Source: Stegostoma tigrinum (taxonomy: Eukaryota). Taken from it: DNA of 64,000 nucleotides. Both the position numbers and the translations under genes were made by a program. The DNA is taken from assembly GCF_030684315.1 (NCBI RefSeq), contig NC_081382.1, positions 19,512,592-19,576,591 of the forward strand, given 5' to 3'. A model generated the notes under the pieces. The model made no database searches and was not told the DNA's origin. It saw only the letters and a program-made list of their open reading frames with translations. Positions 1 through 64,000 of the stretch are shown here, one piece after another (the first letter of the stretch is position 1; every line of letters begins with the position of its first letter).

Positions 1-580
1 TTCCTATCTCTGTGGCTCCCCTTGCTGTCTAAGATTCACCAAATTCAGCACAAGGTTATCATTTTATCAGACATCTGTCTAATGTCAGCACCTGGGAACT
101 TCATGGCTGGAATGTGATACTCCCCGTCCCACCGGCGAACAGTGCGAGTGAGAAGCATGAACATTAAAACAATAACTGAGGGTGAGGGGCGACTGTGAAG
201 TCAGGTTGGATGAGAGCCCTGGACAACAAGGTGAATTTAAGGCGTGCAGTAAAAAGTGTTTGTAGCGCCACAGAGCTCTGCACCCTACTCGGGGAAACAG
301 AATTGGAGATAGCAACGTTAATACCTAAACAAAAAAAAACAGCCCAGATGCACCCTTCTGTTTTACTCTAAAATATTCAACACGTATTTAATTCCATTCA
401 CTTACTTATTAATTAGTGCACTCGAAGAATAAATATTGGTCGGTTACAGCAGTGCAGGAGGCTGCTGGTATTTGCAATGAGCTGAACGTGTGGAGAGGGA
501 AAAGGGGCAATTTAATCCCTTTCTGGGGTTGGGGCATGGTTATCTAGCCCGGATTCACGTTGAGCCAGTGAAACACTTAC

Positions 581-982
581 ATGGACGTGGCTGGCAGCAG
601 CGGCGGCGGAGCGGGCTTGGCTGCTGTCAGAGCCCGGGTTCAGCAGTTCGGTTTTCAGGTACAGTCCCTCCGAGGTGTACTGGTCAAACAGCAGCTGGTC
701 CGACCTGGGGATGACCAGCCGCAGCATAGGCAGCAGCTGCCGCTTCTCCTGGCTGTTCAGGATCACTTTCAGAGTCTGCACCAAGTCGAAGACGTTCCGC
801 TTGGAGTGGTAGGCGTTCAGGCAGTGGATGAACTGCTCCCGCTCGTAGTCGCTGAGTAAAACATTCAGAGCGTTGTGCAGCTTCCTCACGTTGGACGAGA
901 GCGAGCGCCCGCCCGGGCCGCTCGCCGACACCATGGAGTTAGCCGAGGAGTTCAGCGACAGCCGCTCGAAGTCGGTGGACAT
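581..982 (-). CDS. WHRN: Whirlin, first coding exon (N-terminal harmonin-homology domain HHD1); gene continues beyond the left edge of the window
   Basis: MSTDFERLSL...LSSNVRKLHNALNVLLSDYEREQFIHCLNAYHSKRNVFDLVQTLKVILNSQEKRQLLPMLRLVIPRSDQLLFDQYTSEGLYL closely matches the whirlin N-terminus. ATG at 982, consensus donor CAT|GTAAGT after 581 (402 nt, phase 0). Neighbours ATP6V1G1 as in human. Confidence 0.95.
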
Positions 983-1580
983 GGTGCAGAGGGACCGCAG
1001 CAGGAGCGACGGGCCGAATGCCCTCCCTCCGTCCGTCCGATGCCAGCAGAGAGGTGGTGAGCCGGCTCAGGGAGAGCGACACAGGGCGGGCAGCACCGGG
1101 GGATGGAAGTGCGGGGAGGGGGGTGGTGCGGGTGGGATATGCCACTCAGCACCGCCGCTTGAGCCCCGGCTCTGGCCGCCTCGCCATGCCGCTGAAGGGA
1201 AGCTGCGCCGGCAGTTTCATTGCCGAGCCCCCGCGGCCAAGCTCCGGGGGCTGCCCGAATGCGGCATCGATCGGGGGGAGTCGCTCTCTCGATGCCCCCG
1301 GGGTGACTGGTCCGTGTGTCCTGGCGTCGCTCTGCCCCTGGGTTGGGGGGAGGGTGACCTCTCCCTCTCAGTCCTGGCTCATCTCTGTCTCGCTGTCCCG
1401 GAGTATCTATCTCACTCCTTGCCTTGCTGTACCTATCTATTCTGTGTGCGCGCGTGTGTATCTCTCTGTGTATCTCTTTCTCGCACCCGTCAATTTCATT
1501 CGCGGTCATTCCGCGCGGAAATGACGTCGCCGAGGCCGTTGCTAGGAGACCGCTGCTTCTCAGGACGCGCAGGCCAGACA
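590..1580. promoter_or_regulatory. CpG island over the WHRN first exon, 5' UTR and promoter
   Basis: GC-rich and CpG-dense, against CpG-depleted AT-rich flanks. Confidence 0.85.
1509..1550. promoter_or_regulatory. WHRN promoter motif cluster: palindrome TTCCGCGCGGAA, ETS-CRE-like CGGAAATGACGTC, RFX X-box GTTGCTAGGAGAC
   Basis: Motifs read at 1509-1520, 1516-1528 and 1538-1550, at the upstream edge of the CpG island. Confidence 0.55.
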
Positions 1581-1604
1581 TGTGCTGGAGGGAAAGAGGA
1601 TAGG

Positions 1605-1930
1605 ATCTGAACCTGGGACAGAGAGAGAAAGGGTCAGAACCTGGAAGAGAGAGAGAGAGAGAGAGAGACGGGGACAAAGAGAAGTTTAGAGCCAGGGACA
1701 GAGAGAGGGTCAGAGCCTGAGACAGAGATGGGGCCAGAGCCTGAGAGAGAGAGAAAAAGAGAGAGTCAGAGACTGAGAGAGAGAGAGAAAAGATCAGAGC
1801 CTGGGGCAGAGCGAAGTTCAGCCCCAGGGATAGAGAGAGGGTCAGAGCCTGGGACAGAGAGGGGAGCCTGTTCACACTGTTAGAGAAAGATAGAGGGCCA
1901 GATGCTGAAAGAGGGGTCCAGACCCTAAGA
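1605..1930. repeat. Imperfect GA-rich tandem repeat (GGTCAGAGCCTGGGACAGAGAGAGA-like units)
   Basis: Repeated CAGAGCCTG(G/A)GACAGAGA units with (GA)n tracts. Confidence 0.8.
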
Positions 1931-1989
1931 GAGACCAAGATTCCTTTTGGTGAGTGAAGAACAACTTGGCACAACTTCCATCATTTATG

Positions 1990-2385
1990 GTTCTGTCATG
2001 GTACTCTTGCCTCTGAGGGGTAACATTCAAGCACAAACATCAAAGCTGATACTCCAGTGCAGTACTGAGTGAATACTGCTGTCTTTTGAATGAGACTTTT
2101 AAACTGTTGCCCCGTCTACCTGTTATGCAGGTGTAAGAAATTCCATAACGCTATTCTGCAGATCAACAAGGAAGGTTTAATTGTCCTGGAGAACATTTAC
2201 CACTCAAATGACATCATTACAAACAATTATCTGATTGTAATCCTGTTGTTTTATTTAAGTGAATTCTTACTGTGCAAATTAACAGTTATGCTTCCTACAT
2301 TATAACAAGGATCACTCTTCAAAAATACTTCAATGGTTGGAAAAATTTGAGACTTCCCATGATCATGAAAAGCATTGTATAAATG
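1990..2385 (+). mobile_element. Old Deu-domain SINE (SacSINE1/AmnSINE1-like)
   Basis: GCTGTCTTTTGAATGAGACTTTTAAAC...TTCCATAACGCTATT...GTCCTGG core and tail CTTCCTACATTATAACA...CTTCAAAAATACTTCAATGG. Confidence 0.65.
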
Positions 2386-2649
2386 GCCTTTTCTTTCTCT
2401 TGTCAAGCGTCTACAGCACCATCAAAACTGCATGGGGTCAGGGCTGTTTACCATTTGAATGACAGGATACTCATTGAAGAACTAAGTGTCGCCATGGTTG
2501 AACAGCCGTGGGACACTTTGTAACGGTGAAATTTAGATTAGAACCCTTCAGCTGAAATTGGAAATTGATATTTGGACATAGTTTGCCAAGGTCAGGTATT
2601 TGACTTGTAATGCAGAGTTAAGGAGTGGGTGCACAAAATCACAGGTAAA

Positions 2650-3450
2650 TTAAAATTTAAAGAACAAAGCACACAAAACTGAGACTATAGGGTTTGAGCA
2701 GGACTCTGTACAGCCAATCTGGAGTATGGCACTTAGCATTGAGGAAGAGTGGAGGATAAATTGCTTCTGTAAGAGGCACAACACAAATTTACCAGCGTCT
2801 TGACTAAATTAAAAGGACTGGTTGCATAGATTTGGTTTATACTTCCTTCAGATTAAATTTAATGGGTGAATGGAACGGTTGTAGCATTTAATATGCTAGA
2901 TAAAGGGAAACTTTCTGTTAGCGAGGGGATCCAGAAGAAATGGAAATAATCTTAAAATTAGATACAAGTCAGTTATGAATAGAAAAGAACTCTTCCAAGA
3001 TCCATTTGCAACCATCTGACTTTTTTTGCAATAGAATAGAAGGCTGGAACAGAAGATCCAAGGTGTATTTACAGAATTTGACAATCCTCCATATTAGAGA
3101 ATCCCCCCCTTCTCATGGAGTCCAATGTACTATCAAAGCTGGAGTGATACATTGCAAACTGCAAACACATACTGAACTCTAATGCTAGGTGAGTCACTGC
3201 AAGAAAGAAGAAAAATTTATGGCTAGTTACATTGCCGAAGCTTCGGCATCTCTTGAAATCACCAATTATAAGTCAATAATAAGGAACAATTGGAAGAGGA
3301 TGTCTGCACAATATGTCAATGAAAATTATACCTTGACCAAGCATTTGTTTTGGATGGAGTTTGAATAAGGTAACCTTTATGGACCCTTCAATCTAGGGGT
3401 AGAGACTCAGTGGATTGAAGGGTCTCCTCCATACTGTATGTTTCTATAAT
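2650..3450 (+). mobile_element. Degraded CR1 LINE 3' fragments
   Basis: Remnants of the CR1 RT C-terminus and tail (TGGATTGAAGGGTCTCCTCCATACTGTATGTTTCTAT). Confidence 0.5.
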
Positions 3451-3711
3451 TTTGTAATTTGAGCAGTTTGAGGGAGTCCTAATTGTTAATACAATCTTGC
3501 TCCAATCGGATTCATTAAAGCAGAACAGTCTCAGCATTGTATGTTGAAATTGTCTTTGTAAATTTTTCCCTCAAAACCTCTGAGTTCTCCAGTGTCGGTC
3601 AGTCTGGCTGGGGTACAATGATGAGAAAAAGCAAAATAAAAATTAAGACTAAAATTTTGCCTGGAAAACAACCTTACTTCCCAAAGCGTTAATCATATCT
3701 TATCGGACAGA

Positions 3712-4060
3712 TGATGGTTGAGTCGTATTATTGCTGGATTGTTAATCTAGAGACCCAAATAATGTTCTGGGGAACCAGGTTTGAATCCTACCATGGCAGA
3801 TGGTGAGATTTGAATTTAATTAAAAAATAATCTGTAATTAAGAGTTTAATGATGATCATGAATCCACTGTTGATTGTTGTAAAAACCCATCTGGTTCACT
3901 AATGCCGTTGAGAAAAGGAAACTGCCATCCTTACCTGGTTTGGCCAACATGTGATTCCAGACCCAAAGCAATGTGGGTGACTCTTAACTGCCCCCTGGGC
4001 AACTGGGGATGGCCAATAAGTGCTGATCCAGCCAGTGATGCCCTCATCCTGTAAATGAAC
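3712..4060 (+). mobile_element. tRNA-derived SINE, 'family B' in this report
   Basis: B-box-like GGTTTGAATCC and core GGAAACTGCCATCCTTACCTGG...ACTCTTAACTGCC; related copies at 15545, 38417 and 41455. Confidence 0.75.
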
Positions 4061-7000
4061 TTCTAAAAAAGTCATGAAATAGCCAATTTGCCATTTGAAA
4101 GGTGTGCAGTATTCAGTCATATGTGCTCTGGCCAAAAGCAAGTTTTTGTCTCATTATCTATGCTTCCACCTGACAGCTTCACCTTGGTTGTTTGCCATCG
4201 CCTTCCGCTCACAGACATAAGTCCCAAAATCTATTCCATCTAGAAGAAGAATTAAAAGCACTCTGTTGGTTTTATTCTGAACTACACACCAGCCAACTGA
4301 GCTAACCCAGCCACTTCTGTGCAATATATAGGTCGGATAATTGGATGTTCGTACAGGGAATATGCAGCAAGACATCCCTTGATTTTGTAAAGCATGTTAT
4401 TACTGTAATGATGTTTAACTTTCATTTCATGCATTTATTCAAAGTTGGCAAAATTATGCCCGGGTACCAGTGTAGTATGTATTATAATAGTGTTACAGCA
4501 CTAACACAGAAAGGTGTGAGGAACCACAAACAGAGACTCAGTATCAAATCATTCCAGCCCCCAGAGACACTATTACTCATGAGTTGTAGATATTTTTAAT
4601 CAACTTGTCAATGGCCTCTGGAGTACATGGGAATTGGACCCAAGCTTTCTGACCCAGAGGTGTCATTGGAAATCTTCAAGTTTGCGTGCATTCCTATGTT
4701 AACCATGCCTTTATGTGGGGGAGGCCATTTTTAAAAATACATTTGATCCAGTAGGTTTTACAACAAACATTTCCTGTTCAATGCCACTGACCAATGTTGG
4801 ATGGAGCAATTATTGAACACCAGAAAGAAAGTGCAAATATTGTGAAAGCTTCACCTTCATCTTGCAGGTGACTGGAGGGCTTCAAGTCAAATGGGTATAA
4901 TGCAAATGCTCTGAATAAATGCCAGTGTTAAAGTTACATCAAGTTCCACATAATCTGATGTCGCAAAGTCTTATACGTGGAGAAAGAAGACTCGCGACAA
5001 GTCCTGATGGATACAGATGCATCAGTTCTGGCTCCTAATAGCCTCACAATTCCTTGAAATTATATGTAACGAGCCAATGCAACTGGAAACTAACATGCAC
5101 TAAAACACATTTTGTTGTAAAGATAAGTTGTTCTTAGAGATTTCCCTCGATTCAGAATAGAAAGGAGAATTGCTATTGTAAGTTTACGTCAGCCTCTTAA
5201 TCTTTTTGTTGCAGTGTTCCACAAAGGTCTACTTAACCATTTTTTTTAAATGTTGAAAGAGTAGAAAGGAAGATTTCTGGTGTGGAGAGTGTTACAGTAG
5301 GCAGCCTATACAGCAGACGTTTAAGTAGTTCACCAGGATCAGGCTACTTATCGTATCTCTGGTCTGCAGCAGATTGGTTTTCAGGTTTACTTTGAACATT
5401 TTCACTCGCAACCTCCATATAGTTTTTAATTTTCTGAATTGCCCACCCACCCTTTGCTGATTTATTGGCTCACTGTGCAATGGGAATTGGCAGATCAGAG
5501 AACCTTCTTGTGGGCCTGATCCTGAGCTTGACGAAAGACACCATCAACAGGCCCAGGCAGTGGGTCAGGGAAGGGGTAATAACACTCGACTGCCTTCCAT
5601 TGTTTGCTTCACTCCTGGGTGTTCACAGAGAGTTAGCACGTAGAACCTACTGACGCTGTACAGACCTTTTGTGATTGGTGAGCGCTGCTGGGCCTGTCGT
5701 GCATCATCACCCCGGAAGTGACATTTTATTTTAATCTTAAACATGCTCCATTGTTGTAAGGAAGTTTCCATCGATGTTCTAATAGTGTCACATGCTCCAC
5801 TGGGTGCTGGTGAAACTATTCAATGTTTATTTTCAAAGAGTAGAAAGGAGGTTTAGCAACAGCACAACATGAGCCAAAAGCCACTAGTGGTTAGTTAGTT
5901 GGAAGTAGGGTTTCTGGTAAAAATGAGCCCACAAACAAATACAGTCTGTGACAAGAAAAAATGGAGCGTGAAGAAACAAGAAAACAATTTGCAAGGTGTC
6001 TTTTGGCCGGTAAGATTTTTGACCTTGGTAGAAACAAGAGCATGCAAATGTGACAAAAGCCCAGCGATTAAAACGTTTCACATTGTGTATGTAGTCCTGT
6101 GGAACATCTTGTCGTCCTGATTTTCAGTAGCAAGTAAAATTAAAAATCTCATAAACCCACCATTTCATATTAGAGGTGGACTGATCAATGGCTTATTTAA
6201 CAATTTAATGAAAGTTGCTATATAGAGCCTGAATGGCCAGAATGCATTTGGCAAAAAGCGCAAATAAGCTCATGAAAAGTTGAAGCATAATCACTTCACA
6301 ATTACCAACGAAACAGTATTAAAATTTTGAGATACATCACTCTCATTTATATTGCTAACATTCCAAATAGATGGAACAATAATATTAGAAGCCTCAATTT
6401 GCTTAATCACTGCAGAAAAGTGATAAGACATCTGTAATGAAATCAGGTTTCGTATTCTGCACTGAGTGATCAATATAATAATATGTCATCAGCAGCAGTA
6501 AGTGTGTCTGTGATCTGTCCTTAGTTCTCCTACCCTCCCAACTAGATCTGTGAAAATTGGCAACTGTGTAGACTTGTTCTTAAAAGTAATGAAATTCTTA
6601 CTATTCTTTACTGATTGAAATCATATAAAAAGAGGATCCATGAATAAAAAAATGAACTGTTCTGATTCACAATAATGTCCTTTCTATCCTGTTTAATGCA
6701 CAATACATATTAAAAGCGTAAGTTTCTATCTAGACAATTACAGTGATCACATCATAATGGTGACTGAAGTCCAAAATCATGAGCCGATAAATTAAAATCC
6801 TTGAGCCATTTACATCAGTACATCTTCAGTTTGGATTGTAAGAGGCATCTTTTCTCTTTTTGATGCTGGAATAAGAGCATTGGATTAATGTAAATACCAA
6901 AGAGAAGATTATCCACTTCACCATTGTTGGTGGATGCTATGAATGTGCCTTGGGAAATTGCACACCAACAGTTACTGATGTACCATGCAAAAAAACACAG

Positions 7001-8679
7001 GAGAGGGGTACACTTGAAATTTCTCAAAATTGAGGAATCAGCTCATATCCTGAAACAGAAAATCTCCATTTAGGGGTTGACTCATGGGCTGTACCTGAGA
7101 ATTTAACTTGAAACAGGCGGTATGCAAGAGCAGTTGTGGTGATGCTGACTCATTCCTGCACTTACAATTACACGTTCACTCGTAATAAAACTGTCAGCTT
7201 GAGTGATCCCTTCAGGGCAGAGGTCTTGTTTAAAATAAGACAATTCCAAGTGTCAGAGCAAAATGACTAAATGAATCACTCAACATTCAGAGTCCACTTC
7301 AAGTATCAAAGAGTTCATTGATTTTACACTGGTCGGAAGAAAACCTCTGAGCTTGTGGCTTCTTCACCGAACAGAGGAAAGAGAAACTTGTATACATCTG
7401 TTTTCAGCCTGCCTTTGACTATTGCAAACCAATCGTATTGATTGAGCGCATGTACATTTAATCAGGGTAATCATACGACTGCATGATCAATGACGAACAA
7501 CTCAGGTCTTACAATGATCTCACGATGTTTACCAGACATCCTTATCACCTATCCGTGGGCTTTCAAAATATAACATATTCAACCACATTCTGACTTCTGC
7601 ATCTGTTACTCAAGCCTCCCACCTAGCAGGATGGGGGCTTCTCCCCCCTCTCTAAGGCTGTCTGTCCATTGAAATTCAGTTACATCCCTTAACTGAATTT
7701 GTTGGTTGCACTTGGCAATTCAGTACACTTATATAGGTGTATTTAATATGTAGTGACAGTTATCTGAAGAGTCTTAATTATTGTGGAACCTGGCCTTTTC
7801 TTCTAATTTTTATTAAATAACAAAGCGTGGACTCAGACATAAAAGGGGCCTCTATCAAGGTTTCTCAAGGGTGTTTGTTATCAAGACCGTCTGTGTCTAA
7901 AGCTGGCTCTATAGAAATCCAATTAAACCCCACAACGTCTAATACATTAAAACCTCTATTTTATATATATAAATAAAATATATATGTGTATACAAATAAG
8001 TGACTACAATCATCTATGGTGTCTTAACTATTATGAGTCAAGCTTTTCTCCTTTGTTCCATACTAAGTAGCAAATATTAAATTAGCTTGTAATTAGGCTT
8101 CTATCACTCGTTCCATTATCAAAACTGTCTGGGTTGCTACATTTTTGCTTCTTCTTAATAAGACCCTATTATGTGATTTCAATGTGATACTTTATTATCT
8201 TATCTGGTTGCTGTGGGTATGAAGGTGACAATTCTGACCGAGTAAATTACTACTTCAGCTGACAATCTTCTTTGGCTATTTTCATGTCAACTAAAAACCA
8301 CAGGCAGCCATGCTTTGTTGACAAGGAACCATGGATTGCCCTAATACATATAAAGGAAAGGGAAGAATAAGAGTATCAGTAATAAGGTAAATGTCTCAGC
8401 CTGGGGAGGAATGTAAAATGTCGGTTATAAATTTTAAGGATGACAGTAGTCTCCTAATTTAAATTTATCACTCACTTTTGTTTTTGCCCCAACACAAGTA
8501 ACAAACAGTTGCACATTATTTCGATGACAATGAGATCACAGCCAACTGATTCACTGGTGTTATGTGACTCACAACACTGATGGAATTCAAGTCATCGTGC
8601 TGTATAAATCCAAAACAATGAGACAAGGTTTTGGAAAAATGTTCTGATATTTGAAAACTGATTTACATGATGGAATTTA

Positions 8680-8960
8680 GCTGAGGCTCAGCAGTAGCAC
8701 GTTCCCTGTTTGAAATATGCGTATGCAGATATATACGATAATCAAAGTTGTAAGTCTCTCTCAGTGCAGACTTCTGCAAAGTCTGAAGCATCATCTTTCT
8801 GAGAGAGATGAAGTCAAGCCCTTGTCTGCCCTCTTGTGGACATAAAGAATACCATGGCACTGTTCAACAAAAGAGCCCTCCCTGGCACTAACAATTTCAG
8901 TCAGTTATTTTTTTACAAGGTCTGATCATTATCACCATTATTTGTGGAAGATTTTCTTTG
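8680..8960 (+). mobile_element. Old Deu-domain SINE
   Basis: Similar to 1990-2385 (TCTTTCTGAGAGAGATGAAG...ATACCATGGCACTGTTC...CCCTGGC). Confidence 0.5.
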
Positions 8961-9058
8961 TGTTCACTCCTAGGATTTTGGTATTGCTTGCTGGAACAGC
9001 AGTTATTCTTATTCCTCTAGTTACCCTTGAGAAAGGTATGGCAACCTCCCTTCTTCAT

Positions 9059-9390
9059 AGATAAGTGTGGAGCTGGAGAAACACAGCAGGACAGGCAGCA
9101 TCAGAGAAGCAGGAAAATTGATGGTTCAGGTTGGGACGCTTCTTCAGAAATGGGAGAAGGGGAAGGGAGCTGGGAAATAAATAGAGAGAAGAGGGATGAG
9201 GCTGGGAAAGGTAGGTGGGATGGTGAAGGGTGAGTGCAGGCCACATCTGGGCCTGGCAGTGGTGGGGATTGTTCAGTGAGGTGGGCAGGGTGGATAGGTG
9301 GGAGAGAAGATGGGCAGGTTGTATCAGGTTGTGTCACCCCTGACCACATCCCATGACCAACGCACCCTCTCATCCCTGCCTCCTTGACCT
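9059..9390 (-). mobile_element. Penelope-like element terminal fragment, diverged
   Basis: Reverse complement of the PLE 3' region seen at 14200-14430, with a degenerate hammerhead motif at about 9120-9148. Confidence 0.7.
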
Positions 9391-11239
9391 AGGTTACAGT
9401 GAGTTTCAGTAATCCATATTAGCTGTTTAACAATTGCATATGAGATGGAACCAAAACAATAATTATTTTCTTCAAGCAACTCCAAATTTCATCTGAAAAT
9501 ATCTGTGATGGATTCAACAGATATCTCTGATGGGCTCTGCTAAGTCATTGTATGGTTCCAACTCCATGGACCCAATGGAGTAGAACACATTCAACAGACA
9601 TGTAGGACCATCACTTCTGCCTGCGAGTTTCCCTCCAAGCCTCAACACCCTGAAAATGGAAATTAATCAATCACTGTTCCTTCAGCGACACTGATTCAAA
9701 ATCCTGAAATTCCCAACTGAGCTGCACCATGGGCATACCTACAGTTTTACCTGTCCTCAGATGTATCATGTGTGGAGACCTTCTCTGATATGCCAATGCT
9801 AAGTGGTCACCTGCATCTTGTCATTAACTAGTAGGAAAACATCCTATGCAGGCAAGATTTTGGACGAGTCAGGCATGAGTTTTTAATGAAAGCCAGTGAA
9901 AACAGACCAGTAAGGAATGAATGCAGGCTGCAGTTTGTACCCAGCCAGCATCTACTGGAATTGGGTGTCAGCCAGGTCCTCTTTGACTTTAGGACTGAAT
10001 GCAGCTGCACTGTGTCATCAATATGGACAGCTCCACCATCTCAATGTCCTCACCATTCTCCTTGGATAACTGCTCCTGTTACCATGGTTTCTCAGCATCT
10101 ATCACATCACTTGTTGCCTGCTCCAACTGTGCAGAACACAGCACATCTGAATGGTGTGGCACACGGTGTCTGGATTATATTAATGAGGTCCCCCAGATCC
10201 TCCAGACTTCCCCACAACGTGACACCACACCCCCGCCCCCCCCCCAAACTTTCATATTCTCCTTTAACCTAGTGTGGAGACCCAACACAATGAACTTCGC
10301 CTCCAACTGTCCACCATGCCCTGAATCTTCATATTTTATGTTGATAATGTGTCTATTGTAATCTTTTAGTAGTTACTACCAATAATACCCTCATCTGTAA
10401 ACTACCATGCCCTGGGATGCTGTTTCACATACCTCACAAAAACCTTTTCCTACCATCACTGTCCTTGATTTCACTTCCAAAAATGCCTCTACTCCACTGC
10501 CACTCCACCCCAGTCCTTGATTCTCCCATCCATTTTTGATTGTGATCCCCAAGCTGTCCCTGCACCCTCCTCAGCCCCGTCTCCTGCACCCCCAACAATT
10601 AATGGACTACCACCCAGAACTGTTTTTGCCAAAGATTTTTGATGAGAAACCCCTGGATGTGACTGACCAGACCCTAACCATGATCATTGTGGCTTCCTGA
10701 TTGACATTGCACAATTGTCTTCACTCCTGCTGCTGAACCTACAAAAGGACAGATGATGATTTACCATGTCAAGTGTGGTGTGTGCTCATCACCACATTCT
10801 CAAGGGCAGTTAGGGATGGACAATAAATGTTGGCTATCACTGGCAATGGCCACATGTCCTGAATGAGTAAAATTTATTTTTATTTTTATTTTATTCACTC
10901 TTGGGACATGAACATCACTAGCTGGGATAGCATTATTGCCCATCCTAGTTGTCCTTGAGAAGGTGATGAGCTAATGGTATAGTTCTTTGCCTGAAGCAAT
11001 GCAACCTCATCTAGATAAAATGGGTATCACGATAATACTAGCTTCCCACACTGAGGAGATGGTCAGCTAGGACCTGACCTGCAGAGCAGTCTCGTTAGCC
11101 TAAATGGCCTACTTCTGTTCCTAATTGTAGCATTACTATAACCACTTGGGTCGTGTGCAACAAGAGTAAACAAGTACAATTCAGCACCACATAGAATTTC
11201 CCTACATTACAAAAGTGTGATCATTTCAAGAGTATTTCA

Positions 11240-11710
11240 ATAGACAATAGGTGCAGAGTTAGGCCATTCGAACCAGCACCACCATTCATTATGATCATGG
11301 CTGATCATCCACAATCAGTATCCTGTTCCTGCCTTATCCCCATAACCCTTGATTCCACTATCTTTAACAGCTACGTCCACCTCTTTCTTGAAACTATCCA
11401 GAGACTTGGCCTCCACTGCCTTCTGGGGCAGAGCATTCCATGTATCCAGCACTCTCTGGGTGAAGAGGTTTCTCCTCAACTCTGTTCTAAATGGCCTACC
11501 TCTTATTTTTAAACTGTGTCCTCTGGTTCTGGACTCACCCATCAACGGAAACATACTTCCTGCCTCCAGATTGCCCAATCCCTTAATAATCTTATGTCTC
11601 AATCAGATCCCTTCTCATCCTCCTAAACTCAAGTGTATACAAGCCCAGTCGCTCCAATCTTTCAACATATGATAGTCCCGCCATTCCGGGAATTGTCCTC
11701 GTGAACCTAG
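11240..11710 (-). mobile_element. CR1 LINE 3' fragment, relatively young, nested in a SINE tail
   Basis: ORF 11315-11602 KIIKGLGNLEAGSMFPLMGESRTRGHSLKIRGRPFRTELRRNLFTQRV is the CR1 ORF2 C-terminus; TATTTCA on both flanks. Confidence 0.9.
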
Positions 11711-13661
11711 ATATTTCATTGTCTGTTACACACCGTAGAACATACTAAGGTTGTGAAAAAGCAATTCTTTTTCCCTTTCTGTTTAATAATTTAATAGCAT
11801 TTACAGCCTACAAGAATATAAGAGCTAGAAGCGGGAATAGAAAATTTAGCCCCTCAAGCCTCCTTGCCATTTAGTAAGATCTCAACCTGAACCCCTATTT
11901 CCTGCCCACTCTCCATCATCCTTTGTCCCATGACTAATTAAATATTCATCTATCTCCTTGTTACATTAACTCAATACCCCAGCATAGATTTACAGCACTT
12001 TTTGAAAAGTGTTTCTCCTCATCTGTTTTAAATCTGCTACCCATTATCCCAAATCATATTCTAGATTACCCCACAATGAGGATATGTCGATTGTGTGGAC
12101 CCCTTTAGCATCTTCTATACTTTAGATCTCCTTTTTCTTTTAAACTTGACTTCCAATAGTGCAATGCATGCAGAAGCATGGGAGCAGACATATCCACAAG
12201 TTGACAAAATGCTCTTGTAGCCTCTCCTCAGATAGCGGAGGCACCTTAAAAGATCCTACAGCTGTAAGTTAAAATGGTTTCACTTGCCACTGATGTAAGA
12301 CTGAGTGAGATTCAACACTAGCTGAATTTGAAAGTAGACTTTGGGAACCTTCTATTCTTATTCCCTTGAGTTGAGCATTACTTAGAGCAAGAAAGAACAT
12401 GCTGTACTGGGTAAACAAGGAGGAAGGGACAGTACCGTAGCAATTCTCATCACGTATTCTGGAGGTAATTCCTCCTATATGATATAAAAGAAGAGCTGAA
12501 CACAATAAATACATGAACAACACTCTTTAAAGTAAAACAGTGCAAAAAGATAGTTACAAATATAACAGTTGTGCACCCAAATTCAAAGTTCTAGCATTTT
12601 ACATTTAAACAAGTGAAGTTCAACTACATCTTATGAACCTTTAGGGGAAGCCAATTTTGGGCAGAAATATCCAGGGACCTGAGCGATGCAGGCTGTGTAT
12701 AGGTTTGTGCAGAATCGGACAACAAGTCAGCTGTGGCCAATCTCAATGATGGGAACATCTCACTCCACCTTTCATGCTTTTGACAAATGGTGAGGTGAGT
12801 TCCTCACCAGGCAGTGGCAAGTTGCTAATGAAGAGGGATTATTGTTTCTTAATGGATCAACTTGGCCCATTAATATTCAGCATTCTATGTCACCAAACTA
12901 GTCAGACATTGAGAAAGTTTGACATGAAAGGCGAGCACATACCTGGTGGATTCAGATTGTTACTTGCTCTATATGACTGCAGCATTGGACACTGGCCAAC
13001 ATCATCTCAGGTCATGCTCTGACTCATACACCCCATGTTCACAAACATTGGCATCTTACATTGCCCAGCCTCTAAGAATCCTCAAGGCACATCTTCAATC
13101 TACTTGATTGCAGATTCTATACCTCAATCCTGCACGTCAGGCTGTACTGGCAATTCTCATTGTAATGTTGCTGTGAGGATACTTTGGACTTGGGAACAAG
13201 GCTGTATTTGAGGATTCTTTGCTACCTCTTGTGGCATTCACTCACTCCGGGCCTAGCCGGATGTTCAGCACATCCCTACCTTGCACCACCTTGCCTTTTT
13301 GCACTTTGCCCTCTCATGCAGATGTTGCCTAGTCTCAACTTAGGCAAGTTACACAACTCCAACCAGAACGTTATGAATGAATTTGGCCAGGTATCCCAAA
13401 GTGTTAATGCCAAAGTGATCAAACCAGTGTGAACGCAAATCGGTACCAATGCAGCGCAGTCCAAGCTTTATTAGGAACAAAGTTACAATTACCATAAATA
13501 TGAAACATACTATCTCTAATTCTATTTGGCATATTAAGGTTACAATAGTTCCTAAATCTCTTGTAGTTTTAGGCAGTTGCTCTCTCTGGTTCTGTCCCTG
13601 AATCTGTGAAACTGTCTTCTTACTATCTATCTCTGGGGATGATCATCTGGTCTCTGTTTCT

Positions 13662-14461
13662 AGGCCCCAAGATGACTTTCCACATTAAGCAGAGGTTCAC
13701 CTGCACATCTGCCAATGTGGTATACTGCATCCACTGTACCTGGTGTGGCTTCCTCTACATTGGGGAAACCAAGCGGAGGCTTGGGGACCGCTTTGCAGAA
13801 CACCTCCGCTTGGTTCGCAATAAACAACTGCACCTCCCAGTCGCAAACCATTTTAACTCCCACTCCCATTCTTCCGATGACATGTCCATCATGGGCCTCC
13901 TGCAGTGCCACAAGGATGCTACCTGAAGGTTCCAGGAACAGCAACTCATATTCCGCTTGGGAACCCTGCAGCCCAATGGTATCAACGTGGACTTCACCAG
14001 CTTCAAAGTCTCCTCTTCCCCCACCGCATCCCAAAACAAGCCCAGTTCATCCCCTCCCCCCACTGCATCCCAAAACCAGCCCAGCCTGTCTCTGCCTCCC
14101 TAACATGTTCTTCCTCTCACCCATCCCTTCCTCCTACCTCAAGCCACACCTCCATTTCCTACCTACTAACCTCATCCCACCTCCTTGACCTGTCGGTCTA
14201 CCCTGGACTGACCTATCCCCTCCCTACCTCCCCACCTATACTGTCCTCTCCACCTATCTTCTTTTCTCTCCATCTTCGGTCCGCCTCCCCCTCTCTCCCT
14301 ATTTATTCCAGAACCTTCACCCCATCCCCCTCTCTGATGAAGGGTCTAGGCCCGAAACGTCAGCTTTTGTGCTCCTGAGATGCTGCTTGGCCTGCTGTAT
14401 TCATCCAGCTCTACACTTTGTTATCTTGGATTCTCCAGCATCTGCAGTTCCCATTATCTCT
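13662..14461 (+). mobile_element. 5'-truncated Penelope-like retroelement: GIY-YIG endonuclease C-terminus plus terminal repeat
   Basis: FTCTSANVVYCIHCTWCGFLYIGETKRRLGDRFAEHL...VANHFN. In-frame TGA at 13924 (likely CGA>TGA), then RFQEQQLIFRLGTLQPNGINVDF. Ends in CATCTGCAGTTCCCATTATCTCT. Confidence 0.92.
14332..14363 (+). ncRNA. Minimal type I hammerhead ribozyme motif in the PLE terminal repeat
   Basis: CTGATGA-A-GGGT(CTAG)GCCC-GAAAC-GTC^AG has both conserved core boxes, stem II and a GUC triplet. Minimal hammerheads are an established PLE feature. Confidence 0.75.
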
Positions 14462-15544
14462 GCCTCTAGCCATGCTGGTCTCTTCAGAAGGCCTCAGACA
14501 ATTCAAGAAAGAGGCCTGCAGGTGATCCCTATTTTATACCTTTTAAATGGCTTTCTGGAACTTTAATTCTGGCCAATCAGGGAAATGCACTTAATTAGAA
14601 ATATTGTCAATCATTTGGATGGCATGCTATTGTTTTTTTTTTATGTATTAGGCCCTAGTGTCTTTCTGTCTGGACCCTCCCTTGTTTAGTGGATAAGTTG
14701 ATGGGGGTATGTCTGTCCAGGATATCTGTTGTTTTCTGCATTATTCTAATGTCATTAGCACCTGGCTGCTGCATTTGCACTGTGTCCGGTGTGTGGGTTT
14801 GGTGATTTCAGTGTTTTACTTTGCCAATGTACCCAGCATCCTTTGCTGTTTGGCCAAGTTAGCAATGTATTTGTATTTGAGCAGCCATGAGGCTGCTAAC
14901 AGAGCTACCAGGCTCATATTACTGCTGCCTTGCCATGCCATTTAGCGCAGACATAAAGGACGGAAACTGGTCGTGGCTGTTAGCGGGCCTTAGTCAAGTA
15001 AAGAGGGACAGCCTTAACTCAATGAGTCAATGAATCCTGGCTCAATTTGCCAAGGGTAGTTTTCAATGCCAAAATAGGCCTGACCAGGGTAGTCAGAGTC
15101 AGGATCCACTGAAGGGGAAAGAAGATAAACGCCAGCAGCTCCGTATCTGTCTTGACAATTTCTGACCTGTTCTGGGCTGTTCTTCTGGAATGAGAAGGAG
15201 GCAGTTGTAGTGGAAAAGGAAAGTGGGCGGCATAGCTGTTTCTTTTGACCAGGTGGGCAGCTGTCCCGAGCAAGTCACTGGGCAGTGCAGGGGTACCAGT
15301 TTTGGGTGGGTTGGGATAGGTGAGATCCAGTGAGGGAAAGTGTTACAGGCAATAGTGGGTGGTAGAGCATGAATCTTGGTGGGAGGTGGGTGCAGAAACT
15401 GATACAGTAAGTATAAAGTATCAGAAGGAAGATGGTGGTACTTAACTCTGACAGAGTGGAGAAACTCACTGAGCTTTTTCCTCCAGTGCTAGGCTTTCCT
15501 CAGATGGCTGAGATTGCTTTAACTTGGATGGCAACATCAGAGCC

Positions 15545-15850
15545 GATGGCCTACTGGTATTTTCACTGGACTGTTAACCCAGTGACCCGGGTAACGTTCT
15601 GGGGAGCCGGGCTCGAATTCCACCATGGTAGATCCATCATTTAATTCCAGATATTTATCAAATTCAGAGTTTAATAGTGACCGTGAATCCATTTGCCAAT
15701 TGTTGATACCATGCCATTTGGAGAAGGAAACTGCCACCTTTACCTGGTCTGGTCTATATGTGATTGCAGACCCACAGCAATGTGACTGACTCTTAACTGT
15801 CCTTTGGGCAATAAATGCTGTCTGGACAGTTACATCCTCATTCCATATAG
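15545..15850 (+). mobile_element. tRNA-derived SINE, family B
   Basis: GGGCTCGAATTCCACCATGGTAGAT...GAAGGAAACTGCCACCTTTACCTGGTCTGG. Confidence 0.75.
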
Positions 15851-16211
15851 CAAGCAACTGGTCTCCCTGTCAGCCATTTATTGGATCAATGTGAGGAAGT
15901 GTGGAGTGCAGCTCCAGACTGATAGTTCTTATCTGAATGTGTCATGACCCTTTGAAGATAGTACCGGCGCAAAGGATGCCTGAGAGTTCCAGACTATTTG
16001 GTGAGTGATGAGTTGTTCAGGGAATGGTACATGGTAACGTGGGTCTGGAATTGGAAGTGAGAGGCACCATGGTAGTTAACAAGGTGAGTTTGGTAAGACA
16101 CTGCAAGAGAACTTGCTAGACCTCGTGGTGACAAACCCTCCAAAAAGACTGACCTACTCAGACTTAGCCAAAAAGCATAAGATTGAGTCCACTGATTGTT
16201 CTCTGGTACCC

Positions 16212-16545
16212 AGGGTGGCATGGTGGCTCATTGGTTAGCCCAACTATCGAAAAGTGCCAGGGACCTGAGTTCGCTTCCAGTTTTGGGTAACTGTCTGTGT
16301 GGAATTTGAACACTCTCCCTATGCCTGCTTAGATTTTCTGAGAGTGCTTTGGTTTTCTTTCACAGTCCAATGAGATGCAGGTCAATTGGATTGGCCATGC
16401 TAAATTGCCAGGGATGTGCAGGTTAGGTGGATTAGCTATGGGATATATGGGGATAGGGTAGGGACCCGGGTAGCTTCCTCTTCAGAGTGTCACTGTTGAC
16501 TCAATGCGCTGAATGGCCTCTTTCCACACTGGAGGAATTAGGATT
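16212..16545 (+). mobile_element. HE1-like tRNA-derived SINE with CR1-type tail
   Basis: A-box GGTGGCTCATTGGTTAGC, B-box GAGTTCGCTTCC, body TGTCTGTGTGGAATTTG...ATTGGCCATGCTAAATTGCC. Confidence 0.8.
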
Positions 16546-17234
16546 ATTCCACGGCACAACATCATGGGCTGAAGGGCCTATACTGTGCTGTACTTTTCTA
16601 TGTTCTATGCTCTAGAGGGATTCTAAGATTCCATCACCATGGCTTGGTTAAAAAGTACCACAAGTTCAGCCTAAAGTAATATTTGACTTCTGTTTTAGTC
16701 TGTTATAACACTTTGCAGGAATACATGTGGGTCAAAGCCAGCAATACCAAAATACAGCTCAACATAAGCCAGATATAACATTAAAAAAAGATTAGAAAGT
16801 GGCACCAGTGGATAAATTCTTCAATTTTAGACAAACTGCATTTAGCCCCAAAAATGACAAGTTGACTATTCCAGTGCAATAGCAATAAAGTTCATTTCTG
16901 CTGAAGTAGTAAAATGATAAGTACAAGATCATTAAGTCAAACTCATTATCATGCATAAAGTCCTTTTTACCTTTAAAGATAGCAGGAGGTTGGAATGGAT
17001 TGCTGTTGTAAAATGTATTGGTGCAACCTTAGCCTGGTAAATGCACATGTTTATAAGTGTGAAATTCATTGAAAATTTATTGTATCAGATACTTGTATAA
17101 ATGATTTATCGATAGATAAATCCAGGATAAAAAATTATCAAAATGTATTATAAGTACATTGCAAGTAACAGCAGCTAGCATTCAAATAGCACCTCTAAAA
17201 TGAAATATCACACAGCACTTCAGAGGTGTCTTTT

Positions 17235-17900
17235 TTTCATTAAGTCATGGGATGTAGATATCACAGACAGGCCAGCAGTAATTTCCCTTCCAGTGTTTCC
17301 CTTCAGAAGGTGGTGGTGAGTCACCTTCTTGAACCACTGCAGTCCCTTGGGGCTAGGTACATCCACAGTGCTGTTAGGAAGGCTACTCCAGAATTTTGAC
17401 TGTGAAGGAGCAATGATTTAGTTCCAAGTTGGAATGGTACATTGCTTGGAGGGGAACGTGCAAGTGGAGGCATTCCCATTCATTCCCTAGTGCCAGGGTT
17501 GGTAGAAGCCTTACATTTGGAAGTGGCTGTTGAAATATCCTTGGTGCATTGTTCAGTGCATCTTGCAGATGGTCTACACTGCTGCCACTAAACATCAATG
17601 GTGTAGGAATGAATGTTAAAGGTGTTGAAGGGGTACCAAAATTTGTTTTGTCCTGCATGATGTTTAGCTTCTGGAATGTTTTTGGAACAGCAGTCATTCA
17701 GGAGAGTACTCCATCACATTACTGACATCTATAAATGATGGTCAGTCTATGGGGAGACAACAGGTGTGTTACCTCCATGGAGTTCCTAGCCTCTGACCTG
17801 TTCTTGTAGCCATAGAATTCATATGGTGGTCTCATTCAATTTCTGGTCAATGGCAATCCCTAATGTTAAGAATGGGGAATTTGATGATGGTAAATTCATT
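17235..17900 (-). mobile_element. LINE (CR1/L2 group) 3' fragment; tail resembles SINE family B
   Basis: Degenerate RT C-terminus (AVPKTFQKLNIMQDK...GTPST); tail ...CACATCCCATGA is shared with family B SINEs. Confidence 0.6.
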
Positions 17901-20199
17901 ATCAAAGAAAATGTGACATGATACCATACAAGGAGATATTAGGGCAAGTGATCAATAGGTTTGACACAGATCAGTGATTTTTGAAGTTTCTTTAAGGAAG
18001 GAGGAGGTGCAGAACTAAAGAGGTTTAGGCTTGGAATTTCAAAGATTGGGGCCTCCATAGTTTGAGACTTGAATATAATGGAGCATCTAAAATTGTGTTT
18101 AGCAAAACAAAAAGGACAGAAAGAAAAAGCACAGGAAAGTCAGAGAGTTATTGGACTGTGGAAAGCAAAGCAAAGAAATTTTTTAAACAATAAAGTGTGC
18201 AACAACTAGAATTCATATACTACTTTAATTGTACGATAACATTTTAAGGTTCTCCCTTTAAGACCCATCAAACAAAATTTGACACTCGGATTCCATAAGG
18301 AGGTCGCAGATGACCACTTGCTTGGTCAAACCAATAGGTTTTAAGAAATGTTGTAACCGAGGAGAAAGATGGGCAGAAGGAGAGAGATTAAGGGAGGAAA
18401 TTTCAAAGCTTACCTTCTCGACAAAACAAATATGACTTTCTCCCGGCTATTAAGGAACATGCACGTACCTACAGTACATTAAAAGCATTGGGAAGATTCT
18501 TTAATTGTACAAAAGCAAAATACTGCAAGCAGTAGAAATCAGAAATACATAGAAATTGCTGGAAAGACTTTTGCAAGTTTGAGTTGTGAAGAAAGGCTAT
18601 TGACCTGAAACATCTGTTTCTCCTTTCATGGTTGCTGAATGTTTTCCAGAATTGTCTCTTAATTTATACAATGGCTTCTCTTTTCTCTGGCCTCAGATCG
18701 GAGACTGCAAAGTCATTCGCTTTAATAACTCAACGTTGTTTAATCTTCTATTTCCGAAGATGTAGGCAATTTCTCAGCACCATTTTAATTATGATGTGAG
18801 TTGTGATAAATAATTAATTTATTTACTGCAATAAATAATTCTGACCCATTATAGTGTGAAATCTCACCTAACAAATTTAGCAGAACAGAATGCAACAGCT
18901 TGTCGATACGCAAATCTAACTGATGAAGATAAAGTTTTCAGAAATGGAACAGCAAGTTTAGTTCTGGATGTGGGACAGTATGTGCTTGTTTGCCAGGCCC
19001 TGGGTATAAACTTGGCTCTTTGAATATCTTCCACTATTCAACAAGATCATGGCTGATCTTCAGCCTCAACTCCACCTTCCTGCATCAATCCCATTTTCTT
19101 TAATTGAAGAGAATTACATGAAGTAAAGAATTTAGCATGAAAGCATAGAATAGCATAAGGCAGAAGGAGGCTGCTATAATTGAGCCTGTACCAGCTCCCC
19201 TGAACAACAATCCAGTTAGTTCTACTTCCATGTCAATGTTTTCTGTTTCAAATAGCTACCCATTTCTCATTTCAAAGTTATTGTTGAATCTACAAGGCTA
19301 TCACAGTGTGAATTCAAAAAGCTCACTGCTTGATTATGTTCAAGATTTTCCGCATGTTGCCTTTGTTTTTGTTTAGCCATCACTGCAAATTCTCTGGTTA
19401 TCAACTCCACATCCACTCAAAACAGTACTCTAACTCCTTTTGCCTGCCCCAGCCAGGAAAATGAGCCTGCATATGTGCAGGAGACTCTCAGCAGGCTTGG
19501 GTTCTATTGGTAAAATGGCATCGAGGAGCATCTGCCCACATCTTCCTGGCCAACAGAGCCAACCACAGAATGGGCTCCTTCCACTCCAGTTATTGGAAGT
19601 CAGGATTTCTCTTAGGTCTCGTGTGAGGGAGGAGAAGAAAATTTACCGAGGACATTTAACTATAAATAAATCTTTCAGTTTTGTACGTATATGTTCACTT
19701 TCACTGAAAATGTCTGCTGTAGTATACTTTTCACTGTTGGACCTGGTGAGGCCACACCCAGCTGAGATATGAACATCAACTTTAGACATCCCAGCATTGA
19801 AAGAAGAAGTTGTAATGGCCAAGCATTGCTCATCACCCTCAAGGAACTGACTCCTTGACTGTTGATAACCTCAGTCATCATAGATCCTTGGGCCATAATG
19901 ATGCTGTGTCTGCAGCCACTTTATTGTGCTCAACAATAAGGTAAGACACAACGAGCAGGGAATATGCTAGGGCCTGGCCTGGCCAAGCCCTTCCACACTT
20001 ACACACATATTTCGAGTGAGAGTAGGGAGCCGGTAATGATTTCACACACCTCTCAGGTCGGACGTACATTCCATGTATCAGCTTTTCAGGGGAGTGCACT
20101 GCGGTTCAAGACTGGGAGGTGTACAATGGCTGACTCACATGTCAGCTCTCCTCCCTTAGCTTGATGGTTTGTTGAGAAACACTGCACATGTTCGATGCT

Positions 20200-20390
20200 G
20201 AGATAAAGGTGTAGAGCTGGATGAACACAGCAGGCCAAGCAGCAGAGGAGCAGGAAGGCTGACGTTTCGGGCCTAGACCCTCGAAATGTCAGCCTTCCTG
20301 CTCCTCTGATGCTGCTTAGCCTGCTGTGTTCATCTAGCTCTACACCTTGTTATCTCAGATTCTCCAGCATCTGCAGTTCCTACTATCTCT
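20200..20390. mobile_element. Palindromic mini-PLE (inverted terminal arms) with a CpG-decayed ~14-bp TSD
   Basis: Arms 20200-20268 and 20283-20356 are reverse complements, followed by a ~35-nt tail. Flanks ACATGTTCGATGCT (20186-20199) and ACACGTTCAATGCT (20394-20407). Confidence 0.88.
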
Positions 20391-20714
20391 GAAACACGTT
20401 CAATGCTATCCTGGAGAATGACCAAATATTTCAGAGCAGTCTACGTGCAGACTGAAACATTGAAAGGTTACCAATGATGAAAGAGTCAAAAAGCAATTCC
20501 TTAAGATTCTTCTCAATCTCCTGGCTATTGTGACAAATTTAACTGGATAAAACTTGAATATAAGAGACTGATGAATGCTTTAAGATCTCGCTAATCTTAG
20601 CCCCAAGCAATGTTAGAGCATTATCTTACTGATGAGTGCTTTTCCTCTAATTGTCAGTAAGACATGTTATGCATAGCTATTTTAAAGTGGGATCACCTGA
20701 AAATCTCAAGTAAA

Positions 20715-20915
20715 AAAGGTAAGACTCACCAGATTATCCAGTTGCCCTCTCATTAGGCAGAAATAACTAACTGGTAGTTATTTAACCCAAGAGTCATCAC
20801 ACCTCGGGCAAGGGGAGGGATTGAGAAGGATACCATGTCAACCTCAGCTGTTGCAGGAATTGAACTTATGATGTTGGCATTACTTTGCATTACAACCAGC
20901 CACACACTAACAACT
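20715..20915 (-). mobile_element. Short tRNA-derived SINE
   Basis: Minus-strand B-box-like AGTTCAATTCC followed by GCTGAGGTTGACATGG...TTCTCAATCCCTCCCCTTGCCCGAGG. Confidence 0.55.
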
Positions 20916-21349
20916 GCCCTATCCCCAGGTTGATTGCACTTGACCCGCAGGAATTGGTGTAGACAAGTTCCTGGACAGAAAAGTCATAGATCCCCAGACT
21001 ATGGTGTAACCAAACACCTGACTGAGCGTAGTCAACCTACAGGACAGGAATAGGATGAATCCCTTCACTGACTGTGGCTGTTCCCTGATCTGTCATCCCC
21101 CTTCACCTGACTGACTTGTGTGGCTGAATTGTCTTTAAAATACTTAAAAATGATATTTCCAAGCCAGACCATTAAGGTTTAAGCAGAAATGACAATGAGC
21201 AATTGAAGACACATGGAAAGTGACATGCTGGGTGAAAAAACAGCCTGTTTTGGCTGAGAGGTTACTGCATGACCTTTGCTGGATGGGAGACAAATTGTTG
21301 TGTAGTTACCATGGAGCCACCTGTAATGTTTTCAACTTTGTGGGAAGTG

Positions 21350-22822
21350 ATTATTGGGCCCTTTACTAAGATCATTGACAGCCGTGAGAGAGATGTGAGA
21401 ATGCTGGAGGGAGGTTAATATGGTGCCACTGTTTAAGAAAGGTGGTAAGGAGAAAGCCAGGGAAGTGTAGGCCAGTGAGACTGGTGCCAGTGGTGGGTCA
21501 GTTTTTGGAGGGGATTCTGAATGACAGCATTCACATGCATTTGAAAGACAGGGACAGATCGGTGAGAGTCAACATGGCTTTGTTTGTGGGAAATTGTGCA
21601 TCATTAGCTTGAATGAGTTTTTTGAAGAGGCGACAAAGAACACTGATGAAAACAAAGTGGTAGGCAATGTCTACATAGACTTCAACAAGGGATTTGACAA
21701 GGTGATTTGACAAGGTTCCACACAGCAGATTGGTTAGCAAGGTTAGATCTTAGGAATCCAGCAGGACTAGCCAATTTGATACAAAATTAGCTTGAAGATA
21801 GGAGACAGAGGGTGGTGGTAGGGGATTCTTTGGTAGACTGGAGGCCTGTGACCATCAGTGTGCCTCAAGGGTTCGTGCTGGGTCCACTACTTTTCATCAT
21901 TTATATAAATGATCTAGATGTTACAATACCGGGTGTGGATAGTAAGTTTGCAGGTGACACCAAAGGAGATGGTGGAGTGGGCAGTGAAGAAAGTTATCTG
22001 AGTACAAGACCTTGATCTGATGGGCCAATGGGCTGAGGAGTGACAGATGGAGTTTAATTTAGATAAATGCGAGGTGTTGCATGTTGGTAAGGCACATCAG
22101 GGCAAGGCTCATATACTTCATGGTAGGGCCCTGGGGAGAGTTGTTGATCAAAGAGACCTTTGGGTGCAGGTTCATAGTTCCTTAAAAGTGGAGTCTCAGG
22201 TAGACAGGGTGGTGAAGAAGGTGCTTGGTGTGCTTGCATTCATTGGTCATTGTACTGGGTATAGGATTGGGATATGATGATGCAGATGTATGGGACATTG
22301 GTTAGGCAACTTTTAAAATCCTGTTTACAAATCTGGTCTCCTTGCCAAAGGAAAAGTGTTGTTAAACTTGAAAGGGTTCAGAAAAGATTTATAAGGATGT
22401 AGCCTGGATGGAGGGTTTGAGCTATACAGAGAAGCTAAACAGGCTAGGCTATTTCCCTTGGAGTGCCAGAGGCTGAGGGTTGACTTTGGAGAAGTTTATA
22501 AAATCATGAGATAGAGTGAATAGCCAAAATCTTTTCCTCAGGGTAGAGGAGTCCAAAACCTTGGGTGCATATGTTTAAGGTGAGTGGGCAAAGATATAAA
22601 AGGGACCTAGGGGACAACTTTTTCATGTAGAAGGTGGTTCATGTATGGAATGAGCTGCTACAGAAAGTGATGGAGGATGGTACAATTACAACATTTAAAA
22701 TGGATTTGAATGGGTACATGAATATGCAAGGTGTAGAGGTAAACAGGTCAAATTCTGGATAATGGGGCTAGATCAGTTTATGCTATCTGTTTCCGTGTTG
22801 TAAGATTCTATGACTCTATAAC
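21350..22822 (+). mobile_element. CR1 LINE, 3' 1.5 kb (degenerate reverse transcriptase)
   Basis: WRPVTISVPQGFVLGPLLFIIYINDLD...SKFAGDTK; MEFNLDKCEVLHVGK; tail TTCTATGACTCTAT. Confidence 0.95.
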
Positions 22823-23929
22823 TTGTTTGATGCACAATGAAGTGTCTGGAAATGTGCTGAAAGTGCCCTGAAATAGTGATACAGCACATAACGTTAGACT
22901 CTGAACAGTATAAATACTAAGGGGTTTGCCCCATTCATTAGACTTTCACCATCAGGCTAGGGTTCACGAAACTAGGGATGTGGAATTTGAGGTAGAGTTC
23001 CACTGTCACCAAATCCCCAAAGAGCAAAAATGTATGGTGAGAATCACTTGTTTAAATATTTCTCAGCCGTTTAACCTAACCATGTAGCTTCTACATGTAT
23101 ATTAATACTAACTCATTTTTTTATTCATATGAGCATTAAAGACTTTAACCCGATAAGCTGGCTATGTATTCAAATGCACGTGCTTTCTTGTAATCATTTT
23201 GATCAGACCAAAACAAGCCAGTTGGTTACTTTCAGCCTACCATACAGTGTTGAATGGCATTGTACCCAGCAGCACATTCAAGTTAAGGAGCATGATGGAC
23301 TTCATCATGGGACTGATTGAATACAGTGATAGCGAATTCAAATCAAAACCTAATAGGAACATTGGGGTATGACAGCTAATACTTTCTAATGCAGTGAAAC
23401 CTTATCATTGTTTCTCATTTTCAGTGCCAAGTTTGGTATTCAATGTGAAACATAATCAGTAGCTCAAATCCTCTACACGAATGATCATTTTACATGTAAT
23501 GAAATTGAACAAAACTGTTCCTTTACAATGAATATATTGCTGTTTCTCACCACTCAGAGAAACAAAAGGATGACGTGCATTTGTATAACACTTTGTGATC
23601 ACAGGAAAAAACACCAATGATGTACTTCTGAAGCGTTGTCATTGTGTAATGTAGGAAACAACAACCAATTTGCAGCCCTCAAGTTCCCACAACCAATTAG
23701 ATAATGATTACATAATTTTAATGCTATGTTGATTGTGGAATAAATATTGTAGAGACTTCTCTAAAAATTGTACTATGGCATCTCTTTTACCAATGTCAGT
23801 GGCTTTAATTGCACATTTTCAAGGCATAAGGTGGTTACAGCACAGGAGGAAGCCATTCTGCTGGTATTTTCTCAATCTTTCTCCCTACCTTTAAGAATAA
23901 GGCCATAAATACATTAAGTTCCTCTGATC

Positions 23930-25340
23930 CTGGGTCAAATTTGAATTTTTTTTCTTTTATATTGCCTCTCCTTGTTCTTCGTCCCAAAATGTATGGTTTC
24001 ACATTTCTCCACATTAAGTTTCAGCTGGCATCCTTCCACCCATTCCACCATCAGCCTTTGTATGATTTTGTGAAATCTTTTCCTATCATCCTCTCAGGTT
24101 ACAATACTTCCAAATGTTATGTCATTCACAATTTTTGAATTTGTGCCCTGTATGCCCAAGGCTAGGCTGTTAGTACATACCAAAATAAATGGTGATGCTA
24201 ATACTGGAAATTCTAATATATACCTCAGTGTAGACATAAAATTACCTGGCATTACATCATTTCCTGTCACTCGCTCAATTTCATATCCATACTGCCACTA
24301 CCCCATTGTATCAGCTTAATTTTAGCAGACAAGCCTGTTATGTCTCACTTTAGCAAGTACCTTTTCAAATCTATTGTTATGGATCAGACCAAACCCCTTT
24401 CAAATTTATCAAGGAGATAACCTAGACCCTAACATTTAACTTACGTAAAGGCAAGTTTAAGGCACCATGTTCCAGATGTAATTCAATTTGTCACACTACT
24501 CAACTTTAAGCAAAACATACTTTATTGTTACATCCAGTTAAAATGCAAACAAAAGAAGGAAGAATTGGTATATCTTTAACTCTACTGGAAAACCTAACAG
24601 AATAATGGATTGTTTAACTACCAATCAGCAACCATTCCACTATAGCAACATCACATAAACACACCCGTGGCAAAGACAGCTTCAATAAAATAGATTGTCT
24701 CACATGCAATGTTTCTCCAGTCCAGGAGAAAAGAACACCCACAGAAATTTCAGGCAGAGTCAGAGAACACCAGCTTTTTGCTGTGGCTGAGAGAGATGTA
24801 TAATAACTTCCACAGCCAGCTTCAGAACCCCACCAACTCAAAGCTAAACTAAAGCCCTGGTTCTGTGGAGCCTGATTCCATCCATTCATGCTGCTTCTGT
24901 TGTTCTAACCCTAACAATGTTCCATGGTCTCATGAGTTGTTTACTGTCTTGGCAGACACAGCTTGGTACCTCTGGCTCAAAACCTCTCTTCAAGGAAAAC
25001 AAGATAAAATGCATCTCTTAAAGCCATTGTATTGTCCACACATCAATCACATCCTGCTACCTCAACAGACAGTTCAGCTAATTAATTTGTCTTAACAAAT
25101 CTGTGCTGAATGTTCTTGTTTGACCCACTTTGTCAAAAAAAGTTAGATTTGTTTTGGATTGTTCTTTCTATCAGTTTTCTCATCATCAAGTTCAAATTGA
25201 CTGACCTATAGTTGCAGTGGTAGATTATTTTCCAACAAGAATATAACAGTCTCCAGTCATCTGAAACCAGCCTTGTATCTGAGGAAGATTGCAAGATTAT
25301 GGCCAGTGCCTCTGCATTTTGTACTCTGCCGTACATCAGT
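23930..25340 (-). mobile_element. Degraded CR1 LINE interrupted by a solo LTR
   Basis: AEALAIILQSSSDT...DDWR...NYRSVNL (RT N-terminal part) at 25133-25336; CR1-like sequence resumes left of 24375. Confidence 0.65.
24375..25040 (-). mobile_element. Putative solo LTR
   Basis: TG...CA termini (TGTTATGGATCAGACC ... GTCCACA); both ends are reverse-complement similar to 48378-48995; splits a CR1. Confidence 0.65.
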
Positions 25341-26209
25341 AAAATCTAATGTAATCCTGGAGACTTTTCAATTTTACGTACAGCCAGTCTTCCTCATGCC
25401 AATGATTTATTGATTATACTTCCTCAGTAGTTCATCCACTATCACCAAACTTTAAATTTTTAAACTTTAAAAGAACGCTGTTTGTAGAAAGGATCAGGTG
25501 TTCTTCCTGGAAGACTTGAAGGACAGGGAGCAGGATGTTGATAAAATCTCTTTGAGAATGTTAAACAAAAACAGAAAGCATGGTGACACTCAAAGTCACA
25601 GGTGAGAAAAGATGAGTTAACATATTGGATATGAAGCTTCTGAAAGATGCTCGGAACCGTAGGGAATATCATTCATTAAAAGGGAGCTCCAGGGACATGG
25701 AAGAGCAGTTTTGAGACAGAACTACAGCTTTCCTGAAAACACCAGACTCAGAATGGAATCTACCTTTTATATTGCAACAGTGACAACATTCAAAAGCCCT
25801 TCGTTAAATTTACAGCATTTTGGGACATCCTGTGTGTATGAAATGTGCAATATAAAAGAATCTCTCTATTTCTTAATTATGCACACTGATTTAGTGCTGA
25901 AATGTTGACTGGCATACACTCCAGCCTTATATGCTCTGCAAGACTCTTACTCAGTGTTTACAATCAGCTTTGTACACAGGAAATACAGCAGCTAGCTGTG
26001 TAATTAATCAAATTGTCAATTTCAAATGTCCCAATGATCTTGTCAGCAGACTTCATATGAGATGTCCTTTCCAGCTCAGAGTCTGACTGATTTTTCCCCC
26101 CACTTGAATTTGCCTTTCAACCAACCTGCTAAGTAAAATCCAAACTCGACATTGCTGTTTCAAACACAGCAGAACTGTCTCTTTGCTTACAGTCACTGCT
26201 TTCAGTTAT

Positions 26210-26865
26210 CTCAGAAGATTGTAATTGCATTGGAGACAGTTTGGAAAAGATTCACCAGATTAACTCCAGAAGTCAGGCTTGTCATAGGAGGACAGATTGA
26301 GCAGTTTAGAACATGATGTGATCTAATTGAGGTACATAAGATGCTAAAGAGGATTGACAAAGTAGATATACAACAGATGTTTCTCCTTGGGACAGCAATC
26401 TAGAATGAGAAGTCATAGTTTTAGACTAAACAGCAACCACTTTAAAACAGATATGAGAAGGAAATACTTCTATCAAAACAGTGTGAATATATGGAATTCA
26501 CTGCCCCAGAGTGCAGCGGATGCTGGGACACTGAATAAAGTTGGAGGAGATAGATTTTTAATTAGTAATGGATTAAAGATCGATGGCAAATAGGCAGGAA
26601 AGTGAAGTCTCATCTGAGTTGGGGATAATGGGAACTGCAGATACTGGAGAATGTGAAATAGCAAAGTGTGAGGCTGAATGAAAACAGCAGGCCAAGCAGC
26701 ATCTTTGGAGCACAAAAGCATCTGATAAGATGCTGCTTAGCCTGCTGTGTTCAACCAGCTTCACACTTTTATCTCATCTGAGTTGGCATCAGTCATGAAT
26801 GTATTAAATAGCAGAACAGGCTTGAGAGACAGAATTGCCTCCCTCTCCTTTTAGTTCTCTTGCTC
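26210..26865 (+). mobile_element. CR1 LINE 3' fragment carrying a nested mini-PLE
   Basis: GQQSRMRSHSFRL...FKTDMRRKYFYQNSVNIWNSLPQSA. Confidence 0.85.
26623..26774. mobile_element. Palindromic mini-PLE with a 12-15-bp TSD
   Basis: Inverted arms around a short spacer; TCTCATCTGAGTTGG at 26608-26622 and 26772-26786. Confidence 0.88.
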
Positions 26866-27165
26866 TTTTGCTTACTGCTCAAAATGAACAAAGTAATTTA
26901 ATCATCACCACCTTTTAAAGCATAGCAGATCACAGACATCATTTCAAAGATGAACTACCAATCTGGAAGCCACTAATTAAAGGTAACACCTAATTTCTAC
27001 AGACAATGCAGGTAATTTTAACCTAACCCTCAGGTTAGGGTAAAATGGTTTCAGACTAAATTTCATTTAATACAAGATAATTTTGCTCTTCATTGATTTA
27101 GGCAGGGTTTAACATGCACAATCTGGAAACCATTCACAATTAGCAGTTTACATAAAAACAATGTT

Positions 27166-27436
27166 TGTAATTGAGATCTATTGCTGCAAAATTTAGACAG
27201 AGCCTCCAAGATTGCTAAGAACCATACCCTCCAAAAGGACGGGGACGGTTCACACATGGAAAACCCCAGATGCTGATCTGGTTCCCTCAAAGCCTGTTCC
27301 CAGAGTGAGCAGGCCTGCTGACACTCCTGTTTATATCTGTCACACAGGTCTCCCTGATTGGACCAGATTAACAGCCCCAATCAGGGAAATCCTATTCTAT
27401 GAGATCCACCTTGCTGGTCTCATTGCAATCACTGCA
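27166..27436. mobile_element. Possible LTR-type remnant with inverted CCAAT boxes
   Basis: CCCTGATTGG...CCAATCAGGG inverted pair and TG...CA ends; family assignment uncertain. Confidence 0.35.
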
Positions 27437-30400
27437 GTTTTGATTACAACTTACAACGTGAGCAAAGTTTTAGAAAACTTGTTGAGCTTGCCTAAGCAGT
27501 TTCTGAAAACATGCAAATGTACAAATTAGCAGCAGGAATTGCCATTCAGCATCTTAGGCTTGTTCCTCCAATCAGTAAGATCATGGCTGATCTGATTACT
27601 CAATATTCCTGCATAGCCACAAGAATCTTTCACCCCCTTGTTTAACAAGAATCTATCGACTTCCTACTTTTAAATGGTCAAAGGTTCTTCCCCCATTGAC
27701 TTTTGAGCAAAAGATTTTGAAACACTCACAATTCATTCACAAGTATAAGCATCAACACATTAAAGCATCATCCTAACATTACTTATGTTATTGTACTGAG
27801 TTTTATAAAATGAATTGGATGTTTATCCAGTTCCTCATAAGAGAAACCTTTCATGCAAAGTCAAGATGGTGATAAATGTTCAGAGATCTCTGTTTGCTGG
27901 CCAGGAGTTCAAAGCAATTAACTGAATTCCTGCTTATATTTCCTTTACTTGAGAAAAGTAAAGCAAGAGAATGAACAGGCTAGGAGAACAAATTTATAGC
28001 AAAGCAAATCAAGCTGACCGCTGAGCAGGGATGCTGGGTTATGAACTAAAATAATTTGTGTGTAACAACACAGATAGGATGAGGCAGATGGAATAAATTG
28101 GGGGAGAAGGAGAATGAGCTCACTGATTTAATAGGTCACAGAGCAGAGGGATTGAAGTGGGAGGGAAAAGCAGTTACCATTTCTGCTTATGCTATGTTGA
28201 GAATCACCTATTGGAAGAGGAGAGCCACAATGTTAAATCGAGAAGCCATACCCTGGAAGGTAAATTATTATTAATAAACACAATGAGATACATACATTTT
28301 GATGCAATCTGATTTCTCCATTGAACAAAGCTGCTGGAATAGAGGAAGTAGTAGATGGGTCAATCAATGTGAGCAGAAGAAAATGTTTGCATATCATAAA
28401 ACAGACACAGTGAAAAATACAGAGCTGCTTCTCAAACAATTTTAAATGCTGGTTGTAAATGAACAGTCATTATCCTAAGCCCTTGGTAACAGAACTGTAC
28501 AAGTAACTTAAATAGTTAGAAAGCACAACACACGTGTCAACTTTAGGCCGTGCCTTAAACATAAGTGCTTGAAAAGAAGCCTGAAATAGTTTGATCTTCC
28601 TATTAAATCTGTTCTCAAATGTTTGCAAGATTTCAGCTGCACTGAGACAGCATTCAGTAGAGGGCTTGTTGTCAAAAGCAGGTGTGTTGAAAACTCCCCC
28701 TGAAGATGACAACTCATGGTCAGTACCTGCTTTCTTGAACAACTATATTTAACATAGGGTAAAGTCAACATGTTACCCAAGATCTGACTGAAAATGTATC
28801 ATATCAATTTAGACATTACTGTACTCTTTGTTCTTCTGGGTTTGGGGTTTTACTATTGAAACCTGATAAGATGAATATACCTCCTGTGCTGTGTTATTGG
28901 AACGACTCGAATCAAACTATAGGATAACAAAACTCACTTTCAATTGACAGCAGTGAGCTGCAGTGATCATTCTAAACCAAGATTTCTGGCCGTCACTCTC
29001 CTAAATAGTGCAGCCTGGAGCCATTTGATAACTAAACTGAGTTGACTAACCTCGACCAAGAGGTGATACTGTTGTCCCTATAATGGCTGGGAAAGGGAAA
29101 AGTGGAATATCAGCCAGTGTTCCCATTCCCAAACATAATCCACTGACTCTTTGTGTCAGTAGCCATCAGGTAGAATGTGGATTGACAATCTGTGTATCAT
29201 CTCCAAGAATTGAACAGCTGAATCTTTTACACAGCTACCTGAATCAGACAGAGGAGGGCTGCTGCATCACTTGGGAATGTGACCGATTGCATTTAAGCAG
29301 ATTAGAGGAGAGAATTACAACCAACATGTATGCTTTGTAAAAGAAATGGAATTTAGACTGTTATCTGCAGGTGAATCACATAGAAATACTGTGATTTCTA
29401 TGCTTTCTGTCAGTACAGTTAGAGTGAAAATAATGCTGTGGCATGTTAATGCATGGCTAATCCAAGGGTGTTTGTGCCTGGAGTTAAAGCAGAAAATGTT
29501 GGCAATATTCAACCGGTCATATAAACAGATGAAATGGGAGCTGAAGTCGGCCATTCATCTCCTTGAGCATACTCTCCCATTTGATAAAGTCATGGCAGGG
29601 CATCAGGGCATCCTCAGTGGAGAAGGAGTTTCCACAAGGCTGTGTGAGCTGTTAACTTTGCTTTAGAATGTAGTCCCTGAGCCCACACATACCGGAAACA
29701 GTAATTTTACCACAGGCAATTTCTTTGTTGACTGCCTATATGCTTATTACCAGTTAAAGATGGTGAGAGGGCTCTTGATCCTGCCAACTCACAGCGTCAG
29801 CAGTTCCCTGGCTGATATTCCCCTCTACTGCGCCATCAGGAGAGCTGCCTAATGCTGAGGAAAGAGGGAGACTGCAGGGTGAATATCGGAGAGAGTCCCT
29901 GTCCAGGGGCGATGTTGGATCACCATGTGCCTCTTTCCCTACTAACTCCATCCGTCAGAGGGAGGCCATCTTCATCGGACTGGTGACAACCCCACGTTGC
30001 CATGCTCCCAGCCATTGGCAAAATGGTAACAATGGCAGCAATGACTCTCATGGGGGGGAGGATAGGGTTTGACTTTACTTATGGTAACTGGCTTCTCACC
30101 TTCATGAAGGAGGCAGCCTCAATACATCCAGTGGTGCCATTGGAAAAATGCTCTGACAGTAGGACTGCACTGACAAGTTGCTCCAACATTGTCCCCCACG
30201 AGTTTTACCATTGACACCACTCCAGCAGACCACCCCACCCCCATTCCCTTGGAGATCAGTAAAACCCCAGCCAATGTTTCAGGCTGATGACTGGATGTCT
30301 GCTGAGTCAACAGTGGGAAGTTAATAACCGGAAATGTTGGGCTAGTGTTTAAAGGCCCCCATCCAATGCCTAGGCCTAAATGAGCTTGGTTGGAAAGCCC

Positions 30401-33400
30401 AATACCTTTCTGCTTTTCCCCCTCCATCCCCAGCTGACCCCTCTGATAGGCTGTCTGGGCGGGTGCCAAAATTAACTGCCTGCTTGCCAATATATAAACA
30501 AATAATTCAAGCTTAACTCAGCTTGTTAGATGAAAAACTACCCACACCATGGAAGAGCTGGGGTTGGTAGGCAAACTGGAGTTTGAAGGACATTTTCTAT
30601 GGTGAAAAAGTACTGAAGGAATGGGAAAACCACCTCAGGTCTGTCTTGAATACCTCAGGGTACTTTTCAAGATGTTACTCCCACTTCAGTACCATTTGCA
30701 CTCCAAGTCCCAGCCTCCACTTTACTCCCTTTCTGGGCTGTAGGAACCCTAGCTGCCCTAAAACTCCAGGATGTACCTTCACAAGCCTGTCATGTGCTTC
30801 CTGGTGCTGCTTCCTGTACTGCCAGTAGAAGCTAGCACTGGGGCTCATGAACCCCTCACAGGTAGCACCCCTGAGGGGCACAATATCTACCAATCAGGCT
30901 GCAAGACCATTTGGTACCCATCATGTCAGCTTCTAAGACATTCTTTCTGGAAGGCAGAAGAGAAGGAGGGATGCAGGAAGAGGTAAAAAAGAGTTTAAAG
31001 TGATATGCAAACAAACGAAAAGCAATTTGAGAAAAGACCTTTACACACAGTGAGTAGTTGGGATGTGGAATGCACTGCCTAGAAATGTGGTGGAGGCAAT
31101 CTCAACTGAGATATTGAAGAGAGCATTGGGTGATTCTTTAGACAGAAATGGTGGGTAGGAATGTGTGGAAGAGGCAGGATACTGGCACTAATGTTAGAGC
31201 TGGTGCAGGAATAAGCTCCTTCTGCACCATAATAATTGTGCAATTCTGTGAGAGACCACCCTCCAGGACAAAGCAGCCCATTTATTCTGATTGTCTCTCC
31301 ACAAATGCTGCCGTACATTCTAAAGTATTCCCAACATTTTCTGTGTTTAGTTTGGATCTCCAGAATCCACAGTGTCTTGCTGTTATACTTGTTTGTCTGG
31401 CAAATAATTAGTGACTTCATGCTGGAATAGAAAAAATGCCTGTAATCCATCCTACCATTTTGCACCGACTTTTAGAGTTGATTTATTCATTTACATTTCC
31501 TAATTAGATCCTGCTCCTTACTGCATCTATTTGCAATCTTACACTCTTCAATTCTGTCTTGTTATCATGTGCAGTTAATTTTCTTCCATCAGTTAAAGAA
31601 TGGTGCCTGCCAATGCGAAAACTCTCTGCTTTCAATGTTAACACTGAAACTTTGTCTGTTTTATTCAGTATTCACAAATATTTGAGAGTAGCTCGTTACT
31701 CCCGAGATTTTAAACAGCTAACAGAAATCATTTCAACAGGATATTAAAATAAAAAGGAGCATGATATTAAACAGATAATACAGCCCAAAAGACTGGCATT
31801 TCTTTGCAGATTGAAAAAAGTATTCAATCAAAATGATATTAATATATTCAAAGAAACCAGAAGGAAAGTGAAGTGGGAGAAAAATACTCCCATTGCGCTG
31901 AGAAGGTTTTCAAGCAGCAGTACTAGTACCAGTGATATAGCCACATGTGGCACACTAAGCTGTCCCTTTAAGGCCTCTTGAAGGTGAGTGTTGATGTGGC
32001 CGGACAGCTGTCTGGGAGGGACAGCACGGTGCAATAACTGGACCATGAACCATGGAGGGAGATAGCAGGAAGCATCGGCTTTCCAGTATGCCTTTGAGGG
32101 GAATTTGTTGCAGGTGGGAAAGGGAAGGCACAGAGTCTTCGTGTGAGGCCTGGGCACCCGATGGCACACTTGGAGAGTGGGGCAAGTAGAAATTCATGGT
32201 CTGTGGGGTGAATGCAAAAGAGGATAAAACCAGGAAAGATATGGATGTGAAGTATTGGGGTGATTACAGCACTACACAGATTAAAATAGCCAGGAATAAT
32301 GAGGGAATAAAGGGAATTAAGGAGCTGAATCTTTCCTTTTTTTGGCTAAGTCTGAGTTGCATCAAGTTGTTTGGACGGATTTCCACCGTGACACCCAGCA
32401 AAATTTCTGATCGTACCTTACCAATCACACCTCACTAACTACCTTGTCCTATGGCCTACCTCATGTCTGATTTCAGCCCCATGTTACCATTCCTGGGACA
32501 ACTGGCCATTCGTCAGATATCCCAGAATTCATAGGAGTCACTTGTACCAGGCTGATCTTTACAAGGCTGCTCTGCAGCCAGACAAGCGCTGTCTATCTGG
32601 ATTGCCCTGCATCACTCCTGACATTTGTCCCGGTTATGGTAGGCGGGGGCTTAATCAGTGCCCCACTCCATGTACAGGAACCTAGAATTCCTGCTGGATG
32701 GTGTGGTGCCAAGACAAGGCTTTCTCTTCCCCCAGACCAGCAGTGGAGGCGACACCAGACAATGTCTAACTGGGGGAGGTGATGTCCTCTCTAAGTGTAG
32801 TTTTTCAAACCTCGGATAAGCTCTACATGTGCAAAGTGACTCAATACGGACTTGGATTTTTCTGCCTGTAGCAAATTAGCAGAATTGTAGGCTCAGTAAG
32901 GTTCAAATTATGGGGATCTCAGCACTTTATTGATAATGGGGCAACGGCACCCACCGCCATCCCACAATATTTGGAAACCACAAGCTAAATGGAAGCAATG
33001 CCCCCACAATAGCCCATAGATTCAGAAGATGAATGAATCCAAAGAGGGGACTGCAGGTAGGGACAGGAGACAAGGATATTCCCGGAGCAGTTTCCTGAAG
33101 ATTTCAGCTCTCTGCGCGTTTGTTTTCATAGCTTAAGCTTCCCAGGTCTCCTGCATTCCTCAGTAGTGACCATCTCTTGAGAGATGCTCTGCTGTGATCA
33201 AGGAATTAAGAGACCAGGCCACTCCTTGTAAAATTGCGGAGGTGGGCTTCCTTTTCACCCCATTGTTGAGGTTCAGAGGCCTGTATTTAAACTCCTTATT
33301 CAGGAAGCGATTGTTTCCTATCAGCAATACCCTTGCTGCAAAGTTTTGTATTCTTGTTAGAACGACCAATTTGGATTAGATATACTCCTGTAGGTCTTAA

Positions 33401-33854
33401 TCAAATTGCAGCCTCTCTTCAATTTGCTTTTATAATGAATAGGCCAAAGCGGGCGTTGAAGTTTAAAATAGGTCTTCCCAAACCACAATCCCTCAGTGTG
33501 AGTGCCAGCTGGAATTTTGGGCTTGTTACCTTTAAAACAGGCTTGGCTGCTGTGGAGCTCCTGGGCAGTGGTAAAAGCTGAACTGCCCCTTTAAATGCTT
33601 GCCTGTGTTTTGAAATAGTAGGTATGCCTAACTGGCCAACCCTTGAGGCTTGATTGATGTCTTGCAAAACTCTGTGGAAAGTAAAGATGCTTCCGAAACA
33701 AAAATTGTGAATTAAACAGTTCTATCTCCCAGGTCTGCAAAAAGGAACTGCTGCTTTTCAGCCTTTTAAAATCATCCTTTATATCTGCCACTCTTTCTCA
33801 GATGGTTCAATGTGCAATGGCAATAATTCTGGTCTGAGAACTTTAAAACCCTGC

Positions 33855-34345
33855 TACAAAATCATGAGATGTACAGAAGGGGTTACTGTAAGGTGTTTTT
33901 TTCGCTAGGGTGGAGGATTTCAAGTCTAAGGGACACATTTTTAAGGTGAGAGAAGAGAGATTAAAAAAACCACGATAGGCATTTTTTTCACACATAGAAT
34001 GATTGGCTGCTGTGGAGCTCCTGGGCAGTGGTAAAAGCTGAACTGCCCCTTTAAATGCTTGCCTGTGTTTTGAAATAGTAGGTATGCCTTGGCCAGTTAG
34101 GCATACCTACTATTTCAAAACACAGGCAAGCATTTAAAGGGGCAGTTCAGCTTTTACCACTGCCCAGGAGCTCCACAGCAGCCAAGCCTGTTACAACATT
34201 TAAAAGACACTTGAATAAGTATATGAATAGGAAAGGTTTGGAGGGATATAGGCCAGGAGCAGGCAAGTGGGACTAGTTTAGGTTGGGATTATGTTTGGCA
34301 TGGACTGGTTGGACGGAAGGGTCTGTTTCTGTGCTGTATCACTCA
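33855..34345 (+). mobile_element. CR1 LINE 3' fragment interrupted by a templated hairpin insertion
   Basis: CR1 3' sequence (TTTAAGGTGAGAG...TTTTTCACACA | ACAACATTTAAAAGACA...GGGTCTGTTTCTGTGCTGTA) on both sides of 34003-34192. Confidence 0.85.
34003..34192. repeat. Perfect hairpin (87-bp stem, 9-nt loop) made of direct plus inverted copies of 33536-33639
   Basis: 34003-34089 equals 33543-33629; 34089-34192 equals the reverse complement of 33536-33639. Confidence 0.95.
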
Positions 34346-34750
34346 GTGATCCTAAGAAAGGTCAACTGATCCATCAAACCTTATGTATCCGGTGTACTGA
34401 ATCCATTATATCTTCCACAAGAAGGTTTAAACTCCTTTCATCAATCCCTCAATATGGATCTAATCTCACTTGGTGTATGTTGGGACATTGCATTGTATTG
34501 TTACCACCGCTCCAGCCGAGAAACCATTTTACCCATAGTTTTCAAATTGGTCTATTTGCATTTACTTTCCTTAACCTCAATCCCAATCCTCTTCACATAA
34601 AAATATCAGTGCATCTTACAGTCATTCAATGACTGATCAAAGTTTTCAAGTGTTTAAAAAGCAGGCAAACGTTTTATTTTAAACCTCGTAGGGGCAATGG
34701 ATTTGAAAACACGACTTTGTTTAATTGCCATAGCTGTTAGTGATTCCACA

Positions 34751-34764
34751 TTGCCCTCTAGCGG
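34751..34764 (-). promoter_or_regulatory. CTCF core motif
   Basis: Minus-strand CCGCTAGAGGGCAA fits the CTCF core consensus and lies in non-repetitive DNA. Confidence 0.6.
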
Positions 34765-36650
34765 AAAGCAGATGCACATCGGCAGAAAAAAAATGACTCA
34801 ATCATGAAAAAGGATTGCAGCATTCTCTCAGTCTTCACGGGGACATGTAGTGAATATAAAATCTTACATTCAAGTGTAAGACGAATGTATTACTATATTG
34901 CATTAAAGGATACTTAATAATAAGTAATTTTGGCTATTAAGTTCAGGATACTACAGATTCTGCCTGCCTGCTCATTTCTGGTGAATGTAAAGGAATGTCC
35001 TATGAAAAGAGGGATACCCGGTTAACACACACTTTTCACTAATATGAGTTCAGGGAAATTAATAAATCCTTCCAGTTTAATTTCAAGGCATGTCGCTATT
35101 TGGAATAGGCCGGCTAATACACTGTAAAGCTCAAGAAATACTACTGCATTAAACTGCTGTGAATGTTTTTTGGAAGTAGAAACTTTAAAACAAAGTATTC
35201 CAAGTATGCTTGTGCAAGATTTTGACTGGCAGTAAAATTAGTTAATTACACTACTCAAGCAGCTGCTATACCTTGTATCTAACTCCCAAATCATTTTTAA
35301 AAATGTAAAATAGCTGACAAACTGTTAGCTAAGAACACTAAGCCCCAGGATTTAATACATTTGTTTCATGAGCCAACAGTGAAAGGATTTTCTCTATTGA
35401 AAATGGATAGCAAGGAAAAACACTTAATTTTTACAGGTTCATAATCCATGATTAAAAGCAAAGTGTAGAAAGTTGACTATAGATCTTTAAAGAATGCTAA
35501 TTGGGTTTTTAATCTAATCAGATTCCTTTCATTTTATGCCAAAATAGCTTGAAATCAAAGACGCAGACCTAGCAAGGTACCAACATTATCCTGAAAAAGT
35601 ATTGTTAGTGAAAAGAGCAGCACAAACCATAAAAAACAGTGGCCATTGGAAATCGTACAACTAACGGTTTGATTGCTGCCATCAGCCCTGAGAATGAACT
35701 GACAGAAGTGGCTGATTTCAATATCAGCAAGCTTACTGATTGTGCATGAGAATGTGCATCTCTTTCTTCAGTGCACTATCGAAAATGCACAGAAATGATA
35801 TATTGTGCAGTCTGACTTGTAGATTATATTATCATTAAATGTAAAAGTGAGATTACCTCACTTTCATTTCTCATATTTGGTTATTGAGTGTGCAGGATTT
35901 TGGGGTAAGCTTGGTGGGATAGTGAATCTCCTGGTTACTATCGGGAGGTCCAGGCTGTGTGTAATTGGTAATCGAAGGGATCATTTGAGTGCATGCACTC
36001 ATTCAAGGATTCTTATCTGCTGGGGCATTGTCTACCAGTTTGCTTCAAGTGTTTTTTGAGTTCCATAACCGCCTTCCTTGTGAAAAGTGCCTTAGAGATC
36101 TATTTTTGGTGATATTTTGACTCTATTCATCTTGAAAGTCTGATCCCGCTTTGTAATAAGGAAATCTAGTAGAACATTAGAAAATATAAAAATTCCACAT
36201 TAGCAGCAAGCAGTAAAACTCACAATGCTAAGTAACACTGCTATGGCTGTAAAGAATGATTCTGACAATGCCATGTTGAAATTCCCAGATTGTAACCTTG
36301 AAGGCAAAATTGTCAAAGAGTGTTCACTTTTAAAATCAAACAGTTCCTCAGTGTTCAGAGACAAGCTACTTGTGTCAAATTAGGTTTTTGTAACTTTTTG
36401 TAATGATCATACATTTTGGTAACACTCCAATCATGTGTCTTCATGTGATACTCTGAATAGAGCCAAACAGTCAATATCTCAAATAAATTGCATGGTAACT
36501 GACAGAGTCTTACAGCCAGGAAAACAAAAACTCAATCTAAACCAGTAATTATATCTGTATTTCCAACATATTTTGAATTTCTACAAAGTCAAAAAATTAA
36601 GTGGATGAGGTTGCAAAGTTTAAGCAAGGTTAGACATCAAAAAAATCTGA

Positions 36651-36748
36651 CTTTTGTGCTCCTGAGATGCTGCTTGGCCTGCTGTGTTCATCCAGCCTCA
36701 CATTTTATTATCTTGGAATCTCCAGCATCTGCAGTTCCCATTATCTCT
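36651..36748 (+). mobile_element. PLE terminal fragment starting just downstream of the hammerhead cleavage site
   Basis: CTTTTGTGCTCCTGAGATGCTG...CCCATTATCTCT is nearly identical to 14364-14461. Confidence 0.88.
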
Positions 36749-37966
36749 GACTTACAAACAGACTTCTTTAGCTGGCTTTCTGAATATAATGTCACCACTT
36801 ATTACATGAGAAGATATAAATCATGCAATGGAAGTGCTAATTATCTGGATAACATTGTGATAGAAATCTAAAGCGAAAATCTTTCAACAAAGTCTTTCTG
36901 GCAACCTACAAACTGGTCTTTATTATTTCTTCCTTTGCTAATTGATAGTAAAAATTAACTTGTGATTAGATGTAGAAAGTGCTGACAGAACTGTGATTAG
37001 TAATTATTGCTGATCTGAACAGTCCTGCACCTCCAATTTTTGACTATTGTGCATTCATGAAAAAGACAGAAAGGACTGGATTGACTCTCTAAGTGAGGAA
37101 TTTATACAACATTCTAAAAGTCCACAGTCAAATCCAAAATGAAATGTCGTTCTTCTTTCCTGGTGACCCTAAGTTGAATAGCTAAAAATAGGAAAGACTT
37201 TAAACGATCAGACATCACAAATTGACATAAATTATTGCTGGAAAGTTATTTATGTTGAACAGCATGGACTTTGGCATCGGTTGTGGGTAATGTGAAAGAG
37301 TCGGCTATCTCGGCATAACATGATATTTGCATGCACTGGCTCATGTTCACGCTAAGCAGTTTGGCTGTGACTCAGTTGTGCATTCCCAACGTACAGCGTC
37401 AGCCCTCTGCAATATAGATTAGCAGTGAAAGATCATCACTGTCTTCCACGTATATAATGCCACAGAGATCTTACAGCTTTAATGGGGGACACTGAACTTT
37501 GAATAATTAGCATTTGCTTTCTCACAAGTTATAACAATTACAATATGAAAGGTGCAGTGAACAGAAAATTATTTATTTTGTGCTTTCACAACATATGTTT
37601 GGTAGATTTGGCTGGTGTTCCCCTTCCTCATGGCCAAACCTCTCAGTTGAGGAGTTTCCACTGATGGGTGGCTGATCAGCCTTCCATCTTTATGGAATAC
37701 AAAAAGTGTAATTATTGATTCTGATGTCAGTTTCAGTTTGCATTGAACCCTGCCCCCTCATTGCAGGAAAATCATGAAATAATTTAGACATGAACATGGT
37801 TTGTTAATTTTAAAATCTAATTCCTTACTCAGGAAAGCAATTATTTTGAGGATAGGCTATTAAAACCCTTGAGCAGGAGATTGGAAATGAATTGGTTATA
37901 CTAAATAAAATGTTTGAAAAGTTTTATACGAAAGATTTAAAAACCACTCTGTAAGATGGTTGAGTG

Positions 37967-38077
37967 ACCGAAACGTCAGCTTTTGTGCTCCTGAGATGCT
38001 GCTTGGCCTGCTGTGTGCATCCAGCCTCACATTGTATTATCTTGGAATCTCCAGCATCTGCAGTTCCCATTATCACT
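37967..38077 (+). mobile_element. PLE terminal fragment with a 16-18-bp TSD
   Basis: Begins CCGAAACGTCAGC; CTGTAAGATGGTTGAGTG at 37949-37966 and 38076-38093. Confidence 0.92.
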
Positions 38078-38416
38078 GTAAGATGGTTGAGTGCAATGGC
38101 AATGTTATCTCAATTGGAGGGGCCCTTTTAAACTTGCAGTTTGCCCATCACTCATTCGGTATCTAGCTGTGCACTGATTGTTCCGACACTGAACCATACA
38201 GAAAAGATGCAGACATTTATCAGGATTCTAATTTGGAGGCGTTCAGTCTTAATCTCACTTTGAACCATTAGTGTATGCACTTAGCAGAGGGGTCAAGTTC
38301 TCTTGTATTGAGCAAGAATATTATGCAACAACATAGTCATCAAGGGTAAAACCTAGCTGTCTCATGACCCAAGTGCCTGTTAGTGTGTGATCAATCCATT
38401 TTTTTAGAAAAAATAA

Positions 38417-38750
38417 CTCACAGCTGAGCTTCACTAGCTAAACCAGCATTTCTTGCCCATTCCAGAAGACAGTTCAGAGTCAACCACATTGCTGTGCGCC
38501 TGGAGTCATATGTACGACAGAGCAGGTAAGGATAGCTGTTTCCTTCCTGAAAGGAGACTAGTGAACGAAATGGGTTTTTCCTGACAATCGACATTGGATT
38601 CACAGTCATCGCTAGAATCTTAATTCCAGATTTTTATTTAACTTAAATTTCACCGTCTGCCATGGCAGAATTCAAACCCAGGTCCCCAGATCATTACCCA
38701 GACCTCTGTATTAGCAGATCAGCAATAATACCACTGGGCTATCACCTCTC
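38417..38750 (-). mobile_element. tRNA-derived SINE, family B
   Basis: Reverse-complement similarity to 3712-4060. Confidence 0.75.
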
Positions 38751-38837
38751 CACATGCATCCAAATCAGCAAAAACAGATACGAAGGATCAAGAAGTCATG
38801 TTGCAATTTCTAATGTGATTTACTGTGATATGCAAGC

Positions 38838-39045
38838 ATAGAACATAGAACATTACAGCACAGTACAGGCCCTTCGGCCCTCGATGTTGTGCCGACCTGT
38901 CATACCGATCTGAAGCCCATCTAACCTACAGTGTTCCATGTACGTCCATATGCTTGTCCAATGATAACTTAAGTGTACTTAAAGTTGGCGAATCTACTAC
39001 CGTTGCAGGCAAAGCGTTCCATTCCCTTACTACTCTCTGAGTAAG
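38838..39045 (-). mobile_element. Young CR1 3' end fragment
   Basis: (CATAGAA)2 tail; CpG-retaining GGCCCTTCGGCCCTCGATGTTGTGCCGACC. Confidence 0.75.
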
Positions 39046-41454
39046 GTAAACCTTGTCAGTATCTTCGACCTTCTTTCAAAAATATGGTGCTCATTTTTTC
39101 AGTCGTCTGTAAATTAAATTACAGACTCAAGAACCATGCCTTTTATATTCAAGTTTGTAATTATATGAGTACAAGTATAGATTTATGCTTGCTGTTTATT
39201 GTGAGTGTGAATTTTGAGCCTGATATAAAGCTATTTTCTACATTTTGTAAGAATATGAAGCAGAATGTCGTAAAGATTCCAGGCAGTGAGCCCAGAACAA
39301 GAGGTCAAATTCATGTTTGGATTGCATCATCCATCAGTTTCAGCTCCTGTTTTTATTGAGATCCTTTGCGCAAAGTTTATTGCTTTCTTTTAGGGCAAGT
39401 TTGGAGTTGGGGGTGCATTTAATTGGAAAGAAAGGTGCCCAGTGGGGATGTTGCCTTCCCATCTCTGCCCTGATTAATTTAAGAACAGGAAAGCTTGGAA
39501 TCAGTCTTCCTGGCTTAGAGTCAATGAGGGCTTCCTCATCAGGGAAAGGAAGAGCCAATCCCACTGCCACATCGCCCAGACACCACCCCAATTCATTCTT
39601 CATGTTCATATGTAGAAGAGTGGAGTTGAGGCCACAATCTGATCAGCCTTGATCTTATTAAATGACAGCGCAGTTTCATGGGGCTGACAACTTCTCCTAA
39701 TTCTTAACATGTATAATTTTGAAATTACACAGATGTCTTCTTAGACTTTTCAATTTCTTCAAATTATGTTGTTTTAATGGGTTGCAAGGCCTTGGACTTT
39801 TACCACATATTTTCAAAGCCTCAATATCGAGAAATGCTATTGCTGATGTTATGAATAAACTGTGAGTCTTAAAGTAACCCTGTCTCCCTACTCTCACCAC
39901 CTATCTGCAGGCAGACTGAGATTCAATTTTCTCTCCTTTTATTAGAGTGGAGATGTATTTTCCTTGCCACATCCTTTTGTGGAATTTGACTTGGTAAGGA
40001 TTGCAACAACATGGTGGTAAAGTTAAGCCAAAAATAAGGCCTATTTTACACCCTGACGGCAGGCAATACTTCACAATATAGACTTACAAACTTACACAAA
40101 GAGATAGAATTGAAGAGGAATGAGAGATTATTCAGTTAGTATCAATTGCAATTGAGGAATACAAATTTAACAATATCCTTTCTTTTAAGATGAGCCCAAA
40201 ACTGGAGTTAGCTGTATTAAGATCCATTTTGGGAATAGTTGATTCACTAGCTGGAAATTGACGAGTTGTAAGCAATTTCCCCTTACTGAGAAATCTCTCC
40301 AGAGTTTTTATTAGGAGGCTTTGCTTGTATGTAACGTCTGCTTCATGTCTTGCCAAAAGAAATCTTTACTTGCACACAGCACAAATCCAGGTGATTGATT
40401 TCTTTTAAATTGCCAGAGACTTCTTCATAGGCCAGAGTTTTTGATATTTGCATTAGATATGGCGAGGAGCAGCACTAACCCCTGAACTGATTGTTATTTC
40501 AAAATTGAATGGTTAAAATGAGCATTTGGCTTCAATATAGTGGGAGTCATGTGACCTAGCCTTCTGGAGGGGGAGAAATAGTTATCATCAAAACAAATGT
40601 TTGTGTTGCAGATAGCTAGCCGTCTGCGGCCTGTTCCAGAGGTCAAGTGGATAGCCCTTACACACCTTCCTGTAGGATGGCTGTAGCTTGAAATTCTATT
40701 TTGTCGGCGTTTTCATGGATATGATAATCTCTCCACTTGGGCAATACAGTAGCTAGTCTTCCAGAGCCATCAGGAAATACATGTGATGTTGATTGATTGA
40801 TGTTGACTGCTGAGAAGATTCTGGAAGGCTATTGCTAAATCCAGTCCCATGATTGTGGCAACCTTTTCTGTTGGGCTGTTTAATGTTCTTTTGAAACAAT
40901 CTTGAAATATATACATTGATGTGCATTGTTTTTTACTCTGTCTATAACTTAAGAAGAAAGAAAATATTTTCTGTTTTACGACGAATAATCAATTGAAGCA
41001 GTTTGGTTGCCATTATTTAGAAAGGTATAAAATGTTTTTGACTAAGAATATTCACTTTTAGATGGAATTGAGATATATGAATATTCTCTAACCGTGTGTT
41101 GTGTGTGGAGGCTATCTTTGGTCAAGTTATAGCTCATGGTAACTGGCAATTTGTCTCACTTTAACAAAGATCTCCCTGAGGAAGGAAAGATAGATTGAGC
41201 AGCTTTGAGTATTGCATATATGTGGATTCTCCACAATGTCATCTGCAACCTCATCTTTTGCCAACAAGCCATTATTTCAGAAAAACCTTATTAAACATCT
41301 TCAGTGAGAGAATTAAAATGCTTATGTTGAAACTGTCTCCTACAAAAGCTTTTATCTGCACTGATTTAAAGCTTCCAATTCTGATTCATTTGACACAATA
41401 AGGCCAATAGATATGTTGCCTACTGTGGACTCCAGTGGAGGGGGAAAGAAGGAG

Positions 41455-41785
41455 GAATGGCCTAGTGGCAGTTTTATGAAACTATTAATCTCGAAACTCG
41501 TAACGTTCTGGGGATCTAGGTTCAAAAGGCAGATGGTAGAATTTGAATTCAATAAAGAAAAGATTCTGGAAATAAGTGACTACTGATGACCATGAAACTA
41601 TTGTCAACTGTCAGGAGAAACCTTCTGGCTCACTAATGGTCTTCTGGGAAGGAAACGGCTCTTCTTACCCAGTCTGGCCTACATGTGACTCTAGATCCAC
41701 AGAAATGTGATTGGCTCTTAACTAGGCAATGAGGGATGAGAAGTAAATGATGGACTAATCAGCATTAACCACATCCTGTGAATGA
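41455..41785 (+). mobile_element. tRNA-derived SINE, family B
   Basis: GGTTCAAA...GGCAGATGGTAGAATTTGAATTC...GTCTGGCCTACATGTGACTCTAGATCCACAG. Confidence 0.75.
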
Positions 41786-43304
41786 ATTTTTTTAAAAATG
41801 TAACGCGAAAAATGGGTTCATCTGTTGTCCATTAATTAATGTTTCAACATCTAGCCAAAAAGACCTGGTACAAGAATTTTTGACAACTTATCACTGCATC
41901 TTAACTAGAACTCATAACAATTGTTTGATAGGGCAAAACTTCAGTATTGCCGTGAAAAAGACATTTTGTTGTGGTTTTTTTGTTTTTCACTCAACAGGAC
42001 AATTTTCCAAAATGTCAGTTAAAATGGAAATTAATGTTTATACTGTATGAAAGGAGAGAGCTGATGGATTAGCAAGTGGACTCTGACTGGGACAAAGGTC
42101 GCCGTTGAGAATGTACAGGTTGATGATGACTGACAGTCATCAGGGCGCCAGTGACAGAGCTGCAAAAACAGGTGGAGATGCTTGGCTCAAACCAACTTGA
42201 ATTTTATTGTGTGCACATCTAACAGACCCACAGCACCAATTATATTCTTAACTGTTACCCCCAGGAATTTTGAGGGATTAGGGATCAGGTGTGACTTCTA
42301 AACACATAAGCATATTTAATCACACAGAGAGTCAATTTCCATATGGTGAACTGCAGTTCTTTTATCACAATAATTTAAAATGATTTGCACCACCAGTTTC
42401 CTGACCTGGCTTATTTGGACACTGAGAATTACAGAACGGTACATCAAAGGAGGCTCGATGACCCATCAATTCTGGGCTGGCTCTTTTCAGGTGCCCTCCC
42501 TGCCAATGCTTAATGAGTGTATTTTGTTAAAGAGTTTTGTTGAAGTTAAAATTAGACTCTTAAAAGAACTTTCCACCCGAACACATCAGCAGCAGCTGAA
42601 GGAAAAACAGACAATTATGGACTTCTTACGTGCTTCTAAAACACCTTACCGACCTACCATCAGAACCAGTTACATATCTGTCTGTCGGCTTTGTAAAGCT
42701 CATTTTTCTCATATCTCTTCTGATTGCCTTGTTTATCCATCTATGGCTATGTTTTTGTTTGGGTCTTCCAGTATTAATCTTCTACTCTATTTGTCCTTAC
42801 TCTGCCTCACTAGGCTTTTGACAGTATCCCATTTGTCCTGAGCTGAGGTGTTAATAAACAATTTCTCAAGTTAATTTATTTCAGCTCTTCCTGCATCAAT
42901 TTCTAGCCAGCCTTTTAAAAATTGTATTCAATCACTGTGATTGCTTCTGAAAGTCAATATGCTACATGCCACATGTGTGTGTTTCTGAATTCCCAGTTGC
43001 TTTTCAGGGCAGACTGTAGATCTATTTGATGTGTCCTTTCAATAACATATATTCATCTCAAACGATTGCATTCCTTAGCTGTGAACTACTACCACCAGCT
43101 GGCTGAAAACACAATTTCTACTTAAATTTGAGAATTGGTGGACAAATTACAGTGTTTGCTACACAAATTTAGAGAAACAAGTCTTCAAGGAGAAGGAGAA
43201 GGAACAAGGTCAAATAAATCTACATTTATTATGCTGGTGTCATTCTGTCTGAATGAACGTTCAGTAAGTTTGCCATCACTAATAACCTGCTGTTATCTTC
43301 TCAA

Positions 43305-43502
43305 AGAGATAGTAAGAACTACCAATGCTGAAGCCTGAGATAACACAGTGTGGAGCTGGAGGAACACAGCAGGCCAGGCAGCATCAAAGGAGCAGGAAAG
43401 CTACCTTTTTGGATCGGGACCCTTCTTCAGAAACATCAGCTTTCCTGCTCCTCTGATGCCGTCTGGCCTGCTGTGTTCATCCAGCTCTATGCTGCGTTAT
43501 AT
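43305..43502. mobile_element. Palindromic mini-PLE, older copy
   Basis: Inverted arms meet at a degenerate hammerhead (GGATCGGGACCCTTCTTCAG|AAACATCAGC); flanks TTCTCAAAG and TTCTCGAAG. Confidence 0.82.
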
Positions 43503-44189
43503 TCTCGAAGTTCATTTATCAAATCTGTGTATGAAAATGGCCTCCAAACAGAATGGACTTTCACGGGAAGCCAAGAATCCAATGTACTCCACATATCTTC
43601 AAGTCATTTCAGAAAGTGACATGTATCTGAGGCTCTGCTGTATATTCTCATCATGTTACTGCTGTTCCGGAAACACATTCCATTGTTAATAACAATCTCC
43701 ATGTATTGTGAAACTGAATGAATTTATATTTACTAATGAATGGGTTGGAAGCTATGCCTTGTCCTTAGGTTGCAAAAATGATGCAACTAAATGTTATAAC
43801 TTATTAAAGATCTTAATTTTGTAGACTGAGATGTAAATGATTTTCAATTAGTTGCTGTTCAGATGGTAGCTATCTTGTCTTCCTAATCATGAAATATCAT
43901 GCCAGCATTGCAAGTCATCTTCAGAGCTTATTAAATTTGCTTCAGTGTGAAAACTAATAAGATTGGCATCTAATGTCTGCATTAAACCCTTGACAGAACT
44001 TGTATAGACTGCTTTATATTGATTCTCAAGTCCCTGGGGTTTAGTTTGGTGAAAAGCTGAAAATGGGAGTTAAATGGGTGCTGATTAATAAGACACGATC
44101 TGCTTGAAAGTCTGATTTTAGTATGTGGTTTTAACCCTACTTGTGAAATACCAATTTTAACTTCCCTGGAAATGTTGGTTAAGGTTAAC

Positions 44190-44290
44190 CACTCTGCACA
44201 GGAGTCACTGGACCTGAAATGTTAACTCTGTTTTCTTTCCACAGATGTTACTAGACCTGCTGAGTTTTTCCAGTAATTTCTGATTGTGTA
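44190..44290 (+). mobile_element. Old PLE terminal fragment of a different subfamily
   Basis: GAGTCACTGGACCTGAAATGTTAACTCTGTTTTCTTTCCACAGATG...GACCTGCTGAGTTTTTCCAG; related remnants near 18520-18650, 31260-31380 and 50650-50730. Confidence 0.5.
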
Positions 44291-45239
44291 TGTTTTACAG
44301 GCTGATCAGACATGGCTTTCAAAGAATAGTTCATGCAATTTCCAGTGCTCCCTTCGACTGATAGGCTGACCGATACAGTGTGGTGGGATTCAAGGTGCTC
44401 CAGAGATCAAGTTTGTAGACACTGCACTGGAGTTCCTGGTGGAGAAGGCCCAGAAGATCCTGTAGCTGGGAAGGTGTCTTCTTCCCATCCTGTCTCTCCC
44501 TCCTGCAGCAGCTAGCACTGCTTTCCTTGCTGGTACCTTTCAGATCAACGGGAATGTTTACCAGGATACCCATGATCAAGAACTGCCTTTCTCCTGGAGA
44601 CTTCAATAAGCTGTGTACTTAGAAAGGTTAGCACAACATTTCTCTTTTGAGGTGAATTCCTCAGTGAATTTCCACAATAGATGTTGATAGAGAGCTTGTT
44701 AAATTCTTAATGAAGTCTCCCACATAGTGTCCTTGAGGGTGTGCAATCCTCAAACAGCAAATCAATGGTGAAAGTTATTGTTGCTTTAATAGCATTCAAA
44801 ATCCTCAGCTAGAAAATACTTCCAATCAGCTGGTTGCTGTTAGGATTGGGGATATAGTCAAACAGGTTTAAGGGATCTTGTGTTGCAGAGCAGTGTCCAA
44901 ACCTCTGACCAAGGTTCAAGTTCCCTGTGCTCCAGAGATGTGTAATAACATCCCTGAGCAGGTTGTTTGGAAAATATCCAGTTGAGAAGTGTTACGTCCA
45001 TCAATTTGGCACGCAGCCAAATTAATGAATATCCGTATGCAATTTAAAGTGGCAATCAATTCCTTAATAATCTTTTGAGTGGCAGATTCCAGCTATTTAA
45101 CCATTTGGTGAAAACCAGTGTTTCAGCATAGTGCATAGTTAGACCATTAGAGTCTCTCTAGTACCTCAGATACTCAGGAGAAAATAACCTTTCCAAACAT
45201 TTGGTAAGATTAAAAACTCAGGATATAATTAATTTAAAG

Positions 45240-45642
45240 GGGTGCTTAAAGAGGGGAGATTTTATAAAAACATAAAAGATTATGAAGGAAATGGATAAAG
45301 TGGAGGCAGGGAGGTTGTTCCCGCTAGCAGGTGAAACTAGGACTAGAGGGCATCGCCTCAAAATAAAGGGAAGCAGACGTAGGACTGAGATCAGGAGGAA
45401 CTTCTTCACCCAAAGGGTTATGAATCTGTGGAATTCCCTGCCCAGTGAAATGGTTGAAGCTACCTCACTGAATGTTTTTAAGGCAAGGCTAGATAAATTT
45501 TTGAACAGGAAAGGAATTAAGGGTTATGATAAGTGGCCGGGTAAGTGGAGCTGAGTCTCAAAGATCAACCATAATTTTATTAAATGGTGGGGCAGGCTGG
45601 AGGGGCCAGATGGCCTACTCCTGCTCCTAGTTCTTATGTTCT
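45240..45642 (+). mobile_element. CR1 LINE 3' fragment
   Basis: MDKVEAGRLFPLAGETRTRGHRLKIKG...RRNFFTQRVMNLWNSLP; tail CCTACTCCTGCTCCTAGTTCTTATGTTCT. Confidence 0.92.
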
Positions 45643-45747
45643 AAAAGTTACATGTGCTGCAATGGAAGGTTAGCAATGGCCATCAACAATATAAAAAATA
45701 TTGATTTGCATAGAATGGTTTCAATATTTTTGAATGTAAGAAAATTT

Positions 45748-46054
45748 TAGAATCCCTACAATGTGGGTGAAGGCCATTCAGTCCCTTGAAAGACTATCCC
45801 TCCCAGATCCACTTCATCTCTGCATTTTCCATGGCTAACCTACCTAGCCTCCATATCCTGGATATTATCAGCCATTTAGCATTGCCAGTCCACCTAATCT
45901 GCACATCTTTGGGCTGTGGAAGGAAACCAGACCAGCCAGACATGGAGAGAATGTGCAAACTCCACACAGACAATTTGCTGGAGGGTGGAATATGAATCTG
46001 GGGTCCCTGGCACTGTGAGGTAGCAGTACTAACCACTGAGCCACTATACCACCC
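45748..46054 (-). mobile_element. HE1-like SINE
   Basis: Minus-strand GTGGCTCAGTGGTTAGTACTGC...CCAGGGACCCCAGATTCATATTCC; internal duplication of the CATTT..CATGGC.AA segment. Confidence 0.8.
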
Positions 46055-47149
46055 AGTCTTCAGGAAGACTTCAAATCTAGTGCACAATGTCATACAATGC
46101 CAAAGTTCTTAAAAGAAACACACCAAAGTGCTACATATCAAAGCATGAGAGCATGAGAGTTCAAGGAACAATAATTTAGCAATATACGCTTACAAATACA
46201 TTTTCATTAAATAAATAAATATCAACAAAGATCAAATAATTAAGAGAGATCCAATGACAAAATAAATTGTACATGGTCTTAGATGAAAAATCTTGTCTTC
46301 TAATTCCCTGATTTACTATTCAAACATAATTAAAATCAAGAGTGAAAAGGCTGGATGTCAAGAGTCATAAATGTTTTAGTTAAGATGTGATATATTTTAC
46401 AGATACAGTTAAAATTAGGAGTGATATTACTTTTGGGAAAGTTGGTTTTTATCAGTGCACTTTAACATTGCAAGAGATTGACATTTGTTAGTAAAAAGAT
46501 TCTTTCAAAACTTCAAAAGCTTTGTTACTTGTGCTATTTCAAAACATCAAAGAGTTATAGTTCTTGTGTGGGAGAGAGGTAGAAGCAGAAAAAATTAACA
46601 AGAAGAAAATTTATAACTTATGGCAAATTAAAAACTAAAAAAACTAATATGACGTGAATAATTGGCATAAAAATATCATCATGAAGTCTATCTCCTGAAA
46701 AGTAAGTTGTGATTGGGTTAAACTAACTTTAGATTGGAAACACAACATCAAACACACACATACACAACTACAGAAAATAATGTTTTAAAAGAAAAAGGAT
46801 GGGCAGAAAGAATTATGAAAGCATATGCAGTTACAAATCTTAAGATCTGCTATTGTTGTGAGAATAAATGGACTTGATTCCAATGGTTTCGCTGCAGTTT
46901 TAATTCCTCGGTAATGGTAAAGCTGCCAATCTCCTGAAATTGGAGTTCTCCATGCACAGTTGTTGTTGTTTCAAGTTGCTTTTCCATCAGCCAGTTTCTG
47001 AACTTGTGCAATTGACAGACTGAGAGGCAGAGAATCATTTTCAGTATCCTTGCTGTTATCAGTCCATAGTGATTTCTCTACCTTTGTTTTGCTCAACGGA
47101 TACTGTTTAAATACCATTCCTTTGTATAATCTGGTATCTGTGTCATTGT

Positions 47150-48260
47150 TTCATAGAGTCATAGAACACAGAAACAGACCCTTCATTCCAACTTGTCCAT
47201 GCTGACCAGACATCCCAAACTGATCAATTTGCCAGCACTTGGCCCATATTCCTCCAAACCCTTCCTACTATGGTACCCCATCCACATGTCTTTTAAATGC
47301 TGTAATTGTACCAGCCTCCACCACTTCCTATGGCAGTCCTTCCATACACGCACCACCCTCTGCATGATAAAGTTAACCCTCAGGTCCTTTTCAAATCTTT
47401 CCCTTCTCAGCTTAAACCTATGCCCTCTAGTTTTGAAGTCCCTCACCCTGGGAAAAAAAGCTCTGGCTAATCACCTAATCTATGCCTCTCATGATTTTAT
47501 TAATCAATATAAGTTCACTCCTCAAACTCCCTGTAACTCAAAACCTCCAGTCCCAGAAACATGAATCTTTTCTGCAGTCTCTCAGGTTTAATAACATCCT
47601 TCCTACAGAAGGGCAACACAGTATTCTAAAAGTGGCCTCATCAATGTCCTGTAAAGCCACAATGTGGCATCTGAACTCCTAAACTTAATATTCTGACAAA
47701 TGAAGGCAAGCACACCAACTGCATTCTTCACCACCTTGTCCACCTACTCCACTTTCAAGGAGCTATGCACCTGCACCTCTTGGTCTATTTGTTTGGCAAC
47801 ACTTCCCAGGGCCCTGCCATTGAGAGTGCAAGTCCTGCCCTGATATGCCTTACCAAAATGCAGCACGTCATATTTATCTAAATTAAACTCCATCTGCCAA
47901 TCCTCAGCCCATTGGCCCATCAGGTCAAGGTTCCATTGTACTCTGAGTTAACCTTCTTCACTGCCCACTGCACCACCCATTTTGGGTGTCATCTGCAAAC
48001 TTACTAACCATGCCTCCTATATTTACATCCAAATTATTTATATAAACAATGAAAAGCATTGGACCCAGCACCGATTCTTGCTCATCACAAGCCTACAGTC
48101 TGAAAAGCAATCCTCTACCACCACCCTCTGCTGCCCACCTTCAAGCCAGTTTGGTATCCAAATGGCTGGCTCCCCCTAGATTCCATGTGATCTAACCTTA
48201 CTAACCAGCCTCCCATGTGGAACTTTGTTGAAATCTTTGCTGAATTCCATATTGACAATC
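47150..48260 (-). mobile_element. CR1 LINE 3' fragment (1.1 kb)
   Basis: FKTRGHRFKLRRERFEKDLRVNFIMQRVVRVW; (CATAGAGT) tail; similar to 21350-22822. Confidence 0.9.
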
Positions 48261-48377
48261 ATTACTGTAAGCTGGACAAGTTAGAGGCAATCTTGCACCT
48301 CTCAATATAAGCATTTACCATTTAAGTGTTAGTAAACCAAGGGATGCACATTACTTGATGCCACATTGAGTTTCTAT

Positions 48378-48995
48378 TATGACTACGTTATGACTTTAAG
48401 AGATGTTTTTGCCCCTTTGTTTTATTAAGAAAGGTTGAGACAGAGGTATTGAGTGCTCTGTTACAAACCAATAAAGTAAAAGCTTGCAAGGCCTTGTTTT
48501 TATTAATTTGGAACAATAGGAACAACATAAATAGGCGGGCCAAGCTCCAAGAGAGCCAGGACATTAGCTTAACTTTCAGTAGTTGCTGGTGTGTGAAGCT
48601 GGATATGGAAGCTCTTATTCCTCTCTCTGTTACATCTAAAAGCTGGGGTTCACTTCCAGCTGCTAGAGTTGCATGTGAGATAATTTGTTTTGCTAAAGTT
48701 GCCTTTGCCAAGGGTTTGTTTATGGGATGTTACAATATTGAAACAGTTGCTGTTTAGTAATTAAATAATCAATTGTTCCGTTATGTTTTCCAACGGAGTT
48801 GAGGTATTGCATTTCTTCTTTCTTTTGTTTGTATTTTAACTATAGTGTAAGAATAAAGTGTGTCTTGCTTCAAGCTTGGTAGTCTAACCAATCAAATTGC
48901 ACCTGGAACACAGTGCCTTACACTGGCCTTTAAAAATGTGGAGTCTAGGCGATCTTTTAAAAATATTTACAGGAGGCTTGGCCTGGTCCATAACA
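48378..48995 (+). mobile_element. Putative solo LTR, same family as 24375-25040
   Basis: Ends GGTCCATAACA, internal AATAAA at about 48852, both termini similar to the reverse complement of the first copy. Confidence 0.65.
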
Positions 48996-49869
48996 CACTG
49001 ATTGAAGTGGTGCTTCTGATGCAGCTAGCTTAGGTACTCCACATGGGTTTCCTGGACATTTCAGAAGATCACAGCAGCCATTTTTATTCAGCAATGTCCT
49101 TCTTAAATCTATTTTGAGTCTGTAATATTTCAGGTACTAAGTCAATACTGATAGTTGAATACTGATAGTCAATATTTAAGTATAATTGTAACATTAATCA
49201 GTATCCTGCTGGCTAACACAAAACAATTCCCCATGCTTTTCACAGCAGCAGCATTTTCTGCCTCTATCTTAGCGACTTTGTGTCCATACGTCTCTGGGTT
49301 CATCAATTCTGAAGAATGTGGAGGTTTTAGCGAGTGCTGCAAAGGCAGGAACCTAATAGACTGAGTGATCACATTCTGAGCTGTAACCATAATGTGATTC
49401 TAGAATATCAAATATTGAACCTTTCAATCAGTGATTCTATATTCTCTCTCTCTCCTTTATAGAGTATGTGTTCATCTACCATAGTCAGTTTAGAATTTCA
49501 CATAATTTCTCCTTCTTCACTCTGTATGTTGCCCTACTTAGTCATTTTATTCCTCCTACACCAACTTACTTTCCCTTCTGTACTGGCTTCTCTGTTGCTA
49601 TCCCTCCTACCTAACATTAATTTTAAAAGATGTTAATTTAAACCCTACCCATTGTATCAATAAGACACCCTGTCAGGGCATTAGTCCCAGATCTATCCCT
49701 TGTGCTCTGCGGTCCAAAATGAAAATGCAGCGATGTTTGATGCTTGTGATCATAGGGCACTGCAAGGCACAAAGCATTTTGTTGACATTAATAATGGAAT
49801 CTAATTTGTGTGGGGACGTTACCCTTTTCTGTTAGTGGCATGCAGTGTTTATTTTGGCTTACACACTAC

Positions 49870-50555
49870 ATACTAGGGTCCTGAGGAATGTTGCCAAAGA
49901 GACCTTGTAGTGCAGGATTATAGTACATTGAAAGTGGAGTTGCAGGTCGTCAAGATAGTGAAGAAGGCGCCTGGCATGCTTGTCTTTATTGGTCAGTGCA
50001 TTGAATAAAGAAGTTGGGATGCCACGTCATGGCTGTACAGAACATTGGTAAGGCCTCTTTTTGAATGCTGCATTGTGGTCTCCCTGCTATAGGAAAGAGT
50101 TGTTAAACTTGAAATGGTTCAGAAAAGATTTACGAGGATGTTTCCAGGATTGGAGGTTTGAGCTCTAGGGAGAGTCAGAATAGGCGGCCTATTTTCCTTG
50201 CAACCTCAGAGGCGGAGGGGTGATTTTATTAGAGGGTGAGGGGCATGGATTGGGTCAATAGACAAAATGTTTTTCCCAGACTAGGGGAGTACAAAACTTG
50301 AGGGCACTGGATTAAAAGGGGCCTAACGGACAACTTTTTCACACAGAGGGCGGCGAATGTGTGGCCTGGCGAAGCGGTGGAGACAGGTACAATTAGAACA
50401 TTTAAAAGACATCCGGGTGGGTATATGTAAAGGAAGGGTTTAGAGGGATATAGGTCATATGCTGGCAAATAGATCTAAGTTAATTCAGGATATCTGTTTA
50501 GCACGGATGAATTGACCTAAGGGTCTGTTTTGGTGCTGTACAGCTCTATCATTCT
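49870..50555 (+). mobile_element. CR1 LINE 3' fragment abutting the ATP6V1G1 promoter
   Basis: Colinear similarity with 22120-22820. Confidence 0.85.
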
Positions 50556-50805
50556 CTGACCATCCTACTTGAGTGGTGCGGTCAATAGGGTCAGATTTAT
50601 TTGGTGACTCTGACGGTCCTTTTGGTGCCGTCGGTCACATTAGAAATTTCTCCCTCTCTTTCTGTCTCTTCGCAGATGGTAGATCTGTTTTTATTTCAGA
50701 TCTCCAGCATCCGTAGCATTCTGCGCTTACATCGAAATGCAAAGGTGCAGTAAAGTGCAAGTCTGACCAAAACAATGAATGGTAAAAGGAGCATAGCCTG
50801 AATCA

Positions 50806-50874
50806 CCACTTCCGCATTTAGAGACGAGCCTGCAGGGTTGTTGCGTCACGTGGGTACCGTGTCACGTGGGGCGG
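50806..50874 (+). promoter_or_regulatory. ATP6V1G1 promoter: ETS site, two CLEAR-type E-boxes, GC box
   Basis: CCACTTCCG at 50806-50814; GTCACGTG at 50845-50852 and 50861-50868; GGGGCGG at 50868-50874; local CpG island. Confidence 0.75.
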
Positions 50875-50905
50875 TACCGGGGCCGTTCGAGCGGAGCGGT
50901 TGGAA

Positions 50906-50987
50906 ATGGCGAGTCAGTCGCAGGGGATTCAGCAGCTGCTTCAGGCCGAGAAACGGGCGGCGGAGAAAGTGGCCGAAGCTCGGAAGC
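50906..50987 (+). CDS. ATP6V1G1: V-type proton ATPase subunit G1, exon 1
   Basis: MASQSQGIQQLLQAEKRAAEKVAEARK(R); 82 nt; donor C|GTGAGT. Confidence 0.97.
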
Positions 50988-51197
50988 GTGAGTGTCTGCC
51001 CTTTCCTGCAAACTACCTCAACATAAAGCTTGGGGAAGAGGAGCACGGAGGGTCTCCTTGTCGAAAAAAAAACACCGTGATTCCGTGACCTCGGGAGTCA
51101 GCTGTGGGGCGGCTTGGAGCTGAGGCCCAGCCACATCCCGGCGCTCTCACAGACTGCTACTCTGTCCTGCAGTCGCTAACCTGAGGGCGTTCCCGTT

Positions 51198-54100
51198 TGC
51201 TGTGTCACTCCCCCCCCCCCCCCGCTGTGTCACTCCCCCCCCCCCCCCGCTGTGTCACTCCCCCCCCCCCCGCTGTGTCACTCCTTCCCCCCCCCCGCTG
51301 TGTCACTCCCCCCCCCCGTGTCACTCCCCCCCCCCGTGTCACTCCCCCCCCCCCGTGTCACTCCCCCCCCCCGTGTCACTCCCCCCCCCCGTGTCACTCT
51401 CCCCCCCCCGTGTCACTCTCCCCCCCCCCGTGTCACTCTCCCCCCCCCCGTGTCACTCTCCCCCCCCCGTGTCACTCTCCCCCCCCCCGTGTCACTCTCC
51501 CCCCCCCCCGTGTCACTCTCCCCCCCCCCCGTGTCACTCTTCCCCCCCCCCGTGTCACTCTTCCCCCCCCCGTGTCACTCTTCCCCCCCCCCGTGTCACT
51601 CTCCCCCCCCCCGTGTCACTCTCCCCCCCCGTGTCACTCTCCCCCCCCGTGTCACACTCCCCCCCCCCCCGTGTCACTCCCCCCCCCCGTGTCACTCCCC
51701 CCCCCGTGTCACTCCCCCCCCCCGTGTCACTCCCCCCCCCCGTGTCACTCCCCCCCCCGTGTCACTCCCCCCCCCCGTGTCACTCCCCCCCCCGTGTCAC
51801 TCCCCCCCCCCGTGTCACTCCCCCCCCCGTGTCACTCCCCCCCCCGTGTCACTCCCCCCCCCGTGTCACTCCCCCCCCCCGTGTCACTCCCCCCCCCCCC
51901 CGTGTCATTCCCTCCCCCCCCCCCCCAACTGCACGGCCCCCTCCCCCCCGTGTCACCCCCTCCCCCCCCCAACTGCACGGCCCCCTCTCTGCTGTGTCAC
52001 CCCCTCCCCCCCCCAACTGCACGGCCCCCTCTCTGCTGTGTCAACCCCTCCCCCCCCCAACTGCACGGCCCCCTCTCTGCTGTGTCACCCCCTCCCCCCC
52101 CCAACTGCACGGCCCCCTCTCTGCTGTGTCACCCCCTCCCCCCCCCAACTGCACGGCCCCCTCTCTGCTGTGTCACCCCCTCCCCCCCCCCAACTGCACG
52201 GCCCCCTCTCTGCTGTGTCACCCCCTCCCCCCCCCAACTGCACGGCCCCCTCTCTGCTGTGTCACCCCCTCCCCCCCCCAACTGCACGGCCCCCTCTCTG
52301 CTGTGTCACCCCCTCCCCCCCCCCCCAACTGCACGGCCCCCTCTCTGCTGTGTCACCCCCTCCCCCCCCCCCCCCCAACTGCACGGCCCCCTCTCTGCTG
52401 TGTCACCCCCTCCCCCCCCAACTGCACGGCCCCCTCTCTGCTGTGTCACCCCCTCCCCCCCCCAACTGCACGGCCCCCTCTCTGCTGTGTCACCCCCTCC
52501 CCCCCCCCAACTGCACGGCCCCCTCTCTGCTGTGTCACCCCCTCCCCCCCCCCAACTGCACGGTCACCCCCTCCCCCCCCCAACTGCACGGCCCCCTCTC
52601 TGCTGTGTCACCCCCTCCCCCCCCCAACTGCACGCCCCCCTCTCTGCTGTGTCACCCCCTCCCCCCCCCAACTGCACGGCCCCCTCTCTGCTGTGTCACC
52701 CCCTCCCCCCCCCCCCCCCCCCCCAACTGCACGGCCCCCTCTCTGCTGTGTCACCCCCTCCCCCCCCCAACTGCACGGCCCCCTCTCTGCTGTGTCACCC
52801 CCTCCCCCCCCCAACTGCACGGCCCCCTCTCTGCTGTGTCACCCCCTCCCCCCCCCCAACTGCACGGCCCCCTCTCTGCTGTGTCACCCCCTCCCCCCCC
52901 CCAACTGCACGGCCCCCTCTCTGCTGTGTCACCCCCTCCCCCCCCCAACTGCACGGCCCCCTCTCTGCTGTGTCACCCCCTCCCCCCCCCCCCCCAACTG
53001 CACGGCCCCCTCTCTGCTGTGTCACCCCCTCCCCCCCCCAACTGCACGGCCCCCTCTCTGCTGTGTCACCCCCTCCCCCCCCCCAACTGCACGGCCCCCT
53101 CTCTGCTGTGTCACCCCCTCCCCCCCCCAACTGCACGGCCCCCTCTCTGCTGTGTCACCCCCTCCCCCCCAACTGCACGGCCCCCTCTCTGCTGTGTCAC
53201 CCCCTCTCCCCCCCCCCCCCCAACTGCACGGCCCCCTCTCTGCTGTGTCACCCCCTCCCCCCCCCCCCCCAAACTGCACGGCCCCCTCTCTGCTGTGTCA
53301 CCCCCTCCCCCCCCCCCCAAACTGCACGGCCCCCTCTCTGCTGTGTCACCCCCTCTCCCCCCCCCCCCCCAACTGCACGGCCCCCTCTCTGCTGTGTCAC
53401 CCCCTCCCCCCCCCCCCCAACTGCACGGCCCCCTCTCTGCTGTGTCACCCCCTCCCCCCCCCCAACTGCACGGCCCCCTCTCTGCTGTGTCACCCCCTCC
53501 CCCCCCCAACTGCACGGCCCCCTCTCTGCTGTGTCACCCCCTCCCCCCCCCAACTGCACGGCCCCCTCTCTGCTGTGTCACCCCCTCCCCCCCCCCCAAC
53601 TGCACGGCCCCCTCTCTGCTGTGTCACCCCCTCCCCCCCCCAACTGCACGGCCCCCTCTCTGCTGTGTCACCCCCTCCCCCCCAACTGCACGGCCCCCTC
53701 TCTGCTGTGTCACCCCCTCTCCCCCCCCCCCCCCAACTGCACGGCCCCCTCTCTGCTGTGTCACCCCCTCCCCCCCCCCCCCAACTGCACGGCCCCCTCT
53801 CTGCTGTGTCACCCCCTCCCCCCCCCAACTGCACGGCCCCCTCTCTGCTGTGTCACCCCCTCCCCCCCAACTGCACGGCCCCCTCTCTGCTGTGTCACCC
53901 CCTCCCCCCCAACTGCACGGCCCCCTCTCTGCTGTGTCACCCCCTCCCCCCCAACTGCACGGCCCCCTCTCTGCTGTGTCACCCCCTCCCCCCCCCCCCA
54001 ACTGCACGGCCCCCTCTCTGCTGTGTCACCCCCTCCCCCCCCCCAACTGCACGGCCCTCTCTCTGCTGTGTCACCCCCTCCCCCCCCAACTGCACGGCCC

Positions 54101-54210
54101 TCTCTCTGCTGTGTCACCCCCTCCCCACCCCAACTGCACGGCCCTCTCTCTGCTGTGTCACCCCCTCCCCCCCCCCCAACTGCACGGCCCCCTCTGCTGT
54201 GTCACCCCCC
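51198..54210. repeat. Two-domain C-rich minisatellite in ATP6V1G1 intron 1
   Basis: About 51198-51910: unit GTGTCACT(C)n (~18-22 nt). About 51927-54210: unit AACTGCACGGCCCCCTCTCTGCTGTGTCACCCCCT(C)n (~42-50 nt). Confidence 0.98.
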
Positions 54211-54441
54211 CAGCTGTGTCCACCCCCCGCCCCCCCGTTTCATACTTCCATCGTGCATCTCTGCTGCCTCTCAATAACCCCAGTTCACTCCCACTTGTTG
54301 TTTCCACCCATCCAATTCTACCATGCACTCCTGCTCCTGGTCCTCCCCCACCCCACCAGCTCTGCTCTCTTTCCTCTTCGCCACCTCATTCTTTGTTTTA
54401 CTTGGTTAAAAACTGATGGCCTGTATACACTCCAATTATAG

Positions 54442-54542
54442 GAAAGAATCGCAGATTGAAGCAAGCAAAAGAGGAAGCTCAAGCTGAGATTGAGCAATAT
54501 CGTCTACAGAGAGAAAAGGACTTTAAAGCGAAGGAAAATGCT
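54442..54542 (+). CDS. ATP6V1G1: V-type proton ATPase subunit G1, exon 2
   Basis: Acceptor TTATAG|; (R)KNRRLKQAKEEAQAEIEQYRLQREKDFKAKENA; 101 nt; donor GTATGT. Confidence 0.97.
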
Positions 54543-55631
54543 GTATGTAATAAAAATATTAATTTAAGCTTGACAATTGCAGCAATTGAACTGAAAATCT
54601 ATGCATCTTTGCATAATTGCAGTATTTTCCAGATTTTAAGTGTTTTCCCATTCTGGGTCTCAAGATTGTTAAGAAATTTTTATGAAATTTTAAACTTGCT
54701 GGCTGTGTGTCACTGATTTCTTGAGGAAACAAATGATTGTTAGCTCTTGACCTTTTGTGAAAATCAAGTTAATTTCAACTTCCTCGGTTTGGAACTGAAT
54801 GGCAGGCCGACCATTCTGTTTCCAAAGCCCCATTCAGACTTTATGTAAGTGCGGTTGCATACTGATTGGCTGGGCTATTCTGTTAAATTTTAGCTTGTAT
54901 GCATGATTTTAAAAGTAATCTTGGGTTTGGTTATTAATCTCATCAGATTTAATTTTAGTTACGTGACAAATGGCATATTTTCTGAAGATGTAGGTTAATC
55001 ATGGAATTTCACATTGAAATATACCCTGATGCTGAAATTAAAAGTCTGGAAGTGAGACACTTCTCAAAAGATACTTGTGGAAATTGGGCAAAATATCCAC
55101 AACATTATGAAATTGTTTTTAGTGTAGCCAGACTAGAATACGAGGAAGTCAGTTAACCACTTGTGGCCGTGCCTCTTGTATGATTCAAGAAAACGGTAGC
55201 TGATCTGTAACTGCACATGCCCAAGTTTGCTCCATGCCATATAAATATTTTGCTTACAAAAACCTAGATCTCAGCTTTAAGCTTAAAGATTGATCTAATA
55301 TCAACTGTATTTGTAAATACTCTTTAGTTCTAGCACCCTTTGTGGACTTTTTTTGTAGAAAGCTTAATGTTTCTGTCACTTATGAAAAACCTAGCTGTAG
55401 TTTATTGTCTGTCCTATACTCAGCAATCGGAAATAGTTTCTCTCTTGCTACCATTATCTCTTAATAATATGAGTATTTGAATTAGGAGAGAGAGCAAGCC
55501 ACTTGGCTTTACGAGCTTGCTTTGCCATCATTCAGATCTTGGCTGATCTGATTACGCATTCCTGCTAAACCCCAAAACTTTTCACTCCCTTAATTATCAA
55601 GAATTTTCCTTGAGCATATTTCCAGAGAACA

Positions 55632-56078
55632 GGGATAACAAGGTGTAGAGCTGGATGAACACAGCAGGCCGAGCAGGAAGGCTGACGTTTTCGGCCTTGC
55701 CAGCCTTTATATTCAGAGGTTTAAAAATTTAGTCGTGGAATGATGTTACAGATATTGAAAGCACTGATCAGAACACTGAATACTGTGAGCAGTTCTGCAC
55801 ATTTCTTTAGAAATGAGAATACTAGCCTTAGAAGGAGTTTCCATGGGATTGCCAAGACAGAGGGGGAGAAAAAAAAACACATACTAGATTGTAATCCCTG
55901 GAGTTTAGAGGGCTAAGGAGTGATTGGATCAAAACTTAAGATATTGTACAAGAACAAAGAAATGTAGGGGATTACACTCAGCATGTCCCCTGCTCCTGTG
56001 ATGCTGCTTGGCCTGCTGTGTTCATCCAGCTCCACACCTCGTCTCAGATTCCACAGCATCTGCAGTTCCGACTACCTT
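55632..56078. mobile_element. Inverted PLE termini enclosing ~290 bp of CR1-derived sequence
   Basis: Minus arm 55632-55696, plus arm with tail 55989-56078; flanks TTTCCAGAGAA and TTTCCAGAAAA. Confidence 0.75.
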
Positions 56079-56604
56079 TTTCCAGAAAAAATCAGTTTTC
56101 TTTTGAGGAGGAGTTCCGAAGGTATGAACATCTGAGAGACAATGTCTGCTTATCTATTTTAAATGGCCATCTCCTGTTTTTTTTAATAAATAGTGACCCT
56201 TAGTTTTAGATTTCCTCACAAGAGAAATCGTTTTCTAGATCTATGCTGTTGAGACATCTCAATCTTTCATTTCAATCAAGTTGCTTCTTACTCTAAATTC
56301 CAGCAGATACAAACCTAACTTGTTCACTCCTTTACTCCTAATACAGCCTGTCAATTCCAATTATTAGTCTAGTAAAACTTCACTGAACTTCTTCCAATGT
56401 ATTTTCATCCTTTTAAATGAGGAAATCAATACTGAACAGAATACTGCTGAAGTCTCAACGATACCCTGTAAATCTGAAACGTAACCTCCCTACCTTTTGT
56501 ATTCAATTCTGCTTGCAATAAACAAGATACTACTTTTGGCTAGATAATAAAATGTGAGGCTGGATGAACACAGCAGGCCAAGCAGCATCTCAGGAGTACA
56601 AAAG

Positions 56605-56636
56605 CTGACGTTTCGGGCCTAGACCCTTCATCAGAG
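56605..56636 (-). ncRNA. Minimal hammerhead ribozyme motif, antisense copy
   Basis: Reverse complement of CTGATGAAGGGTCTAGGCCCGAAACGTCAG. Confidence 0.72.
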
Positions 56637-57372
56637 AGGGGGATGGGGGGAGGGAACTGGAATAAATAGGGAGAGAGGGGGAGGCGGACCGAAGATGGAG
56701 AGTAAAGAAGATAGGTGGAGAGGGTGTAGGTGGGGAGGTAGGGAGGGGATAGGTCAGTCCAGGGAAGACGGACAGGTCAAGGAGGTGGGATGAGGTTAGT
56801 AGGTAGCTGGGGGTGCGGCTTGGGGTGGGAGGAAGGGATGGGTGAGAGGAAGAACCGGTTAGGGAGGCAGAGACAGGTTGGACTGGTTTTGGGATGCAGT
56901 GGGTGGGGGGGAAGAGCTGGGCTGGTTGTGTGGTGCAGTGGGGGGAGGGGATGAACTGGGCTGGTTTAGGGATGCAGTAGGGGAAGGGGAGATTTTGAAA
57001 TTTTTGAGATTTTTCAAAATCTCCCCTTCCCCTACTGCATCCCTAAACCAGCCCAGTTCATCCCCTCCCCCCACTGCACCACACAACCAGCCCAGCTCTT
57101 CCCCCCCACCCACTGCATCCCAAAACCAGTCCAACCTGTCTCTGCCTCCCTAACCGGTTCTTCCTCTCACCCATCCCTTCCTCCCACCCCAAGCCGCACC
57201 CCCAGCTACCTACTAACCTCATCCCACCTTGACCTGTCCGTCTTCCCTGGACTGACCTATCCCCTCCCTACCTCCCCACCTACACCCTCTCCACCTATCT
57301 TCTTTACTCTCCATCATCGGTCCGCCTCCCCCTCTCTTCCTATTTATTCCAGTTCCCTCCCCCCATCCCCCT

Positions 57373-57404
57373 CTCTGATGAAGGGTCTAGGCCCGAAACG
57401 TCAG
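57373..57404 (+). ncRNA. Minimal hammerhead ribozyme motif, sense to ATP6V1G1
   Basis: CTGATGAAGGGTCTAGGCCCGAAACGTC^AG, identical to 14334-14363. Confidence 0.72.
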
Positions 57405-58315
57405 CTTTTGTACTCCTGAGATGCTGCTTGGCCTGCTGTGTTCATCCAGCCTCACATTTTATTATCTTGGAATCTCCAGCATCTGCAGTTCCCATTATCT
57501 CTGATACTACTTTTGGCTTTCCTGATTACTTTTGTTTTACTTTCGCTTGGCTCATTTAGGACCCATACATTCAGTCCTTCCACCAATGTCGTTCTTGAAA
57601 ATTGTAAAATGTTTGAGGTCTAGCACTGACCCCTCTGTCACATCACTTATTACACTTTGCTAACCAGAAAATAATCTGTTTATGTTCATGTTTTATTCCG
57701 TTAGCTGCTTCGTCTTTGGATACCCGTAACATCACTTCCATGCTTTAAATTTTTAACCTCTGAATATAAAGGCTAGCATTCCATTAGCCTTTAATTATTT
57801 TGTCTATTCATGACATTTTAAAATGATCAACCTTGTCCTCTTTGAGACCTCGCTGTAGTTTTTCCACAATTTAGCTAACCTTTTTGAACACCAATTTTGC
57901 TTGTACTGAAATACATTCGATATAGCTTTGTCCATTTATTTAAGCAATCAGTATCTCATTATGACTAATTAAATTTCTGCTTTGTTACTTGTTAAGTATC
58001 CTATTTGAAAGAGGCGGGACATTTATTTTTAAAGTTTTAGTAGTTTGATCTCATAGGGCAGGGGTGACAACCACTGTTCCTGGATCAGAAAAGAAATGTT
58101 AGGTTCTCGTCTCTCTCCTGATCTTGAGACAATCTCTCATTTGCTGGCAAATCAATTTTGAAATGGAATTTGATTTTTGGATATGTATTGGCTATGATCT
58201 TTGATAATCCATAAAATTTTCTGAAAGGAATGTGACTTTCCACTTCTGTGAAGAGTTCAATATGATTCTTGCTTATGGAATTGAAAATGCTTGATGTTTC
58301 TACATTCCTTTTCAG

Positions 58316-58489
58316 GCACTTGGTTCACATGGTGATTCTGCAACGGAAGTCGACAAAGACACCCAAGAGAAAATTAGGAACATTGGAGCAAGCTACGAAC
58401 AGAACAAGGAAGTTGTCTTGAATAATCTTCTTGGTTTAATCTGTGACATTAAACCAGAAATTCATGTAAACTTTCGCATTAATGGTTAG
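58316..58489 (+). CDS. ATP6V1G1: V-type proton ATPase subunit G1, exon 3 (terminal)
   Basis: Acceptor TTCCTTTTCAG|; ALGSHGDSATEVDKDTQEKIRNIGASYEQNKEVVLNNLLGLICDIKPEIHVNFRING*. Exons total 82+101+174=357 nt, i.e. 118 aa. Confidence 0.97.
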   Translation, partial: ALGSHGDSATEVDKDTQEKIRNIGASYEQNKEVVLNNLLGLICDIKPEIHVNFRING

Positions 58490-58514
58490 AACTGCAATGT
58501 AGTTTTGCCTTAGC

Positions 58515-59282
58515 AATAAAAATGATCATTGGAATAGCAACATTTTGTATTTACCATGATTATGCAAACTTATTTGTGCAGCACTTGTACTTCTCAATAA
58601 AATCTGCATCAGATGAATTTGGAAAAAGGGTAGTTTGAGTTTCTAATGTAAAATGTTCTTATTAATGTTGAATGTGAGTATTCCTTGTTTCTGTTAGATT
58701 TTCAGTCAAAACTGAAGGTGCTACAACTGTCATGAGTTCCTATTCACACAAAAAGGCAAGGTTATACCTTTAATAAACAAATGATAATTTTATGGAGGGT
58801 ATACAGGAGAACAATAACCTATAATTGTGTGCACTTGAAGTTTTTGAATCTAGAGAAGAATATGCTGGACATTTTTCTGAATTAAAAGCAATGAATTTAT
58901 TATTGCTTTGTCAATTGGTTCTAATATGGTGGACCAAATTACAACTGAGTGAAATTGTCTTCTGCAATTGAGTCATTTAATGGCCCAAAAATACTATAAA
59001 ATGTTCTTATTGGAGTAGTGTCTCTGTCATTTTAAAAATACGAGCTTGCCTTTAATGACTTTCCCTCCTGAATCAAAGCTGTTTAATTGTTCAAATGTCT
59101 TCTAGATTGTATTGAAATGTTTGATTTAGTTTATGCAGAATGATGTTACAGTACAGCAGTTTGGATCAGTTCTTAAAATTCTGTTTGAAATGCCTCCTTA
59201 TTGTATGCTGTTTGCTACTTTTATCTGTAAACCTTTGTGTTCAAGTAATTTATCTCTCTCCAAATAAATCTCTAGCAATAAA
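58515..59282 (+). terminator. Candidate polyadenylation signals of ATP6V1G1
   Basis: AATAAA at 58515, 58596, 58772, 59263 and 59277; which is used cannot be determined from sequence. Confidence 0.5.
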
Positions 59283-59989
59283 GCACTCAGTCTTCTCATT
59301 GTATACATAGATTTATTTGCTGCCAGATATTTTTCAAATACGCTTGTTGTGACTCTATTGTAAGTCTTGTGTCTATGGTGAATTATGGTACAACTTATTT
59401 AATCTCTAAAGGCAAATAAGGATAAAAAAGATATACTTTCTGCAATCCTATGGAAAAATAACTGATGGGGCTGTTAATATCCATGAAAAGACAGCAGAAC
59501 GAGTAGAGAACAAGGAGGGAAGTGGAGAGGAAAAATAGTCATCGACATAAGTTTCACACCTTGTATTATTGTCATTAACTGGTATCTGCAGTAAAATAAA
59601 CCCAGATTTTAGTGTAAACTACTCTTCAGTAAGTATTTGCAGGTTTTCTTCATGAAAACTTCGCAGTTTTTCTCAATTGCAGACTTTAGTTATAAGCATA
59701 GCATGATTTCATTTTGTCTTGGGCATGTACCAGGCACTCTGCCATCAAATTGAAATGGTTCTGTATTTGCCCCCCCCCCCCCCTCCTCATCGCTCTTGCC
59801 CCCCTGACAGACAAAAAAGTCAATTTGTAGTTGAAAACTCTCTCCTATTCTCACATGTTGGACACTATTATTTAATACTTTCCAGATGTTATTTATAAAA
59901 GGTGCACAACCTAGTGAAAACCTCAATGCCTGGACAATGTTCCTAGCGTTCCAGAATAAGAATCCTGTTTCCAGCTGCTTTATTAACTG

Positions 59990-60170
59990 AACACCAGTAG
60001 CCCGCTCTACAGAGGTAACATGATTTAGATTAAGGAGTTTTTTCGGTCCGTTTGCGCAATTCGCTTCTGGCAACCTGTGATAACGCGTTCAGAAAGCTGT
60101 CTTGAGTAATTTTTACACAGCCGAAGATAGGATGGTGAACAAGGATGCATTGTTAAAGTAGAGCGGGGGA
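59990..60170 (+). promoter_or_regulatory. Candidate TMEM268 promoter or first exon region
   Basis: Local CpG enrichment upstream of the first TMEM268 coding exon; C/EBP-type palindrome TTGCGCAA at 60052-60059. Confidence 0.35.
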
Positions 60171-61210
60171 AGTTTGAATTGTACCTGTTGCAACCTCATG
60201 ACTTGTTTGGATTTTTAAACAAGTTATTAAGTGTATTTTAAATTTACCGAATACAAAATATAGCTCTCCAAGTGAAATCTAAAGTCAGCTAGAGTGGAAA
60301 AAAAGAGCTAACACAAGCACTTAGGTTTTGCCACTGAATATCGCCTATCAATAAAATAAAAGGAAGGCAAATTTCAATTGAATTAATTTACTACATAATC
60401 TAGGTTTCAATCTTCGTAACTTTTGCGTTTTCAGAAATTAAGAAATTACACAGATCCAGTGTGTCTATTGCATTGATTTTGAAGATTGAAAACCCGCGCA
60501 CAATGTTTCCAGTGTTCTGGGAGGCATTGCACCACTCCCCCCACCTGAAACATCACTATTTTATTCCTATTTCTCGGTGAATAGATCATCAACCGCGTAA
60601 CGATAACATCGCAGCACTTGACTAATCGAATGGGTGAGGTCATTTTAAGAACATGGCTATAACTTAGACAATATAAATGTATGTGTAGGTATCCATCCCT
60701 GCCTTATTCCTCCAGTGGCAGTCAATTATATCTTCAGTTTGAGTTAGGTTTTACGCGAAATAAACATATACTGCTTGATAGTATATATATGCTGTTTAGT
60801 GGAAACTAGACAAACTTATGCGGAAAATGGCAGATTTAAAGATAAAATGGTGGTACTGGAGCTCGAGTGGATGATAAATATGGGAGGAGAATAATTAAGC
60901 TGGATGTCTGTTTCGGTTTGAATTTCCGACATCAGATTGGTCATTCTATCAGATGTCATATTGCAGTTTGGAGAGCAGTATAGTTGAAGCACTTTGTTTA
61001 AAGGTTTGCCTCTCTATCGTGGGGTGATCTGACGTTACTTTCTGCATTTTGTCACCGGGCAGGTTTGATTATTGATGAGTTCACGGATTAATGAATTCTC
61101 AATCCTTTCATTAGCAGGAGTGGACATGCCGAGAAACTGGTGGGGGTGGTGTTCAACGAGCCGCCGTTGATGGGAATGAGGAAAGACAGGTCTCATCCAT
61201 TTGTAGAAGT

Positions 61211-61289
61211 ATGGCTTATGGAATAGAGCACAATTCTCATACCGTTTCTACAAGGCATCTTCCAGCAGAACGGGACGGCTGGTTGAAAG
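61211..61289 (+). CDS. TMEM268: Transmembrane protein 268, probable first coding exon (exon acceptor at about 61114/61117)
   Basis: MAYGIEHNSHTVSTRHLPAERDGWLK plus 1 nt. Donor AAAG|GTCAGG (phase 1) joins in frame to the exon at 63625; ends 'GWxx' like the human exon. Start codon uncertain. Confidence 0.6.
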
Positions 61290-61817
61290 GTCAGGTCTGT
61301 GTACTTTCCACAACAGTTGTCAGCAGTGATTGAACTGGAGATGTCGCATCTGTTGTTGTGCATTTCAATATTGATTGGTTCAATCTAATTTTTAAAATGT
61401 ATTTTGGGATAAATTATTTGAAGTCTGTCTAAGCTATATAGTAATGTAGTAATAATTGTACTTAACTGACAATGCTCAGTGCAAACAATTGGATTCTAAA
61501 ACTGAGTATCATTAATGAAAAGAATTTTGCCACTTGTTCAGGCTGGAGTTTATGGAAAGGTCATACAGAGTCCTCTTTAAGTAGAGGATAAGGGAAGAAC
61601 CTGAGCAGTTAACCAGCTGATTCACCACAAATTACTGAACTTGGTCTGCTGTTCAATATTGCCCCGAATACAGCCCAAAATGCACTTGACAGACCCTCAT
61701 TGGTCAGAAGGTTGGGTGTTCAGGCTCTACTCCAGCACCAAAAACTTGTATTTAGACAGTATCTTTTAAACCTAACAAAATCCTTCAAGGAATTTTGAAG
61801 AACGTTATCAGCACTAC

Positions 61818-62103
61818 AGGCTGCATGCTGGCTCCGTGGTTAGCACTGCTGTCTCACAGCACCAGGGACCCTCGGGTGACTATCTGTGTGGAGTTTGCAC
61901 ATTCTCCCTGTGTCTGTGTGGGTTTCCTCTGGGTGCTCCGATTTCCTCCCACAGTCTAAAGATTTGCAGGCTAGATAGAATGGCCATGCTAAACTGCTCA
62001 TAGTGTTCAGGGATGTGTAGATTAGGCGGGTCTGGGTGGGATGCTCTGTGGGTCGGTGTGGACTTGTTGGGTCAAAGGGCCTGTTTCCACACTGTAGGGA
62101 TTC
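61818..62103 (+). mobile_element. HE1-like SINE
   Basis: GGCTCCGTGGTTAGCACTGCTGTCTCACAGCACCAGGGACCC...TGTGTGGAGTTTGCACATTCTCCC. Confidence 0.85.
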
Positions 62104-62357
62104 ATGGTCAATGAACACTATCAAACCACAATAGAAACTAGGTTAAGATAAGGGCATATTAGGACAGGTTGAACAAAGATGTAGCTTTAAGGAATTTCTC
62201 AAAGGAGAGGAGAGGGATAAAGAGGTGAATTCCAGAGCTCAAACCTTCAAATATTTCATTGAGTGAAGGGTATGTCAGGCTGTCACTGCACCAATCCATG
62301 ATAGCACTAATTAATATAAAACTGCTTCATACTACATGTATCTCTCCAAACTGGACT

Positions 62358-62940
62358 TTTTTGTTCATTCGTGGGATGTGGCCATTGCTGGCTAGATCAG
62401 CATTTACTGCCTATCTTGAATTGCCTTGGAGAAAGAGGTAGTAAGGTACATTCTTGAAAGGCTTCAGTTCTTGGGTGTGGGAACACCCACAGTGCTTTGT
62501 TTCATTATTTGTTCACAGGATGTGGGCTTTGCTGCCTGGGATAGCACAATGTTCATTCATAATTGACCTTGAGAAGGTGGTGAGCTGTCGTCTTGAACCA
62601 CTGCAATCTATTTGGTGTTGTTACACCAACAATACTGGTTAGGAGAGAATCCTGGATTTTGATTAATGACAATGCAACAAACACCAATATAATTCCAAAT
62701 CAAGATAGTGAGTGGCATGAAGGTGATCTTGAGGGCTTTTAAGTTCCTGTGTATCTCCTTCTCATTCCTTCTAAGTATTTCAACCAATCATAGAGTCATA
62801 CAGCAGGGAAACAGACCCTTTAGTCCAAATAGTCCATGCTGACCATGTTCTCAACTAAACTAGTTCCACCTGCTTGTATATGGCCCATATTGCTCCAAAC
62901 CTTTCCTATTCACGTACTTATCCAAATATCTTTTAAGTAA
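62358..62940 (-). mobile_element. Nested LINE 3' fragments (family-B-tail LINE twice, CR1 tail at about 62788-62938)
   Basis: TTCATTCGTGGGATGTGGCC.../TTCACAGGATGTGGGC... tails and a CATAGAGTCATACAGCAGGGAAACAGACCC CR1 end. Confidence 0.65.
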
Positions 62941-63624
62941 TCTGGAGATTGATAGTTCCTCCAGACTCAATGGAGCCTTAATAAAATTCTGCAGTGCATT
63001 TTGTAGATACTTTACACTGCTGCTACTGAATGGATTGAGTGAATGTTAAGGTCCTTTATATGTTTGTAGGATGATTATTCACACTTCATAAGTAATTAAA
63101 TGTCTAGTGTTATAAAAGCTAGTCTCGATTCAACACGCAGTGGTTTGCATGATATCTTTAACTTACAATTTAGTCACCTATATATTTGTGGCAGGTTTAT
63201 ATATAATAGAAGGCAGTGCTGTCCTGTTACTAATATGCCATATATAGATATCATCATACGATTGGCTTTTGGGTTTGTTACAAATTAGTTTCAAGTGGCT
63301 CCAAATTATAATTTGTGGTGATGAATGAATGATATATTTGAAATCATTGGATTAAAACATTTGGAGTTATGTAGTATAATAGCTTGTAACAGCATATAGC
63401 CAAATATTTTAGGCTAATCTATCCTATGATCCTTTCAATGTACAGTGCAAATGATATAAAATCTACATTAGATAAACACATAGCAAATAATGCAGATTAA
63501 TTGATGAGGTAAGTAGATGGGCCTGTTAAATCGTAATTGTATTTATTGGTTGCGTAGCATTGAATTAACTTTCAGATGTCGTTCATTTTGGTCATCATTT
63601 GATACCTTATTTTTCATATTTTAG

Positions 63625-63734
63625 TGCCTCAAAATGGTCAAGTGATTCTGGCTCTAAGCAGTAACAACTGCTGTTGGTCCCAAGATTTTGATATGGATGC
63701 CTGTGTGAGGAGGTTGGAGGGATTGGGATTTCAG
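63625..63734 (+). CDS. TMEM268: Transmembrane protein 268, next coding exon
   Basis: Acceptor TTTTCATATTTTAG|; (V)PQNGQVILALSSNNCCWSQDFDMDACVRRLEGLGFQ, donor CAG|GTACAG, 110 nt. Aligns with recalled human [36 protein letters not shown]; syntenic position. Confidence 0.85.
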
Positions 63735-64000
63735 GTACAGTATTTTTGTTACAACTAATTCCTTGTGCTAATCCTGCCCTGCTTGTCCCATTATTCAAGA
63801 GTATTTACATTTTGCAAAGAGATGCAAATAACTGAGAAGCCAAATTACAAGAATGTGAGTATCCAGTTCTTAATATGACAGGTGCTGACTGTCAGCGGCC
63901 TAGCTTTTGGTTCTGTAAATATTGCTTTGACTTTGTTTTGAGGGAGAAGTGAGTTCAGTTTGCAGCTCTTTCTCTTAATCATTTTATTCTTGTTGCAAAT

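Follow-up and report, generated by a model that had tools for sequence, protein, structure and literature searches.

The window analyzed here, a stretch of 64 kb, contains the first coding exons of two divergent genes. One is represented by a minus-strand exon that encodes a harmonin-N-like domain and begins near position 982 (512-982); we take this gene to be whirlin-like. The other encodes the G subunit of the V-ATPase, for which two plus-strand exons were located, one at about 50906-50990 and the other within 58295-58486. A long and perfect hairpin has its site between the first coding exons of this pair, at distances of about 32 and 17 kb.

Several further repeats occur in the window. Just inside the first intron of the V-ATPase G gene, positions 51199-54228 are occupied by C-rich tandem arrays (an 18-nt unit repeated 34 times and a 44-nt unit repeated 51 times), which are strongly skewed and contain spurious ORFs of 1000 aa in three frames. 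A 929-nt palindrome at 56542-57467 is 98% perfect and consists of two inverted copies of a repeat that is also found at 14011-14462, next to a weak GIY-YIG ORF (13573-13926); this palindrome presumably corresponds to a Penelope-type inverted end structure. Older, imperfect palindromes at 20198-20358 (87%) and 43340-43500 (79%) belong to one small repeat family.

The hairpin was delineated in the assembled sequence by self-comparison of the window. A direct repeat of 87 nt (33543-33629 and 34003-34089) and an inverted repeat of 104 nt (33536-33639 and 34089-34192) are each 100% identical, and the shorter tract is wholly nested inside the longer one. An earlier note on this DNA had described the first segment as recopied and then followed by the reverse complement of the second, and this description is exact to the base. 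The arms, at 34003-34089 and 34099-34185, form a perfect 87-bp stem with a 9-nt loop, so that the hairpin spans 34003-34185 (Table 1). When folded as RNA, it reaches -180 kcal/mol (z = -23.7), and none of 200 shuffled sequences was as stable; the hairpin is far beyond chance. The distance of 460 bp given previously is correct as the start-to-start spacing of source and direct copy, but not as a gap, because 364 bp separate the end of the source from the insertion. The exact copies at this distance bear out the claim that the insert was templated locally.

Within the window, the best match of the source other than its copies in the insert is 14 nt. Outside the tandem array, the window contains 55 exact repeats of at least 22 nt, of which only the three that belong to this event touch 33536-34192. 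By our reading of the self-comparison, the others sit in interspersed-repeat intervals. No second event of the same kind was found in the 64 kb.

Table 1. Coordinates of the source, the insert and the surrounding host repeat (window positions).
Feature	Position	Strand	Remarks
Source tract, template of the insert	33536..33639	+	104 nt; single-copy DNA; bridged by one contig in X1, X2 and X12
4-bp inverted repeat, 33626-33629 / 33646-33649	33626..33649	.	Outer arm 7 nt past the end of the copied tract; possible, unproven fold-back primer
Left part of CR1-like host LINE remnant	33860..34003	+	69% identity to the paralog at 47388-47496; very high family depth
Insert arm 1, direct copy of 33543-33629	34003..34089	+	Would be the product of fold-back if read on the minus strand; overlaps the host by 1 nt at 34003
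9-nt loop, reverse complement of source 33630-33638	34090..34098	.	1-nt overlap at the turn (34089)
Inverted copy of the entire 104-nt source	34089..34192	-	Arm 2 (34099-34185) and 7 nt that are unpaired; overlaps the host by 2 nt at 34191-34192
Right part and 3' end of host LINE remnant	34191..34344	+	74-79% identity to four paralogs in the window

The flanks of the insert (33860-34003 and 34191-34344) are parts of one interspersed repeat, which is 69-79% identical to paralogs in the window and is present at very high copy number in all four of the runs compared below. From its sequence, the host family appears to be the 3' end of a LINE. The names CR1 and shark-type HER1 are presumptive labels for it. 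One window paralog has a weak match to RVT_1 in one of eight ORFs (E = 0.0024, below the cut-off), and loose ends of family contigs indicate 3' ends that run into an 8-nt tandem unit. An octamer motif is described as a CR1 feature (PMC4316615). HER1 is only listed in PMC3747384, as the LINE that partners a SINE of sharks and rays.

Alignment with these paralogs also gives the amount of host DNA that was lost. Estimates are available from three of the four paralogs, and amount to 47 bp (22-kb paralog), 46 bp (47-kb paralog) and 38 bp (50-kb paralog); the 62-kb paralog, which has no homologous left flank, provides no estimate. About 47 bp of this older LINE remnant are therefore missing between 34003 and 34191, as had been proposed with a figure of roughly 50 bp, and the return to the host is clean and collinear. 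A target-site duplication is absent from the insertion site, where there is a deletion instead. The consensus of loose ends from about 250 family contigs at 34190 resembles the missing host part; family loose ends also occur at 34339-34344.

To date the event, the copies can be compared with a relative, termed organism B, in which a 476-nt contig spans 33288-33767 and differs by 27 substitutions and 6 gap letters. Twenty-one of the 27 substitutions are listed individually, and five of these lie within the source; the source thus differs at no fewer than 5 of 104 positions, compared with 27 of 474 overall. Conservation of 33536-33639, which the earlier note had proposed examining, is accordingly no greater than that of the flanks. 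The three copies in the window have no substitutions among them, and all carry the alleles of this species at each of the five listed source positions that differ in organism B. Because the copies are identical at positions where organism B differs, the copying is younger than that split. If the event were as old as the split, the probability of observing no differences would be 0.0008, and a simple clock places the upper bound on its age at about 0.4 of the organism B divergence. On this sequence evidence the event appears to be young, and the contrast between identical copies and a source with at least five differences agrees with the earlier claim of recency.

The arrangement of the tracts suggests how the insert could have been made. 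Read on the minus strand, it begins with a 104-nt run that matches the plus strand of the source, turns over 9 nt, and then copies 87 of the 94 available bases again, stopping 7 nt before the start of the run. With the shorter tract contained in the longer one, the minus strand requires only one copy in trans, plus a self-templated fold-back. Our preferred reading is that a local DNA copy of 104 bases folded back, was recopied over 87 bases and replaced about 47 bases of the LINE remnant, which would make the insert a likely recent, private or polymorphic scar of double-strand-break repair. We give this reading somewhat better than an even chance.

In brief, the proposed process would begin with a break in the LINE remnant and the loss of about 47 bp. 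No G-quadruplex motif was found by a regular-expression search of 32001-36000, so that nothing points to a G4 as the cause of the break. A single strand matching the plus strand of 33536-33639 would be made by a processive polymerase or released by replication. Its 3' end would then fold back over a 9-nt loop and copy 87 of 94 available bases, stopping 7 nt short of the 5' end of the strand. Finally, the hairpin, with its ends side by side, would be captured at the break by end joining, and replication would fix the palindrome. That copying nearly ran off the end mildly favors a free, self-primed single strand that was captured later.

The junctions themselves say little about the enzymes involved. 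They have overlaps of 2, 1 and 1 nt, for which the probability by chance is about 0.09; overlaps within chance do not allow the enzymes to be read from the junctions. The terminal pair at the turn has a probability of 0.0001 in the equilibrium fold, which counts against the fold-back step. The 4-bp inverted repeat near the end of the copied tract has a pairing probability of about 0.1 in a DNA fold, and such a 4-bp partner is present at 8% of window positions. The idea that this repeat acted as the primer and was displaced by a later 7-nt insertion in the source is not supported, as organism B has no listed indel there.

Whether the insert is real can be addressed in part with assembled contigs. 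A search of runs listed 24, of which four, all of the same species and from one study, shared at least half of the words of the region (0.85-0.89). None of the runs listed as sharing these words is an RNA run, which has no bearing on expression. Words found only in the insertion make up 86 of 2040, and word shares therefore cannot decide carrier state. Contigs were compared for X1 and X2 (both of the same species) and, from among the runs with small word shares, X12 and X15. In each of X1 and X2, 33000-33959 is spanned without a break by one contig of 1623 nt that has one difference, and a 2358-nt contig is identical to 34320-34800, so that near the site the assembly departs from these contigs at 1 position in 960 nt and at 0 in 481 nt. 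The one difference, at 33364, is A in both X1 and X2 and G in the window; it is either a phasing marker or a base error. X1 and X2 are perhaps not independent, as they come from one study and have contigs of identical sizes. Depth over the source is that of single-copy DNA in X1, X2 and X12.

Among the records listed for the contigs of these four runs, none carries any of the three junctions, and none of these records shows a locus-specific empty allele. At the 85% likeness setting used, each run contributed about 30,000 paralog contigs, and these displaced locus-specific joints. Bins at 34037-34158 are uncovered in all four runs, and those at 33549-33853 in X15, and none of the listed contigs joins across; such holes prove nothing. 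Three exact copies of 87 nt should split a 31-mer graph at the tract ends, and the X1 and X2 animals are therefore probably not homozygous carriers. Assemblers may prune a heterozygous insert, and contigs show presence rather than absence, because variants get dropped. The unbroken source contig fits a non-carrier or a pruned heterozygote, and equally an error in the assembly. The insert is thus private, heterozygous or an assembly artefact.

The last of these possibilities is the most serious alternative, although we consider it doubtful. It holds that a chimeric molecule, polishing or gap-filling put local sequence into a repeat that short reads resolve poorly. The X1 and X2 contigs agree with it in being unbroken across the source and in both differing from the window at 33364, as do the location of the insert inside a high-copy repeat and the perfect identity of the three copies. 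Whole-genome amplification is described as yielding inverted chimeras with deletion (PMC4060946), and fold-back reads as making up about 0.6% of nanopore genomic reads (PMC12870357). However, the long-read fold-backs of the latter report are near-symmetric palindromes of whole reads and are virtually absent from HiFi data, and fold-back of a read leaves unexplained both the three junctions and the return to the host 47 bp further on. Moreover, the window contains no N, resolves a 2.3-kb tandem array, agrees with conspecific contigs nearby and has no other such event, and contigs that drop variants cannot show that the insert is absent.

A real event could also have arisen through three inter-strand switches at a stalled fork (of the MMBIR/FoSTeS type) on the plus strand, or through polymerase theta, and we judge this to be unlikely. 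On the plus strand, synthesis would jump back 460 bp, copy 87 nt, cross to the other strand 10 nt further on, copy 104 nt in reverse and rejoin the host 47 bp downstream. This path is compatible with the sequence; germline events with several switches and nearby templates have been described (PMC8421209), and short-range cases are reported to be frequent in ape genomes (PMC7954356). It nevertheless requires two copies in trans, and leaves unexplained the nesting of the tracts and their ends within 7 nt of each other. Homeology at the junctions is also unremarkable: at the entry points that were scored, 5, 3 and 5 of the last 10 nt match, and at least 5 would be expected in 9% of random pairs.

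Polymerase theta is not supported; the tract length and the distance are beyond its described range. Its primary tracts are rarely longer than 10 bp and its templates typically lie within 30 bp (PMC7165422), and insertions of up to about 30 nt are reported (PMC11724301). The insert resembles snap-back SD-MMEJ and templated insertions by polymerase theta in combining a deletion with a locally templated insert and a snap-back inverted repeat (PMC5728401, PMC7165422, PMC11292364). In contrast, its tracts of 87 and 104 nt are about 10 times longer, and its template, at 364 bp, about 10 times further away than is typical. Efficient stem-loop extension by this enzyme needs two terminal base pairs (PMC11292364), whereas one is present at the turn. 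Of the earlier proposal of polymerase theta or MMBIR-type repair, the first part therefore fits poorly in tract length, distance and priming, while switching of the second type is possible, if unlikely.

The closest described structure is the double inverted (or distant inverted) insertion seen in yeast break repair by Yu et al. 2024 (PMC11724301). There, two overlapping fragments of the same locus are inserted in inverted orientation (median, 50 bp); the junctions are about 2-20 bp apart, the outer ones overlap by 0-4 bp and the inner one has microhomology of 2-11 bp, and such insertions were shown to arise within single ssDNA molecules. The present insert likewise has two overlapping, inverted fragments of one locus at a break (33543-33629 forward and 33536-33639 reversed), a short junction gap (9-10 nt) and outer overlaps (1 and 2 nt) within the yeast range. 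It differs in its inner overlap, which is 1 nt, and the 4-bp repeat could serve only with an additional loss of 7 nt. Other differences are an overlap tract of 87 nt, a donor 364 bp from the break instead of elsewhere in the genome, a host deletion of about 47 bp, and its occurrence in an animal assembly rather than at induced yeast breaks. Three of the four testable features of double inverted insertions, a class also defined by dependence on end joining and a replicative polymerase, are present, and the insert works like this class without being a textbook member (PMC11724301). Tracts of 87-104 nt from 364 bp away, together with overlaps at chance level, argue against polymerase theta and fit double inverted insertions.

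Other classes share some of these characteristics. Complex templated insertions are ordinary human germline variants, accounting for 33 of 103 calls in one person and 26 of 99 in a second (Osia et al. 2021; PMC8421209). Like this complex MMB-TI class, the insert has nearby templates, both orientations and junction overlaps of at least 1 nt; unlike it, the template is 364 bp away, compared with a search within 100 bp in that study, the microhomology does not exceed chance, and self-templating can account for the second tract. Hairpins made in one step by template switching are known, and some have become miRNAs (10.1101/2023.04.19.537475; PMC7954356). One event yields a perfect hairpin in those cases as well, but they are four-point events in which one inverted fragment is made in place, whereas here a further copying step would be needed and both arms lie away from the source. 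Class 2 templated sequence insertion polymorphisms (PMC5110952) are also break patches that show microdeletion and microhomology and lack poly(A) and target-site duplication; they derive from distant donors, inverted pairs are not described in the passages compared, and polymorphism is only putative here. Judged by titles and the beginnings of abstracts, none of the papers listed by a literature search (15 of 38) concerns templated insertions in sharks; most subscription journals lie outside that search. In sum, the insert belongs to a known class, brings no new mechanism to light and shows no sign of a function.

A MITE-like palindromic mobile element, or a hairpin-RNA gene under selection, is a very improbable alternative to a one-off scar: the source has the depth of single-copy DNA in X1, X2 and X12 and is not unusually conserved, and the site lies between genes and has a deletion instead of a target-site duplication. 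The perfect stem would suit a hairpin-RNA gene, and six of nine sub-threshold Rfam matches are to miRNA models, the best at 50.3 bits against a gathering score of 93; these are what any perfect stem would draw, and no family reached its gathering score in the window, which counts against such a gene. The 87-bp stem is more than twice the approximately 35 bp preferred for miRNAs, and, unlike the de novo miRNAs attributed to template switching, the hairpin has a far longer stem and is not in a known intron (10.1101/2023.04.19.537475). These same points leave the earlier functional suggestions, an siRNA or miRNA precursor among them, without backing.

The palindrome would be neutral and is probably unstable. 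Cruciform formation and instability are plausible for a palindrome of this kind. If the insert is false, it is a small assembly error. If it is real, it is a clean and readable case of fold-back templated insertion in the germline of an animal, its tracts being longer and its template further off than is usual for polymerase theta, and it would provide a possible population marker and one datum on the survival of long, perfect palindromes. As a long shot, it may be that a free, self-primed ssDNA fragment was captured to give a newborn, still-segregating perfect 87-bp palindrome, a vertebrate germline equivalent of the yeast double inverted insertions. Were this true, and were the palindrome transcribed, it would at once supply small RNAs directed against the region from which it was copied.

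Follow-up and report, generated by a model that had tools for sequence, protein, structure and literature searches.

The typical insertion of a Penelope-like element (PLE) has an inverted, 5′-truncated copy beside its 5′ end and a tail of 30–40 bp at one end only (PMC8557442). Rotifer examples show inverted pLTRs and target-site duplications (TSDs) of 8–10 bp, together with a tail of 31 bp and palindromic sequence where the junction lies (PMC3846280). How the inverted copies and the one-sided tails are made was described as an open question (PMC8557442). In Anolis, the protein of the Poseidon element PAc cuts and extends both target strands, reverse transcription starts at two sites bracketing the tail, and start sites do not differ between the top strand and the bottom strand in vitro (PMC11167929). 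The available text of that study combines the two start sites with extension on both strands, and no account of inverted copies was noted in it. Opposed minimal hammerheads 100–700 bp apart were reported in Schistosoma mansoni in 2014 (PMC4209133), and the introns of the whale shark contain PLEs in abundance (10.1101/443036).

The insertion described here lies in Stegostoma tigrinum, in a stretch of 64,000 nucleotides that was analysed as a whole and is called the window (positions count from its first letter). It is an insert of 977 bases, made of a near-perfect inverted pair, within the second intron of a V-ATPase G gene. The features of the locus, and the family copy used to identify the element, are the following.

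13660..14461, + strand: single-armed family copy with GIY-YIG end (GIY-YIG E 0.0015, below the curated cut-off)
50906..50987, + strand: coding part of exon 1 of V-ATPase subunit G, likely G1 (joined-exon translation)
54442..54542, + strand: host exon 2 (Pfam V-ATPase_G, E 1.5e-09; AG/GT ends)
56526..56541, + strand: left copy of the TSD (16/16 identity to 57503–57518)
56542..57000, − strand: inverted tail-less arm, with the last PLE codons, the pLTR and the 3′ region; it stops at the inner 3′ boundary, the equivalent of 57467 (alignment to the right arm; homology to the 13660–14461 copy)
56607..56634, − strand: hammerhead core, antisense in the host pre-mRNA (motif scan; pairs with 57375–57402)
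57001..57011, no strand: spacer, 11 nt (family contigs; snap-back stem)
57012..57467, + strand: sense arm, PLE 3′ end (alignment)
57375..57402, + strand: minimal type I hammerhead (motif and fold; features as in PMC4209133)
57468..57502, + strand: PLE tail, 35 nt, on this arm only (alignment; tail as defined in PMC8557442 and PMC11167929)
57503..57518, + strand: right copy of the TSD (repeat match; intact contig in runs X1 and X2)
58316..58489, + strand: coding part of host exon 3 (Pfam V-ATPase_G; PDB subunit G, E 2.5e-18; X5 contig from exactly 58316)

Joined, the three exons translate into a V-ATPase G subunit of 118 amino acids, to which G1 is the closest of the named solved chains (E 1.4e-16, against 7.5e-11 for G2). 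The host is a V-ATPase G gene, likely that of G1; the original prediction had named ATP6V1G1, presumed to be essential. A harmonin-N-like exon at 515–1066 on the − strand fits the whirlin–G1 neighbourhood of human. Within intron 2, the insertion is separated from the 5′ splice site by 1983 nt and from the 3′ one by 797 nt, and A+T around the site amounts to 68%. Two AATAAA hexamers in host sense (56546 and 56661) are contributed by the inverted arm, with three others in the remaining 2796 nt of the intron; an effect of the arm's hexamers on the host gene is possible. Most of intron 1 is occupied by ∼3 kb of C-rich tandem repeats (∼51100–54240, with 43–46-nt units at the 3′ end), and G runs are frequent on the complementary strand.

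The near-perfect hairpin of ∼455 bp, the 11-nt spacer and the perfect 16-bp TSD that had been predicted are all present. The left and right arms, 459 and 456 nt long, are separated by two substitutions and one 3-nt gap, and their longest exact inverted match is 218 nt, compared with 15–22 nt in 20/20 shuffled windows. The duplicated 16-mer is not extendable and has only these two occurrences in the window, both strands included. Both arms terminate at 57012, where the PLE reading frame is in its final codons, and both have a variant at 57412 that is absent from three other window copies. The 35-nt tail, present on the right arm only, was absent from the description given in the original prediction. 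With the 14-kb copy as comparator, all three arm differences fall on the tail-bearing sense arm (3/3; chance 0.25, not significant). Before 57012, family contigs run into reading-frame sequence (at least 62 in X1 and at least 65 in X2), and thus the spacer is not native element sequence. It is associated with a 7-bp snap-back stem (−4.2 kcal/mol) and with a 6-nt match to the arm end (chance 0.03), and was likely self-templated from that end by snap-back synthesis.

In general, these traits are those of Penelope and Poseidon insertions, with which the shark locus shares the inverted 5′-truncated copy, the one-end tail, the short TSD, the junction palindrome, the pLTR hammerhead and, at the level of the family, an RT followed by a C-terminal GIY-YIG (PMC8557442, PMC3846280). 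It differs from them by its equal arms (456–459 nt), with no reading frame between, so that the whole insert is a near-perfect hairpin, and its TSD is 16 bp long instead of the 8–10 bp of rotifers (PMC3846280). With Anolis PAc it shares two fixed 3′ boundaries bracketing the tail, an AT-rich target and the pLTR hammerhead (PMC11167929). A relatively young fold-back PLE insertion, as originally proposed, is retained, but not as anything special, since the architecture is canonical for PLEs (PMC8557442, PMC3846280). As an inverted PLE insertion the locus is standard and well preserved, and the two-armed form is routine for the family (five of nine window loci). In the twin priming of LINE-1, both target nicks prime on the element RNA, leading to a 5′ inversion within the TSD, and the inverted and direct parts do not overlap. 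The shark arms, in contrast, duplicate the same 456 nt, which makes a palindrome.

The arms match the single-armed copy at 13660–14461, which keeps the GIY-YIG end, has one in-frame stop and encodes a piece 89–90% identical to whale shark and zebra shark proteins. A shark relative at 90% identity (P0001) has an RVT_1 match at 1–121 (E 9e-05, under the cut-off) and a GIY-YIG domain at 355–432 (above the cut-off). Thus, the element is an endonuclease-bearing PLE: RT then C-terminal GIY-YIG is found in the family, the insertion itself having the last codons only, and the inverted 5′-truncated neighbour copy, the one-ended tail in the 30–40-nt range (35 nt) and the short TSD are found at the locus. 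A predicted zebra shark protein, P0002, reads through the element 3′ region (window 56593–57416) with 88–90% identity, which indicates that a close subfamily is present in zebra shark. Two other classes were rejected, namely a MITE or fold-back DNA transposon, which would have symmetric terminal inverted repeats up to both TSDs and no retroelement origin, as the tail here leaves an overhang on the right and the sequence comes from the 3′ end of a PLE, and a non-LTR retrozyme, as the units are head to head where two or more head-to-tail units, each with a hammerhead, define the class (10.64898/2026.07.22.740005). A ribozyme pattern scan of viral and metagenome contigs gave no match, and an endonuclease query gave 25 distant loci (42–78% over the best segment). 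One metagenome contig with a distant GIY-YIG relative (L001) has 78-nt inverted repeats, 96% alike, at 35–112 and 1128–1205.

The nine family loci comprise the five two-armed copies (20.2, 26.6, 43.3, 55.6 and 56.5 kb) and four single-armed ones (9.1, 14.0, 36.7 and 38.0 kb). In all five two-armed copies the tail is on one arm only (chance at most 0.03; n = 5 copies). Their sense arms end at 57499–57502 in reference coordinates, and the outer ends of the inverted arms align to 57467, 57467 and 57466, with 57450 and 57474–57489 for two decayed copies. Within each pair of arms, the inner ends are offset by 0, 13, 15, 21 and 24 nt. The boundary at 57467 and that at the tail end share a 7-letter end motif, ATTATCT. 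Arm identity is 99% for the 56.5-kb insertion and 84–92% for the four short two-armed copies, of which the one at 20 kb reverses direction within the helix II palindrome of the ribozyme. Both copies in the V-ATPase G intron are two-armed, versus 3/7 elsewhere (Fisher p 0.44, not significant). The older of these two (55634–56077) has the same orientation, 39-nt arms, an 8-bp TSD and ∼300 nt of filler, including a dispersed-repeat piece with an 81% inverted match to 57714–57778; capture of the filler from there was dropped, as 57714–57778 is itself another dispersed repeat with a depth 10–30× that of the flank. The copies at 26719 and 36651 start 1–2 nt past the predicted ribozyme cut site (57404 and 57405 in reference coordinates), and these starts hint that cleaved RNA may sometimes serve as template.

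Contigs of 4 of the 23 listed sequencing runs were mapped to 56968–58800, a stretch that includes one arm; three raw-read runs, of bisulfite DNA, were set aside. X1 and X2 come from one study, possibly the window's own source although both differ from it at 57918, and contig depth was not taken as copy number. In X1, at least 225,579 contigs fall on the mapped stretch, family-wide. Their loose ends pile up at 57374 (at least 612), 57467 (at least 623) and 57507 (at least 443). The piles at 57467 and 57507 indicate two fixed 3′ boundaries of the family, and that at 57374 a major 5′ boundary at the ribozyme. At the locus itself, X1 and X2 each provide one contig covering 57485–57794 with no differences (depth 20.7 for a flank of 18.2, and 12.3 for 12.1). 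This contig has 34 letters to the left of the TSD–flank boundary and 18 to the left of the tail–TSD boundary, and formally bridges the first only; it is unbroken at the TSD, where a break would be expected if the run also contained an empty allele. Among the contigs listed, none spans the hairpin centre, and the centre and left junction rest on the assembly. Organism B is a relative whose flank shows 66 differences over 1034 nt; one of its contigs, 949 nt long, matches from exactly 57503 and is preceded by 468 other letters, which makes an empty site likely. The X5 contig that begins to match at the exon 3 acceptor has 208 other letters before it; they fit exons 1 and 2 plus a 25-nt leader, so that X5 would be RNA. 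No contig of X5 covers 57526–58269. Substitution spectra, pooled over the whole family and hence no guide to editing, are A>G 5 and T>C 8 in X5, and A>G 7 and T>C 13 in X1. Position 57918 is T in X1, X2 and organism B versus C in the window, from another haplotype or an assembly error.

An intact hammerhead motif had been predicted on each strand. A motif scan places the cores at 57375–57402 (+) and 56634–56607 (−), and the + motif contains CUGAUGA, an extra A, a 4-bp helix II, GAAA and an ACGU palindrome replacing helix III, with a predicted cut after 57402. It has what minimal dimer-type type I hammerheads require, i.e. the catalytic boxes, helix II, an extra nucleotide after position 9, a palindromic helix III remnant and an NUH site. 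The stable helices I and III of a hammerhead active as a monomer are missing, helix I being made of two contiguous pairs and helix III being unable to close within one copy. In the isolated motif, the core is predicted to pair with the cut-site side (−11.4 kcal/mol versus −3.6 for the active-like fold), and in 4/4 longer contexts the predicted pairing probability of helix I is ∼0. The second motif cannot act as a dimer partner since it is on the other strand. Collectively, the catalytic letters and helix II of the predicted hammerheads hold, the fold does not, and only the + motif is a ribozyme in the pre-mRNA. No Rfam hammerhead match was found in the window at the gathering score, nor at E up to 10 (0/70); the 70 matches at this level, all below gathering scores, are mostly miRNA hairpin models attracted by any long stem. 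With metazoan minimal hammerheads the motif shares the core boxes, the extra nucleotide before helix II, the G–C closing pair, the palindromic helix III remnant and, as in D. virilis, a helix I of 2 bp, but its helix II has 4 bp versus 6–8 bp (PMC4209133). The opposed cores are ∼740 nt apart and enclosed by perfectly complementary arms, against 100–700 bp in S. mansoni (PMC4209133).

These folds predict a ribozyme without activity when alone. Lone minimal hammerheads gave no detectable cleavage in vitro (PMC4209133), and one of nine Xenopus dimers cleaved (10.64898/2026.07.22.740005). In Anolis, the PLE protein can assist or switch on cleavage of its ribozyme, and the RNA data have no reads ending at the cut site (PMC11167929). 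The antisense arm, transcribed first, pairs with 28/28 core bases of the ribozyme in the predicted duplex, in line with the proposal that it would bind the sense ribozyme. The further idea that the insertion neutralizes its own cleavage loses much of its force, as the monomer is predicted to adopt an inactive fold even without the antisense arm and lone minimal motifs remained uncleaved (PMC4209133). Little cleavage is probably left to neutralize, barring assistance by the PLE protein.

The long dsRNA expected in the pre-mRNA from the outset is supported by the predicted fold, in which the arms form a long duplex. Intronic RNA stays in the nucleus, apart from MDA5 and largely from Dicer, and flies possess a dedicated siRNA pathway. 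Rearranged Penelope copies in Drosophila are likewise inverted and able to form dsRNA; siRNAs match these inverted regions, and their silencing was judged inefficient (PMC3681739). Lizard Penelope has more than 40,000 edited sites, and palindromic Harbinger repeats of frog are hyper-edited (PMC5625713); the shark hairpin has in common with them a self-folding repeat in pre-mRNA expected to attract ADAR. By analogy, A-to-I editing of this hairpin is likely, and so is its status as a tolerated by-product at the RNA level.

Two substitutions in 912 arm sites correspond to ∼3 million generations (0.4–11 million) at the published shark rate of 7e-10 (PMC10587355), on the assumption that they post-date insertion; RT or assembly errors would make the insertion younger and gene conversion older. 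Arm divergence is ∼7% of the per-lineage distance to organism B. Replication forks stall at inverted Alus with a 12-bp spacer (PMC7999016), and by comparison a risk of instability is plausible for the shark palindrome. A fold-back outside the PLE family occurs at 33536–33639 and 34003–34192, with 87-nt arms and a 9-nt spacer, inside another dispersed repeat; it is 100% identical to a stretch 450 nt upstream, has no evident TSD and may have arisen either by templated inverted duplication very recently or as an artefact of the assembly.

On balance, we consider it somewhat probable that the locus is a 5′-truncated PLE end, made as a head-to-head pair by priming from two nicks, with an RNA hairpin that is tolerated and a ribozyme that is inactive alone. 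The element's endonuclease would have cut both strands 16 nt apart. By extension from PMC11167929, cDNA synthesis would have begun at the outer site (57502) from the bottom-strand end and at the inner site (57467, 35 nt upstream) from the top-strand end. The arms would have been copied from one RNA, or one arm completed on the other; a single template is suggested by the shared stop at 57012 and the shared variant at 57412. Brief snap-back synthesis may then have written the 11-nt spacer before the ends were joined. On host transcription the arms are predicted to close into a duplex of 456 bp, ∼800 nt away from the 3′ splice site, which likely undergoes A-to-I editing and leaves with the intron. 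A search of the open-access literature, with subscription papers outside its scope, found no statement of dual priming for PLE inversions.

A competing origin, which we hold to be possible but rather unlikely, is that a single-primed cDNA (or an antisense RNA) folded at a short palindrome, copied itself and was joined to the upstream target. The common end of both arms at 57012, the 7-bp snap-back stem at the junction, the small offsets of inner ends in the five two-armed copies (0–24 nt) and the turn of the 20-kb copy within the helix II palindrome all speak for such an event, and self-priming is how palindromic junctions of this sort have been interpreted in print (PMC3846280). Plain fold-back gives, however, no reason why the inverted arm should stop at 57466–57467 across independent insertions and hundreds of family contigs, a fixed outer end that dual priming explains; the arm differences, moreover, are all on the tail-bearing arm and not on the would-be second copy (chance 0.25, weak). 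Against dual priming, the start site does not differ between strands in PMC11167929, which therefore does not by itself account for a tail on one arm only. That the hairpin is an artefact, of the assembly or of a folded-back read, with a simpler insertion behind it is very improbable. Such an artefact would fit the absence of a centre-spanning contig among those listed, the position of the left junction outside the mapped stretch and one-arm differences that could be read errors (three in all), but a folded-back read would not re-enter the unique right flank, and the structure comes with a TSD, a non-native spacer and the tail asymmetry, the last of which recurs in four older copies.

The fate of such hairpins admits other readings. 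Collapse of the palindrome had been proposed as the source of short palindromes elsewhere in the window, in which case long two-armed insertions would lose their centres and the present one might itself be a remnant. This is highly unlikely, despite the replication stalling at inverted Alus with a 12-bp spacer (PMC7999016) and the greater decay of all four short two-armed copies (84–92% versus 99%). Two young copies with a single arm, at 36.7 kb (99% like the present insertion, start at 57405) and 38.0 kb (96%, start at 57393), both with intact TSDs, are equally short, truncation at the ribozyme, seen as the 5′ boundary at 57374 in at least 612 X1 contigs, explains their size, the 34-kb palindrome is not PLE sequence, and the hairpin lasted ∼3 million generations (0.4–11 million) if its two substitutions post-date insertion. 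Collapse is thus unneeded. Only a little less improbable is a role in which the antisense arm shields the host from the ribozyme and the hairpin feeds family-silencing small RNAs. Coverage of 28/28 core bases by the first-transcribed arm, the excess of two-armed copies in this intron (2/2 versus 3/7; Fisher p 0.44), activation of the ribozyme by PLE protein (PMC11167929) and fly siRNAs matching inverted Penelope copies (PMC3681739) point that way. Against it, the active monomer fold is not predicted and lone minimal hammerheads stay uncleaved (PMC4209133), Anolis RNA reads lack ends at the cut site (PMC11167929), the fly siRNAs are inefficient (PMC3681739), and one locus is unlikely to matter among at least 225,579 family contigs in X1. 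A broader synthesis, in which two-site dual priming plants hairpins genome-wide, the two-armed form is favoured in introns since its antisense arm masks protein-assisted cleavage, and these hairpins are a main source of edited dsRNA and silencing RNAs in sharks, is improbable as a whole.

Taken as a single locus, the insertion is of minor importance: it is one clean case of a PLE structure already on record from flies, rotifers and other animals, and the literature likewise contains hammerheads in opposed pairs, siRNAs derived from inverted copies of Penelope, and Penelope RNA that is heavily edited. The shark family, with its many copies, two sharp 3′ boundaries and one-arm tail rule, would permit a genome-wide test of dual priming versus fold-back. 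The 456-bp palindrome with its 11-nt spacer, possibly maintained for 10^5–10^7 generations, offers a natural case of stability in a slow-mutating vertebrate.

Family contigs also contain unusual joints. Between 57465–57470 and 57499–57507, dozens of contigs per junction type connect a tail-less end to an opposite-strand tail end, as could arise if two-armed units lie in arrays or if the element inserts into its own end. Other joints (57499–57375 and 57507–57373) correspond to head-to-tail repeats of a 125–135-nt ribozyme-to-tail unit and are accompanied by loose ends before 57374; they likely represent a subfamily of short elements, non-autonomous and retrozyme-like, whose dimers could undergo cleavage.
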